Shown here piece by piece: positions 1-64,000 of a stretch of 64,000 nt of DNA. The position numbers were made by a program, and so were the translations under genes. Below the pieces are notes generated by a model. It searched no databases. It was not told the origin of the DNA and saw only the letters and a program-made list of their open reading frames with translations. The first letter of the stretch is position 1; every line of letters starts with the position of its first letter. The stretch comes from Camelus ferus (lineage: Eukaryota): positions 58,778,001 through 58,842,000 of the forward strand of contig NC_045696.1 of the NCBI RefSeq assembly GCF_009834535.1, written 5' to 3'.

Positions 1-1039
1 TGGTCCACAGTAAATGCTAAACAGTATTAACTACCTTTACTCTTACGGTCTCCCCTGCATTGGGGCCTGCATATGGGTGAGTCACTCTGCGTTTAGAGGA
101 AGTGCCTCTGGGTATCTGTATTCCTGGGTCCCCCCCGGCCACATTGTCATCACTGAAATACCATCAAAAGCCTACCATCAGGTAATGTTGCTTGAGGGCA
201 GATGACATCCTGGGGAGACTTGGGGGTGCTGAGCATGGACCAAGCCCCTTCTGCTCAGACCTTTTTCTCTTGTCCTTGAGCCTCAGGTCAGCTTTCGTGA
301 TTTATGCTTACTTATACTCATTCCATACTGTCAGCCCTTAGTCCTGCACCTGTGGACTTGATATCATGAAAACCTGTCAGACATGTGGTTCCCCCTCTGC
401 ACTTGACTCAGTCGCCTGGTGTCAGGGCCACGGACTGCTGGGCGCTACCAGAGCTCAGCCCTCCTCATTGTTCAGAGGAGGACATTGGGACCTGTGGCAG
501 GGAGGGCTGGGCTCTGTGATGCGGTCCTTTACAGAGTCCAGTGCTCTCTCACAGTGCTGGCACCTCCCAGTAGGAGCACGGACGGTTACCTTCACTCCTG
601 GCCCTGGTCAGACCTCCACTGATGGTTTCCTTCAGACCATGGCTGAGCTCCAGCTGGAAGGTCCTGGGTGGATGTGCCTGTGGCCCTGGGCAGGCACCAG
701 AGCTGGTCATTTGGAAGAAGGAGGGAAACCCATGGCCTGGGGCCCTGGCTTGTCCTGCTGGCCTAGCCTGCTGGGGTGGAGCCCAGCCGGGGCCTGACCA
801 GCATCCTTCAACTGGATGAGACTTGTTATTTAAGGGAGTTCTTGCTCTCAAGGGCCAGAGGCACTGCCACCTCTGGGCCCCTCTAGGGAGCAGACTGTGC
901 ACTTGGACTGCTTCCTGGGGCCACGAGGTGGGAAAGTGGCAGAGGTTCCTGCAGTGCCTGGAGAGGCAGCCTCAGCCTCTGCTCTCCATTGACTGAAGCA
1001 AACTCGAGGCCCTTCGACCATTTAATGAGCAAGGCCACA

Positions 1040-1172
1040 GCTCATTTAATTCTCCCGGCAACCCTGCAAACTAGGTATCATTTTGTCTCTATCTTATATG
1101 TAAGAGAGGCTCAGGGACGTGGTGAGGGTAGAAAATGGAGCAGGAATCAAACTCAGGCCTGACTCCAAAGCT
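1040..1172 (-). mobile_element. MIR fragment
   Basis: CTCATTTAATTCTC...CAACCCTG...GAGGCTCAG...GGAATCAAACTCAGGCCTGACTCCAAAGC. Confidence 0.6.
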
Positions 1173-1377
1173 CCACGAACTCTGTCTCCAAGGAACCAGG
1201 CAGGGGTCGGGGAGGTTAGTGCTGAACAAAAAATTGAACCACACAAACCAGTAACACAGGGCACTAGAGAGGGTCGGAGAGGAAAAGGAGATAAACTGGG
1301 GAGACTGAGGAACGCAAGAATGAGAGATTAAAGGAGGAGAGGGAGAAATCCCACCCCTTGTGTCCCTGCAGTGGGGG

Positions 1378-1477
1378 TATACACCTGCTGTACACCTGCC
1401 ATATACAGGTACATCCAGGTATATACACCTGCTGTATACCTGCTGTATATAGGTACATCCAGGTGTAGACCTGCTGT
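1378..1477. repeat. 44-bp tandem repeat (~2.3 copies) with ACCTGCTGTA sub-repeats
   Basis: Unit 1 at 1378-1421 (TATACACCTGCTGTACACCTGCCATATACAGGTACATCCAGGTA) and unit 2 at 1422-1465, followed by a partial third copy. Confidence 0.85.
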
Positions 1478-1677
1478 AATAGGAGACCCCAGATATGTGG
1501 GGCTATACATCCAAATCACAAATGAACGCACAGCCTGGCCAGGTAACCGGAGAGCTCGCCTGTCCACAGGGGGAGCCTCTGCCTCTCCACCACACCCCCT
1601 CCACATACCCTGCAGGACTAGGGCCCAGAGTTGCCAGAACTACAGGTCTTTTTTACAAGAGAAGCAGGAAATTAATT

Positions 1678-1837
1678 AAAAAAATTTTTTAGGGGTGGAG
1701 GTAATTAGATTTCTTCCTTCCTTCCTTCCTTCCTTCCTTCCTTCCTTTCTTTCTTTCTTTCTTGAGGTCCTGAGGATTGAACCCAGGACCTCGTGCATAC
1801 TAAGCACACACTCTACCACTGAGCTATACCCTCTCCC
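1678..1837 (-). mobile_element. tRNA-derived camelid SINE (Vic-1-like) with internal (GAAA)n/(GGAA)n microsatellite
   Basis: Minus strand GGGGAGAGGGTATAGCTCAGTGGTAGAG (A box)...GGTTCAATCC (B box)...CTAATTACCTCC tail. 13-bp TSD CAGGAAATTAATT at 1665-1677 and 1838-1850. Confidence 0.88.
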
Positions 1838-4589
1838 CAGGAAATTAATTTTTTAAAATGTGAACACTCTTAATTCAAAAATGTTAGTAACCAAAACAGT
1901 TTAGAATATCATTTTAGAAAAAGAAAAAAGAAAAAGCCACGTTCAGCTGGCAGACTGCTGGGGTGAGACCTCGGCTTTACTGCACTTGTGTCCAGGAGGG
2001 TCTCACCACAAGATCATGAGCTTCATCAGGGCTTCTAAAGACCGCAGCAGCAGGAGCCGTGTGGGCTGGCGGGGGGGTGGGGGTTGAGAATTGAAGGCTG
2101 TGAGGCTGAGAGGAAGAAGCATCCAGATATCCACAAAGGAAACAGGCTAAGTGAGACCAATGCATTACCACCAAAATTTGCCAAAGAGCCATCCTGCCTG
2201 TGATTATGGAGGTGCCTTCTACCTGTTCTCTGCTGCCACGGCGCTGCCAGAGCCTTCAGCCTTCAGCCTTCAGCGGAGGACATGAAGCTGCGGGCGCAGG
2301 AGGGCTGAGTGGGGCAGAGAGGGAGGGTTGCTTGGAGGCGGTGGGAAGCAGCTCAGCCTGGTTGCTGAGAAGTGAATCACATTTCCATGTGATGGGTGCA
2401 GTTCACACTTTGTAAGGGAACAGGGAGCAACCAGAGCCTGACTTTTCTAAATATACCAGGCAAGTCAACTTGCCTGGCTCCGAACTGAGATTCTTGGCAG
2501 GAGGCTGGGAGAGCCCTTGGTTCCCACATTTGCAGGCTGCACCCCAGGCTGTGCTTCTCTGACAGGGGGAGAGGGGCTGAAGCCTGGAGCTGGCACTTCC
2601 GGAAGAAGCCCACAAACTTCCATTCTTGGGTAAACAGCTGTAGGAAACTTGGGAAACTCTCATAGGCCTGGGTTAAGCTATATAACTGCAGGGTTTCTGT
2701 GGCCAGAGGGGCAGACGTCCCTCCTCCTGTTGCCCTCAGGCTTCATAGGGCACTGGGCACAGACACCCTGGTTGTGTCCCCCAAGCTTCCAGGCATGGGC
2801 AGTGTCCATGACATCCTCTCCAGGGCTTGGGAGGGTCAGTTCTCTGACCTCCTTGTAAGTCTACACCGAAAATCACAGTGTCGGCTGCTGAGGCTCTTCC
2901 TTCCTTGGTAGAAAGCTCTGGTCCCTGGAGGAGCATGAAATTCCCTCATGGCACATGGAGAAGTGGCCTGCAGGGCCATCCTGCAGGCTGGGAATACAAG
3001 CTTGAGGAGTGGCCCAGCTCTGCCACTGACCACTTGTGTCACTTTCTCTCCTTGGCATCTGTTTCCAACTCTGGACAAGTGGTGTTGGAGGTGGCAAGGC
3101 TAGTCTGAGGACGCTTCTGGTTCTGATCTGTCACAGTTCCCTCATGTATGACGTGGGCTGGAGGTTTGGGAAGGTATGAGGTGGGTGGTGTTGAGTGACA
3201 GTTCCTCCCAGAGCAGGTGGGGCTACTAGTCTTCTCCTTATTTTGGATATGAACTGAAGCAGCCCCAAGCCGCTGGCAGGGTACTTACGATCAGTGCCCG
3301 GAGCTTTCAGAGAGTTGGGGCTTGATTAGCTGTCCTAATGCTGGGGAGAGGAGGCAGAGAAGAGCCAAGAAATGTAGGTTTTAGGCTGTGGACAGAGATG
3401 CCCATGGCATGTGGGTCCACATCTGTGCACCCTGGGCTCTGGGGGCGTGGCCAAGCCCAGCCCAGCCCTGGGGAGGGGCTCTGGTCCTGAGCCGCTGCAG
3501 ATTAGCAACCAAAGGCCTACTGGAAGTCTTTGTAATCAGACTCTCAGCTGTCAGCAGCTTTGCTAAAGTGAAGTGCCGGAGGAAAGGGCTGAGTCAGGGA
3601 TGGGGAGGGGTATGGGGTGGGGGGAGTTTAAGCTCAGACCTCCAGTGCTCAGACTGGAAGTGCCAAGCAGGGTTCTGCAGCCTGGAATCCAGAAGGTGGA
3701 ACCCTCCTTGGACCTCAACCCCCCACTGCATCCACTGGGCTTCTAGGGGAGCCCAGTCGAAGGGGGTCCGAGGGCACAGGGAGGACTAAAGTCTCTAAGA
3801 AGCCAGCAACTGTGCCCTTTAAAAGGCTGTCTGGGTGGGGTACCCAGTCATCCTAAATGAACCCTCTGCCCCCAACCGGTGTCCTGTGCTCCAGGGAGCA
3901 GGGCGGCAGCATGGTGGAGGGAGACCACTGTGGGCTTTGGGAGCTGTGGGATCTGGATCAAATCCTGCTTCGGTCACTGTTCAGAGGCCAAGCCTGAGCA
4001 CATGAGCCAAAGCTGCAGGCCCGGTCCCTTCCTAACATACTGCCTTTCTAAGTTTCCTTAAAGAACTTACCGCTATCGGAAATGACTTTATTTTATCATT
4101 TGTTTCCTGCCAGCCCCCCAAAGCCTGGTGGAAGGCTGGGCACTGAGAATGCAGTGGAACACGTGCTTGGAGGAGCCCCCATCCTTGCGGGATTTGCAGT
4201 CTTGACAGGCAAATAGGTGAGAAAAGACGGCAGTGAGCACAGGGAGGGCAGATATGGGCACTGTCACAGTGGTTTCAAATTAAAACAGAGCATGAGACAT
4301 TCTTCACTGTTACCTGGAATTCCCATTTTATGGGTCTCCTGGTTTTCCCTGGTGCCCCGGACACTGTGGGAGCATCAATGAGGAGACAGAGCCAGTTTTA
4401 GGGCCTCGGGCAAGTACTTCCTGGAGGTGAGGCTGCAGCCACTCCTGAAGGAGGCAGAGAGGGAATGAGAGCCTCCCAGCAGAGGGAATGTGGTGCACAG
4501 AGGCTGGGAGGTGAGAACCAAGCACCCCAAGGGCCCAGTAGGCCTTCGTGGAACTCGGGGTGCAGAGGGGTGGAGATGCAGTGGACAGA

Positions 4590-5135
4590 GGCCACAGGAA
4601 GTCTCTGGGTCATGTTTAGGGCTCTGACCTTACACCAAGAACAACAATTACTGAAGGCTTCCACAGAGAATGCCAGGATAATATCTGTGTTTTAAAAAGG
4701 GTCTTCTGGCTGCTGTATGGAGAATGGATTTGAGGGGAGGGCAAGAGATGAATCAGAGAGCTGGTTCGGAGGCTGCCGTCCAGCTGAGATGGTGGTGGCG
4801 TGGATAAGAGAAGAGGCAGCAAAGGAGGGAAGTTGATAGATTCAATCGATCCTCGGGAGATAGAATCGATAGGATTTAGCAGCTGATTAAAAACAAAGTG
4901 AGGGCCAGTGAGGGAGCAGAAGAGGGGAGAAGACTCCCAGGTTCTTGGCTTGGCCATGTGGCAGATGGAGTGCCATTCAACCAGGTGGGGAGACCAGGCT
5001 CGGGGAGGAGGAAGAGGTTTGTGACGGGGCTGGTGGGGAGGAGAGACAATTGAGTTTCATTTTGGAAAGGCGGAGCCCAGGGTGCTTACAGGATGCCCAA
5101 GTGAAGGCGGCCGGTAGAGCTCTCAAGTGGATGCT
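4590..5135 (-). mobile_element. LINE-2 fragment
   Basis: CTGGCTGCTGTATGGAGAATGGATT...GGGGAAGACTCCCAGGTTCTTGGCTTGG...GAGTTTCATTTTGG are typical antisense L2 ORF2 segments. Confidence 0.7.
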
Positions 5136-5555
5136 GGCTTAAGTTAGAGGCCAGCAGCCATCGGCACAGAGAGGGGACTGGACAGCCAGGCAGCCCTGCT
5201 CCTCCTCCCCAGCTCCTGCGTCAGGTGCCTGAAGGGCCTGGCTGGACAGGGACAGGTGGCGCCGGGGCCTGAGCCTGATGCCCTCCCGAGCACCCGATCC
5301 AATGGACAGAGCTCCCTGGTTCTCCCCGATGCCCAGGATATGGGAATGCGAACTCTTGCTGCCTCATCTGATTTCTCTTAGATGGTTACACAACATCTCT
5401 CAATTTAAAAGTGTTGACAACTGATTCAATTAAAGAAAAGTAATGTGGGCCAAACAGAGCAGGTCCGAGGGCCAAATCTGCTCGGGAGGGACTTGGTGGT
5501 CAAGGGTCTTGGGTTTGAAGTGAGGAGTTAGGGTAGAACCCAAGGGATCAGGAGC

Positions 5556-5744
5556 CCAGTGTTCTTCAAAATAAGCCCCTACCCCAGAATCACCCAGGGG
5601 AATTGTGTGGGAATTCCGCTCCCCTCCCCACCCCCGCAGCCCCAGGCTCTATTGTCAATGATTCAGACTCAGTAGGTCCAAGGGAGCCAGGAATCTGATT
5701 TTGTCACGCTCCCTGGGTGAGCCTTGATGCACTGAGAACCTCTG
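5556..5744. mobile_element. hAT-Charlie MITE (MER5-like)
   Basis: CAGTGTTCTTCAAA...AGAATCACCCAGGGGA...TCAGTAGGTCC...CCAGGAATCTGATTTT...TGAGAACCTCTG. Confidence 0.6.
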
Positions 5745-8700
5745 AGTCAGGGGAAGGCAGAGGAGACCGAGCAAGTTTGGTCAAAGAGGCAGAAGGAAAA
5801 CAGCAGAGCAGGCGGTCCAGAGCAAAGATCATTTTAAGAACAATGCTGGCTCCCGGGAGGGGTTCCAAGGTCCCTCTTCACTCCCCAGCGTCTTGGCTCC
5901 TTCCCAAGGAAGAGGAATGCTAATCTTCATGCTCGGTTTCAAGATTCTGATGGAGTCCCATCTGCTAGGGAGAGTAAGTGGAGTCAGTGGGCACTAAGAG
6001 GTTGGTGTACAGGGTGCAGGTCTCTCTTCTGGCTCTTAAGTGGTAAGCAGAGCTGGATCTGTTCTCTTTCTCCTTGGACGCTTTCTTGTCCTTCCCAGCC
6101 TAAGCCAGCATGGGGCCAAGCATGGTGGCACACGCACTTAATCTTTCAGTATTTCTTCCCGGGGGCTGATGGTGTGTTTGGTCAGCCTTTCTCCCTATCC
6201 CAGTGGTAGGACCTAAGAGCTGGGAGGGACAAGAATAGGTGGGAGGAAAGCTGAGCAGGCCTCACAATTCCCTTCAGCCTGGGTGACTACCTCTTACTAG
6301 GTTAGGAGACACGAGCGTTCTACGAGTTTACCAGAATGCTCCCCTGGGGCTCAAGTCACAGTTAACCATTACACATTTTGTTGACTGGTTCCCCATCATT
6401 TCTTTTGCAAACACCTTCACTAGAGGTGCATGGAGGGAAAATGAGAGTTCTGGACCAGAACTGGGTATTGCCGGGCATCCCAGTCTACTGCAAAAACATA
6501 CCATTATTTCTAACATCTGGCAGGTAGTACCCCAGTTTCAGCCATAAGACAAGGACCACAAAGCATGCACTAGATTTCATAACAAGGAGGTCACTAGTGA
6601 CCTGGAACTGAGCTGCGTCACTGGCATAATCAGAAGAGCCAGGCTGGTGAGACGGAAAGAGTAGGAGGTGAGAAGTAGGGAGCGCTGGCAGTTACTCTCC
6701 CAGAGAACAGGAGGAGAGAGGGTGGAGTGCTGGGGTCAAAGCCAAGATGGGGAGGTACTTGATAGGAAAAGATGGCAAAGAGGAAGTACAGAGAGAATGG
6801 GATGGCTTGAGAGGGGGCCCTAAATAGGGGGAGGTGGTGTAAACATCCAGAGCATAAGGAAAGGATTAACTTTGGACAGAGGGTCACCCTTCCATTCTAA
6901 CAGGAGGAAAAGAAAAGGGTGCACCCAGTACAGGCAAGACTATAGATCTGGTGACAGAGAGTTGAAGGAAATGCTAGCTGATGGTGGATTTCTCTGAAAC
7001 TGGGGGGGTCTATCCTGGGCTGGGAGTGAGTCAGAGCTTCAAGGAGGATGGAGTTTAAAGGGAATCACAGACAGTGTGCCAGGTGGGCAGCCCCAAGAGT
7101 GAGGCACAGGGAAGGGTAGCAGCTGGACTGATCTCAGCTTGGGGTTTTGCCAAGAGGGTGCAATGGGAGGGCAGGGGCATGGGGGTTCATGATAATGGTG
7201 AGAATGGTGGAGTCTGGCAGGAGTGGGCTGATGAGGAAGGCTGAGGGGTCATGGGCAGGGGAGATTGGGTAACAGGGAGAGCTGGGAGCCTCAGCAGAGC
7301 TATGGATGGGTGTGGGGAGCAGAGAGCTAGTCCCAGCTATGTCACTGTGTGGCCCCAGGCAAGTCGCGTGCCCACTTGGGGACTCTTGTCTCCTCTGTGC
7401 AGAGTGAGTGGTGGCTTGTCTGGCTCCCAAGGATCTACATGGTGAATTGACGTGGGATCCCACCACCCAGAGCAAAAGGAACTCTAAGGCCTTGTCAGAT
7501 AACGGGGCACACCAGGATAAAGCAGCCATCACCTGGTCATGTCCAGGAATGAGGGTGAAGTGTGGAAGATGATTTCCTTACACCAGGAACCTCAAGAAGG
7601 ACACAAGCCTGAGTGAGGGGCTCTGACAGATGATATTTAAGCCTGTGCTCCAAAACTGGGGTGTGGGCATAGGGGGAGTGGCAGTTGGACTGATTCAACT
7701 TGGGGTTTTAAGCCTGTGAGGCAGCACAGGGGCTGCTGATCCCAGTCCGATCTTCTCAGACAGACACGTTCACATCCACTGGTAGACGCCATTTATACGC
7801 AGCAGGGTAGCAAACGGTAGACTCCGTCCAGGGTTGCTGACACTGTGGTTCTCAGTCTAATGTGTGATCACCTGATGATGGTGGATTATTAAAAACAAAA
7901 AACAAGAAATATCTTCCCAGATCCCAGTCTAAGTCCCTGTCCATCTCTTGTTTTTTTTTCCCCCAGGATGGATTAACATTCTCTGATGAGGAAAGCTGTC
8001 ACCAACAGATTAGCATGTTGCAACTTTTTAAACCACCGAATCCCCCTCCCTAACATACCCACACTCCCATCCTCCACAGAACTAATAGTCTGTGGCTCTC
8101 ACTTTGACATACACTAGCTAATAGATAAACCACCCGCAGCAGACTATTAGTATCTGCCCCAGCACAATCAACTCGATGGCCATTGGATTACATATGCCCT
8201 CGGTTATCTATTTGGTATGTCCAAAATTGGTGCCATTTAAACAGCTCTCTCTTGAGAAGAGTTTAAGCCTGTTAAAGAGTGAGAATAATCCATGGCATGA
8301 ATAGAAGTATTTTAAATCTGTGAGAAAACTCCCAGTCCAAGAGTCAAGTTAACACACCCACAGAGTGTACTGGACGTGCCGCAGACGAGCATTCTCGGGG
8401 CCAGACGTGGCCTTATAAGGTGGCCTGACATTTTCTCATGGCCCAGGCCACCCTCCAAAAATATCCAGAGACAGAAGAGTGGGAACTGACCTCCCTTCTG
8501 AACATTTCGAAGATTAACAAGTAGGCTCTCCATTAAACAGGAGCACTAACACCTGCTTGACGACCAGCTCCAAAATCTCTCCACATTTCAAAACCAAGCA
8601 GCCTGTAGGGTCCCAGCTGGGGACGTCTCCACAGCAGGAAGAGAACAGATGGAGCCTCAAAGCACGCATCCCAGCTGGTTTTTTGCTTTAAAAAGTGTTC

Positions 8701-8871
8701 TTTCCTGTATCCCTCCAGAATATGCTTTAAGATGGGACTGACTTTGCTTTACATGGACAATGGAAATCTGCGACTAATTTTCATTACCGCGCCCTTTTGC
8801 TCCTTCCGCGCCCTCGTGCTGAAGCGGTCCCAAGCGCCTTTGACTTCCAAGGCCCTGGATCGCTTGTGACG

Positions 8872-8887
8872 TGCTGCCCCCTAGTGG
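8872..8887 (-). promoter_or_regulatory. CTCF binding motif
   Basis: Minus strand CCACTAGGGGGCAGCA matches the CTCF core consensus CCASYAGRKGGCRS. It sits in a locally CpG-enriched non-repeat patch (~8785-8985). Confidence 0.75.
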
Positions 8888-10666
8888 GGAAGCCCAGCTA
8901 CGATGACACGGAGGCGTTAATAGCCTTGGGGCTTCAACCAATTACTGTATCCACGAAGGTCACAGACAGACGTGGAAGCGCGGCAGTGGTAATAAGCTCA
9001 TGTTTTGGAATTACTGCGCAGAAAACAATTTCCAAACATAAACAGATTTATGAAATGGATACTAGGCGCTTAAGTACACAGCTTCTCACACATTTTGTTT
9101 TTGCTCATCAAATGACTTTTACGCTGAACTGCCTTTTTGTGGGAAAAAGGATTATTTTTGGCAGTGAGACCTACCTCTATAACACTAAGGGGTATCTCTC
9201 AAAGTTTGAAAAAAAGAGGATTAGTCTTACAAATAAAAGCATTGGTCAAAAAAAACCACATAACTCTAACTCAGGTTTCCAGTTGCAGGCAGGGGAATGT
9301 TAATAGGTATGGCTATTTTTGGTAATAGTTGTTTAGAACAGTTTCTTCACCACTAAACTGGTACAATGAACCAGTCTACTTGTAAGGCTACTTGTAAGGC
9401 TGGGATTAAAAAAATAATATGCAGAATTGCACAGCTAGTCTCCATTCTTGTTAAAGGGAACAAGACAACACAGCAGTATTTTGGGATGCTGTGTGTAACA
9501 GTAGGCCTCTTAATTATACCAATGGTAATTCTTCAGGCGAGGGCTTATGTTAACATAGTACACATAATTGCCACAAAGTATGACAATGACAAATTACAAA
9601 GCTCTGGCGGGCTTCCCATTACCACCCTAAGATTGTAAAGGTTGGATTTTCTGGGTCGCCTCTGCTATTAACTTTACCATCTGTTCCTCAATTTCTGCTG
9701 AAATAATTTTATTTCTTTTCATAAATGAAAGCCTATCTCTGAAGCAGATCAGATTCTATATAGAGGAGAGAGGCGGTTCTGACCACTGTGCTGGGAATGT
9801 CTAAATTGCGGCCAGAGAGCATTTAGCAAGAAAATGTTCCTCTTTGTAACAGAGACCATAGTCTTAGACAAGGGTGACAGTCAACTCTAAAAGGACCTAG
9901 CACTCAGGTGGGGGCACGCTACTGCTGGAGACACCCTAAGAGAGATCCCCCAGAGAAATAACTAGAAAGTGCCCAGCAAACAGACACCGCAGAAATTTCA
10001 TTTTGAGGTGAAGAAATTTAGGGTCCAGAACTAGCAGGTGGAAAGTGGCCAAGCCAAGTATCCTCTCAGTGTCCTCTCCTGACTTCTTACTGTGAATGTC
10101 AGTGCTGAAAGCAGTTCCCAGGATTGGCCCGTCTTTGGAGGCCTTTTTCAGGAGGAGGTACTTGACCACTTGACCAAAAATACTTGTTTTACTGTAAGAT
10201 GAACATTGCTGGGCAACAGTATTTCCCCTCTCAACTTGTATCAGAAAAGTTAGATAAGCAAACAAATAAAAAAACCCACACACAAACATTGTTAGACAAG
10301 GGCCCTCAGTCTTCCACTGATTAATTTTTATTTTTCCCGGTCATTTACATGAGGCATCTCTTGTCCTTCTGCAGCCAGGCTGGGGACCGGCTTGGTAAGC
10401 TTGAAGACTGACTGGTAGAATGACTTCTTGGAAACCTCTTAATATAAATCTGTCTATTTGTCCTGTAAGTGTAGAACCATTATGAATATCTATAGTAGAA
10501 ATATAGCAGAAATAGATTTTAAAACTGTAAAGAGAAAGCTGGAATTCATAACAGAACTGAAACTCTTCCATAATCCTACAACACCACTTTTAGGCCAACT
10601 CATTGTGAAAAAAGTCACTAGACCCCACTGGTCAGGATTTCAAATCCAGGCAGAGCAACACGCCAG

Positions 10667-10672
10667 TTTATT
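10667..10672 (-). terminator. Candidate distal polyadenylation signal (AATAAA)
   Basis: Plus-strand TTTATT. On the minus strand it is preceded by U-rich/TGTA elements (e.g. TGTATTTTTTGTACA near 10801-10815) and followed by GTGTTG. Confidence 0.6.
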
Positions 10673-13243
10673 TTGAAATGCAACATAGATCAGTATTTTA
10701 TGAATACAACTTATTACTACATTAACAGTGTCAGGTAAAAACAGCTTCCAAATGCATGCATAGAAAGTTAAGCATAGTCTTTGAACTCCTTATTTCTAAA
10801 TGTACAAAAAATACATTTAAATTATATAATTTTAGTGAATCAAAGACTTATAAAATTACAGTTTTGGTTTTCACAACATAGAAAAAATATAAAAATGACT
10901 ATATATACGGTTGTATAATTTTTTACCCAAATTTCAAAGGAGCAGTATTGTACTGATTTTGTCTTATGTTTTATCTGAAACTCAGAGTTGAAAATAATTT
11001 GCAGGTTGTACCACATCAATGCCAACCTTTAATTATAAATGAATAACCAAAAACCCAAGTGGAAGTGAGGGCACAATCTCTTCACGTGCCTCTAAGCACT
11101 ACATCATCTAAACTCTTCCTGTCGGAAGTTTGCTCCAGAGGAACGTTTTCATCGGGGAGGATGTGCTTTGTTCCGTGACTAACTCTTCACGGTGCCTTTG
11201 ATAATAGTCAGTACGTGTTAAATGAATGATCCCAATCTTAGTAAACTGAACACAGCAAGATGCGGATTAGCAGCTCGTGTCTACAAAGCACTACTGCGTA
11301 CCTCAAAGAATTCTCTGCCAGAAGGTGGTCCCCAAAGCTGGGATGTGAAACACCCAATCAGGTGGGGAGCTGGGCAGATGATGCTTTTGACTGTGCCCTG
11401 AAATGAAAACGGTAAGTCTGACAAAATACCCACCAGAACAACACCTTCCTCATTCACACTTTATAAGATGTGACACCTGGTGGGGTGAGATGTTCTCAGT
11501 TCATAAAAGACCACCACCACTTCCAAAGAGAAATGAATTCGTGTCAGAGATAAATAAGCCAGTTACTGAGAGGGGTGACTGAAGGACACGGTGGCGTGCC
11601 TTACTTATCTGCAATGAGCATTTTAAATGTTGATGGACAAAAATACACACTGGGGTTGAGACCCTTGGTGAGAAGGGAGTTGTTTGCTGCGTTCTTGTTG
11701 CCAAAGTTTGATTTGATGCAATACCACTATTTGTCACAGACTGTTTCTCACAAGTAGTGACAAATTATAATAGAGAGGCCTGAATAAAACCTCCAATCCA
11801 GCAATCCTGGAAAACCTACATTTCTCATCCTATCTTCTATAACTTATCCCAAAAACAAATGGAAAAAAACCTTATCCAAATTAAGTAATAAAGCTAATAT
11901 AACCCAAACTGATTCTATTTTATAGTAGAAATTTATTTTGGAAAAAGAAAAAGCATGAAAAATAATCTTTCCCACATATTTTGTTTATCAAGTACACAAA
12001 CAGATTCTAATCGTAGTATGCCCAAGTTAAGAGTGCTGGCTGTAAAAAGCAGAATTTTAAATGTTCAATTGAAAAAAAAAATTATTACACACCTGCTTGC
12101 ATTACATTTTAGGCTGCACATTTTCTCATTTTCGAGCTTCTATGAAAATAAGCATTTAAAAAATCAGCTTTCCATTATGACACTCTCAAATATTAGCAAT
12201 TATATTTTAACTGATAACCAGTCAATAAGCTAGTAAGCCAGTCTTTCAAAGATCAACCAATTAAAAAAAAAAGCAAAAAAGGTTCCATAAAGAACATTCT
12301 GTGTTTAAAATCTAATGCACGTCTAAACTTGGGCTTTACGTTTTCATGCAACCCTTTCCTGAAGAGTCTTAAATGCACAGTTTAGCAATTAAAGTATGAA
12401 GACATGACATTAATTAGACAATGTCCATATGACCAGAGTATTTCTTGGCTGCTCCTCCATGTGGGGACGATACTGCTTTTAGCTCACGACTGCCCAACTG
12501 GAACATTTCACTGCCTCTGGACTTACAGCTTGGGTGGGAACTACATGGGATCATAAATGAGGAAAAGTATCCAAACAGAAGAGTTGAATGAAAATGTAAA
12601 AATAAAATAATAAGGGTATATAAACCTATTCCTGAATGTTCTTCCAGACTCCATTTCTAAAGTAACACCTCCATGTGCTTTCAATAACAGATTCTCTACT
12701 CCTATGCGACTAGACTGGCTTCAGGTCCCTAAGTGAGAACAGCTCTTGGCAGACACCTTACTCAGGGGTGTTCTGAGAACGGTACTGTGAAAGGTACTTG
12801 TCACTGACTAGAAACTGAGCTTTCCCTTTCTGAGAACTGTCATTTTGTTAAAGTATGATTGAGGCTGAGCCGCATATAAGGTAGCTTCTCTACAATATAC
12901 ACATACTTATTTAATTCAAGCACATTTCGAAGTGGCAGGCAGTAATGACTCAATTAAAAACAAACAAAAGGGTTCTAGTTGTTTTCTGATTACAGGCACT
13001 ACCCTGAAGTTGCACAGACATATACATTGTATAATTCATTCACTAGATAGGAGGGGGAAGGTCCCAGTCCATAACTTCAGAGCATTTCATAGGACATAAA
13101 TGGCTTCCAGCATGCAGTCAAGCACTTTGAGAGGGAATGCTAAACACACTGCAGACTGGAACAGAACTGCTGCGAGCCGGGCATTCAGTGGGTACAACTT
13201 CACTACTCAGACTGTAATAATCAAGAATTTAGTGTTACAGATC

Positions 13244-13249
13244 TTTATT
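13244..13249 (-). terminator. Candidate proximal polyadenylation signal (AATAAA)
   Basis: Minus strand GATAAATAAAGATCTGTAAC, about 330 nt after the stop codon. Confidence 0.5.
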
Positions 13250-13581
13250 TATCAGATACGCGAAGGAAACGGGAGGATATGAAACCCCAAATCCCTTTCC
13301 AGCATCACCATGAATACTGGGAACCTCTGGTTGAAAGAGCATGCTGACATGGGCTGGCCAGGATGTTCTATGTAACAGCTTTCATTTTTTGTTTCTGTTT
13401 TTTATAAAATCCCAGGCCCATGTGCACTGGATTTTGGTTTTTGTTTTGTTTTATTTATTTTTTTTAGTATTTTAAAAATAGTTCTTACTTATTTTCTGTG
13501 AAACGCATTGGGAACTGAAAAAGTCTGCAGCATTTTTTGTCATTGGAAAGTTTGTTTCTGGGGGAGTGGAGGAAGCAGGAA

Positions 13582-13664
13582 CTATTCAAATTTCTTGTGT
13601 TCTTCAGTATGAGAAAGGATCTTTCTTCTCTGGTGTATCATGTGGTAGTATAACTGGGGAAAAA
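13582..13664 (-). CDS. HACD2: HACD2 terminal coding exon (83 nt including TAG), ending in the KKFE dilysine ER-retrieval motif
   Basis: Long pyrimidine tract, then ttccAG|TT TTT CCC CAG...AAA TTT GAA TAG. Translates to (I)[26 protein letters not shown]. Phase 1 matches the previous exon. Confidence 0.98.
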
Positions 13665-13964
13665 CTGGAAAGAAAAGAAAGAAAAGGTTAAGGAGATGAT
13701 TTAAAATCGCAAGTTCTGTGTAAGGTGCTTGGATTTGAGGGCTTCTCTGAGTCTCTGACTCCTTCCTCATCCAGCAACTAAGGACAGTGACAAGGTGGGC
13801 CTGGGAAGAGAGGAAAAGCACAGATTTACTTTCCCTACTTTGGCCGAGGGGGAAGCACAGTGTGGATTAGAATGACAGGCACTACTGACACTATCGGTAC
13901 CAACCAAGAGGCCACAGGGCCAGCAGATAATACTCATACCCTCTCACATCGTCGCCTTCACATT

Positions 13965-14122
13965 TATTTTGATTTCACAACAACGAGGTGAAGAATTCTA
14001 GTGACGGAGTTATTATTCCCTTTCATAGAGGAGGAACTCAAGTCCCAGAGACGGTAGGCACTTGCCTGGGGTCTCACAGCAAATCACTGACAGGCAGGAC
14101 CAGGTTCGTGGCTCCTGACTCT
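13965..14122 (-). mobile_element. MIR fragment
   Basis: TCACAACAAC...TATTATTCCCTTTCATAGAGGAGGAACT...ACTTGCC...TCACAGC...CCTGACTC. Confidence 0.6.
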
Positions 14123-14719
14123 GTCTTGCCCTCTCTGTCACCCTCTTAGTCTTGGAATAGGGAGGCTTTCCAAAAAGTAATTCCCAAGAAAGGCTGTACT
14201 TTGGAAAGACTGAGGAGGGGAAGGAGTACTACACACCTAAACACCTCTGGATGTAAAAATGTGAGTAAAAAGTAAGCCCTTAAGCTCTGGAGAGTCTGTT
14301 CTTGGTCATTTCATAGATTACTTTTTTTTTTAAGCTAAAATAATCCTTTAGTAGGCATTTCATAGCTTACTCAGTTTTTTATAAACATTTTTTTTATTGA
14401 GTTATAATCATTTTACAATGTTGTGTCAAATTCCAGTGTAGAGCACAATTTTTCAGTTATACATGAACATACATATATTCATTGTCAAATTTTTTTTTCA
14501 CTGTGAGCTACCACAAGATCCTGCATATATTTCCCTGTGCTATACAGTACAATCTTGTTTATCTATTCTGCATTTTAAAATCCCAGTCTATCCCTTCCCC
14601 CCCCCCGCCACCCCTGGCAACCACAAGCTTGTACTCTATGTCTATGAGTCTGTTTCTGTTTTGTATTTATTTATTTATTTACTTTTTAGCTTCCTCATAT
14701 GAGCGATCTCACATGGCAT

Positions 14720-15052
14720 TTTTCTCTCTCTCTGGCTCACTTCACTCAGAATGACATTCTCCAGTAACATCCATGTTGCTGCAAATGGCGTTATGTTGTC
14801 AGGTTTTGTGGCTGAGTAGTATTCCATTGTATAAATATATCACACCTTCTTTATCCAGTCATCTGTTGATGGACATCTAGGCTGCTTCCATGTCTTGGCT
14901 ATTGTAAATAGTGCTGCTATGAACATTCGGGTGCAGGTGTCATTTTGAAGTAGGGTTCCTTCTGGATATATGCCCAGGAGTGGGATTCCTGGGTCCTATC
15001 ATAAGTCTATTCCTAGTCTTTTGAGGAATCTCCATACTGTCTTCCACAGTGG
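14720..15052 (-). pseudogene. L1 ORF2p C-terminal remnant (downstream of the zinc knuckle only)
   Basis: PLWKTVWRFLKRLGIDL**DPGIPLLGIYPE...MFIAALFTIAKTWKQPRCPSTDDWIKKV*YIYTMEYYSA...FAATWMLLENVILSEVSQ. Confidence 0.9.
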
Positions 15053-15195
15053 CTTTCCTTGTTTCCCTCTCCCACCCTTAATGATTTAGATGTCTTCTTT
15101 TAAAATTTTGTGTTTATCCTATTTGTAATTCATGGTAGTTATCTCCTTTCCAGTTATGAGTTTCTCATTTTTGTAGCATCCTGCTTCTTTTCTAT

Positions 15196-16087
15196 TTAAA
15201 GTAGACCTGTCAATACTCCTTTTAGCGTGGGTTTAGTGTTGCTAAACTCTTTCAGTTTTTGCTTGTCTCTGAAGTTCTTTCTCTCTCCTTCTATTCTAAA
15301 GGATACCCTTGCTGGATTGAATATCCTAGGCTGCATCTTTTCTTCATTCAGGACTTTGAATATATCTTGCCACTCCCTTCTGGCCTAGTGTTTGTGTAGA
15401 GAAATCAGCTGAGAGCCTTATGGGGCTTCCCTTGTAACTCACTCTTTGTTTTTCTCTTGCTGCCTTTAGGATCATTTCTTTATCCTTGACTCTGGCCATC
15501 TTGATGATGATATGTCTTGGTGTGGGTCTGTTTGGGTTCTTCCTGTTTGGGACCCTCTGAGCCTCCTGTACTTGGATATCTGATTCCTTCTTTAGGTTTG
15601 GGAAGTTTTCAGTCATGATTTCTTCAAATACCTTTTCAATCCCCTTTGTTCTTTCTTCCCCTTCTGGAGCCCTTATTATGTGTAGATTGGCATGCTTTAT
15701 ACTATCCTATAGGTCCCTTATATTGTTTTCATTGTTTTTATTTGTTTTTCTCTCAGCTGTTCTGATTGGGTGCTTTCTGTTGTCCTGTCTTCTAGGTCAC
15801 CTATTCATTCCTCTGCATTATCTAGCCTGCTTTGTACAGCCTTTAGGTCAGCTCTCATCTCAGCAAATGAGTTTACTAATTCTACTTGGTTCTTCTTTAT
15901 AGTTTCTATTTCATTTTTGACATACTTTATATCTCTAAACACTATTTCTTTTAGTTCCTTCAGTACTCTGATCAGTCCTTTTTTGAAATCTTGATCTAAG
16001 TAGGCCATCAATGTCTGTTTCCTTGATCGTGCTTTCAGGGGATTTCTCTTGATCTTTTAATTGGGAGTGGTTCCTCTGCTTCTTCAT
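15196..16087 (-). pseudogene. Decayed L1 ORF1p (coiled coil, RRM, CTD)
   Basis: Reads MKKQRNHSQLKDQEKSPE...LDNAEE*IGDLEDR...IMTENFPNLKKE...PTPRHIIIKM...ILKAAREK...PIRLSADFS...ARREWQDIFKVL...TKPTLKGVLTGLL*. Stops at 15805-15807 and 15707-15709. Frameshifts near 15998, 15737 and 15385. Confidence 0.92.
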
Positions 16088-16189
16088 ATTGCTCTTATCT
16101 CTCTGGCACTGTGGCTTAAGGAGTATCAGTTATCTAGTTCTCCTGGAGATGGTGTGCTCTTAATGATTTTTATCGAGAGGTCTTTGTGT

Positions 16190-17416
16190 CTTCGCCCTGT
16201 TTGGCAAACTCAGCTTGCTGTTTCCAGAGGCCCTCTGTTGGTGCCCTCTTCTGTGCTGGTCCCAGTGGCTGTCGGCTAGCAGATTGCGCCCCCTCCCAAC
16301 ACTGGGTCAGGTGCTGAGCTCTTACCCAGTGGGCGGGGGGGGGCGGGTCACTCCCCTTTCTGATGCCGCAGTCAGATGCTGCACTCGGGGGAGGCAGGTG
16401 GGCAGATCGCGCCCCCTCCCAGCACTGTGGTCAGGTGCTGCATTCCTGCCAGGAAGGCGGGTGACCACCCGCCCTCTCCAGGCACCGGTAGCTCCGCCTT
16501 GGGTCGGTGCCCCGAAGGCGGGCTCGGGGAAGACCGCAGAACGGCCCCGCCTCTGCTCAGTGCCAAATCTCAGCTCCTTGTTTGTCTTGGCCACAGGAGT
16601 TCTCTGAGGTGCTAGGGCAGAAAGATCCTATCTGCCTCAGGCTGTAAACAAGTCTCAGTCCTGCCTAGGAGCTGTGGAGCCCCTGGGCGCGGATTCAGGC
16701 CTCGGCCCCACCCCTGCCCGGGCGGGCGCTGCGCACGGGGGAGATAGCGGCTGTGGCTGCGCCCTGCCTCTCTTCTTGTGAGAAGCTGCCAGTAATGGTG
16801 GCACAGGTCTGAGGAGACAAAGGCTACGCCCCCCCCTACCCCAGCACACCAGCCGTGTTGCCTTGCTTTTTTCGCAGTTTATGGGGGACCGAGGTTGTTC
16901 TGCTCTGTATCCCCTCCCAGCCATTGTGCGCAGCCCCCTGCAGTCCCCCGGGGCTGCCTCAGTGCAGCTACCCCCGTCTTCCGCCCAGCCCGGGTCGCCT
17001 GTCCCAGCCCCAGCTGCCAGCTTGCATCTCAGGCTGGGTGTCACGGGGACCCTTTGTGCCTGTTTAACTCAGTTCTGTCGGTCAAGGGGGTGCTTGGGGC
17101 AGATCTGAGCCTCAGAGGCTCCCCCTCTGTTCCGCTGGCCTTTCCGTTGGAGGGGGGAGCCCCAGCGAACGAGCGCCAGTCCTCCTTTGCCGCTCTCTCC
17201 CCGCGGGACCGGTCCCACATTGTTTTGCTTTTTCTTCTTTCTTTTTTCCTACCAGATTTTTGGTGTCTTTGTCTTTTGAAGAGGGCAATGTTCTGTTGGA
17301 GTTCGGCAGGTGCTCTGGTTGGCTGAATAGGTCCGTAGATGTGAGTTTTGGTGTACTTGTGGGAAAGGGTGAGCTGCAAGCGTCCTTCTACTCCGCCATC
17401 TTGCTTCTCCTCCCTA
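16190..17416 (-). promoter_or_regulatory. L1 5'UTR internal promoter, CpG-island-like
   Basis: The most CpG-dense part of the window, with a YY1 motif (CAAGATGGCGG) at about 17393-17403 and several GC boxes. Confidence 0.7.
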
Positions 17417-17474
17417 AGCTTACTCAGTTTTAATTTTGGTTTTTTTGTTTTTGTTTTCCCATTTATAATAAAAC

Positions 17475-17617
17475 TTTATTTTATTGAAGTATAGTTGGTT
17501 AACAATGCGGTAATTTCTGGTATACAGCATAGTGACTCAGTTACAACATATGTATTCCTTTTCATATTCTTTTTCATTATAGCCTATTACAAGGTATTGA
17601 ATATAGTTCCCTGGGCT
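17475..17617 (-). mobile_element. Short 5'-truncated L1 3' end
   Basis: Plus-strand TTTATTGAAGTATAGTTG...TATTGAATATAGTTCCCTG is the reverse complement of the L1 3' end also seen at ~37690-37825. Confidence 0.85.
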
Positions 17618-17633
17618 TAGATGACTTTAAAAA

Positions 17634-17839
17634 GGACTGGTTCTCAAATGAACAGGGTGGTACTGCCTCTGTAGGGAGTATTTGGAAATGGGGGCGGAGG
17701 AGAGTATGGGAGGGAGGAGATTACTGGCATTTAGCACACAGGGCCAGGAATGCCAAAATCCACAATGTGTGGCAGTCCCCCAGGACTAAGAATGGTCCCA
17801 CCCCAAATGCCTACAGTGTCCCTGCTGGGAAATGCCAGT
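17634..17839. mobile_element. hAT-Charlie MITE (MER20-like)
   Basis: TGGTTCTCAA...TACTGGCATTTAG...GGCCAGGAATGCCAAA...AAGAATGGTCCCACCCCAAATGCC. Confidence 0.7.
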
Positions 17840-20800
17840 TTAAGCTACCTGACCTTCACAGGGTTACTATAAACTGGGGGTTCAAGAACCATGTAAAAAA
17901 CTCCAGCGAGATGGTCTTGGGTGTACACTATCCTTCCTTCCCTTCCCAACAGCACTGATCTCTATTTCTTTTCGACTGTAACCTGTGTTTTGGGGGAGGT
18001 AATTTCTACTACAGCCAACTCTCCTCTGACAGTTTCTTCCTTTTTAAACGGGTTCCAAGTTGGCCAAATTTCAAATGATCCTTCCAAAGTACTCCAAGCC
18101 ATCAGTGGGTGTGTGCACGCAGATTTGATAAACTGCACAGGCGGCCTCGGTGCGGAGCCATCCACTCCACTCACTATTTACAGGCAGGAAGTTATTCACA
18201 GAAAAGACCCAGCTTGTGCATAAAATTCAACAGTGAGAGAACTATTTTGGTATGAAAGCCAGAAAATTTGACAAGTTCTATAATCTAAAAACTGGAAGCA
18301 AAGATATAATTAAACCATAAGGAATGCTAATTGTAATCATTTAAAAATGTAGGGCCAGTCACGTATCTATAGGTACACTTTAGTAAAGGGCAACTTTGTG
18401 GCAAAGTACACTGAGGACTTTCCTGCTGGTTGCATTTGTGACTACAGCCTCATAACAGGCGGCTAAGGCCTCATAGGGTCTGAGCGAGGACAGTGACTCA
18501 GAAGCCATTCATTAGGGCCTCAGTGGCAGCAAGATGGCCAAACATACCCTCATCCTGTAGGCAAGGGCTTGCTGGCTCCCAAGGGTCAGGGTTCAGAAAT
18601 GGAGGCCAGGTTTGGCCTTTCATCACTTTGTATCTTGCATAGGTTTCTTAGTGCCCAAGAGAAAGGGACATGGGGGGGGGGGCAGGAGAACGGGGGCACT
18701 TGGGCTGGAGTTCTCTACTGCTCCAGTAGTGACTTCCTGGTGACCAGAACTTGGGTGACACTGTCTCCATCTCAATTACCCACATGTTCACACTGAATCC
18801 AACCACAGTGGCTGAAACAATTTCAGATGCATGGCTACTACTTTTAACTACAATGAAAATCTCCACCTGAAAACAGGCTATTTGGAATTCTTCCCTCTGC
18901 TCTTGCAGCTCAGGACACGCAGGATGGAGGTGGTGGTTGTGCATGTGTGCATGTCCTGGAGCCTGTAAGGAGATGGTTCTCTTGCTCTCTAGGCAGAGGA
19001 AGACTTGAAGCTCAGAGCAACCTGAAATGCTCTGCCTGGGATGAGTTTCTTCTGTTTCTCTAAAAATCAGAGGTGTGGTTATGGTTACTGACATCCTGGA
19101 CAGTGCCCTCACCCTACATCAATGTTTCTCATTTCTCAGCCTTTTCTTTTAACCCCCACCTCTATAGCTAACTTTCACCAATTTGTGGGGATAGGGGGAC
19201 GGGGAGGGTGTAAACAGGACTTAGATGCCTACTGAGCCCTGCTCATACCATACATACTCATAGTACAACCGCAGCAGAGCAGGAGGGGAGCACCTTGCAA
19301 GGGACTCCAAAGCACCCATTATGAGAAAACTCCCAGGGCTGCAGCTCAAGGGCCAGACGCAACATGGGCCACATGTGCAACAGTGCAACACAAGGGCAGG
19401 CCACAGAGGGGACGTGCTGCTTTATGTCAGACATGTACACCATCAACTTCCCACTAAAGAAGGTTAAGAGAAACTTAAGTTGTAGAAATGAAACCAAATT
19501 TGGTAAAGAAGACTGCATGTCAACAGCAACCTCTCCTAACTCTGCATTTTCTTCCTATAAATACAAAGTTTTGGAAAGTTGGAAATGTGCAGTTGGCTGG
19601 AATGAACGTACAAACTGGTTTCAGTATCAACAACCTAAACTACTGAAAACACGCAGGGCCACCAGCTCAGGCCAGAGCACAGTGAGTGCCAGCAGACACA
19701 AACGACGTGTAGCAGAGGGTGCGGTCTGCGATGCCATCTTGAGCCTGGGCGGGGAGTTAGGGATTTGGAAGGAACCTTTTAGTCCCTGTCCTTGAAATGA
19801 ACCCCTTTTCTTGTTTTATAAGACTTAAGCTTCCTGAAAATAGAAAGGATACAGGCTTTAACCAAACCAAGTCCTCTTAGCAAAAAGGAGGCTGACGAGG
19901 GGGGCAGGACTGAGGTAAAGAAAGCAGATGTCTGTTGAGAGGAGAGGGCTGCCCTACTCTGTCGGACAGCTGGCCCTGACATCTGTGTTTTCTCTCTTTG
20001 AAGGCAGTGAAGGAAAATCCCAGAGAACTGGGGATCCTAGCATCAGGGAGGGCAGCCTGTGCCTGGCTAGGCGCCTTCCCCACACTGAGAGGCCAGCAGG
20101 CGGAGGCGGAAGGCTGGGTGCCGGTTGGCAACCAGAGCCCAAAGAAGACTAGGAGGTGCAGACAGCCTCAGATTGCCCTGGAGAACTGTTCCTGGAATAA
20201 AGCCCCTCCTTTTTCAATAGACCAGAAATCTTGCAGCAACTCTGAGGTGGGGGCCCCGGACTTCTGTCAGCGTGGCAGCACCTTGCTACTGGTTTGACTT
20301 CATGATATTCTCCTTGTCCCTTTCCCAGTCACACAATACAGCATCTATCCCCTGTTCATTCAAAGACTTATGTTGAATCTAAATAGATCTCATGATGCCC
20401 TGTGGGGATAATATTTGTTACTCTGGATGAGGCAACACTGCAACTTTGTCACTCTTGAGACTGAAAAATAAAACTCCAGGGAAACAAAATTAGAAAGGTG
20501 AAAAGCTCTAAGTTAGTTTTTACTACTTAAATTTTTACACTCTTCCATATTTATCGTTTGTTTGAAAATCAACTACCTTTTACATTTGAAGAGAGATGGC
20601 CTTTAGCCACCATGGTTCCAGCACCAGAGAGGAGGACCTGATCACAAATTAAGAGTGGAAAATGAACCATAAAGCAGAACAGCATTCAAGAGCTTCTCCA
20701 AGATAAATGTTCATGTGAAATCTGGATGTAGTTTTTTTCTCAAAATGCATGAAACGCAATTTTCCACAGGGGGACACAAACATGTCATCTATGGCTGTTA

Positions 20801-21745
20801 GGATGATTCATTCAGCTAATGCTGTGGGCTGAAGAAAAATCCAACCCTCCAGTCTGAATTTAACCTGAGGTTTAGGGGAGAATATAGCATCTTATAGACT
20901 AAAATAAGATTGAGAGTCACAATGCCTACGGAAGTGGCTAAATGAGAAGAAACATTAACTTTACACATCCTCGGGTAGAACAAGATCCTTTTGCACGTGT
21001 GCAAATCAATCGTAGGACTGCAACCGGATGTCAGAATTCGAGAAAAGGAATAAACAACTCTTCCTCAGCAAACAGGACTCACTTCACAGAAGCCTCAAAT
21101 GTGGCTTTTTCTCTCTGTTATGGAGGATATTGATAGGCACCTTTGATTATCCATATATTTAAATCTTCAGTAGCACTATTAAAATAACTGGAAACCATCC
21201 TGAAGAGAACACTGTGTCCCTGCTCAGATGGTTTTAAGTGCTTATTTCCAAACAAGAAAATAAGAAATATAGAAAAAAATAAATTAATCTATTTTTGCTT
21301 TGTTGTTTCTAGCTAACTACTGATTCCTTAGAAGTGAAGTAACTATTTTGATATAGTAAAAATGTGAAAATCTCTTTATAGTGTTTTTCAAATACCATAA
21401 CAAGCTGTTCTCAAGAGACAGAAGTCAAGGTGAGGTCTTTAATGGCTTTTTTTGCTTTCCTCTCAGTACTTTCCTCCATTAGATAGTTAACCTATCCTGG
21501 CACTCACTGTTTCAAACCCACACACTGAGAAGGGCTGCATTTTGGCAGCTTTACTGAGAAGGGTTCATCTTTATTCAATTACCACCAGAGAAAATTCCCT
21601 CTGATAGTCAGCATTCAACAAAAACCAAAGCGTTCCCAATAAACTAGATTTATGGTGTAAAAAACAACCAAAGGCATTTTAACTCTAGTTACTGTAGAGC
21701 CAATTTTTAAAACATAAATAAATATATGCATAACTGTTTACTTAC

Positions 21746-21924
21746 TTGGAATGTAGGAGATCATTATCAGAATTAGGAATGCATAGTAGTCAAAGGAGAA
21801 ATTGTACTTGTTAGGTAAACTGATGGAGTACAGGCCAGCCTGTCTAACAAAGGGCAAGGCGGCATATATTGTGAGCAGTTCTCCTGACACTCCCATTGGG
21901 TACAGCACGATGAAAAGGGTGTAC
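21746..21924 (-). CDS. HACD2: HACD2 internal coding exon (179 nt; probably exon 6) with catalytic Tyr/Glu motif
   Basis: ttttAG|G TAC ACC...ATT CCA A|GTAAGT translates to (R)[59 protein letters not shown]. LYPxGxxxE carries the Tyr and Glu that are essential in Phs1/HACD enzymes. Confidence 0.98.
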
Positions 21925-23345
21925 CTAAAACAAAACAAAACATTCGTTACTGAGGTTCGAAGCCAGCTTTGGTAGAGATAAGACGAGGTGGAGCGCGTTC
22001 CAGGCGGTATGGCCATAGACCAGCTTTAGTAAGAGAGACTCACCCCACCCCGCTAATCAGTACTGGTCTTGTAGAAAGCTATTGCTTATACATTTTCCTG
22101 TTTACCCACTGCTTAAATTCAGGTTTTAAGAGCTAGTTTTTGAAAGGGCCAAAACAGGTTTGTTTCTGAATGTCCTAAAATAAAATAAATGTGTTTGGCC
22201 AGCCTCAAAATTTGGTCTGACTGAAAAAGTAACTCTTCAAAACAACTTAAAATAACTAAGATGATGCCAAATATTGGTATAGTAGGGGCACTGAGCCATG
22301 GTTTACATTGAAGGGTCCTGCCCTGTGGGGTAGGGGTGGACTTGCTGGGGGGAAGGTACTGGAACACAATGTTGAGGAACCCCTACGACGTACACCAAGT
22401 TGGGTCTGTGGACTGAAAAAAATTGGCACATCCAACGTATGTGCAGTGCTACAATTTTCCAAATGTCTGTATGTGCTACTGTGAAAAATAAAATAAATGC
22501 TAATTTAAACGAGGATAGAAACAAGGATAGAAAGCTTTCACCAGCCTGCCCAGTGTGGTTAGGAATTGCTGTTTTTTCCCATTCTCCCCTTTTCCTAATA
22601 CAAATGTTTACTGCAAAAAAAAAAAAAAAGAGAAGTTCACATGCTTGAAATGTTGGAAACATTTGGTTTATGTCTCTATTTAAACATTAAACTCATAAAT
22701 TGTTTAGGAGCTACCATTTTCCTTTTTTGAAATGAAGCACTTTGGCCCCAAGGACAATTTTGATCCTTTGGCTTTGTCAGTCCTTCCTGTAGTCTTTCCC
22801 AAAGAGGAAAATTGCTCACAACTGTCTCACAGATTAGTTCAGATAAACAGATGAAAACTAACAGCCTTTTACCCAATCCATAACACATATTACTGCTAAA
22901 AATAATCACAGCAAAATAAACTGGTAATATGCTAAAACTAACATGTAATATCTGTTATTAATTAAAAATTAATTTAAGAGTTATCTTGTTGGCAAAATTG
23001 ACACGAGAACTGACTTGGTCCAAAAACTATCATAATGGCAGAAACTCATCAGTAAAATTTTATATGGACAAAAAAGGGATGGAATATCAAATTTCTATTG
23101 AATAATTTAATTGAAAAGAACTGATCCCAAAGAAATAAGTAGAGATAAAAAATTTAAGTGTTTCCATTAATCAAAATTATGTAGAATCCCTTATCCTGAT
23201 GAAATCTACAGACCAGATTTCTACCCAACCCGTGTCTCACACACACAATTTTATTTTTAAAAACAAAAATAATACTTAGGCAATAAAGGAAAAATACAGT
23301 GATAGGTCATTTCAAAAGTTAGCCTTCATCTGTGTACTTCTTTAC

Positions 23346-23467
23346 CTGGCCCATTTGATGAGGTAAGGCAGATGGTTTAACAGACTGAACGTATAAAAGG
23401 AGTAACGGATAATTTCTGTGACTGTCCAGGCAATGACAAACAGCAGGACGCTGTCTTCACTCTGTAC
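23346..23467 (-). CDS. HACD2: HACD2 internal coding exon (122 nt; probably exon 5)
   Basis: Polypyrimidine tract, then ttcAG|GTA CAG AGT...TGG GCC AG|GTAAAG. Translates to [40 protein letters not shown](R), including the PTPLA-family W-x-x-TEIIRY motif. Confidence 0.98.
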
Positions 23468-25589
23468 CTGAAGGAAAAGGAAAACAAAAGCAAAAGCAAA
23501 CACATAAAGCATCTTAACAAAGAAGCAGTCACAATGTGGGCAGCCCAGCCCCTGCCCCCTTGCAGAGCTGCTGGGTTGAATAAGTCGACACAGCCCCTGG
23601 TCTCTGTCCTCAGTGGCCGCAGCACAGCCCAGAAACAGCCTGCCACAGAAAGGGACATACACATGCCTATGACAACAACTGTGTAGAACCTAGTGATGGG
23701 GCAAGTGAGAAGGAACTCAGCTTACCGATGAGGAAGGTGGGAAGGGGGAATTATACGAGCTGTCGCCCACAGGAAGAAACACACACGATGAGTGAGTTTC
23801 TGCATGTTCATTTGCTGGCCTGATGTGGAGAATGTGAGCTGACGTTAGTGGGAGCCAAGAACAGCTGGATAAGAAGGCAGAAGGGTGAATGGGTGGAAAG
23901 CTTGGTTTCCATTAACAGGGATTTTAATTTGCTTTGCATGACAAGTTAGAGGAAATTTCAAAGAAGGGCAATACAGTGATTAAAACACAACTGAAGATGA
24001 AGCTACTTCTCGGGGTAAAATGAATTCATGAGGGAAGCTGGAGACCCTCTATGAGGCAGGGCCCATTTATTCTCCCATCAGTGACTTCTTCCCCTAGATG
24101 AGGTCTGGTTTAACTCAAGGATTAGAGAAGCTTCCATGCTGATCACAGGAGCTGGTTACAGCCACAAGAGCTTTGGAATTCCCAACCTCTTCTGAAGTTG
24201 TTTTCATACTGAAAAAACAATATACTTAAAAAAAAAAGCTCCTTAAGTATTATTTTTTGGGAGGATGTTCTCACAAGATGCCTTAGACTGCAAATCTTGC
24301 ATGAAAATTTATTACTGTGGTATTAACTTTCAGCACCCCCTCCTCATCCCACCCCAGCTGGGTTTATGATGACCCCAGGGGCTTGAAAACCAATAAATGA
24401 GAAACAACCTTGCACCCCACTTTACTTATATTTTCTCACATCCAAAAAGGGCACTTAGAGAGTTGGCTGTGAATAAGAAATTCCACTGAGCAAACTGAAC
24501 AAATTTCAGTTACAAGATGGATCTTCTCTGTCTTACTCCTAACATCTAACATAACAAAGGTAAGGCATTCTAACCTGAACTTTTGCTTCTCTGCATTTGC
24601 AATGTTAATTTAACACTTATATTCTTCCTCAGAAAGTGTACATGGAGTGATCCACCTACACAATGAAGTAAGTAGTCATTTACATATCTATTAACTAAAT
24701 TGCTCTGACAAAGAATTTCATAAATCCATAGTTACTACTCTCTAAAAATAAGAAGAATTTTATACTGTCAAGGGCAAGAGTACTTTTTGTTTTCCTGGTG
24801 CTCTTATATTAGCCCAAGTAAAGCAAAAGCTAAGGCCTTCTAAAGCATTCATGTGTCATTTTTCAGTCTGTCCCCAAATCCTTAAAACCCATCTATACTG
24901 AAATATAATTTCAGAGCACACGTTGCCTTTTGATGTATTTTGTAATCCTCTTCATATTAAGGAGATATGTTTTTACACCTATGGGCTGAAGCCTTCCTTA
25001 AAGATCTTTGTGTTATAATAGGAAGTTCTTCTAATATTTTGCATTATAATCGTCTTGAAAGCAGGGAGCGTGTTTTATTCGTCTTTTGATTCCCCAAAGC
25101 ACTTTGTGCTTTTCACAAGTAGGAGCTCAACAGATATTTGTGGAACAAAACAATTCAATCCTAATCAGTTCTCTGCTTTTTGATACCTGATATTAGTTTC
25201 TAAGTAGTCTTAGAAGCCTTCAAATAAACAGGGGAAAAGCAAACAAACCCCCAGCCTCTCACTCTGATCCAGCCTAGAGGTTATCTGATTCACATACCCG
25301 CTTGTTAGACTTTAACCAAAAGAGCCATAACAACTCAGACTCAGGATGCATATGAAAACATGTCTGTTCCTAGAATCCAGCTGTGAAGACCATGTCATAA
25401 TTTTAAAAAGACTAAGGATGGGGGAAATGACTGTTTTGTACAAATGATAGCTTCAGGTCAGCAGGAAGTACAACATGTTATTAAGGGGCTTGGGTAAAGT
25501 CAGAGATCAAGTTGATCTAATATGCAGATAATTATCCAATAACACAAAGTAGGGGTAGAATGTAATGAGTTAAAACCAGTAAGATCAGT

Positions 25590-25975
25590 GAGACTCAAAC
25601 AGATATTTGTACATCCACATTTCACAGCAGGCATTATCATAATAGCCAAAAGGTGGAAACAACCCAAACATCCATCAAAAGTTCATGCTAAGTGAAATAA
25701 GCCATTTAAAAAATGTGAGTCCACTCATGTGGTACCCAGAGTAGTCAAATTCAGAGACAGAAAGTAGAGACAGAAGGTTGCCAAGGACTGGGAGTGAAAG
25801 CAAATAGGGAATAATTATTTAATGGGCATGGAGTTCTGTTTAGAAGATGAAAAAAGTTCTGGAGATGGGTGGTGAAGATGGTTACATAACAATGGGAATG
25901 TACTTAGTGCAAGTGAACTTAAAAATGGTTAAAATGGTAAATTTTATGTTATGCATTATTTAACAATAAAAGAGT
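25590..25975 (+). mobile_element. L1MB-like 3' fragment with internal deletion
   Basis: ATAGCCAAAAGGTGGAAACAACCCAAA...ATGCTAAGTGAAATAAGCC...GATGAAAAAAGTTCTGGAGATGG...AAAATGGTAAATTTTATGTTATG. Confidence 0.82.
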
Positions 25976-27199
25976 TCTTAAAAACAAACCCAGTAAGCTC
26001 AAATTTAACAAGGCTAAATATAAAGTAATGTGATTCAGCAACAACAACACGACTTTAGTACTGAATGGAGAAGACTGAGCTTATGAATCCAATAGATTTG
26101 GAATTTCTGGTTCCACAGTTTCATACATGAGTCAACAAGGTACACGTAGCTGGCTGTTCAAACCAACCAGCCAGTATTTGTCTACAACAGTCTCTCACTC
26201 TGATTATTCTAAACAGATTAGACCCCACTGAGGGATCAGAGTCCATTATAAGAGCCCCTGAACTAGCAGCACTTACTCTGGAACCAGGAAGAAGGTCAAC
26301 TACTTCAAAATAGGCAAAAGGATATCATGTGCAACAGGCATGAGACTAATGGAAAAAATTAACAGGGAGGAAAAAGTTCAAAATAAGAAAAACTATGTAA
26401 CAAACCAGTTGACTGATAAAATAGGCCACCTCATGAAGCTGTGTGCTCCAAGGCCCCGGTCATATCCAAATTGAGGCCACTCAGGAACGAGTCCTACGAA
26501 GGGTGGGAGGCCGACCTGGATGGTAGCCAGTGAGGGCTTCCAGCTGCTACGCTTTGGAAGGTGTGTGCGCACAACCTGCACGTGGCAAAGGCACGAACTC
26601 TGGCTGATACTAACTTCCTTGCAGGAGCTGAACTTCTTTTAGTTGGGGAAAAAATGGGTAGAGACTTTAATAGCACTTCTTTAAAATAATTTTCCTTTCT
26701 CAAAGAAGGCAGGAGAGGAGAAAATAACTTTTTAAAAGACTTCCTCTTTCTTTACTGACTGCTGAATGTGTAGAAGGGGAATAATTCCCTGGCTCGACTG
26801 CCGGCCCCCTGCCCACCCCGATGGATGGTAAGGTCTTCAGGGGTCCAGGTCTCACACCAGTTGGCTTCCTCAGCCCTCAACATAGGTCTGGACACGAGGA
26901 ATATGCGCAATCAGTGCTCCTTAACCTGAATGATATCTTATATTTTCTTTCCTTTTTTTGGAAAGCAGGAGCTGGGAACATTTTTCTAAGAAGTAGGGAG
27001 CTTCTCTTCTGTGAAGAGCCAGTGACTCAGAGAAAAAGAATCAACTGGTAGCCTCAAGTGAGTTAAAAAAAAAAAAAGCCCATTTAACTTTGAGGGTTTT
27101 TTGAGGGGCAAAGGACTAGGATTATAAAAAGTTCAACTCAGATGCATTTTAATTAAGAACTAGAAACATAATTTGATTAATTATCAAGAATACGAGGTT

Positions 27200-27710
27200 C
27201 AGTATGTTCACATGAAGATTTGCACGCAAATGTTCACAGCAGTGTTGTTCCTAACAGCAGAAGAGTAAAAACTCAAATGTCTAGCAACTGGTGAATGGAT
27301 AAACAAAACGTGATGTACATCCACACCATGGAACTGTATTGAGCAAAACAAAGGAAAGATACTGGTACACGTTACAACACAGATGAACCTCAAAAACATG
27401 ATGCAGAGTGAAAGAAGCCAAATGTTAACACTACCCACTGTATGATTTCCTTTACATGAAATGTTCAGAAAAGGAAAACCTAGAGACAGAAAGTAGATTG
27501 ATGGTTATCAGGAGCTGGGAATGGAAATGGGGATTAACTTTAAAAGGGCATTCGGGATCATATTGTGGTGACAGAAATGTTCTAAAACTGGATTATGGTG
27601 ATGGTTGCACAACTTGGTAAGTTTACTAAAAAGCATTGACTTTCACACTTAAAATGGGTTAGCTTTCTGGTATGTAAATTAATACCTCCATAAAGTTGTT
27701 TTTAAAAGAA
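27200..27710 (+). mobile_element. L1MB-like 3' fragment
   Basis: AAATGTTCACAGCAG...GAATGGATAAACAAA...GAGACAGAAAGTAGATTGATGGTT...AATGTTCTAAAACTGGATTATGGTGATGGTTGCACAAC. Confidence 0.85.
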
Positions 27711-28429
27711 TAAAACGTTTACTTTAAATACATACATATTATTGCCTTTTATGGGAGAAGGAGGCATTTAGGGCAAAAGGGGAGAAGGGAATTTATCAAG
27801 GTTTACAAAGGAAAAGGAGACAAAGAGCAGGTTTGGGCTAGGCTGACCAAAAATGTCCTGAAGCCATGTTTCAAAGCTGCCTGTTCACAATCATGGCACA
27901 AATGGAGGAGTGGGCACGGAGCAGCCCTGGCTGGCCAGGAAATCTTCCTCTGCCTGGTGTTGGGAGCTGCATGTTGGACCCTCCACACTGAAGACGGAAG
28001 ATTCAGCCCCCTGTTCTACAGCGAGGGAGGAGACACGGGGTGTGGGCAGTTTGTGTAATTTAGCCAAAGGAGTTTACACAGAAATTCAAGCTGGAGAAAC
28101 AAATGGGCGCAAGAGGAAAACCTTTACACACAAATAGCATCATATGTTTGACTTTAAAAGGCTCAGGGAGCATTAGTACATGAAAAGCTGTCACTTTTAT
28201 TACATTCAAAGAAAAACAGATGGTGCCACGGAAGAAAATCTTTTTTGTAGAAACCCTATTCTTCTTGGCATTTTGGGACCTACTGCTTCCCCCTCTGGGT
28301 ATTTCAGAGAAAGCCCCCGATCATGCTTTCTAGTGAGCATTCTTTGCTCTTCTTGATACCCCTTTCCCTTGTGGAGAGATTTTGGTAGATGAGGACTCGA
28401 GTCAGTTCTTGGCAGAACTGGGAGGAGTA

Positions 28430-28822
28430 TGTTTATCTTAGTCTCCTCCGGCTGCCACAGTAAAACACCACAGACTGGGGGTGCCAACAGCAAAAATGTA
28501 TTTTCTCAGGGCTCCTGAAGTCCAAGATCAGGGTGCCAGCATGTCTGCTTCCTCGTGAGGCCCCCTTCCTGACTTGCAGCTGGCTGTCTCATCACCGTGT
28601 TGTCACATGGTAGGGAGGGAGAAGCTCTCCTACAGAATGTGTAAAAGGTATTATGTGCATGGATACTAGTGCCTTAGAGGGCCTGAACCTCAGGGTGAAG
28701 ACTCTGCCCTCATGACCTCATCTAAGCCTAACCGCCTACCAAAGGTCCCCCTCCAAATACCGTCTCACTGGGGCTTAGTGTTTCCGGATGTGAATTTCGG
28801 GGACATGATTCAGTCCACAGCA
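28430..28822 (-). mobile_element. MaLR solo LTR (MLT1A/B-like)
   Basis: GGCTGCCACAGTAAAACACCACAGACTGGG...AAGTCCAAGATCAGGGTGCCAGCA...ATTCAGTCCACAGCA. Confidence 0.82.
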
Positions 28823-28833
28823 ACACTTCAGAT

Positions 28834-29020
28834 CAGGTGTTGGCAAACTTTTCCTGAAAAGGGCTAAATAGCAAATATTTCAGGCTTTGTGCCATATGTG
28901 GCCTTAGTCATGTATTCTTCTTTGTTTTTTACACTCTTTTAAAAAGGTAAAAATCATCACAAATTGCAGGCTACATGTCGCCCACAAGCCAACTCTGTTC
29001 TAGATCCATTTGACTCCCCA
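28834..29020. mobile_element. hAT-Charlie MITE (MER58-like)
   Basis: CAGGTGTTGGCAAACTTTTCCTGAAAAGGGCTAAATAGCAAATATTTCAGGCTTTG. Confidence 0.7.
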
Positions 29021-29078
29021 ACTTTCCCTGCCTGTTCACCTCTACAAGTATCATTCTTCAATCTTCCTTTAGCAGACT

Positions 29079-29120
29079 CTGTGTGTGTGTGTGTGTGTGT
29101 GTCTGTGTGCGTGTGCGTGT
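29079..29120. repeat. (TG)n microsatellite, interrupted
   Basis: Direct reading. Confidence 0.95.
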
Positions 29121-29265
29121 TTTGCTGGGGGTTAGGGGCAGCAATGTATCTATAACCAGTGTATGCTATGGAAAAAGGAAGTATTCCTAAAAGGATACAT
29201 ATAGGCAGCTTTTTCATGTTAGTGTCATCTTAAAATTGCAGTAACAGGTTTGTGATAAATATTTA

Positions 29266-29675
29266 ACTTAAAATTTAACATTTTAAGTGTGTATTTTTAA
29301 GTGTATATTTCAGTGGCATTAAGTATATTCACCATACTGTACAACCATCACCACTATCCATTTCCAAATGTTTCTATCATTCCAAACAAATTCTATTCCC
29401 ATTAAGTGATATCTCTCCATTTCTCCCTCCTTTTAGCTCCTGGTAACCACTATTCTACTTCCGGTCTTTAAGAGCTTGGTAATTCTAGGCACCTCACTTA
29501 AGTAGAATATACGTATGTGCCGTTCCGTGTCTGGCTTGTTTCATTTAGCATAATGCTTTCAAGGTTCATCCATGTTGTAGCATGTACCAGAATTTTTATA
29601 TGTATGAGCATTTTTTCATGTGCTTGTTGGTCATTTGTACATCTTCTTTTGAGAGATGTCTCTTGCCCATTTTTA
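29266..29675 (-). mobile_element. Old L1 (L1MA/MB-like) 3' fragment
   Basis: CAGTGGCATTAAGTATATTCAC...CAACCATCACCACTATCCATTTCCA...TCAAGGTTCATCCATGTTGTAGCATG. Confidence 0.8.
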
Positions 29676-29999
29676 ATTCTGGAGGGGGAATAATCTCTTT
29701 TTAATAATTACGATGACAACAGCAGTAAAAATAATTATACCTAATAAATAGTTACTGAACTCATGCTATATGTCAATCACTTTTTAACATATATTACCTC
29801 ATGGAATCTCCAGTTCACGGATGAGGAAAGTGAGGCTTACAAAAGTTGTGCCCCCAAACTCTGAACAGTTCTGACTTTTCCTCTTGGGTTTCAGACACAC
29901 ACATACACCCCTGCTGCTGTGGGGAGAACACCCCTTTTGCAATTGAGGATGGGGAGGTGACGGAGTGGTGGCAGGTAGAAGAGATGGCTAGTGTGGTTG

Positions 30000-31595
30000 G
30001 AAAATTAGTTACATGTTGTAAATAAATAAACTGAACAAATAAATCAATATATTAAAAAAAGGACTTCTTGCTATTGAAGATGGTATTTACAAACATGGCA
30101 GGGAGAATGCTAGAAAGAACACCAAGGTGTTAGATTGTTGGATCGTAATTGGAGGAATTGGTATGAGCTCATGAGTATATAGATATACACACACACATAT
30201 GTATATACACACCCAGCTATATACTTTTAAACGTACATGTGTACGAGTATATGTATATGTACACATATACATCATACACATATAATCTAGCTTTCTCTAC
30301 TGAGAGGATCAAGAAGCAATAACATCCCAGTAACAAGAAGCACCTCAACTACCTAGATCTTGAGTCCTAAATGTACCATCCTCCACTAAAAGGAACCAGG
30401 TTCTTTGGCAAAATGACTGATTCTAGGACTGGGGCAGGGGAAGTTAAGTCTGGAAATCTTTTTGTTGGAAAGTAAGGAAATGCTCAATGAACGATGAAAA
30501 CAAGTCAAAAGGGCAAGGAGAAAGGATTCCCACTGGCCAAATCACAGACAACTTTAGCATCAAAGTAAATACAGGTTACAGTCCACTGGATTATATAGCA
30601 ATTCATAGTCCAAACTGATATAAATACAATAAATAAATGAATAAACAAATGAGAGAAAGGGAAAGCTATTCCTTACAGCAGGATACCAACTAATACGTGT
30701 CAAAGAAATGACAGAAGTAGAGAATCACATTTGAATAGTTAACAGAGACGGCTGATAGAGGCAGGAATCATTCCCACAAATACTGATTAATGAAACAGGA
30801 AAAATGGTGACTTGAAGGTGGAGAAGCTGGCAGACACCAACAGAAGCAGGTGACTGAGGTCAACATCACCAGGGGTGGGATTGGTAGACGTGGCGCTGCC
30901 ACCTCACGTGATGCCCTGAGAAGAGCATGGCACCATTTCCGTGGTACTTCTGCCAAGAATGCCTCGCTTGAACTGGTTATGAAGGAGCACTGTATGGATG
31001 CAGGTTGAGGGTCACCCTAGAGAAATTAAGGCCTGTACTCTTTAAAACTGTCAAGGGCATGAGACACAGAGTGAGACTTCTTAGTCTTAGACTGATGGGT
31101 CTGAAGAGACCTGACAGCTCAGTGTAACATGTATGTGGCAGGAATACCACAACAACTATTTCTCTCCTTTCCCTGTGTACCCTGTGTATTGTGCTTAGCA
31201 CAATACCTGGAGCACAGAAAATATTTAGTAAATATCTGCCGTTCCAGAAAGGAGAAAACAGGACACTGTTTAGACAGTGAAATCTGAGTGAGGCCTGTGG
31301 ATGGGACAGGTCTACTGTAGTAGTGTTGGCTTCCGGACTGGAGGGTCATATGCAGGTGATGTAGAAGAATGTCTGAAACATGTACTTGAGTATTCAGGGG
31401 TGACAAGACATCATGTACAGCCTGCTCTCAAGGTTCAGGAAAAAAAAAAGATAATGGGTTTAGAAATACAGAGGAGTAGGTGAAGGAACAAGTGCAGTAA
31501 AATGCCAATTGCTGGGGAATCTGAATGAAGAAATGTGAGAGTTCTTTCTACTGTTCTAGCAACTATTTCGTAAATTTGAAATTATTTCAAAATAT
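30000..31595 (+). mobile_element. L1MC/MD-like long 3'UTR fragment (interrupted at ~31136-31241)
   Basis: CTCCACTAAAAGGAACCAGG, CCCACTGGCCAAATC, CTCTTTAAAACTGTCAAGG and AATTTGAAATTATTTCAAAAT resemble L1MC-class 3' ends. Confidence 0.7.
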
Positions 31596-32227
31596 CACCT
31601 GAGTACTAAGCAACCACTCTGGGGACACCATTAGAAGCAAAAACAACATCATGTGGTTTCTATATATTGCTTTTGGTATGAAGCCTCTGAATCTGCCAGG
31701 AGAGGTGGGCTACATAACCAAAAAAGAAGACATAAGAATATTTAGAACAATAACCAGCAGTAACAACACACTAAGAGATGGTAACTCGAGAAGGAACAAC
31801 AGATTGAATGCTGACCCAAATCTGTATCAGCATTACTACTGTCTTACACTGTAACTACCTTGAGGGCAGGTCCAAAAACTCTCTTTGAAGAGGGGTTAGC
31901 TTGCTTAAAAGGCAAAATCAAATTTTTAATAAATGCTTTGGATTAGGATAATGATGATGATTAAGATAATGATAACTCCCATTAGCAGGGCTAATTATTC
32001 CTTAAGTATGATAAAAGTAATTATGTATAAATTTTCACCAGCTAACTGTGATCCTATTTTAATAAGTACAAAAAAAATCCATTCCTGTGTGAACAGTCAA
32101 TTATATTTCTGTTTTAAAAGTCAATTATATCTCTGCTTCAGGACATAGGAAAGAACTCAACCCAGTTATATAGAAATCTGTCACTAAATTTTTTGGGAAA
32201 ATTAGGTTACTATTTATAGCTAATACG

Positions 32228-32330
32228 CAGTTAACATTTATTGGGCACTTAATAAGTGCCAGGCACTGCTCTAAATGCTTTTATATGTATTAACTCATTG
32301 GATCCCCAAGACCACCCCATGATGGGGAAC
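32228..32330 (-). mobile_element. MIR fragment
   Basis: TAACATTTATTGGGCACTTA...GTGCCAGGCACTGCTCTAAATGCTTT...ATTAACTCATT. Confidence 0.7.
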
Positions 32331-35300
32331 AACCAACTGGGCCTGGGAGATGGAATTGCTCCTTAGGAGCTGGAGCAAGCTAGTGCAGCCCCTCAGCTGG
32401 GCAGCTGAAGTATGACGTGTGGTGCCAGCACCCTGTCCTTCCTGCCTTGTCAGTCCACCCCACTCTGTGCTGCTGCTGGATTCGGCTCCTGTGCTACGCC
32501 CTGTGGAAGCCCTGTGAGGGCAGCACGCATGACTTCCCTTTTCCATGCATCCTAGTGCTTAGCACAATACCAGAGCAGACAAAGTACTGAGTAAGTATTT
32601 GCTGACCCGTCTGCAGGCCTGGCTTGCATGTTCTCTGCCTTGGTTGGAACAGCCTTGGGTGAGGAGGGCAGCTCCCCAGGGAGAGTGAGGCCACGGGGCT
32701 GCTGCCTGGTTGGTGACGTCAGCAGAAGGTTTGGGCTGGGGAACAGGACAATTCTGACGACAATTCTGGTCCTTTCTATAACTTTATTAAGCTTTTCTGA
32801 ACAAAAATGTAACTCACTTAGATATCTACTTAAAAGGAATTTCATCCTTGGTTAGAAATTGAAATGTAATGAGTATCAACGCGTGGTGGTTTTTAAAAAA
32901 AGAGATGTTTGGATTCGTATTAGTCTTTTCACATGGCAATTTCATGTGTAAAGTGTCCTTCATGATTTAGTGTTTATTAAAAATCCATGATAGGATACAT
33001 GGTAAATAAACCAGAAGGTACTGTTCCTTTTTTATGATAAATGAAAGTTATAAATATTAATACCCTTCCCCCTTAAAGGAGAGAAAAATGTGCATCTACA
33101 TAGATTTTTCTTAATCTAGAATAACAAAGAAACTGGTTAAAAATTTATTTCCATTATAACACAGTAACTAATGACTAGTTTTTGATGTGGATGATGGCTT
33201 AAACATCCGGCCTACCAAAACAACTCTTGGGTCATGAAATTAACTTTTCAGAACATGCAATGAGAAAAATCTATAAGCATGCAGTCAACAAGCAATGCAT
33301 GATCAATTCTGCATTTATGACAAAGTCAGACATGCAGGTCTGAATGCTAAAATGCTTCCATTAGTCCAACTTTAATGCTACTATCTACTTAGCCCATTTC
33401 CTAGAAAACATGAAGATAGAGTGGTGGGTTCCTACAACTAGCCTCTTCTCCAGTCACTGCAACTCTGGAATCAGAGACCTCCAGGCTTCCAGGCTGCATG
33501 TCCTTATCCTCTCCCAGCCTCCGCTTCCTCATGTGGGAACTTTGCGTGGTTGATGTAGGGTTATAAAAACCTGTCAAGTGCTTAGTAAAGTGCTAACCTT
33601 TTAATAAATAGCAGTTCTTATTATTCCATGAAAGAAAAATTCAAATCAACAAATATTTATTAAGTTTCTACTATCTATGCTAGCCTCTGCTGGAACCCAA
33701 TACAGGCTGGTGGCTGCCTCTTAGGCTTAATTACCAAGATATTTTGTTTTGTTGTTGTTTCGCTTTTTGTTGTTTAAGTGTTTTTAAGAGCTGTCATCTC
33801 TCTCTCTACTTTAAGGCTAATATATTTGTACCAGCTCTGCAATGTCTAATGATCTTACCAGCTGCTAGCCTTTCCCAATATTCTTCCTGAGTTCTGTTTG
33901 ATTCTCTCACATTCAAAGGGCATATTATTAACTGAAACATTTTTATGCAACTATTTGCTTCAACCCAACTCAAGTACGGGGACTGCATCAGAATGGGGCC
34001 ATAGTGAGTCCCACTTTGATCACCTACATCCTATACAGTGTAAGTAGTCTATGACGCAACAGTCCTTTAATTACAGCAAGACAGCATGAGAACAATATCC
34101 CCAGCAGGAGGCTACTGTGGCCCTAGGGGGAGAGTGGGGCATACTCACCCTACCGTCTGCCCCCAACCTCTAAATGCATCATCCCAATGTGCCTACCCAA
34201 CATTCTAGAGGGGACAGGATTGGTCATTGTCAGATGACTGACATGGTCAAAAGAACATGAAATTGGCAATATACACTGTGAAATATCATGGTTCTTTTAT
34301 TCTATGACAGTTTAATAATAGCAAAAATGTCATCAAGACAGAAACAAAGGCTATGAATATCACCTCATGAAGTATAAATACTAAAACAATGGCCCACGGT
34401 CCTGGTTTGTAGTTGTCTTGTTTGGGCTTGTACAGTGCTTTAAAAAATATTTGAGCCACTTTTTTTTTTTTTAATTGAGAGATTTCCCATTAAAAAAAAA
34501 TCTGTATTTCTGCTTTTTCTTAAAAAACTCAGAGACTGCCTAACACTAGATCGATTTGCCAATCACCAGCTGAGGTGAGGACTGCCTTTCTTCTCAGATG
34601 ACGTCCACCCTCCAGTCATTGTGCTCTCCTTGAACTTTTTTTTAAAAACCCACCAGTGGGACAGACATCCGCTGCCAGATGATAAGCTCTGCCACAGACG
34701 GCAAAGTGCTACACAAATGTTAACATGACTGTTTGAAAAACTCTACAATTTAAAAAATATTCAGTGGTATACAATAAGTTGGTTAATTTGATTAGTTTTT
34801 ACACTTGAGGCTCTCAACATACTTTTCTTTGAGGCAGTGACCTCAACAAAAGATTCCTTAAACTTGACCTAACCAGACAGCACCAATGCAGAAGGCAAAG
34901 GAGATGCATAATTATCAAGTTTTTGGTTATCCTGGTAACTTTCTGCTAGATCAAAATATAGTAAAGGGGAGAAGATGCCAAGACTTATCCTGTTAAAAAC
35001 AAATGTTTATGGCAACAATCTAAAGAAAAGACAAGTTAAAAGTCTTTAATGCATCAAGCCTAATAATTAGTCTCCCCCGTCCCATCCAAATGCAAGCATT
35101 CCCTCAACATGCTTCCATACACATCCACACACGTATATCAAGTCACGTCTTACAAATTCGCGAAGTGCACCAGGGTTTCACGTCAGACTTCAAAGGGTCC
35201 TTTCTCTGGAAAATGCAGACGATTTAGTAATATGCTTTATTTTATCCATGATGCATCACAGCTTATGATGACAGCTTCCTGACTATACAGGGCTTCTTGA

Positions 35301-36282
35301 TATGGGTACGTAAAAAAGGTTACTGAACCCTCTTCCCTGAAGAAACAGAAATACACCTCATATATTTCACGGGAGCAGGAGGATGGGGATGATTTCTTTA
35401 GGTTCCCCTGTCATCTTCAAGGTTCCCAATGAGACCAGTGACTTGCTGCACGCACTGTGCAGGTCAGCTGTCAGGAGGCTGGTATTCTTGTCAATTTACG
35501 TATTTTAAATTAAACTGATACTCCATATTCATGCTGAAAATAAAGTTACATTGCAAAAGCTACAGTACATAAAGGACTGATCTGGCAAAGGAGCAGATAA
35601 TTTAAGAGATAGCTCCCCCTCCTACATACTAAAAGTTTTCAAGTGAATATTAATCAATGCTTTAAAAATGCCACTCATTGTACTGTGGAGCACACCTATT
35701 TAAAGGCAGTTTATAGCTAATAATTTTTAACTTTCCTTGACTTTGCTGACATATTTTAGCAATGCTCACGATGCATGCCAATCATCTTACTTTTACAGTG
35801 TGAAATGAGAATCTTTGAGCTTGCTAGGATACTAATGTTGACTATACTTCTATAGCATCTTTTAACTCAGATAGGAGAGAAAAGGCCTGTGAAAGGGTTT
35901 TCAACAAGGGCAAACCTGGGACATGCTATCATGGTGAATCCGCTGCAAAGGCCAAACTGCAGGCCTCTGAAAAGTGGGGCCTGAATGGCTTCCTGCCTCA
36001 CCAGTTAATCAACTGCTATGTCTGCAACAGACGAGAATACCGTCCACTCTGTTGCCCATACCTGCAATTAGGACTTTTATAACAATTTAATCCAGAGTAT
36101 TAAAAAAAAAATCCCCAGATTTTAAGAACACAGCACACCAAGTATACCACATAAATTTCCTTTGCTTATTTGTTTCTTAAAAAAAAATACAGCCATGCAC
36201 ATATGAAATAAAATACATGGAAAGCTAATTGACTGAAATCAAGGGAATGGTAAATAATGTTACAATGAACAACTACAGATAC

Positions 36283-36477
36283 ACAGTCCAGCATGGGAAC
36301 CTCCAGTCACATGTGGCTATTTAAAATTAAATTACATTAAAATTCAGTTCCTCAGTCACTCTAACCTCATTTCAAGGGTTCAGCATGTGTTCATATACAG
36401 CCAGTAGCTACTGTACTGAACAGCACAGATACAGAACACTTCTGCCACTGCCAAAAGTTCTTTTGGACAGCTCTGGG
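36283..36477. mobile_element. hAT-Charlie MITE (MER33/MER3-like)
   Basis: CACATGTGGCTATTTAAAATTAAATTACATTAAAATTCAGTTCCTCAGTCAC...AAAGTTCTTTTGGACAGC. Confidence 0.78.
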
Positions 36478-36516
36478 ATAGAGGGTAATCCACAAGAAAA
36501 ATGTTGGTAGCCAACG

Positions 36517-37835
36517 TGTTTCTATCACCATGTACAAAAATAAACTCAAAATGGATTAAAGGCCTAAACATAAGACTGAATACTATAAAACTCCTAGAGA
36601 AAAACATAGGCAGAACACTCTTTGACATAAATTGCAGCAATACTTTTTTGGATACATCTCCTAGAGTAATGGAAATAAAACCAAAAATAAACAAATAGGG
36701 TTTAATTAAGCTTAAAGGCTTTTGCACAGCAAAGGAAACCACAAACAAAATGAAAAGATAACCTATAGACTGGGAGAAAGTATTTGCAAATGATGCTACC
36801 AACAAGGGATTAATTTCCAAAATACACAAACAGCCCATACAGCTTAATATCAAAAAACAAACAACCCAATCCCAAAATGGGCAGAAGACCTAAATAAACT
36901 TTTCTCCAAAGAAGACATACAGATGGCTGACAAGCACATGAAAAGATACTCAATATTACTAATTATTAGAGAAATGCAAATCAAAACTACAATGAGGTAT
37001 CACCTCACACCAGTCAAATGGTTATCATTAAAAAGTCTGCAAATAACAAATGCTGGAGAGGGTGTGGAGAAAAGAAATCCTCCAACACTGTGGTGGGAAT
37101 GTAAATTGGTGCAGTCACTATGGAAAACAGTACGGAGGTTCCTTAAAAAACTAAAAACAGACTTACCATATGATCTAGCAATCCCATTCCTGGGTATATA
37201 CCATGAGAAAACTTTTAATTCAAAAAGGTAATGCACCCCCAATGCTCATAGTAGCACTAGTTACAACAGCCAAGATGTGGAAGCAACCTAAATGTCCACT
37301 GACAGACGAATGGATAAAGATTTGGTGTAAACACACACACACACACACACACACACAATGGAATATTACTCAGCCACAGAAAAGAAAGAAATAATGCCAT
37401 TTGCAGCAACATGGATGGACCTAGAGATCATTATACTAAGTGAAGTAAGCCAGGCAGAGAAAGACAAATATCATATGACTATCACTTGTAAGTGGAATCT
37501 AAAAAAATGGATACATATGAACTTATTTACAAAACAGAAATAGACTCATAGACATAGAAAACAAACTTACGGTTACCAAAGGGGATAGTGGAGGTGGGGG
37601 AGGTAGGAGAGATAAATTAGGAGTCTGGGATTAACATATACACACTACTATATATAAAACAGACAAACAACAAGGACCTACTGTATAGCATAGGGAACTA
37701 TATTCAATATCTTGTAATCACCTATAATGAAGAAGAATCTGACAAAGAATATATATAACTGAATCACTCTGCTGCACACCTGAAACTAACACAACACTGT
37801 AAATTAACTATATTTCCATAAAAAAATAAGATAAA
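36517..37835 (+). mobile_element. 5'-truncated L1 (ORF2 3' part + 3'UTR), ~1.3 kb, with a (CA)n insert
   Basis: ORF2-like frames PCTKINSKWIKGLNIR..., [16 protein letters not shown]..., [21 protein letters not shown]...[12 protein letters not shown] and MEYYSA...FAATWMDLEIIILSEVSQ, followed by an L1 3'UTR and A-rich tail. Confidence 0.93.
37330..37357. repeat. (CA)n microsatellite inside L1
   Basis: Direct reading. Confidence 0.95.
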
Positions 37836-40614
37836 AGGCAAAAAAGAAAAGTCAAACATTTTTGCTAATCTTAGGACTCCAAGTATCCAGATTTGGCTCT
37901 AAACAGGTTTCCTTCTATTTGAAAGTAGTAGCAATTATATAGATCAAGATACTGCCCAGTAGTATGGAAATGTCTTATGCTTAAAGAGGATGCATTCCAA
38001 CAATAAGCTCCTTCATCGAAATTTCATTATCAAAAATAGGAGCAAAACAGAAGACCCCACTGACACACCCAGAACATTAACTAAATGGGGAAGAGGTGTT
38101 TTAGTATAATATTTAAAAAGACTAACTGAACTGTAATTGTGCTGGAAAACCTAAGATCTGGAAGTTCTGGGGCAGATGGAAAAGGAGGAATCCAATAGTG
38201 CTCAAGCCTGAAAGGCCCGGGTATCTGCCAAGATGGTCTGGATTGGGCAGGCTGGGGCAGGTCCGGCTCTGGGTCCTAGAAGAGCCTCATAACAGTGGGA
38301 CACTTTCCTTTGGAGCTGACAGGTCTGGCCCTGGCCATTCCTCCCAAGTGGCATTTCCCCAAATGAAGATAACTGTGCAGCTTTCTGGGGAGTCTGCCTG
38401 GGGTAAACTGCTCCCTCTCATGCCGGAAGTGAGAAAAGGGAATGGTGGATGTCAGATTTAGCCCTTGGGGTAAGAGAGCAAGAGAAAAAGGTCCTGAGGA
38501 GCTTCAAGTGTGAGTGTTTGTGGGGCAGGGTCACCAGTGAGGAGGGCACAGGGTGCAGTGGTGGAGAGCCCAGAGGAGAAAAAGGTCAACATTAAACAGA
38601 AATGAAACCAATTTCCTGATTTTGTTGAGCTTGGAACCTACTCAATGATTAATCGACAAAGCAGGCTGTGTTGGTAAGGCTCGCTTGCATGGTTTAAGAT
38701 GTTTTATTTTAAACCTAACTGACTTAATTATCAGTTAAGAACAATACCATTGGAGTAAATATATCATAAACCAAGGAGTTCCAGTGGAGTTTTTCAAGGG
38801 CTACAAGAGAACCAAGACAATGGGAGCAAGATGCAACATGGGATGTCAGAAGTGAGCCTACACTGAACCCAAAAGGGTCTAAATATTTCTCAGCATTTTG
38901 AAATAAAATCTTTATACATAGCTCAAGAAAATGTTGGAAAGGGACAGAAAAACACTAAGAGAAAAATAGACAATCTGAGGTTACCAAAATCTCCTAAGGT
39001 AAACAAGGCAATGTCAAAGTGAACCATCCAGTTAGGAGAAAAGTAACACTATCTTTCAGTGTCCATCAGTAACAGGTGCACAAGGGGCTTTAAAGCACTG
39101 CTGCATCTGTCTAGGAGTTGTCTGAAGTCTGACAGTGTCTGATTAACATCATGAGGTTTTCTACCTTTAGGAGAGGTGCTAATTTTAAAAGTGAAGGTGA
39201 TGCAAATCCACCTACAGAAACATTTAAAATAGAAAGTAAGGGAATAGATGGAGTAGGGTGGAGAATTTTAGACATTTGGCATTCCAGGGGCCAGAAGATG
39301 CTGAATGTCTCCTAATGTCCTTTGTTAACTGAGATGGAATGTCACCGTGGAAAGAGCACTGGGCCAGAAGACAGTGGCACGGCTTCTGGTCCCAGCACAG
39401 TACCTGAGGAGGGAACTGATGTGCCCCAGACATGGTACCTCAGCTCCTCATCTGAGTGACAGGGTAAGAAGGTGCCCTTCCTGCCTCACCAAAAGGCCAT
39501 GTTCATGGATGGCCATTAGGGACGACAAGGAGCGTGTGCAGCCACAGGAAATATGCTACCAAGAGAAGCAACCTCAGAAGGTGGCAAAGAGCATGAGCGC
39601 ACTGTGAAGCCAGCTGGAGGACCCAGCAGAGGAGAAAGGCCGTAATGCAACACACAGGAACAGTGGGGGAGTCAGGGCACCACTCTACTTAGTACCTGAG
39701 CTTCCACAAGAGTGAAAAAGAAAAGGAAAAGAGGAAGAAAAAGAAAACCGTGTTGCATCCATGAAGGAAGTGGCATTCTTCTGAAGTGAAACTGCTTTAT
39801 AAGGGATTTCAGAAACTGCTCAGCAAAAAACTGCATGCGAGAGGCTTGGATTTCTAGACACTGTTGCCTTGTTTTCATATGTTCCTTTTGCTAAACCTTC
39901 ACACAAACTCTGGGACACAAGTAGGGCAGATGTTAGTATCATCATGTCACAGATGAGAAAAACAAGGCTCGGATAGTTCAGGTGCTTAGTTCTAAGCCCC
40001 AGGGTAAGTGCTGGGAAGTCCACACTCACCAACCCCTCATGTAAGTTATGGCTGCTAAGCCTCCATGTTCTAGAATACTGAGTTTGAATTACCTAGAAAA
40101 TAATAAAGCTGTCCATGGAAGGTGACACTTCTCAAGAAATCCCAAGAAGAGAGATGTCTGTGCAGTACTAACATACGTTATGTTACGTCCTGAATGATCG
40201 GCCTGGTCTGTCTGGACAGGCAACAGGAAGCACATGCCCAGGATACAGCCCTTCCCCCAACTCACCCCCTAAACAAACGGTAGTTTAGTTTCCTCAGTGC
40301 TGTGGTTTCGGATCTGACTACCTTCAAGGTGGGCCCCTCCAGCTTCGTCTTACATACACGTGAGCCTCAGCTCAGCAGACACTGGATTTTGGAGAAGGCC
40401 CCAGAAACTTCACAGTCCCTCTACTTAGCTGGGTGAGGGAATGCCAGGCTTTCATTTTTTAAGAATTTTTTTTAAAGAATGAGACCATGGTTCTTGGACT
40501 TGAGACAGAGATGGTGAGATTTGGTTAGGCCTCAAGGAAACTAAGCAGAAATGTGAAGCAGAATCAAGAAAGAGAAGGTCAAATAAAAATTACAGCACAA
40601 CATTACAGCATCTT

Positions 40615-40800
40615 AGAGCATTTCTCAAACCTTAGAATTCATAAAATTATCCAAGGAGCTTAATAACAATGATGATTCTCTGACTCCATTCCCAGAAATT
40701 CTGTATCAAATGTAGGGTGGGACCCGGAAGGTGCATTTTTAAGAAGCTTTCTGGTAATTCTGTTCCAAATAGTCCATAAACCCCAGTACGAAAAACAGTC
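40615..40800. mobile_element. hAT-Charlie MITE (MER5-like)
   Basis: TTTCTCAAAC...CCCAGAAATTCTG...GGGTGGGACCCGG...GCATTTTTAAGAAGC...GGTAATTCTG. Confidence 0.6.
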
Positions 40801-42499
40801 TGGGAACTTTCAAGGAGAAAGGCCAATTAATTGGAGGGATTTATCAGAAAGCCCTGAAATGAGCACTAAAAAAGCAGAGAAGCAAATGGGCAAAGTGTTG
40901 CAGACACGCACACGGGGCCCACAGTGGCTGTGCACGCTGACGTGTAATGACCTGACTGGAGAATCACAGCTCAGTACACGTGTGTCTGACAGAACTGCTG
41001 AGGAGGGAAAAGCTTCAGGGTCAGAGATGGGGGTTTTCAACTCCACACCAGCTAGAAGGCATGGTTAGCACAAAAATAAGAATGTGTTTACAACACATTT
41101 CTGACGGGTGAGATGAGGCTGATGTGGGAGGAAGACCTTGAATTCAGAAGTCTGTTCTCCTCTCTGCCACTTGACAGTCATTTGCCTCTCTAGCTTCCGA
41201 ACTCTAAATGGAGACTACAACCTACCCTAAGAGACGGTTGTCAAGAGCAAATAATTATCATATATTTCAATAAAGTCCTCTGTAAACTATAATGTATCAA
41301 AAACAAAAAAAACCAGCATAAGGGTAAAGAACTGTACGTGACTAACTTTCTTAAACACTGATGATAAGCTTTCTGCAGGCATCTTGCTGAGAAGTTAGCA
41401 ACGATGTCAGGTTAAGTGTCACAAAGCCGAGTGGCATGCCAGAAAGCGGTGGGAAACAGCTGGCTGGTGAAATCAGGAGAATTCACAGAACATTCCAAAG
41501 GAATGTGGGAAAACATCCTCTTCAACGGTGACAAAGGGTGAGGAAGAAGGGAGAGAAGGCTCAGCACTCCAGAGTATAGCTCTATTTTATGCAAATTACC
41601 CCTAGTAAAGTGTCGAAGGTGTTCTCTGCACTTGGGCTAAAGTTACTGTGAAAGTCCAGCAACTTCTTATTCAACCACTGCCCATGGAGGTGACCTGGGA
41701 CTTCTTCTGCTCCAAGAACCCAATGATCTTACACTAAGAACTCAGGAGAGGATGTACAGTGCCTTCTCCAAAGAGGGCTGGGCCAGGAAAAGGGACAGTG
41801 GCCTACTTGTGTGTGCAGGGATCTGGGGTTCGGCTTAGCTACTTTTGGACAAGGAAGAATACGTGCCCTGTGGACTCGTCTGTTTCTGAAAAGAGGTCAC
41901 AGTCAGGGACAGAAGGTGGGATTTCCTACTGTGGTTCACACTGAAAAAGGTCAGTCTTGTTTCAGTTCAGTGAAGAGATGAAGACAGACCCAAACAGAGG
42001 CTGAGGGGAACAAATGTCTGTAGAGGCCTGGAGTGGGAGTGGCGGTGGCCAGCGTGGCTAAGGGATGGCGAGGAAGCTGGTTCAGGTCTGGGAGTTAGGC
42101 GGGAAAACTGGAAAGGAAACAGGTCAGCCAGAATTTCTGATTCCCTCCTGTATTCCCCAAGCCCTACCTCCCACCCCGAGCTTGTTGTCTGTTCTGTTAT
42201 AAGCTTTACTTTGCTTATATAAATAGTCCCTTTAAAAGGAAAAGAAGTGGGAAGGTTATTGGCTATGCTAGGTCAAGAAAAAGCTTTTCAGCATAGAGAT
42301 GATTTTTTTCTTTAATATCCTGCCAATCAAGATGTTACACTAATGATGGTAGCTGCTTATACATCATAAAAGAAAACCATATGATCACCTTTCAGCTCTA
42401 TGATGTACATGGCAACATTTATGTGACTAGCATCCCATGCAGTAGGAGAATTAAAATGACAAGTGAGGATGCGTCCTAGGGCCGCTTAAAAGGAAATAT

Positions 42500-43020
42500 A
42501 CCTCAAATATGAAAAAAGTAGTATCTAGTCTTATAAGGGATACAGTCTATACCTTAGAACAGCATGTACAATTACAGAAAACAAGGGGAATGAGCATAGA
42601 AAACATAAGCAGACCAGAGAGGGTGGAACAAGAGTCCAAATCCAAACATAATGCTATGAAAACAAAGAATTCGTGTCCACTTTGGAGGGAAGTATGGTGT
42701 AAAAAGAAACTGAGAATGAAAGCAGAGAAGTGTGAAAAGAATTTGACCATTACTATGAGAAAGTGAGATATATTTTATTAAGCAGTTCCCACCATTAAAA
42801 TAAACAGAGCTGAATATAAGGAAAATAAAGATATTTTAAAGATGTTCCAGAAACATAAGAATGGAAGTTTAACAATATATCCATACGTAACATTGTACAG
42901 AACAAACTGAATTATAGCTAATAAGATATTCTATGCCAGGAAAAATAGCCTTTGGCCTAGAGAAAGGGCCAAGGAACAGGTGACAGATAGCAGGCTGGCC
43001 TCTGAAATGCCACAGCAACA
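42500..43020 (+). mobile_element. Possible ancient L1/HAL1 ORF1 remnant
   Basis: A-rich strand ending in AGCAGGCTGGCCTCTGAAATGCCACAGCAACA (RLAS-like motif). Highly decayed. Confidence 0.4.
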
Positions 43021-45239
43021 GGTTTTCAAATTAGCTACCAATGACTTGGGGTGGGCCAGGAGGGGATCTACTGCCAAAAACAAAACGATGAATGGGTTCA
43101 CTATTTCAAAGAATTGGGGAAGGAGGAGAAAAGAAGTGTGACAGTGGAACAGCGGAAACAATGAATCCTACTTACATGAGAAAGGAGTAAGTCAAATAAT
43201 CAACAGGGTAAATGTGAAAAGAAGAGGGCCCAAGAGGTGACAGAAAGACAATAAAATTTACTACATTCTTAAGAAAATATGTTAACGATAGTAGAAATTG
43301 GGTAAGTTTGGTTGTGGAGAAACAATTCTGGATATGCAAATGTAACAAGCATACAACTTAAACCACTGTAAGTCTCAAATATGACCCTGCATGTGAAACC
43401 ATCTGTTAAATGTCAAGTCTGCATCTGTCAGGCAGGTGGTTACGGAGGGCAATGACCAGGTCCATGTAACTATAATCCACAGAGACATTTACTAGCTTAA
43501 GCCAAGCTGTCTTACTGCTCTGCCCAGGAAATCCTGGCAAGTGTTGGTAACAGCAATATGGTAACAGAATCACTTGACTTGAATTGTAAGCATTTTTGAT
43601 TTACCTGTCTACCCTCTTTGCCAGAAGTGCTTAATAAGCAGAGGAGTAGTTATCAAGGCAGAAGAGAGGAGAAACAGAGGCCATGAATAAATCTATTATT
43701 ACTGGAGCATTAGCACCTAGACACTTAACATCTGACTTTATTAGCAAAGTGGTTAAACACTCCACAGTTGACAATAGTCTGTCTTCATGTACCTAACATG
43801 TAATTATTGAAAGTACATAATCACCTGTTTAAAAATGTAAATGGATTACTATTAGGAATAAATTTTAGGTCATTTGAGACTATTGGGAAGTTAAAACTAT
43901 GAGTTGTTGGTTAAAACAAAAAGGACACAGTGTATATACAAAAGTAAAGGAGGAAGAAATATAGGTTAAAAAATGACTTATAGAAAGGACTTTGAAACCA
44001 ACAAAAAGAATAACTTTTCCTTACTCCATAAACAATTAAGAATGAAGGGGCAATATGCTACATTAGGATTTACTTCCCTGTTTTTCTTTAACTTTTTTTT
44101 AAAAGAAATGTGATCACTCTCAAAACTGATCATATAAAAGTATGAGATTGTTTTACATTCTTTCTACATAGAAAGTGTAGACATCTTCAAGGAGTCAGAG
44201 TTTAAAAGAAGAAGCCTGTGGATACGTAATAAAAACAACAACTTGGCTTAATCAATTTTGGTTAAAAACTTATTAGTTATGTGTATTTTACCACATGTAT
44301 ATCATATGACAATAAAATGTTTAAAAAAATCATTAGTTAAAATACAAGTGAAACTGTCAAAATAAATCCTGAAAAACAAAATGTTTTGACAGGAATTTCA
44401 GAATAATGGAAGACAAAGAAAACACCAGAATAATGCTAATGGATTAGCACATTTCATGAGGCTAAAGACTCCAATAATGTTGGTGATAAGCTACTGGGAC
44501 TAGAAAACTGAAAACTGAATCTTTCTGGTGGCTACAGGTACTCTACCTCATGGTGACATCAGCAAGTAATAAATGAGTTTTAAAAAGCAAAAAAAACATA
44601 CTGGAAAACAACTCCCTTCTCAGATACCAGAAAATGAAAGCTTAGTTGTAGACTTACACCCACAGTAATGATGGCTTTCTCCCTCTCGGTTCTTACAAGA
44701 AGTATCCTTGGGCCTGCCTGGGTCTCCACCACCACAGACCCCCAGCAGAGCACTCACCTCCTGGAACCACTAGACTCAGCACACTTGGGAAGTCTATTAA
44801 TCCTGGTGGGCTAGGTGGAAACAAGTTTGTTCTTCCTGGTCCTACAAAGATTGGACAGCTCTGGGAATGAATTAATGTCCCTCACTCTCCCAACAGTCTC
44901 ACTATAAGGATATAGATATCCAGAGTTTACTGTGCTGGATATAAACAAGAAACCAGAAAAATATAACTGAACTGCAGACCACATCCACACCAGCCAAATC
45001 GCCAAGGGAACTGAGATTTCAGGACTTTATTTAACCAACCTTCTCTTTACAACACTGCATATTTGGGAGTATGTTTCCCACTAGTAACCTGATTCCTATA
45101 GTACATGTGAATTTTATCTGGGCTATATTGATATGACCTGGAGTTCCATCTTCAGCCATAATATCCATGTGAGAAAGAAAAGTTGACTAACGGTTGTTAA
45201 TGCTGATATTATTTTATTTTTGTTTATATAAACGCTTAC

Positions 45240-45328
45240 CTCTTTGACGCTATGTGTTACTGCCCATAACATAAAAACTCTTGACATCACCTGGAAAGAA
45301 GTCAGGACAACAGAAGATGGAACAATTC
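45240..45328 (-). CDS. HACD2: HACD2 internal coding exon (89 nt; probably exon 4)
   Basis: Minus strand reads tttcAG|GA ATT GTT CCA...GTC AAA GAG|GTAAGC, translating to (G)[29 protein letters not shown]. This matches the HACD2/PTPLB protein as I recall it. It ends in phase 0, matching the next exon. Confidence 0.97.
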
Positions 45329-46714
45329 CTGAAAGAAATTTTAGGATGTGTAAATAAATGTACTGCATTAAGTTTCAACATGTAATAGATTTTCTAAGAC
45401 ATCCAAATTTTCACGTTTAGAGCCAAAACCATCACGAGCAACTGAGACTTATCTACATTGCTATATAGACTATGTTTTTCAATGTAGTCAATATTAAACC
45501 TTTTTCCCTCTCTCAAAACAGTAATATTGTCAATGGCAATAGCAAGCCATGGAATCTAGGTACTCTTCTTAAGTGTCTTAAAATCACTGTCAAAGTTCAG
45601 TATTTTTTAACACATACAGGTAGAGAAAATAAAGCTACTGCTTGACCTTTAAAATCAGACATTGAAAGCTCATTTTATTATATGGGTTTCCAAAATGAAC
45701 AGTAACTATGGAAGGAAAATCAACTGTATTTGTGTCAATGAAATATTGGGAGCTCCTGGACAGCAGACTTGATACACTATCTAATGGCTAAGTGGGCATC
45801 TTTTAAAATCTACTTGAAGATTTTGCCAACAAGTAGGCAAAATCAGTTTATTATCTTTATATACCATTTCTTTCCCCCTTGTTCATTACAGTAAGCAATG
45901 GTACAATTATCTTCCCAGTGTCCTCAAGTTGTAACACTGGGATCATCTTTAGTTATTTTAGATTAATCATCAAGTTCTGCTAAGTTTACATTTCTTTGGC
46001 CTCTCCCTTCAATTCCTAAAACCACAGTCTCTATCTAAAGACCAGTCACCATTATATAAAATTCTTACCTCCTTTAATTCATCTTAAACCCAGCAATAAG
46101 TCATTATCTGAAATCATTATTTTCTCTTTGTCACTTTGGCAAGGAACTGCTACAAAAATGAAATCTGGAAGCAGAATTAAGGGTACTCAATCCAGCAGCC
46201 CCTCCACCATTTGTCTGTGGCTTTACTCTGTTGCCAGCAACGAGACTAACCAACTTCCTGGACCTGTCAAGTCACATGTGGGGAAACTCCACACATGCCA
46301 GGAACCCCTCATCTCGAGTTGTAGATTCTTCTTCCACTTTAAGACTAACCTCATCTTTAATACATTCAGTGGACTACCCCTGACCAATTTTCATTCTTCC
46401 AAGCTCTCTAAAATACCCTCAGACTTCCGGATGTTTATATAATTGGACAAACTACAACTTGCCAAAAGACTATGTGCAAATCATATAAAGCTAAAATTGC
46501 CTCCATAGGTTTGGCTATGAAAGAAAATTACTTTATATCTCATTAAGAAAAAGAGATATTATATCCTGTCAGAATCAGTTGTAAAGGAGATTTGGGCTTT
46601 GAAGAGGTATGGCCTGGTTCCCCAAAATAAGTAAGCTAGACATGTCAAGCACAATGCCTGGCATACAAAGATGCTCAATAAATCTTTGTAGAATGAATAA
46701 AAGAAAAATACAAA

Positions 46715-48060
46715 TGTATGGACATATAAACCAATGGAATAGAACTAAGAGTCCAGAAACAAACCCTCATATTTGCAGTCACTTGATTTGCAACAAGCGT
46801 GCCAAGTCAATGGGAAAAATAATTGTCCTTTCAACAAATGGTGCTGGGACAACTGGATATCCACATGCCAAAGAACAGAGCTGGAACACTTTCTTACACT
46901 ATATACAAAAAAATTACTCAAAATGGATCAAAGACCTAAGTGTAAGAGCTAAAACTATAAAACTCCTGGAAGAAAACAGAAGTAAATTTTTGTGACCCTG
47001 GATTAGGCAACAGTTTATTAGATATGACACCAAAAGCACAAGAAAAAAAACTTGGCTTTATTAAAATTAAAAACTTATGTGCTTCGAAAGATACCATCAA
47101 GAAAGTGGAAAAACCCACAGACAGGAAAAAATATCTACAAATACGTAATAAGGAAATTACATACAAAATATATAAAGAACTCCACAAATTCAACAATAAA
47201 AAAACCAAATAATTCAATTTAAAAATGGGCAAAGGATTTGAATAGCCATTTTTTTCCAAGAAAAATATGCAAATAGTCAATAAGCACATGAAAAGGTGCT
47301 CAACATCATTAGGGAAATGCAAATTAAAATCATAATGAGATACACTTCACATCCACTAGGATGGCTATCATTAAAAAGACAGATAAGAACAAGTGTTGGT
47401 GAGGATGTGGAGAAGGTGGAACTTTCATGCACTGCTGATGAGATCAGAAAATGGTACAGCCACTATGGAAAACAGTCTGCTTCAAAATGTTAAATATAGA
47501 ATTACCCTATAACCCAGCAATTCCAATCCTAGAAGTAGGTATACCCAAGAGAAATGAAAACAATATGCCCATACAAAAACTTGCACGTGACTGTCCGTAT
47601 TGGTATTCATATTAGCCAAAAAGTGGAAATATTCAAAATATTCATTCAACAGATGAATGGATAAAATGCGGCATAGCCATACAGTATGACATTAGAAATA
47701 AAACAAATAAAAAGTAATGAAAAATAAATTAAAATAAAGTACTGATACACTCTACAATATTAATGAAACAAAACATTATGCTGAGTGAAGAAGCCAGGTG
47801 CAAAAGACCACATGTTGTATGATTTACTTTATATGCCCAGAGTAGGCAAAATTATAGAGACAAAAAGTAGATCAGTGGTGATCCGGAAGGTTAGGAAGAA
47901 ATGGGGAGTGACTGCTAATCGGTACAGGGTTTCTCTTTGGGGTGATGGAAATGTTCTAAAATTGATCATGGTGATGGTTGCATAACTGTGTAAATATTGA
48001 ACTTTATACTCTAAATGAATGAACTGAATGATATATGAATAAACCTTTTATTTTTAAAAA
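46715..48060 (+). mobile_element. Old L1 (L1MB-like) ORF2 3' part and 3'UTR
   Basis: HINQWNRTKSPETNPH..., SKWIKDLSVRAKTIKLLEEN and IREMQIKIIMRY frames. L1MB-type 3'UTR (GGGTGATGGAAATGTTCTAAAATTG). Confidence 0.88.
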
Positions 48061-49029
48061 AATGTATTAAGTACAAAGCCTGATGATACAATAGGTAATA
48101 CTGCTAAAGAAGCTAACTAGTGAGTCAAACATTAAGGGAATATACTTAGCCAGACCACATTTCAAATAAGAAAAACTAAAAAAGGCTAATAATCAGAAGC
48201 TTTCCTAACTAAGTTATTAAGCATTTGCCACTTAAGGAAAGACCATCACTATTTCTAGCTTCTTTTCTTTTTTTTTAAACTCAAAGACCAGCTCATCAAA
48301 AACATGAATTTTTCCTTTTATTTCTACTCTTTCTTCTTCTACCATTGAAACAATAGGCCAGACCGATAATGGTCTGAGCTGTGCTCCAGGGTTGCTGCTA
48401 TATTTGGGTGGGGATCAAAAAAGTCCAGGATCTAGACCTCAGATTTCCAAGTTCAAAAACCTAATTTTATCCCATTCAAAAGCAAGAATTTGGCTCTTGG
48501 GAGACTGACTCACGTTAATCAAGTCCACAGGAGACTAGCTAATAAACCAAAATGTCAGTTTATTTACTTGTAATAGAGGCACAGCCTTTGTAATTACTGA
48601 ATGACTGGGATTTTTGAGACCCTCATCTAGGGGTGCTTTTTTCTAGTGTCAAAATCAGAATGCTTAGTAAGTGTGACTTTAAACAGAGGGATCTGGCAGA
48701 TCTGGGGATGAATATCACAATTCAGCTGCATATAGCTTTATTAATTATCCTTTCTCTACTATAAAGCTCCCTTTTCTAGGAAACATGAATATTTATATAT
48801 GTCTTTCAAAAGGGCTAAACAAAAATTATCTGATCGCTTTTCTTAAAAATAAGTTTTGGTAACCAAAAACAAAGATTTACTTTTCTGGTATATTTCCCAC
48901 CAGTCTTTTCTTCTAAGTATATTTTTAAAAACAGTTCAATTTCTATTATTTATACTTTGTGGTTTGCTTTTGTCTTTTAACATTTTAAGAAATTTTCTAT
49001 CTTCCAACATACTCTTCAAACTATTTTAA

Positions 49030-49360
49030 CTTGAGTCATAGTATTCTTCGTGTGGAATATATTTGTTTATCTATTCTCCTTCTGCGAGACATTTAAATTG
49101 CTCCAATTTCTTGATACTATAAATGAGGTAATGAAGTATTACAAATAACACTTAAAATTTTTTTGAGGCTTAGACCTTTTTTTAAAAAGGATTATTTCCT
49201 TGGGACAGTTCCCAGAAGTAAAACTACCAGGTCAAATGGCATGAATGCCTTTAAAGCTCTTGAAATATACTGCCAAACTGCTTTCCAAAAGTTTGTGTCA
49301 ATATACACTCCCACCAGCAGCATTACAAGCATGTCTGCTTTAGCACAGCCTCAGCAGTAA
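49030..49360 (-). mobile_element. Old L1M fragment
   Basis: ATACTGCCAAACTGCTTTCCAAAAG...TACACTCCCACCAGCAG is the antisense of the ORF2 C-terminal region. Confidence 0.7.
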
Positions 49361-50364
49361 ATCTAAATCTTAATAAGTTAGGAAATAAAAAGCCAATCAA
49401 TGCTTTCTAATTTGATACAGATGCACAGATGTTTCTGGCTTTGCCTGCAGGTGCTCCTGCATTCCCTATACAGGGAACTTGCCTAGTTAGGCACCTGGAT
49501 TTTTTCCAAGTCATGCCATCCACACCAGTTCTCACTCAGTTTCTACAGCATATGGACCTATCTCAACCAGTCACCAGGCAAACAGCAGTTCTGGTCCTCG
49601 CCTGACAGCCCAATCTCAAATTCCTTCTCTAATAGATTAGTGAAAAAGCCAGCAGGAAGAAGGGATTCTTACACAGGGAAGACCATCTGAGGGCCAGGAG
49701 GTCCAAATTTACCCTTGGATTCAAGCCAGACAATAGAGGGCCACACAGATGGAACATACTATTTTAGCTCTGAATAGAATGGACATCGAGTTGGGGTTAT
49801 TATCAGATGAACTTCATAAGAAACGGTTAAAAAATTATTACCTTATTTTCTGTAGGAATGGTATGCAGTATAATATCCACCCTATCACTCAATGCTTCTT
49901 ACATAAAGCCCCAGATGGGAAATTTGTTTTAGAACTTAATGTTAACTGTTTGCTCCTCTCCAATGATAAGAATTACAATACTCAGTTGTCCTTTTCAGCT
50001 TGGTGGTCAGAAAGTTTCAAGCCAAATATGAAGCATACTATATTATTATATGCCGTGTTTAAGTTACCACAAATCCTGTGGAATGAGGACTATAGATAGA
50101 TAAGACAGACCAGATCCTCTTTCTTTTCTAGACTTCTTGCAGTCAACCCCACTGTGTTTACATTTATTACACCATTACCCTTTATTTGAACACAATTTTC
50201 ATTAACACAGCATGTTAAAACGACCCAAACTGCCCATTTTTTGGTTGTTGTTGATTGCTTCAATTGGTTGTTTCCAAATGACAAGGAGGATTCTGCAGTC
50301 TTATCAGTAAGCTATTACTAGATCAAAATTCATTCAAAAAAGATTACTAGGAATCTATTATTTG

Positions 50365-50650
50365 TTAATTTAATTCAACAAATATTTTCGGAGTACCTGC
50401 TCTGTGGCAGGTATTGTTTTCCATGCTGGGGTGGGGATACAACAGTGAAGGAAATGTCCCTGCCTTCATGAACTTACACTCTCAGGCTGTAATTGATTTG
50501 CTCTGGGATAGCTTTTATTTTTAGCACATTTCCCTGAAGTTGATGTGAGGCTACTAAACATTTGTAAATAGTAGAATGGCATGATCGCCTTGGCTTCAGA
50601 AAGATATCTCTGTCAGCAGTGCAAATCGTTGGCAAGGCAAGATTGTAACT
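50365..50650 (-). mobile_element. LINE-2 3' end fragment
   Basis: ATTCAACAAATATTT...GTACCTGCTCTGTGGCAGG...GGGATACAACAGTGA...TCCCTGCCTTCATGAACTTACA. Confidence 0.65.
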
Positions 50651-52139
50651 TGAGAAATAACTACGAGAATTTATGTTGAAAGGGCAACGAACTTTTGAAG
50701 CAAACCACTGCCAGATAAAAGAAACATAGGCATGTGTGTGTGTTGAGCAAAAGCTGTATAAAGGGGATTTGGCAATCAGTTTCTTGTTTTTCCAGAACCA
50801 GGGTGTTCTGAGGACTCTCCAAATGGCTGAGCCCTGCAAAGCTGAATAGCACTAGAAATCTTCCCTGTTACGGTGCAGCCTTCAGATGGGCCAGGTTAGT
50901 CAGATTGGAAGATTAGATACAAATGACCAAGAACAGGTTGAAAGTTAAGTACAGGAATGGCAAACGCAGGCTGGGAGCAGAGCTGAATAGTGTTCAGACA
51001 GAGCCCACTACCAAAGCAAGGTAGGAGACACAAAGTTGGTGCAAGAAATTAAATGATGGAAAGTAAAATTAGAATCTCCCAACCCAAATATGAAATCCAC
51101 TGAACTAAAAGTAATAAATATTAAGTAACAACAACAAAAATCACTAGCAGCAAGCAGAAAGGAATGGGTTACAACTTTATGCCATGTATTTTTTTTATAG
51201 TGTTAGTTTAGCCAAGAAAGTGAAGATTTTTGCATACCTCCTGCTCTGTCCCCAACCCCCCAAAAATGATACTGGTGAATTAACAAAATCACAAGAATTT
51301 TCACTAACAGGCCCAGATTTGGAGAGAAACACAAATTTCCGACTGGGCTGTGACAGACACAGTGGCTGGGAAGTGATGGGGAGATGACTAACTGAGAGCC
51401 ACTTCATCGATGCTGAGCCTTTCAGACCCCATGCAGAGTTGGAAGATTGGTACAAAGTTCCCTATGGGGACAGGATATACTTTCCACAGGGTTGAGGAAT
51501 CCCAGATGGGATCTCAGAAGAGAAGGAAGAGCTCACATGTTTTTAAATAAGTCATTCGTTCACTCTGTTCAAGACTTTTAAAGTATAAAAAGATATACAA
51601 GAAAAGTGTCCTTCCCAATCCCATCCTATGACCACTCAGGGGTCTTTCCCACAGGCAAATAACTACCCCTTTGTCTATCATTCCAGAGATATATTTTAGG
51701 TATACAACAGCAAATGCATAAGTGAATATATAAAGATACATTTATACACATTCTTTTTTCCTATTTTTTACATAAAGGCAGTATTTTATGTACTCCCTGA
51801 TTTTTTCCCTTAAAAATATCCTGAAGATCTTTCTGTATCAATATATGCATACTATTTTAATTACTGAAGCTTTATGTTTTAATATCTATGCACTCTTCTA
51901 AGCTCTACTCCCATGCCCTCAGCATGTAGAAAAATACATAAATCAGGAAAACCCCAATCCTTAAACCATTTAATCTTAAATATTGTGGAAATGCAGTCAG
52001 GGAAGATTCAGTAACATCTGTATCAGAGCAAATAAAACGGCTGGACAGAGCTGCTAGCTCTTTAGCAACAAGAAAAGGCATGGCAACCATACAAACATAA
52101 TGCGAGAAATAAAGAAAAGTAAAACATGTATTGATGGCA

Positions 52140-52465
52140 AGAGAATTTAAAAAGATTCAAAGCACAAGAAGGATCTGAGGCACCACTGTTAGCTTTGAAG
52201 ATGGAGGCGCTGTGTGCAGGGACTGGAGAGTAGCATCTAATTGCTGAGAGTAACCTCAGGCCAAAAGCCAGCAAGGAACTGAAATCTGCCAACAAGCTGA
52301 CTGAGCTTAGAAGCAGATTCTTCCCTAGAGTTTCCAGATAAGAACCCAGCCCAGCTGATGCCTTGATTTTGGCTTTGTGAAATCATAAGCAGAAAACCCA
52401 GCTGAGCCTACCCAGACTTCTGACCTACAGAACTATGAGCTAATAAAGAAGTGCTGTTTTAAGCA
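52140..52465 (+). mobile_element. MaLR LTR fragment (MLT1D/E-like)
   Basis: GCTTTGAAGATGGAGG...GCAGATTCTTCCCTAGAG...GACTTCTGACCTACAGAACTATGAGCTAATAAA...TGTTTTAAGC. Confidence 0.8.
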
Positions 52466-52499
52466 CCCCTCCCCCCAAATTTATATGTATATATAAAGC

Positions 52500-53050
52500 A
52501 TGCAATGCACCTGGGGAAAAGTCAAAGATTAAAACAACTGGAAGGAAGATAATAATTACAGAAGACAAAGACAATCCAGCACAAGGATAATCATTATCTC
52601 CCAAATAGAGAACCCAATATATGAAACAGAAAATGTATTCAAGGGTATAATCCAAGAAATAAAAGGCTAAATTTACATTGAAAGAATACATTGTACCCCA
52701 GAAAACAACAACTGATAATGAATGAGTAAAATCAAGAACTTCCTTGGTTATAAAAATAATACTTTGAGATCCAGGTTACAAAAATAATACTTTGGGATCC
52801 AAAAAGCAAGCTACCTACAAAGTGGCAAGAAAGTCAGCCTGGCTTCAGATTTCTCCATAGCAACAGCCAATGTCAAAAGACAATGAAGCAACACCACAAA
52901 GGTCTGAGGTAAAGAAAGTATGTTCAAGAATATTATACCCAGCCAAGATGTCATTCCATGTAATGGCAAAAGGTACACATCACTAAATATAAAAGAACTT
53001 GTCGTATAATGCCTATGTGATCGACCCTGAGGAACACATGCTGTCAGAAA
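52500..53050 (+). mobile_element. Ancient L1/HAL1 ORF1 remnant
   Basis: GTCAGCCTGGCTTCAGATTTCTCCATAGCAACA...AGAATATTATACCCAGCCAAGATGTCATTC encodes VSLASDFSIAT...RILYPAKMSF, the ORF1p CTD signature. Confidence 0.7.
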
Positions 53051-56000
53051 TTCAGCCAAACAAGATATAAATCAAAATAAAGAACTCAGGAACTGAGGAG
53101 TCATGATAAAAGGGCCAACAGTAGGCAATGAATCCATTCATATATAACATTAACACTAAACAATTACGGTAATTATGGTCATAGAACATAGTGTAAATGC
53201 TTATAATTCACAATAATAAATTAGCAACAATTTTAACACGGGAGTCAGGGAAGAAGAGATGGAAGGAGGAGTGACAATACTAATTTCCTTAATAGAATTA
53301 AGAGATATTGCCTAAAATATAGCTAAATATAATTCTAATCTAAATTTTTCATAATCTTTTTGTTAAACTTTAAGGGACCTTTTAGTAAATAATGTATCTC
53401 TCATGATTAAAGGTTTTATAAAGTATTTATTTTTTATAAACTCAGTAACTTTAATGAAAATAGCATGTATAGTATGAGCTATATAACTTGATTCTTCCAT
53501 CCATCTACTTTTTCTTCCTTATATTAACATATACATGAAGGGAGTGCTCCCTGGAACGATGTTTATCTAATATTAATGAAGATTAGTTATATTGGTAGAA
53601 TTTGGAGTAATTTTAAAGCTTTATGTACTTTTACACATTGCTTGAACTCCTTATAAAAACATGAATTAAAAATTCAAAATTAAGTCATCATTCTTAACAA
53701 GAAATTAAACATTTGGCTTCAACAAAAAACAATTCTGAAATTGAACTAATTCCAATCTTAAAAAGGAACTTTCTTAAACATTTTCTTAGAGTACAAGCTA
53801 ATCTCAGGGAAACAGAAAATATTTCTGGCCAAAATGAAGAGAAGGGTGGGAGTATGGGATTCAAGGAAGAAGATGACTGGTTCTTTTTTTTTTTTTTTTT
53901 CCCCAAAGAAGGACTGATAAAAGAGCAATTTTCTTTTCTTTTTTTTCTAGAACATAGAAAACTGGCCATGCCGCTTGGGGTTGCAGCACCTGACCCCTCC
54001 CAGAAAGCAATTTTCAGTATATTTATTAACATAACTACACTTACCTTATTGAGCTCTAAGAAAAGAAATTTGTGTCTTACACTGAAATCAATAGTGAAAT
54101 TATGGTATTTATATGATAAGCTCTGGATCTACTTGAGGTTGACATTTCTAACAGATGTACTAACCTGTAAGAGGGATTACATTTTGTGTTAAAAGGATAA
54201 GTTACTAAGAGCTTATTTTTTACTAAATTGAAATGGATATAAAGGGAATAACATAAGAAATCACACACAATGATACTTCATGTGTCTAGCATTGGGAAGA
54301 ACTGGGCAGTTAGAATGCAATCTTTTCCTTTTATGTGACAAAACTTTGAATACAGAGGTGCTTCTCAAACTAGGGCATGAATACCTCAAAGATGTGCATC
54401 CAGGTCCAATCCAGTGATATCCTACTAACAGTCAGCTCACACAAACTCAACTGTATGAACTCAACCAAAAGAAAATCAGATAGAAAAATAACTTCCTGTG
54501 GGCAACTCCACCTAGGATTTCACAGTGTGAATGTGGGCACCAGAGTCAGTGGTGATATCAGGTCTGCTGGCCATGTTGATTGAGAATTTACTGTTCAAAG
54601 ATAATATAATATTCATCCAGCGAGGCCCTAAATTTAAGCCAATAATTTCATCTGGCATTCAAACGAAGGAAGCATAAACACTTTCAACACTGGAGGAAAA
54701 AGTGGCTGTGCTGGACTTACTGAGAGTCAATATGAAGTTGTATTGAGATGTATGAACAATTTAAGGTATTTTTCACTGGAATTTTCCCTCTAGGCAATTC
54801 TACTTTAGGAGATAAAGCCACAGAACATATAAAGTGCATCTTCATGGTTCATTAGTTTTCCCTAAAATTTGGGTGGAGGAATGCATGTTAACACTAAACA
54901 TAAAGAAGGGGACTTAAAAGAGTTTTGTAATTATGGCAAGTTATCTGGTCTCTATTCTCAAAGCCCTGGGATGGAACTGTATTCCTCACAGATATTAGGC
55001 AAACTTTAGAAAAGCTGAAAAGCACCATGATACATAATAAAAATGTAAGGTAGGAAGTTGGGTTTAGGGGAAATAGGGGTAGAAAACATATCCTGAAACT
55101 ATGGGAGAAATTAATACCTAAATGGATGTGGAGAAGGCCTGTGCACTTGCCTGGTGTGGAACACAAACTTGGCTTTGAGCTCCTTTATGACCAATGTAAC
55201 AAGAGAAAACAATCCACTTTGTATAATTCAGTGTACATGAAAAAAAAAAAATACAACCAGGTGCTTGGTTTTTTGAGCCAAGTACATGTATGTTAAACGG
55301 CTTTGACTACAGTAGTAGTTTCTAGTTTACTGGGTGTCCTTTATATACTTTCCTGTTTGTTTTTACTGTTTCCACTGTTTCTGATGGCCAGCTGTCAGAG
55401 TGTCTGCCACTAGCAGCTTGCACTTCCGCTTAATTGAGGTTCTTACATGTAAAAAAGTAACAATAAATTGGCTTCAAGAGAAGACCAGAAGCCTCTAAAG
55501 GGAATGAGCTTTCTGATGGCTTTGTCAAATATCCAAGAGCTTTTCATTTGTTTGTTTGCTTTTGGGGGTCTCCAATTTTTAATTAAGTTATTAAAAGTCT
55601 AATCTTTGAATGGAAGCAAAATGTAAATATGAAAAGACTTATTTCTAACCATCCTGAAGATAATATAAAAGTGTGATACATTCTGAAAAAGATGAAAATG
55701 TAAAACATTAGAAGCCATTCTCAAAGAGAACACAAGTCAATCATAAATCACGGAAATGCACTCAAACCTCTGTATTATACTTAGCATTCCAAAAGCAAAT
55801 TGCCATCTGATTAGTTTAAGCATTTATAGAAATCTAGGTGTTTTAGATCGGATTGTTAATTGCAGCCTTGAAATAGGAATAGTTCATATGTATTTCACTA
55901 GCAAGATATTATAAGCTTTTCTTTTAAAAAAAGATTTATTAGTATCTGTATTTTTAAACTTCCTAAGTTTTGTCTCAATATACTTCTGAAAATTCTATTA

Positions 56001-56726
56001 TGTAAAGTTTTTTCAAAAGGCTGACTCCAATCTGATAATCATTTACTTGAAATAATACACGACCTAACAACAAGGTTGAGAGAGTATAATCATTTCCTTA
56101 CTACTTGAAAAAACCAACAATCACAGGATTTCACTTAAGCAAACCAAGAAATACACTTCTACCAAACCATGTTCTTTCTCAGAGTTCTACCAAATCCCGT
56201 GGACAGGGAAGGAAGACTGAAGAAGATGAAGTTTAACTTTACCAGAAGGTTGTGCAAGAAGGCTTCCCTGGGAAAAATTCTCTGTTTAAAAGAGGAAGGA
56301 ACCAGAAAGATTACTTAAATATGGTAATCTTCGGTGAAGAAAATCTTGGCTGTCAGAGCTAGAAAGGATCTCAGAGATCAAGTTCAACCCAATACTTGAT
56401 AGATGAGGAAAGTGAGGTCTGAAGACTTAAAAGTAACTTGCCAAGCTTACCTGATAGCTGAATACCACAAAGTAATATTTATGTTTAAAATCTGGTGGTT
56501 GCTCTCAAAGAAGGTTAATTATTGATCAATGTATAACTAGAACAGAATTGAAGTATTTACAATCAATATGACAAAAGGCTAACATTTAAAGCATATAGAG
56601 ACACAAATTGTTTTTGTTTTTAAAAAAAAATCAAGACCCTAATGGGCAAATAAGCAGAGGTCATAAATAGATGATTCACATAGTAAAGAATATAATTAAT
56701 AAACAAACATATGGGATTGTATACAA

Positions 56727-56856
56727 TTTTTTTTAATTTTGGGGGAGGTAATTAGGTTTTTATTTATTTACTTATTTTAATGGAGGTACTGGGGACTGAA
56801 CCCAGGACCTTGTGCATGAGAAGCACCTGCTCTACCCCGGAGCTATACCCTACCCC
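56727..56856 (-). mobile_element. tRNA-derived camelid SINE (Vic-1-like)
   Basis: Minus strand GGGGTAGGGTATAGCTC...GGTCCTGGGTTCAGTCCCCAGTACCTCCATT...AAATAAATAAA...CCTAATTACCTCCCCC. Same family as 1678-1837. Confidence 0.85.
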
Positions 56857-57455
56857 TTACAGTTTCATAATTAGCAAAAAATGCAATATGCAAGAGTAAC
56901 CTATGATTTTGTATCATTAACTTAGTGAGTATTAAAAATAATTCCTTGCAGTTCCATTTGACAATATTTTAAGAGTTAGAAGAATACCCATTCTCTTTAA
57001 TTAGTAATTACACATGAAAATATATGCAAATGACATAATCCAAAGACTGAAAAAAGTTCACATATCAACAGAGATATTGAGTGAAAAAGTATTAATATTT
57101 AAAAGCGGGAACAACCTAAATATTATCCACTGGGAGGCATGATACATCTAATTCAATGAGATATTTTGTAGTAATTTTAAAATATCGGTGAATACAAGAT
57201 ACGTCAGAAACATACTGTCATATGAGAAAGCAAGGACACTATAAAGGTGACTGCGGTTCTGCCATAAAGGACTTGGAAGACAATCTGAAGATGCTCCCAC
57301 TGGCCAAAGATGGCCAAGTTGAGCATTAAAAAGAGATACAATGGACTGAATCATATCAAATATGTTAAAATTCCTGAGTTCATGATGATAAAAGAAGCAA
57401 AAATCTTCACTGTCCCTTTGTCATGTTCTCTGATTTGTGTTGTTTGGAGGAAGGG

Positions 57456-57506
57456 GTGTGTGTGTGTGTTTGTGTTTGTGTGTGTGTGTATGTGTGCATG
57501 TGTGTG
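57456..57506. repeat. (TG)n microsatellite, interrupted
   Basis: Direct reading. Confidence 0.9.
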
Positions 57507-59959
57507 CAGTGTCCATTAGTATCAGTGCCTGTCTGAGTTAGGAAAATGACATCTCTGGTGTTGTAAGAGGACAAGCAGTGTAGACAGCAACATGAAACAC
57601 TAGCCTTCATTTTGTTTTAACTTACAGACTAATGTTAATTGTTCTCAGAACTGGATTTTTTCCCCTCAAAATGGAAACTGTCTTTTCCTTTTGGATTTAA
57701 TGAAGTATTGCTAGTTGAAGTCAGTTTGACATAGTGAGAGAGATGTCAGGTTGATTAGAAGTATTGCTGGCTGATTTAAACCCAAAATCTGAACCTTTTT
57801 AAGAGCAAAAAATACTGCACATGGGGAAAAAAAATCCTCTTTAGAGGATTCTGGGAAACTAACACATTATTCTGAAAAATGTAAATAAAGGGAAAGAATC
57901 AAGCTTGAAAAAAAGAATACATATATCTCGTTATGCCACAAGAGACTAAGGAAAGCAGTTCCCTCTGGGAAGAGGGGAAGGGAACTGGATAGCTGGAGAA
58001 CCGGGTGGGACAGGGCTCACATTTCACTGAATACCCTTTAATAAATTACATATTTGAAAAACTCATTTAAGTATCACTATAGAGATTATGTAACAAAATG
58101 GAAAAGTTATTATATTAAAGGGAAAAACTCAGAAATCAAATGATAGCCACTCTGATTACAACAGTGTAAAAACTGCATATACACATAGACCAGGCATGGA
58201 AGGAAACACAGAAAAACAAAATTGTTGACTAGAGCCGCAGAATTTAGGGACATTTTTTCCTTTTCATTGAAATGAATTCCATTGTTACATTTATAAGGTT
58301 ATTTGTCCAATAAATAATGTTAAGGTGCCATTTAAATGGAAAACATGGCACCTTACTCTCTCTGTTACCCATTCTTGTAGGAAAGCCCAGCTATTTGAAC
58401 CTTGAGCCCATAATCAAGTCACTAAGAACCATTTGGGGGTAACTTGACTCTTCCTGTAAGCAAGAGATCAAAGAAGGATAAAAGAAAGGGTCTGTTGAGG
58501 GCTGCTCATACAGTAGATGTTAAAAGTACAATGACTTTGCCCAGCTGTTTCTCATCCCTGCACTAATGCGGGGGTGGAGGCGGTGGTGGCATTCACTGAG
58601 TAGGAGGCCAGCAGAACATGGAAAGAGCCTGTCAACAGTGCATAAAAGACACATACTGAAAACACTGCTTGCAGGAGGAGTGAAGCTTGTCAAATACTGC
58701 AGAGGCTGGGAAAGTGAAGAGAAGAGAAAGAGCAATTATAACCTGAACCTAACAATTCCCCAGCTAAATTTAACTAGAGAGGTGGAATACATCTGCAGCT
58801 TGAAAACGATAGGCAAATGAATGTTCAGGTACAAAAAGACCCAACCTACATAGAACTTTAAATGGTCACTGTTAAAAAAAAAAATCTATTTTCATATCAA
58901 TCATTTGCTGTTATTCTGAATATATTTCAAATGTGAACCCCCCCAAATAAATGAATGGCCTCAAGGAGGAATAAGGAAATCCTAGGCTCAGGACAAAACC
59001 TTTTATTTCTTGTCATAAGTCAGTATCAGTAAGGATTTACTAATGTCAACACTTTCCAGAAACACTACTTTAAAAATTTTCAGCTATGAATAATGAAAAT
59101 TAAATAGAAACTTTCATTTATCTTTTTAAGAGTAAAATGGAACTATTCAAAGTCTTCCAAATTTTTATGTCAAGAGATATCTCAGTTAATGTACGTATTT
59201 ATGCTGAACTATGTTCACAATTAAATCTAAAATATATTACCTAAATAACTAAAATACATTATCCTAAAATAGAAATACTTTATATGCATAAAAATGTATA
59301 TCAAAAAGGTAACTAATTATTTCTGGCTAATTAAAGTGATTTTTACTTTCTTCTTTATGTCTTTCAGTACTAGCTGAGTTTTAAAATAATATGCATATGT
59401 CACTTATATAGAAACAAGGTTATTTTAGATATAAGGCCTTTTCAGTTAAAAAAACACACAACTTGATTTAATAGCCACCATATTACAAATTCTGTTATAA
59501 ATAAAAATGGGTACAATTTCAATCAGAACAATGTGTAATTGTTTTCACACACAACTTATTTACAATTATTTTAGCAAAAAAATCACAGGCAGTAAAAAAT
59601 CTAAGTTGCAAATAGCTTTTGGAAGAGTTTATTTATTCAAGTATTCCCTATTCTAATGAAGACTGCTGGGGGGAGCTGATCATGTACAAGGTCATTACTG
59701 AGATTTATGATCACGTGCATTATTTATGGTTACTGAGATTTATAACCATACATATTATCTAGAGTTAAACCAATCTATGTTTTTGCTTTTCAAATCCAAC
59801 TTTAAAAATATAAAGCTGATTAATTATTCACATCAAGTACTCTAATATCACTATATTCTGTTGCCAAGTGGATGAACGCATGGATTGCTCTATTGGCTCA
59901 AGACTTTAGCAACCATTCAAGTCCTCTGTGGCAGCCACTACTAGTTGCTTATTCACTGT

Positions 59960-60330
59960 GCAATCTCCTGTCTTCCTCACTAACAGAACACTGATCTTAT
60001 TTGGGACAGCAGTGTACCCTGCTAAAATACCAGCTTCCCTGGAATCCCCTGCAGCTGGAGGAAACCATGTGGCACAGTTCTGACCAATGAAAAATAAACA
60101 GAGTTTCTGGAAAGCCTTTTTTGCCTGTAATGTGACATGACATTATGTAACTCCATCAGAGCCCCATTATAACTATGGAACCACATGCACCAAGACAAAA
60201 GTGACACATTTTTGTGAGTGGTAGAGCAGAAAGACAGATTTCTTGTTATATGGGAAAAAGAAACTTCTATTTGGTTAATACACAGTAGTCAGAATTCTGG
60301 CGTGTATAGCCAAATACAATCCTACTTGCA
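59960..60330 (+). mobile_element. ERVL-class LTR remnant (LTR16/LTR33-like)
   Basis: CCCCTGCAGCTGGAGGAAACCATGTGGCACAGTTCTGACCAATGA resembles the conserved LTR16/33 core. Strand uncertain. Confidence 0.55.
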
Positions 60331-60545
60331 TATCATATACTCCTTCTTTTACCGTTACGAAAATGAACCCCAAATCTGAAGGGAATTTGGGTAGACTTAG
60401 GAAGTCAAAGTATATCAGAGTGCTGGACTAGGCAACATTTTTAAAAAGAAGCTATCCCAAGTATATTTTCCAGTCATGAAGACTAATGGCATCAGTAAGA
60501 AAGAAGATGGTAGAAATCTGGTGTAATTCTGGTTAACAATTTTCT

Positions 60546-60582
60546 TTTGTTTTAAATTGAAGTATAGTTGGTTACAATGTGC
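60546..60582 (-). mobile_element. 37-bp ultra-truncated L1 3' terminus with 12-bp TSD
   Basis: TSD TAACAATTTTCT at 60534-60545 and 60583-60594. The insert (minus) GCACATTGTAACCAACTATACTTCAATTTAAAACAAA matches the extreme L1 3' end. Confidence 0.8.
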
Positions 60583-61473
60583 TAACAATTTTCTAAATCA
60601 TCTATAAACCAGAGCTCATATCACAAACAAAAAATCACTAGTATTTTATGTCTAAAAACAAAAGCAAAAAAAATCTGCTCTCTTTTGCAATTTTGACATG
60701 TAGTATTCATGAGCATCTTTTAAAAACATCTTTATGGAGCCAAGAATGTGTAACTCAATGCCAGGTCAAGATCTATCAGATATAAATGAAATATTTACTG
60801 AAGTATTTAGCTATCATAAATAGCTGGTTGCCCTCAAATAAGTCATTTTTCTTTGAAAGTGTTGGAAATGTGATTATCCCACTCCCCCTACACAGATTAT
60901 TTTAAGGAAAAACTCCATCCATAAAGATCATACTCTAAGCAAATCAGCCACAGATCTAAGATGAAAATGTTATACGAAAGGAGATAAACTCTATAGAGCT
61001 AGGAAATCTGTATTTTACTTGATTCTTCACAGTACTTTATTTACTATGAAGAATTACTTTGCTGTGAACTCAAAAGAAGTTTAACAAACATTTATGGGCT
61101 GACTATGTGAACGACCCCTAGGAATAATGAACACAGATCACACATCAGAGCAGGTTCCTGTAAAGTCTAGAAGAAAGCACTTTCCAGGTTAGGGTTTCAG
61201 AGTCGAGAGAGATACACAGTTTCTTCATGGCGTGTCATGAAACTGATACCCTCACAGGCCATTCTACCACAGGTGGACTCTACACTGAGCGTCGCCAGCT
61301 TATTTTGCTCTTACCATGTATCCATGTATCCTTAAAGGACTTGCCAAAATGACCAGAAACTCTGTATTAGTTGGTATCTGTTAGACCAAGATTTACTTTA
61401 GATTATATAGAAGTGAAGGGAGAAAAAAATTAGGGTATGTTGTTGCTCGAACTACAACAATAATACTAAAATC

Positions 61474-61719
61474 TACTATTAATTGAGAGCATTCTATGCG
61501 CCAGCCATGGTTCTACATCCTTTCCTTATATTAGCTAATTTACCTCACAACTCCTATGGGATAGGTGCTATTATTTCCCTCATTGTATAGGTGAGAGAAT
61601 TGAGGTCCAGAGAAGGTAAGTAACTTGTGCTAAATCACACAGCAAGTACGTGGTAGAATCAGAATAAACCCAGGCAGTCTGCTTTCAGAGTCCACGCTCT
61701 TAACTACTAAGCTATACTA
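61474..61719 (-). mobile_element. MIR SINE, near full length
   Basis: CCTCACAACTCCTATGGGATAGGTGCTATTATT...TGAGGTCCAGAGAAGGTAAGTAACTTG...AACCCAGGCAGTCTG...GCTCTTAACTAC. Confidence 0.85.
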
Positions 61720-61758
61720 CCTTCAACATAGGAAGGAGAAAATCATGCAAAACAAGTC

Positions 61759-62279
61759 TGCGGATGGTTTTAAAATATGCCCACAAATTCTTTGATATTC
61801 CTTCCTTTAATAGGTATCCTACTTCTCCTCCCTTGGAGTGTGGGATGGACTTAGTGCCTTGCTTTGAACAAACAGAAAAAGGGAGGAGTAATGGTGTGTG
61901 ACATTAGGGACTAGATCATGAAAAGCACTGTGGCTTCCTCTTTGCCCTCTCTCTTAGACCATCCACTCTGGGGAATGCCAGCTGCCATGTCACCAGGGAC
62001 TTTCCAGTAGCCCTGTATGGAGAGGACCAGGTAGTGAGGAACTTAGGTCTCCTGCCAATAGCCATGTGAGTGAGTTATCGTAGAAACACATCCTCCTGTT
62101 CCAGTCAAGTTTTCAGCTGACTGCAGTCCTGACTGGCATTTGACTGCAACTACGAGAGACTGAGCCAGAACCACCCAACTAAGCTGCTTCTGAATTCCAG
62201 ACCCACAGATTGTATGAGATAGGACATATTTGTGATTTTGTCACTCAGTTTTGGTGTAACTTAATGTGTCAATGAACAC
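61759..62279 (+). mobile_element. MaLR solo LTR (MLT1F-like)
   Basis: AAAATATGCCCACAAATTCTTTGA...GCCAGCTGCCATGT...TGACTGCAAC...GAGCCAGAACCACCCAACTAAGCTGCT. Confidence 0.82.
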
Positions 62280-62299
62280 AGGAACCTTTCATCAGAACC

Positions 62300-62520
62300 A
62301 TATTTTCAATATAAAATTATATTTTAATATATTTTGTATAAAATATATAAAATTATATGTCATTACATAATTATACAAATTGTATATATATAATTACATG
62401 TAACTATATACAGACACATGTAACTATATATATAACTATATATAACATACATATATATGCACTACATGTAATATGTAATTATTTAACTATATGTAACTAT
62501 AAATTGTGTAAATAATTATT
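62300..62520. repeat. AT-rich low-complexity tract with recurring ATGTAACTATA units
   Basis: Direct reading. Confidence 0.8.
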
Positions 62521-63689
62521 TAGATTGCCTGTTCATTCCCAGGAAGCAGTAATCATTTTAATCACTGCAGAACGGCAGAATAACATATCCCCAATGTCCT
62601 TCAAAAGCCACCCTACTTACTTAATCAAAAATTAAACAACATATGTTAAACATACAGACATGTAGAAAGATTATTCCTGCCCTAAACTGTCATATATTCT
62701 ACTTTTTCTCTTTTCTTATAAGTCAATAAAGAAATAACACATTCCAGTTCCAAAAATCTATCATAAGAACAAGCTGTCTATTTGATTCCTAACAGTCTAT
62801 TCAAGGTGCTAATCTGCCATTATTTATAGACTCTTGATTCCTTTCTGAGCAGCTGTCATTAACAGAGTAACTTAAGAATTCAAAACACTCTTTATTCAAC
62901 TCAACTGCCTCCTGGAATTGCTAGTTATGCACCTCAAAGTTACAACTGTGATAAAAGCTAAAGATGAATCCAGCCTCAAGAAGGCTGTGAAAAAGAGCCG
63001 CCATTATATACACCAAGATTAGCTAATGCTCACTGACTGATATTCCTTTAAAGCCCTCATTCCTAATCATTTGGACCTCTTTTATCAAATTGGAAGCTTT
63101 CTGGGGGTGTTTTCTGCACCAGTGTTTTAACTGTTTGTGGCTTTCAAAGCACTCCAGAGCTGTTGTTTGAACACCCATGTGTGTCCAGAAGACAAACAAC
63201 AGTGTACCTTTTGGTGTACAAGGGGAAGGGGAGAAAACAGTAAGTTGGCTTCTAGTCTAGAAGTATTTGATACTTTGCCCACCCCATTCTCCCCTGCCCC
63301 AGGAATTTAGAAATGGCACTCTGGCCTCAGGCTGTCTCATCCTAACTCAAATTCTCTAAAGGAAGAAGAGCAGGAGCATGACCATATCTGGGCAGTGAGG
63401 GCTGAGAAGAGCCTGAGAACAGGAAATGCAGAGGGGACAAATGAGGAAGAAAGTGGATAAAGAGAAATGGAGAAAATGAGCAAAACTGAAGAATAAGGAA
63501 AAACAGAGGGGGAGAAGAAAAGGCAAGAAGAGAAAGAGGAGTAGAAAGATTTCAGAGTAGGACATGAGAGCAAAGAGAGAATAAAAACATGGAGAGGCAG
63601 AGAAACAACGTCTCCTCAAGGGAAAGAGAGAGTGAGACGCAGAGGATAAATGGTGCAAAAGGCAAAGAAGAGAGGAGTCAAGGCTTACC

Positions 63690-64000
63690 CCCAGGTTTCT
63701 GATTAGGCAGCTAGTATAAACTGGGAATGCCAATAAGAGATCCAGAGAATAGGAGAAAAAGCAGGTCTGACCCATAAAATGATGACTTAAGCTTTATACA
63801 TGTTGAGTTTGTGTTGTGTGCAGAGTAACCAAGTGGCAATGTCCAACTGGGCAGCTGGAATGGAAACTCAGAAGATGGGTGTGGCCCAGAAGAGAATATA
63901 TGGGAGCCAGTGAAGCTATGAGGAAGGTATGGTGAGGTCAAAGAGAGAGATTGCACAAGGGAAGAAGAAGATGTCTAAGGACAAAAGCCCAGGAACACCA
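63690..64000 (-). mobile_element. LINE-2 fragment (runs off window end)
   Basis: CCAGGTTTCTGATT...CATGTTGAGTTTG...CAAGTGGCAATGTCCAACTGGGCAGCTGGA. Confidence 0.7.

Follow-up and report, generated by a model that had tools for sequence, protein, structure and literature searches.

The window, a 64,000-nt stretch of Camelus ferus DNA, was found to contain a 3,038-nt L1 insertion on the minus strand which retains both ends of its parent and a full-length ORF1, and from which both the endonuclease (EN) and the reverse transcriptase (RT) of ORF2 are absent. The structure is real and the copy is dead. The layout is that of HAL1 (half-L1), a known and repeatedly evolved class, so the element is at most a new HAL1 member. 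It is possible, if not quite probable, that the element is a dead member of a non-autonomous L1 family of the HAL1 type.

General features of the insertion

The insertion lies between exact 15-nt direct repeats (14364-14378 and 17417-17431, 100% identity), which abut exactly the end of the A tail and the L1 5' start, and the target, as read from the 5' flank, is TT|AAAA. The single insertion of ~3.04 kb with a perfect 15-bp target-site duplication (TSD) and a TT|AAAA site, as claimed in the first-pass annotation, was borne out. The TSD and target motif establish that the element was inserted by target-primed reverse transcription (TPRT). This hallmark, together with the A tail, is shared with HAL1 and does not fix the length of the RNA when it was copied. 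Two separate insertions were considered but rejected, since the whole unit is enclosed by a single TSD pair. The features are as follows, in the order in which they are read on the minus strand:

17462..17617, minus strand: host, 3' end of an earlier L1 copy with 5' truncation (E 2e-7, 68% identity across 167 nt)
17417..17431, minus strand: 5' TSD, 15 nt, at a TT|AAAA-type endonuclease site
16097..17416, minus strand: L1 5'UTR / internal promoter of 1,320 nt, rich in GC and with some CpG decay
17393..17402, minus strand: AAGATGGCGG motif at the 5' start, read in the sequence
15196..16096, minus strand: ORF1, full length but dead (Pfam and alignment to relative P0005)
15055..15195, minus strand: inter-ORF spacer, first ~141 nt (homologous by eye to pig spacers as far as the final base ahead of the join)
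15053..15054, minus strand: deletion junction, 1-2 nt overlap (A or AG), with ~3.7 kb of the parent probably missing
14686..15052, minus strand: ORF2 remnant, last ~120 codons, downstream of the zinc knuckle, with 4 stops and 1 frameshift
14399..14685, minus strand: 3'UTR, with a G-rich tract near 14590-14610 and 69% identity to an older L1 3' end at 37113-37826
14379..14398, minus strand: AATAAA (at 14398) and interrupted A tail
14364..14378, minus strand: 3' TSD, exact 15-nt repeat partner

The element lies within the A-rich tail of the host L1, which corrects the anatomy first given for the locus. A candidate 11-nt TSD with 1 mismatch (near 17619-17629 and 14312-14322) may bound the insertion of the host L1; if so, ~40 nt of non-L1 sequence before the host A run could represent a short 3' transduction.

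5'UTR and ORF1

The ~1.3 kb GC-rich 5'UTR described initially was confirmed at 1,320 nt, with a G+C content of 0.63-0.68 across 16200-17199 and a CpG o/e of 0.46. Two imperfect repeats with a spacing of ~123 nt lie within it at 16254-16461, and no real array was found in the 5'UTR by Tandem Repeats Finder. The AAGATGGCGG motif (17402-17393), a putative YY1 site, is likewise found near the start of the two pig consensus 5' ends examined.

The L1 RRM and C-terminal domains were recognized in ORF1 by Pfam (PF02994, E 1e-26; PF17490, E 1e-18), and 243 of 297 aligned codons (82%) are identical to those of P0005, a relative of 300 aa. Against this relative, three frameshifts (near 15999, 15739, and 15384) and two stops (at 15807 and 15709) were identified, and the first codon (16096) is AAG, the original first ATG having been lost. 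An ORF1 had been placed at 16087-15196; its presence is confirmed by Pfam, whereas its start is in fact 16096, with 16087 being the second ATG, and it is not intact. Both the L1-derived 5'UTR and ORF1 are kept in the insertion, as in HAL1.

Spacer, deletion junction and ORF2 remnant

ORF1 is followed by ~141 nt of spacer (15195-15055) and then by an abrupt change to the end of ORF2, in agreement with the ~140 nt and the jump noted at first pass. The sequence across the join reads ...AAGGAAA G CCACTG..., with the ORF2 side supplying CAG CCA. ORF2 resumes at 15052 with the Pro codon of Q-P-L-W-K, just past the CCHC knuckle. The two sides overlap by 1 nt, or by 2 nt if the camelid parent has AG, as judged from the sequence. 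The lost stretch, computed from pig spacer lengths of 390-529 nt (available part of PMC6501411), would be ~3.7 kb and would extend from the first third of the spacer to just beyond the ORF2 zinc knuckle.

When a 1,261-aa ORF2p (P0160) was compared with the insertion, its sole match was residues 1137-1249, in sense orientation. Residues 1-1136, which include EN, RT and the zinc knuckle, had no match in the insertion, and the claimed absence of these domains, a HAL1 feature, accordingly stands. The remnant amounts to ~120 codons (15052-14686), with 4 stops and 1 frameshift, rather than the ~110 first counted. Inside the insertion no antisense ORF2 pieces and no old tail were found, the one ORF2 match being of camelid type and in sense orientation. 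Each of the 19 camel-type ORF2-tail models starts to align at 15049-15058, and almost every one extends upstream through the CCHC knuckle, which is absent from the element.

By eye, all eight pig spacer homologues track the spacer of the element to the last A before the join; these eight are places located by one motif in the supplement of PMC6501411, not all 51 pig subfamilies. They bear on whether the element was retrocopied from an L1 RNA that had been spliced between a spacer donor and an acceptor at the CAG preceding the Pro codon, as in the spliced integrated retrotransposed elements (SpIREs). The 3' arm does start right after an AG, and human spliced L1 RNAs do retrotranspose, as reported in the portion of PMC5860796 consulted. 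However, GT directly after the join-matching position was seen in none of the eight (0/8, by eye), which are pig homologues and do not include the camelid parent spacer. The pig GT-AAG lies ~9 nt upstream of the join position, where the element has AC-AAG and reads on. In addition, an older L1 copy in the window is without a pyrimidine tract ahead of that AG, and AG makes up 6.9% of the dinucleotides in that copy. Splicing is highly improbable because of the overlap at the join and the lack of a GT donor in the eight pig homologues.

Deletion in place was also considered, in which a full-length L1 inserted and lost 3.7 kb later by DNA break repair. The copy is old enough to have acquired three frameshifts and two stops in ORF1. 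The 45 nt on the left side of the join bear a weak similarity to ORF2 on the left side of its breakpoint, and this could mark misaligned repair. This resemblance (its score was reached by 22 of 1,537 control windows and by 35 of 5,000 shuffles) was given little weight, being post hoc, scored on an older L1 as a stand-in and inclusive of AG by construction. Furthermore, the same G-rich stretch is native to pig spacers, and the join is without long microhomology. This route is considered unlikely.

Camelid L1 ancestry

The best matches to the ORF2 tail are Camelus models (77-88% identity), and a piece of ORF1 is 90% identical, over 64% of its length, to a gene model of Camelus dromedarius; together these support the camelid origin that had been proposed. 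The tail is 80-92% identical to camelid L1 models over 76 residues, with a median identity to 19 models of 85.5% compared with 88% among those models. The element thus resembles camelid L1 (dromedary model KAB1262767.1 and its cluster) in both the ORF2 tail (80-92%) and ORF1 (82% to P0005), but the camelid models continue upstream through the zinc knuckle and the element does not. On these sequence identities, the assignment of its parts to camelid-type L1 is supported. The Repbase name L1-2_Vpa appears as a label in the text available for PMC6726744.

Other repeats and annotation

Older 5'-truncated L1 fragments comprising ORF2 and 3' sequence occur in the window at 36474-37826, 46729-47993, and 27221-27620, all on the plus strand, and are 67-71% identical mutually or to the element. 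Rfam and ARAGORN over the window identified two tRNA-like repeats only, both outside the element. These are found on the minus strand at 1762-1834 and 56781-56852, are 83% alike over 69 nt and were assigned to Thr and Glu by ARAGORN and Rfam; they are probably heads of tRNA-derived SINEs. Among camel gene models, P0058 and P0127 (cylicin-1 and GTF2F2 isoform X1) have L1 ORF1 or ORF2 sequence fused in, which is probably due to annotation read-through into L1 copies.

Search for further copies of the junction

Within the 64-kb window, the junction has one match at ≤3 mismatches, the locus itself. A junction 26-mer had no matches in GTDB contigs, a collection which barely samples camelid DNA. A spacer 20-mer had none in viral contigs, and searches with ORF1p confirmed none of 6 candidates in viral contigs and none of 121 in GTDB. 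Twenty eight metagenome loci containing a spacer 18-mer were attributed to chance and set aside, as none of the 28 is an L1 and their matches to the element around the motif reach 29 nt at most.

Protein searches with the junction peptide gave 49 matches, 1 match, and the best 150 of 5,447 matches, none with the spacer peptide. Of 214 proteins examined, 209 were anchored on the ORF2 tail; the 145 with at least 15 upstream residues, a set with little camelid DNA sampled, all lacked the spacer peptide upstream of the tail (0/145). Gene callers need an open frame and camelid DNA is scarce in the protein collections, so these blanks are weak. No camelid HAL1 was found in the literature searched, and the term "HAL1" does not occur in the main text of a camel repeat survey (PMC8605555).

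Sequencing runs listed for the junction stretch (24, from 16 studies) contain 15-68% of 40 sampled words. The best holds 27/40 words and the identity of the words is not given, so the share is silent on the junction itself. Many of the runs listed have sizes grouped around 2,000 million letters, which may represent totals for contigs. A reading of the word share as a sign of high copy number at low coverage was dropped, as it says nothing about the junction. An assembly artefact, that is, a collapsed or chimeric join within a full-length L1, would fit with no run containing more than 27/40 of the sampled words. However, a low share is expected when contigs drop rare repeat variants, and repeat collapse needs long shared sequence where the overlap here is 1-2 nt; of the explanations weighed, an artefact is the least credible.

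Origin of the element

The HAL1-like layout that was claimed, with both ends and ORF1 kept and ORF2 EN and RT absent, is supported, and the breakpoint, the decay and the camelid L1 ancestry are likewise observed. For a family origin, a camelid L1 would have dropped ~3.7 kb, from the spacer to past the zinc knuckle, with 1-2 nt of overlap at the join. The shortened master would keep the promoter, ORF1 and the 3' end, would be transcribed from the L1 promoter and would make ORF1p. Its poly(A) RNA, already short when copied, would borrow ORF2p in trans from full-length L1s of the same lineage. Insertion of this RNA by TPRT at the TT|AAAA site would give the 15-bp TSD and, elsewhere, sister copies, and the inserted copy would then decay.

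A family origin is consistent with both ends and the TSD being intact though ORF2 residues 1-1136 are gone, and with a 5' break which falls within the spacer, sparing the whole of ORF1 and removing the start of ORF2. A deletion of ~3.7 kb placed randomly in an L1 of ~6.7 kb is estimated, with pig spacers of 390-529 nt, to do both only 15-25% of the time. HAL1s evolved independently several times in mammals (as stated in the section available of PMC5753468), and the rat HAL1 (RNHAL1) is credited with ~7,500 copies in the excerpted text of PMC2241872. Against a family, no second copy of the junction appeared in searches which hardly sample camelid DNA. The vestigial ORF2 tail also shows no clear excess of decay over ordinary camel copies, and nothing therefore points to a long non-coding history of the master.

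Such a break could also have arisen once, during insertion itself. ORF2p acting in cis on a full-length L1 RNA would have copied ~670 nt from the 3' end, jumped into the spacer of either that RNA or another L1 RNA and continued to the 5' end, a HAL1 "birth event" leaving no family. The 3' arm of ~670 nt is of the usual size for a 5'-truncated L1, the median in tumours being 503 bp without inversion (bioRxiv 2024.08.27.596794, in the part available), and human ORF2p template-jumps in vitro (PMC10830420, as excerpted). The 1-2 nt overlap and the similar decay of both arms also fit. However, a jump explains only by chance (the same 15-25% estimate) why the break spared ORF1 and landed in the spacer, and the internal deletions in the tumour cohort of that preprint, in the portion available, are short (median 14.5 bp) and inversion-linked. 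A jump of this kind is rather unlikely, though less so than deletion in place. As a pair, these two one-off routes, acting at or after insertion, are jointly as likely as a family origin, neither side quite reaching an even balance of belief.

A variant of the family origin supposes an undescribed camelid HAL1 lineage in which the junction was kept since the spacer frame, opening at an ATG at 15133, is fused in frame to the last ~120 ORF2 residues. In that case a "mini-ORF2" of ~150 residues would be produced by the master in addition to ORF1p. The frame of this ATG (15133-15131) is indeed in register with the ORF2 tail across the join, but one in three joins would be in frame by chance, stops occur at codons 5 and 16 (and further at 45 and 46) and none of the 145 database proteins carries the fusion. 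This variant is improbable, only marginally less so than splicing.

Comparison with known elements

HAL1 elements, including rat RNHAL1 and pig HAL1_SSc, have been described previously (Smit, 1999; Bao and Jurka, 2010, as cited in the available parts of PMC5753468, PMC13756887, and PMC4161310). They likewise consist of an L1 5'UTR, ORF1 and an L1-type 3' end with ORF2 deleted, measure about 3 kb and bear the hallmarks of TPRT. HAL1_SSc is similar in size to the element, its listed length being 3,016 nt, of which the 5'UTR takes 944 nt and ORF1 906 nt (PMC6501411). In the supplement of that paper, the consensus bearing the label HAL1_SSc (L1A6) has a long ORF2 at its end, at odds with the 3,016 nt of the table. 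HAL1s are multi-copy families, whereas the element is known here from one locus. Unlike HAL1s, it still has ~120 codons of the ORF2 of its own parent, in sense orientation, and its tail is of camelid type.

In Drosophila, the R2 SIDEs (short internally deleted elements) are likewise non-autonomous non-LTR elements in which the 5' and 3' ends of an autonomous parent are joined. They belong to another clade, however, keep no ORF and have been shown to propagate (PMC3414825, in the text available). SpIREs are also internally deleted L1s with both ends and a TSD, but those described arise by splicing inside the 5'UTR or between the 5'UTR and ORF1 at GT-AG, according to the passages available of PMC5860796. 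In the element the loss runs from the spacer to ORF2, and an AG is found at the 3' side, with no donor evident.

If the junction is unique, the element is an ordinary internally deleted dead L1 of little interest. If sister copies exist, it would represent one more independent origin of HAL1. Such a family would have been missed by RT-based camelid repeat surveys, which detect non-LTR elements by their reverse transcriptase, as was done in the camel survey (PMC8605555, section 15). It would also offer a clean breakpoint, and a parent and derivative close enough to date the event and to test for selection on ORF1 in a parasite of L1.
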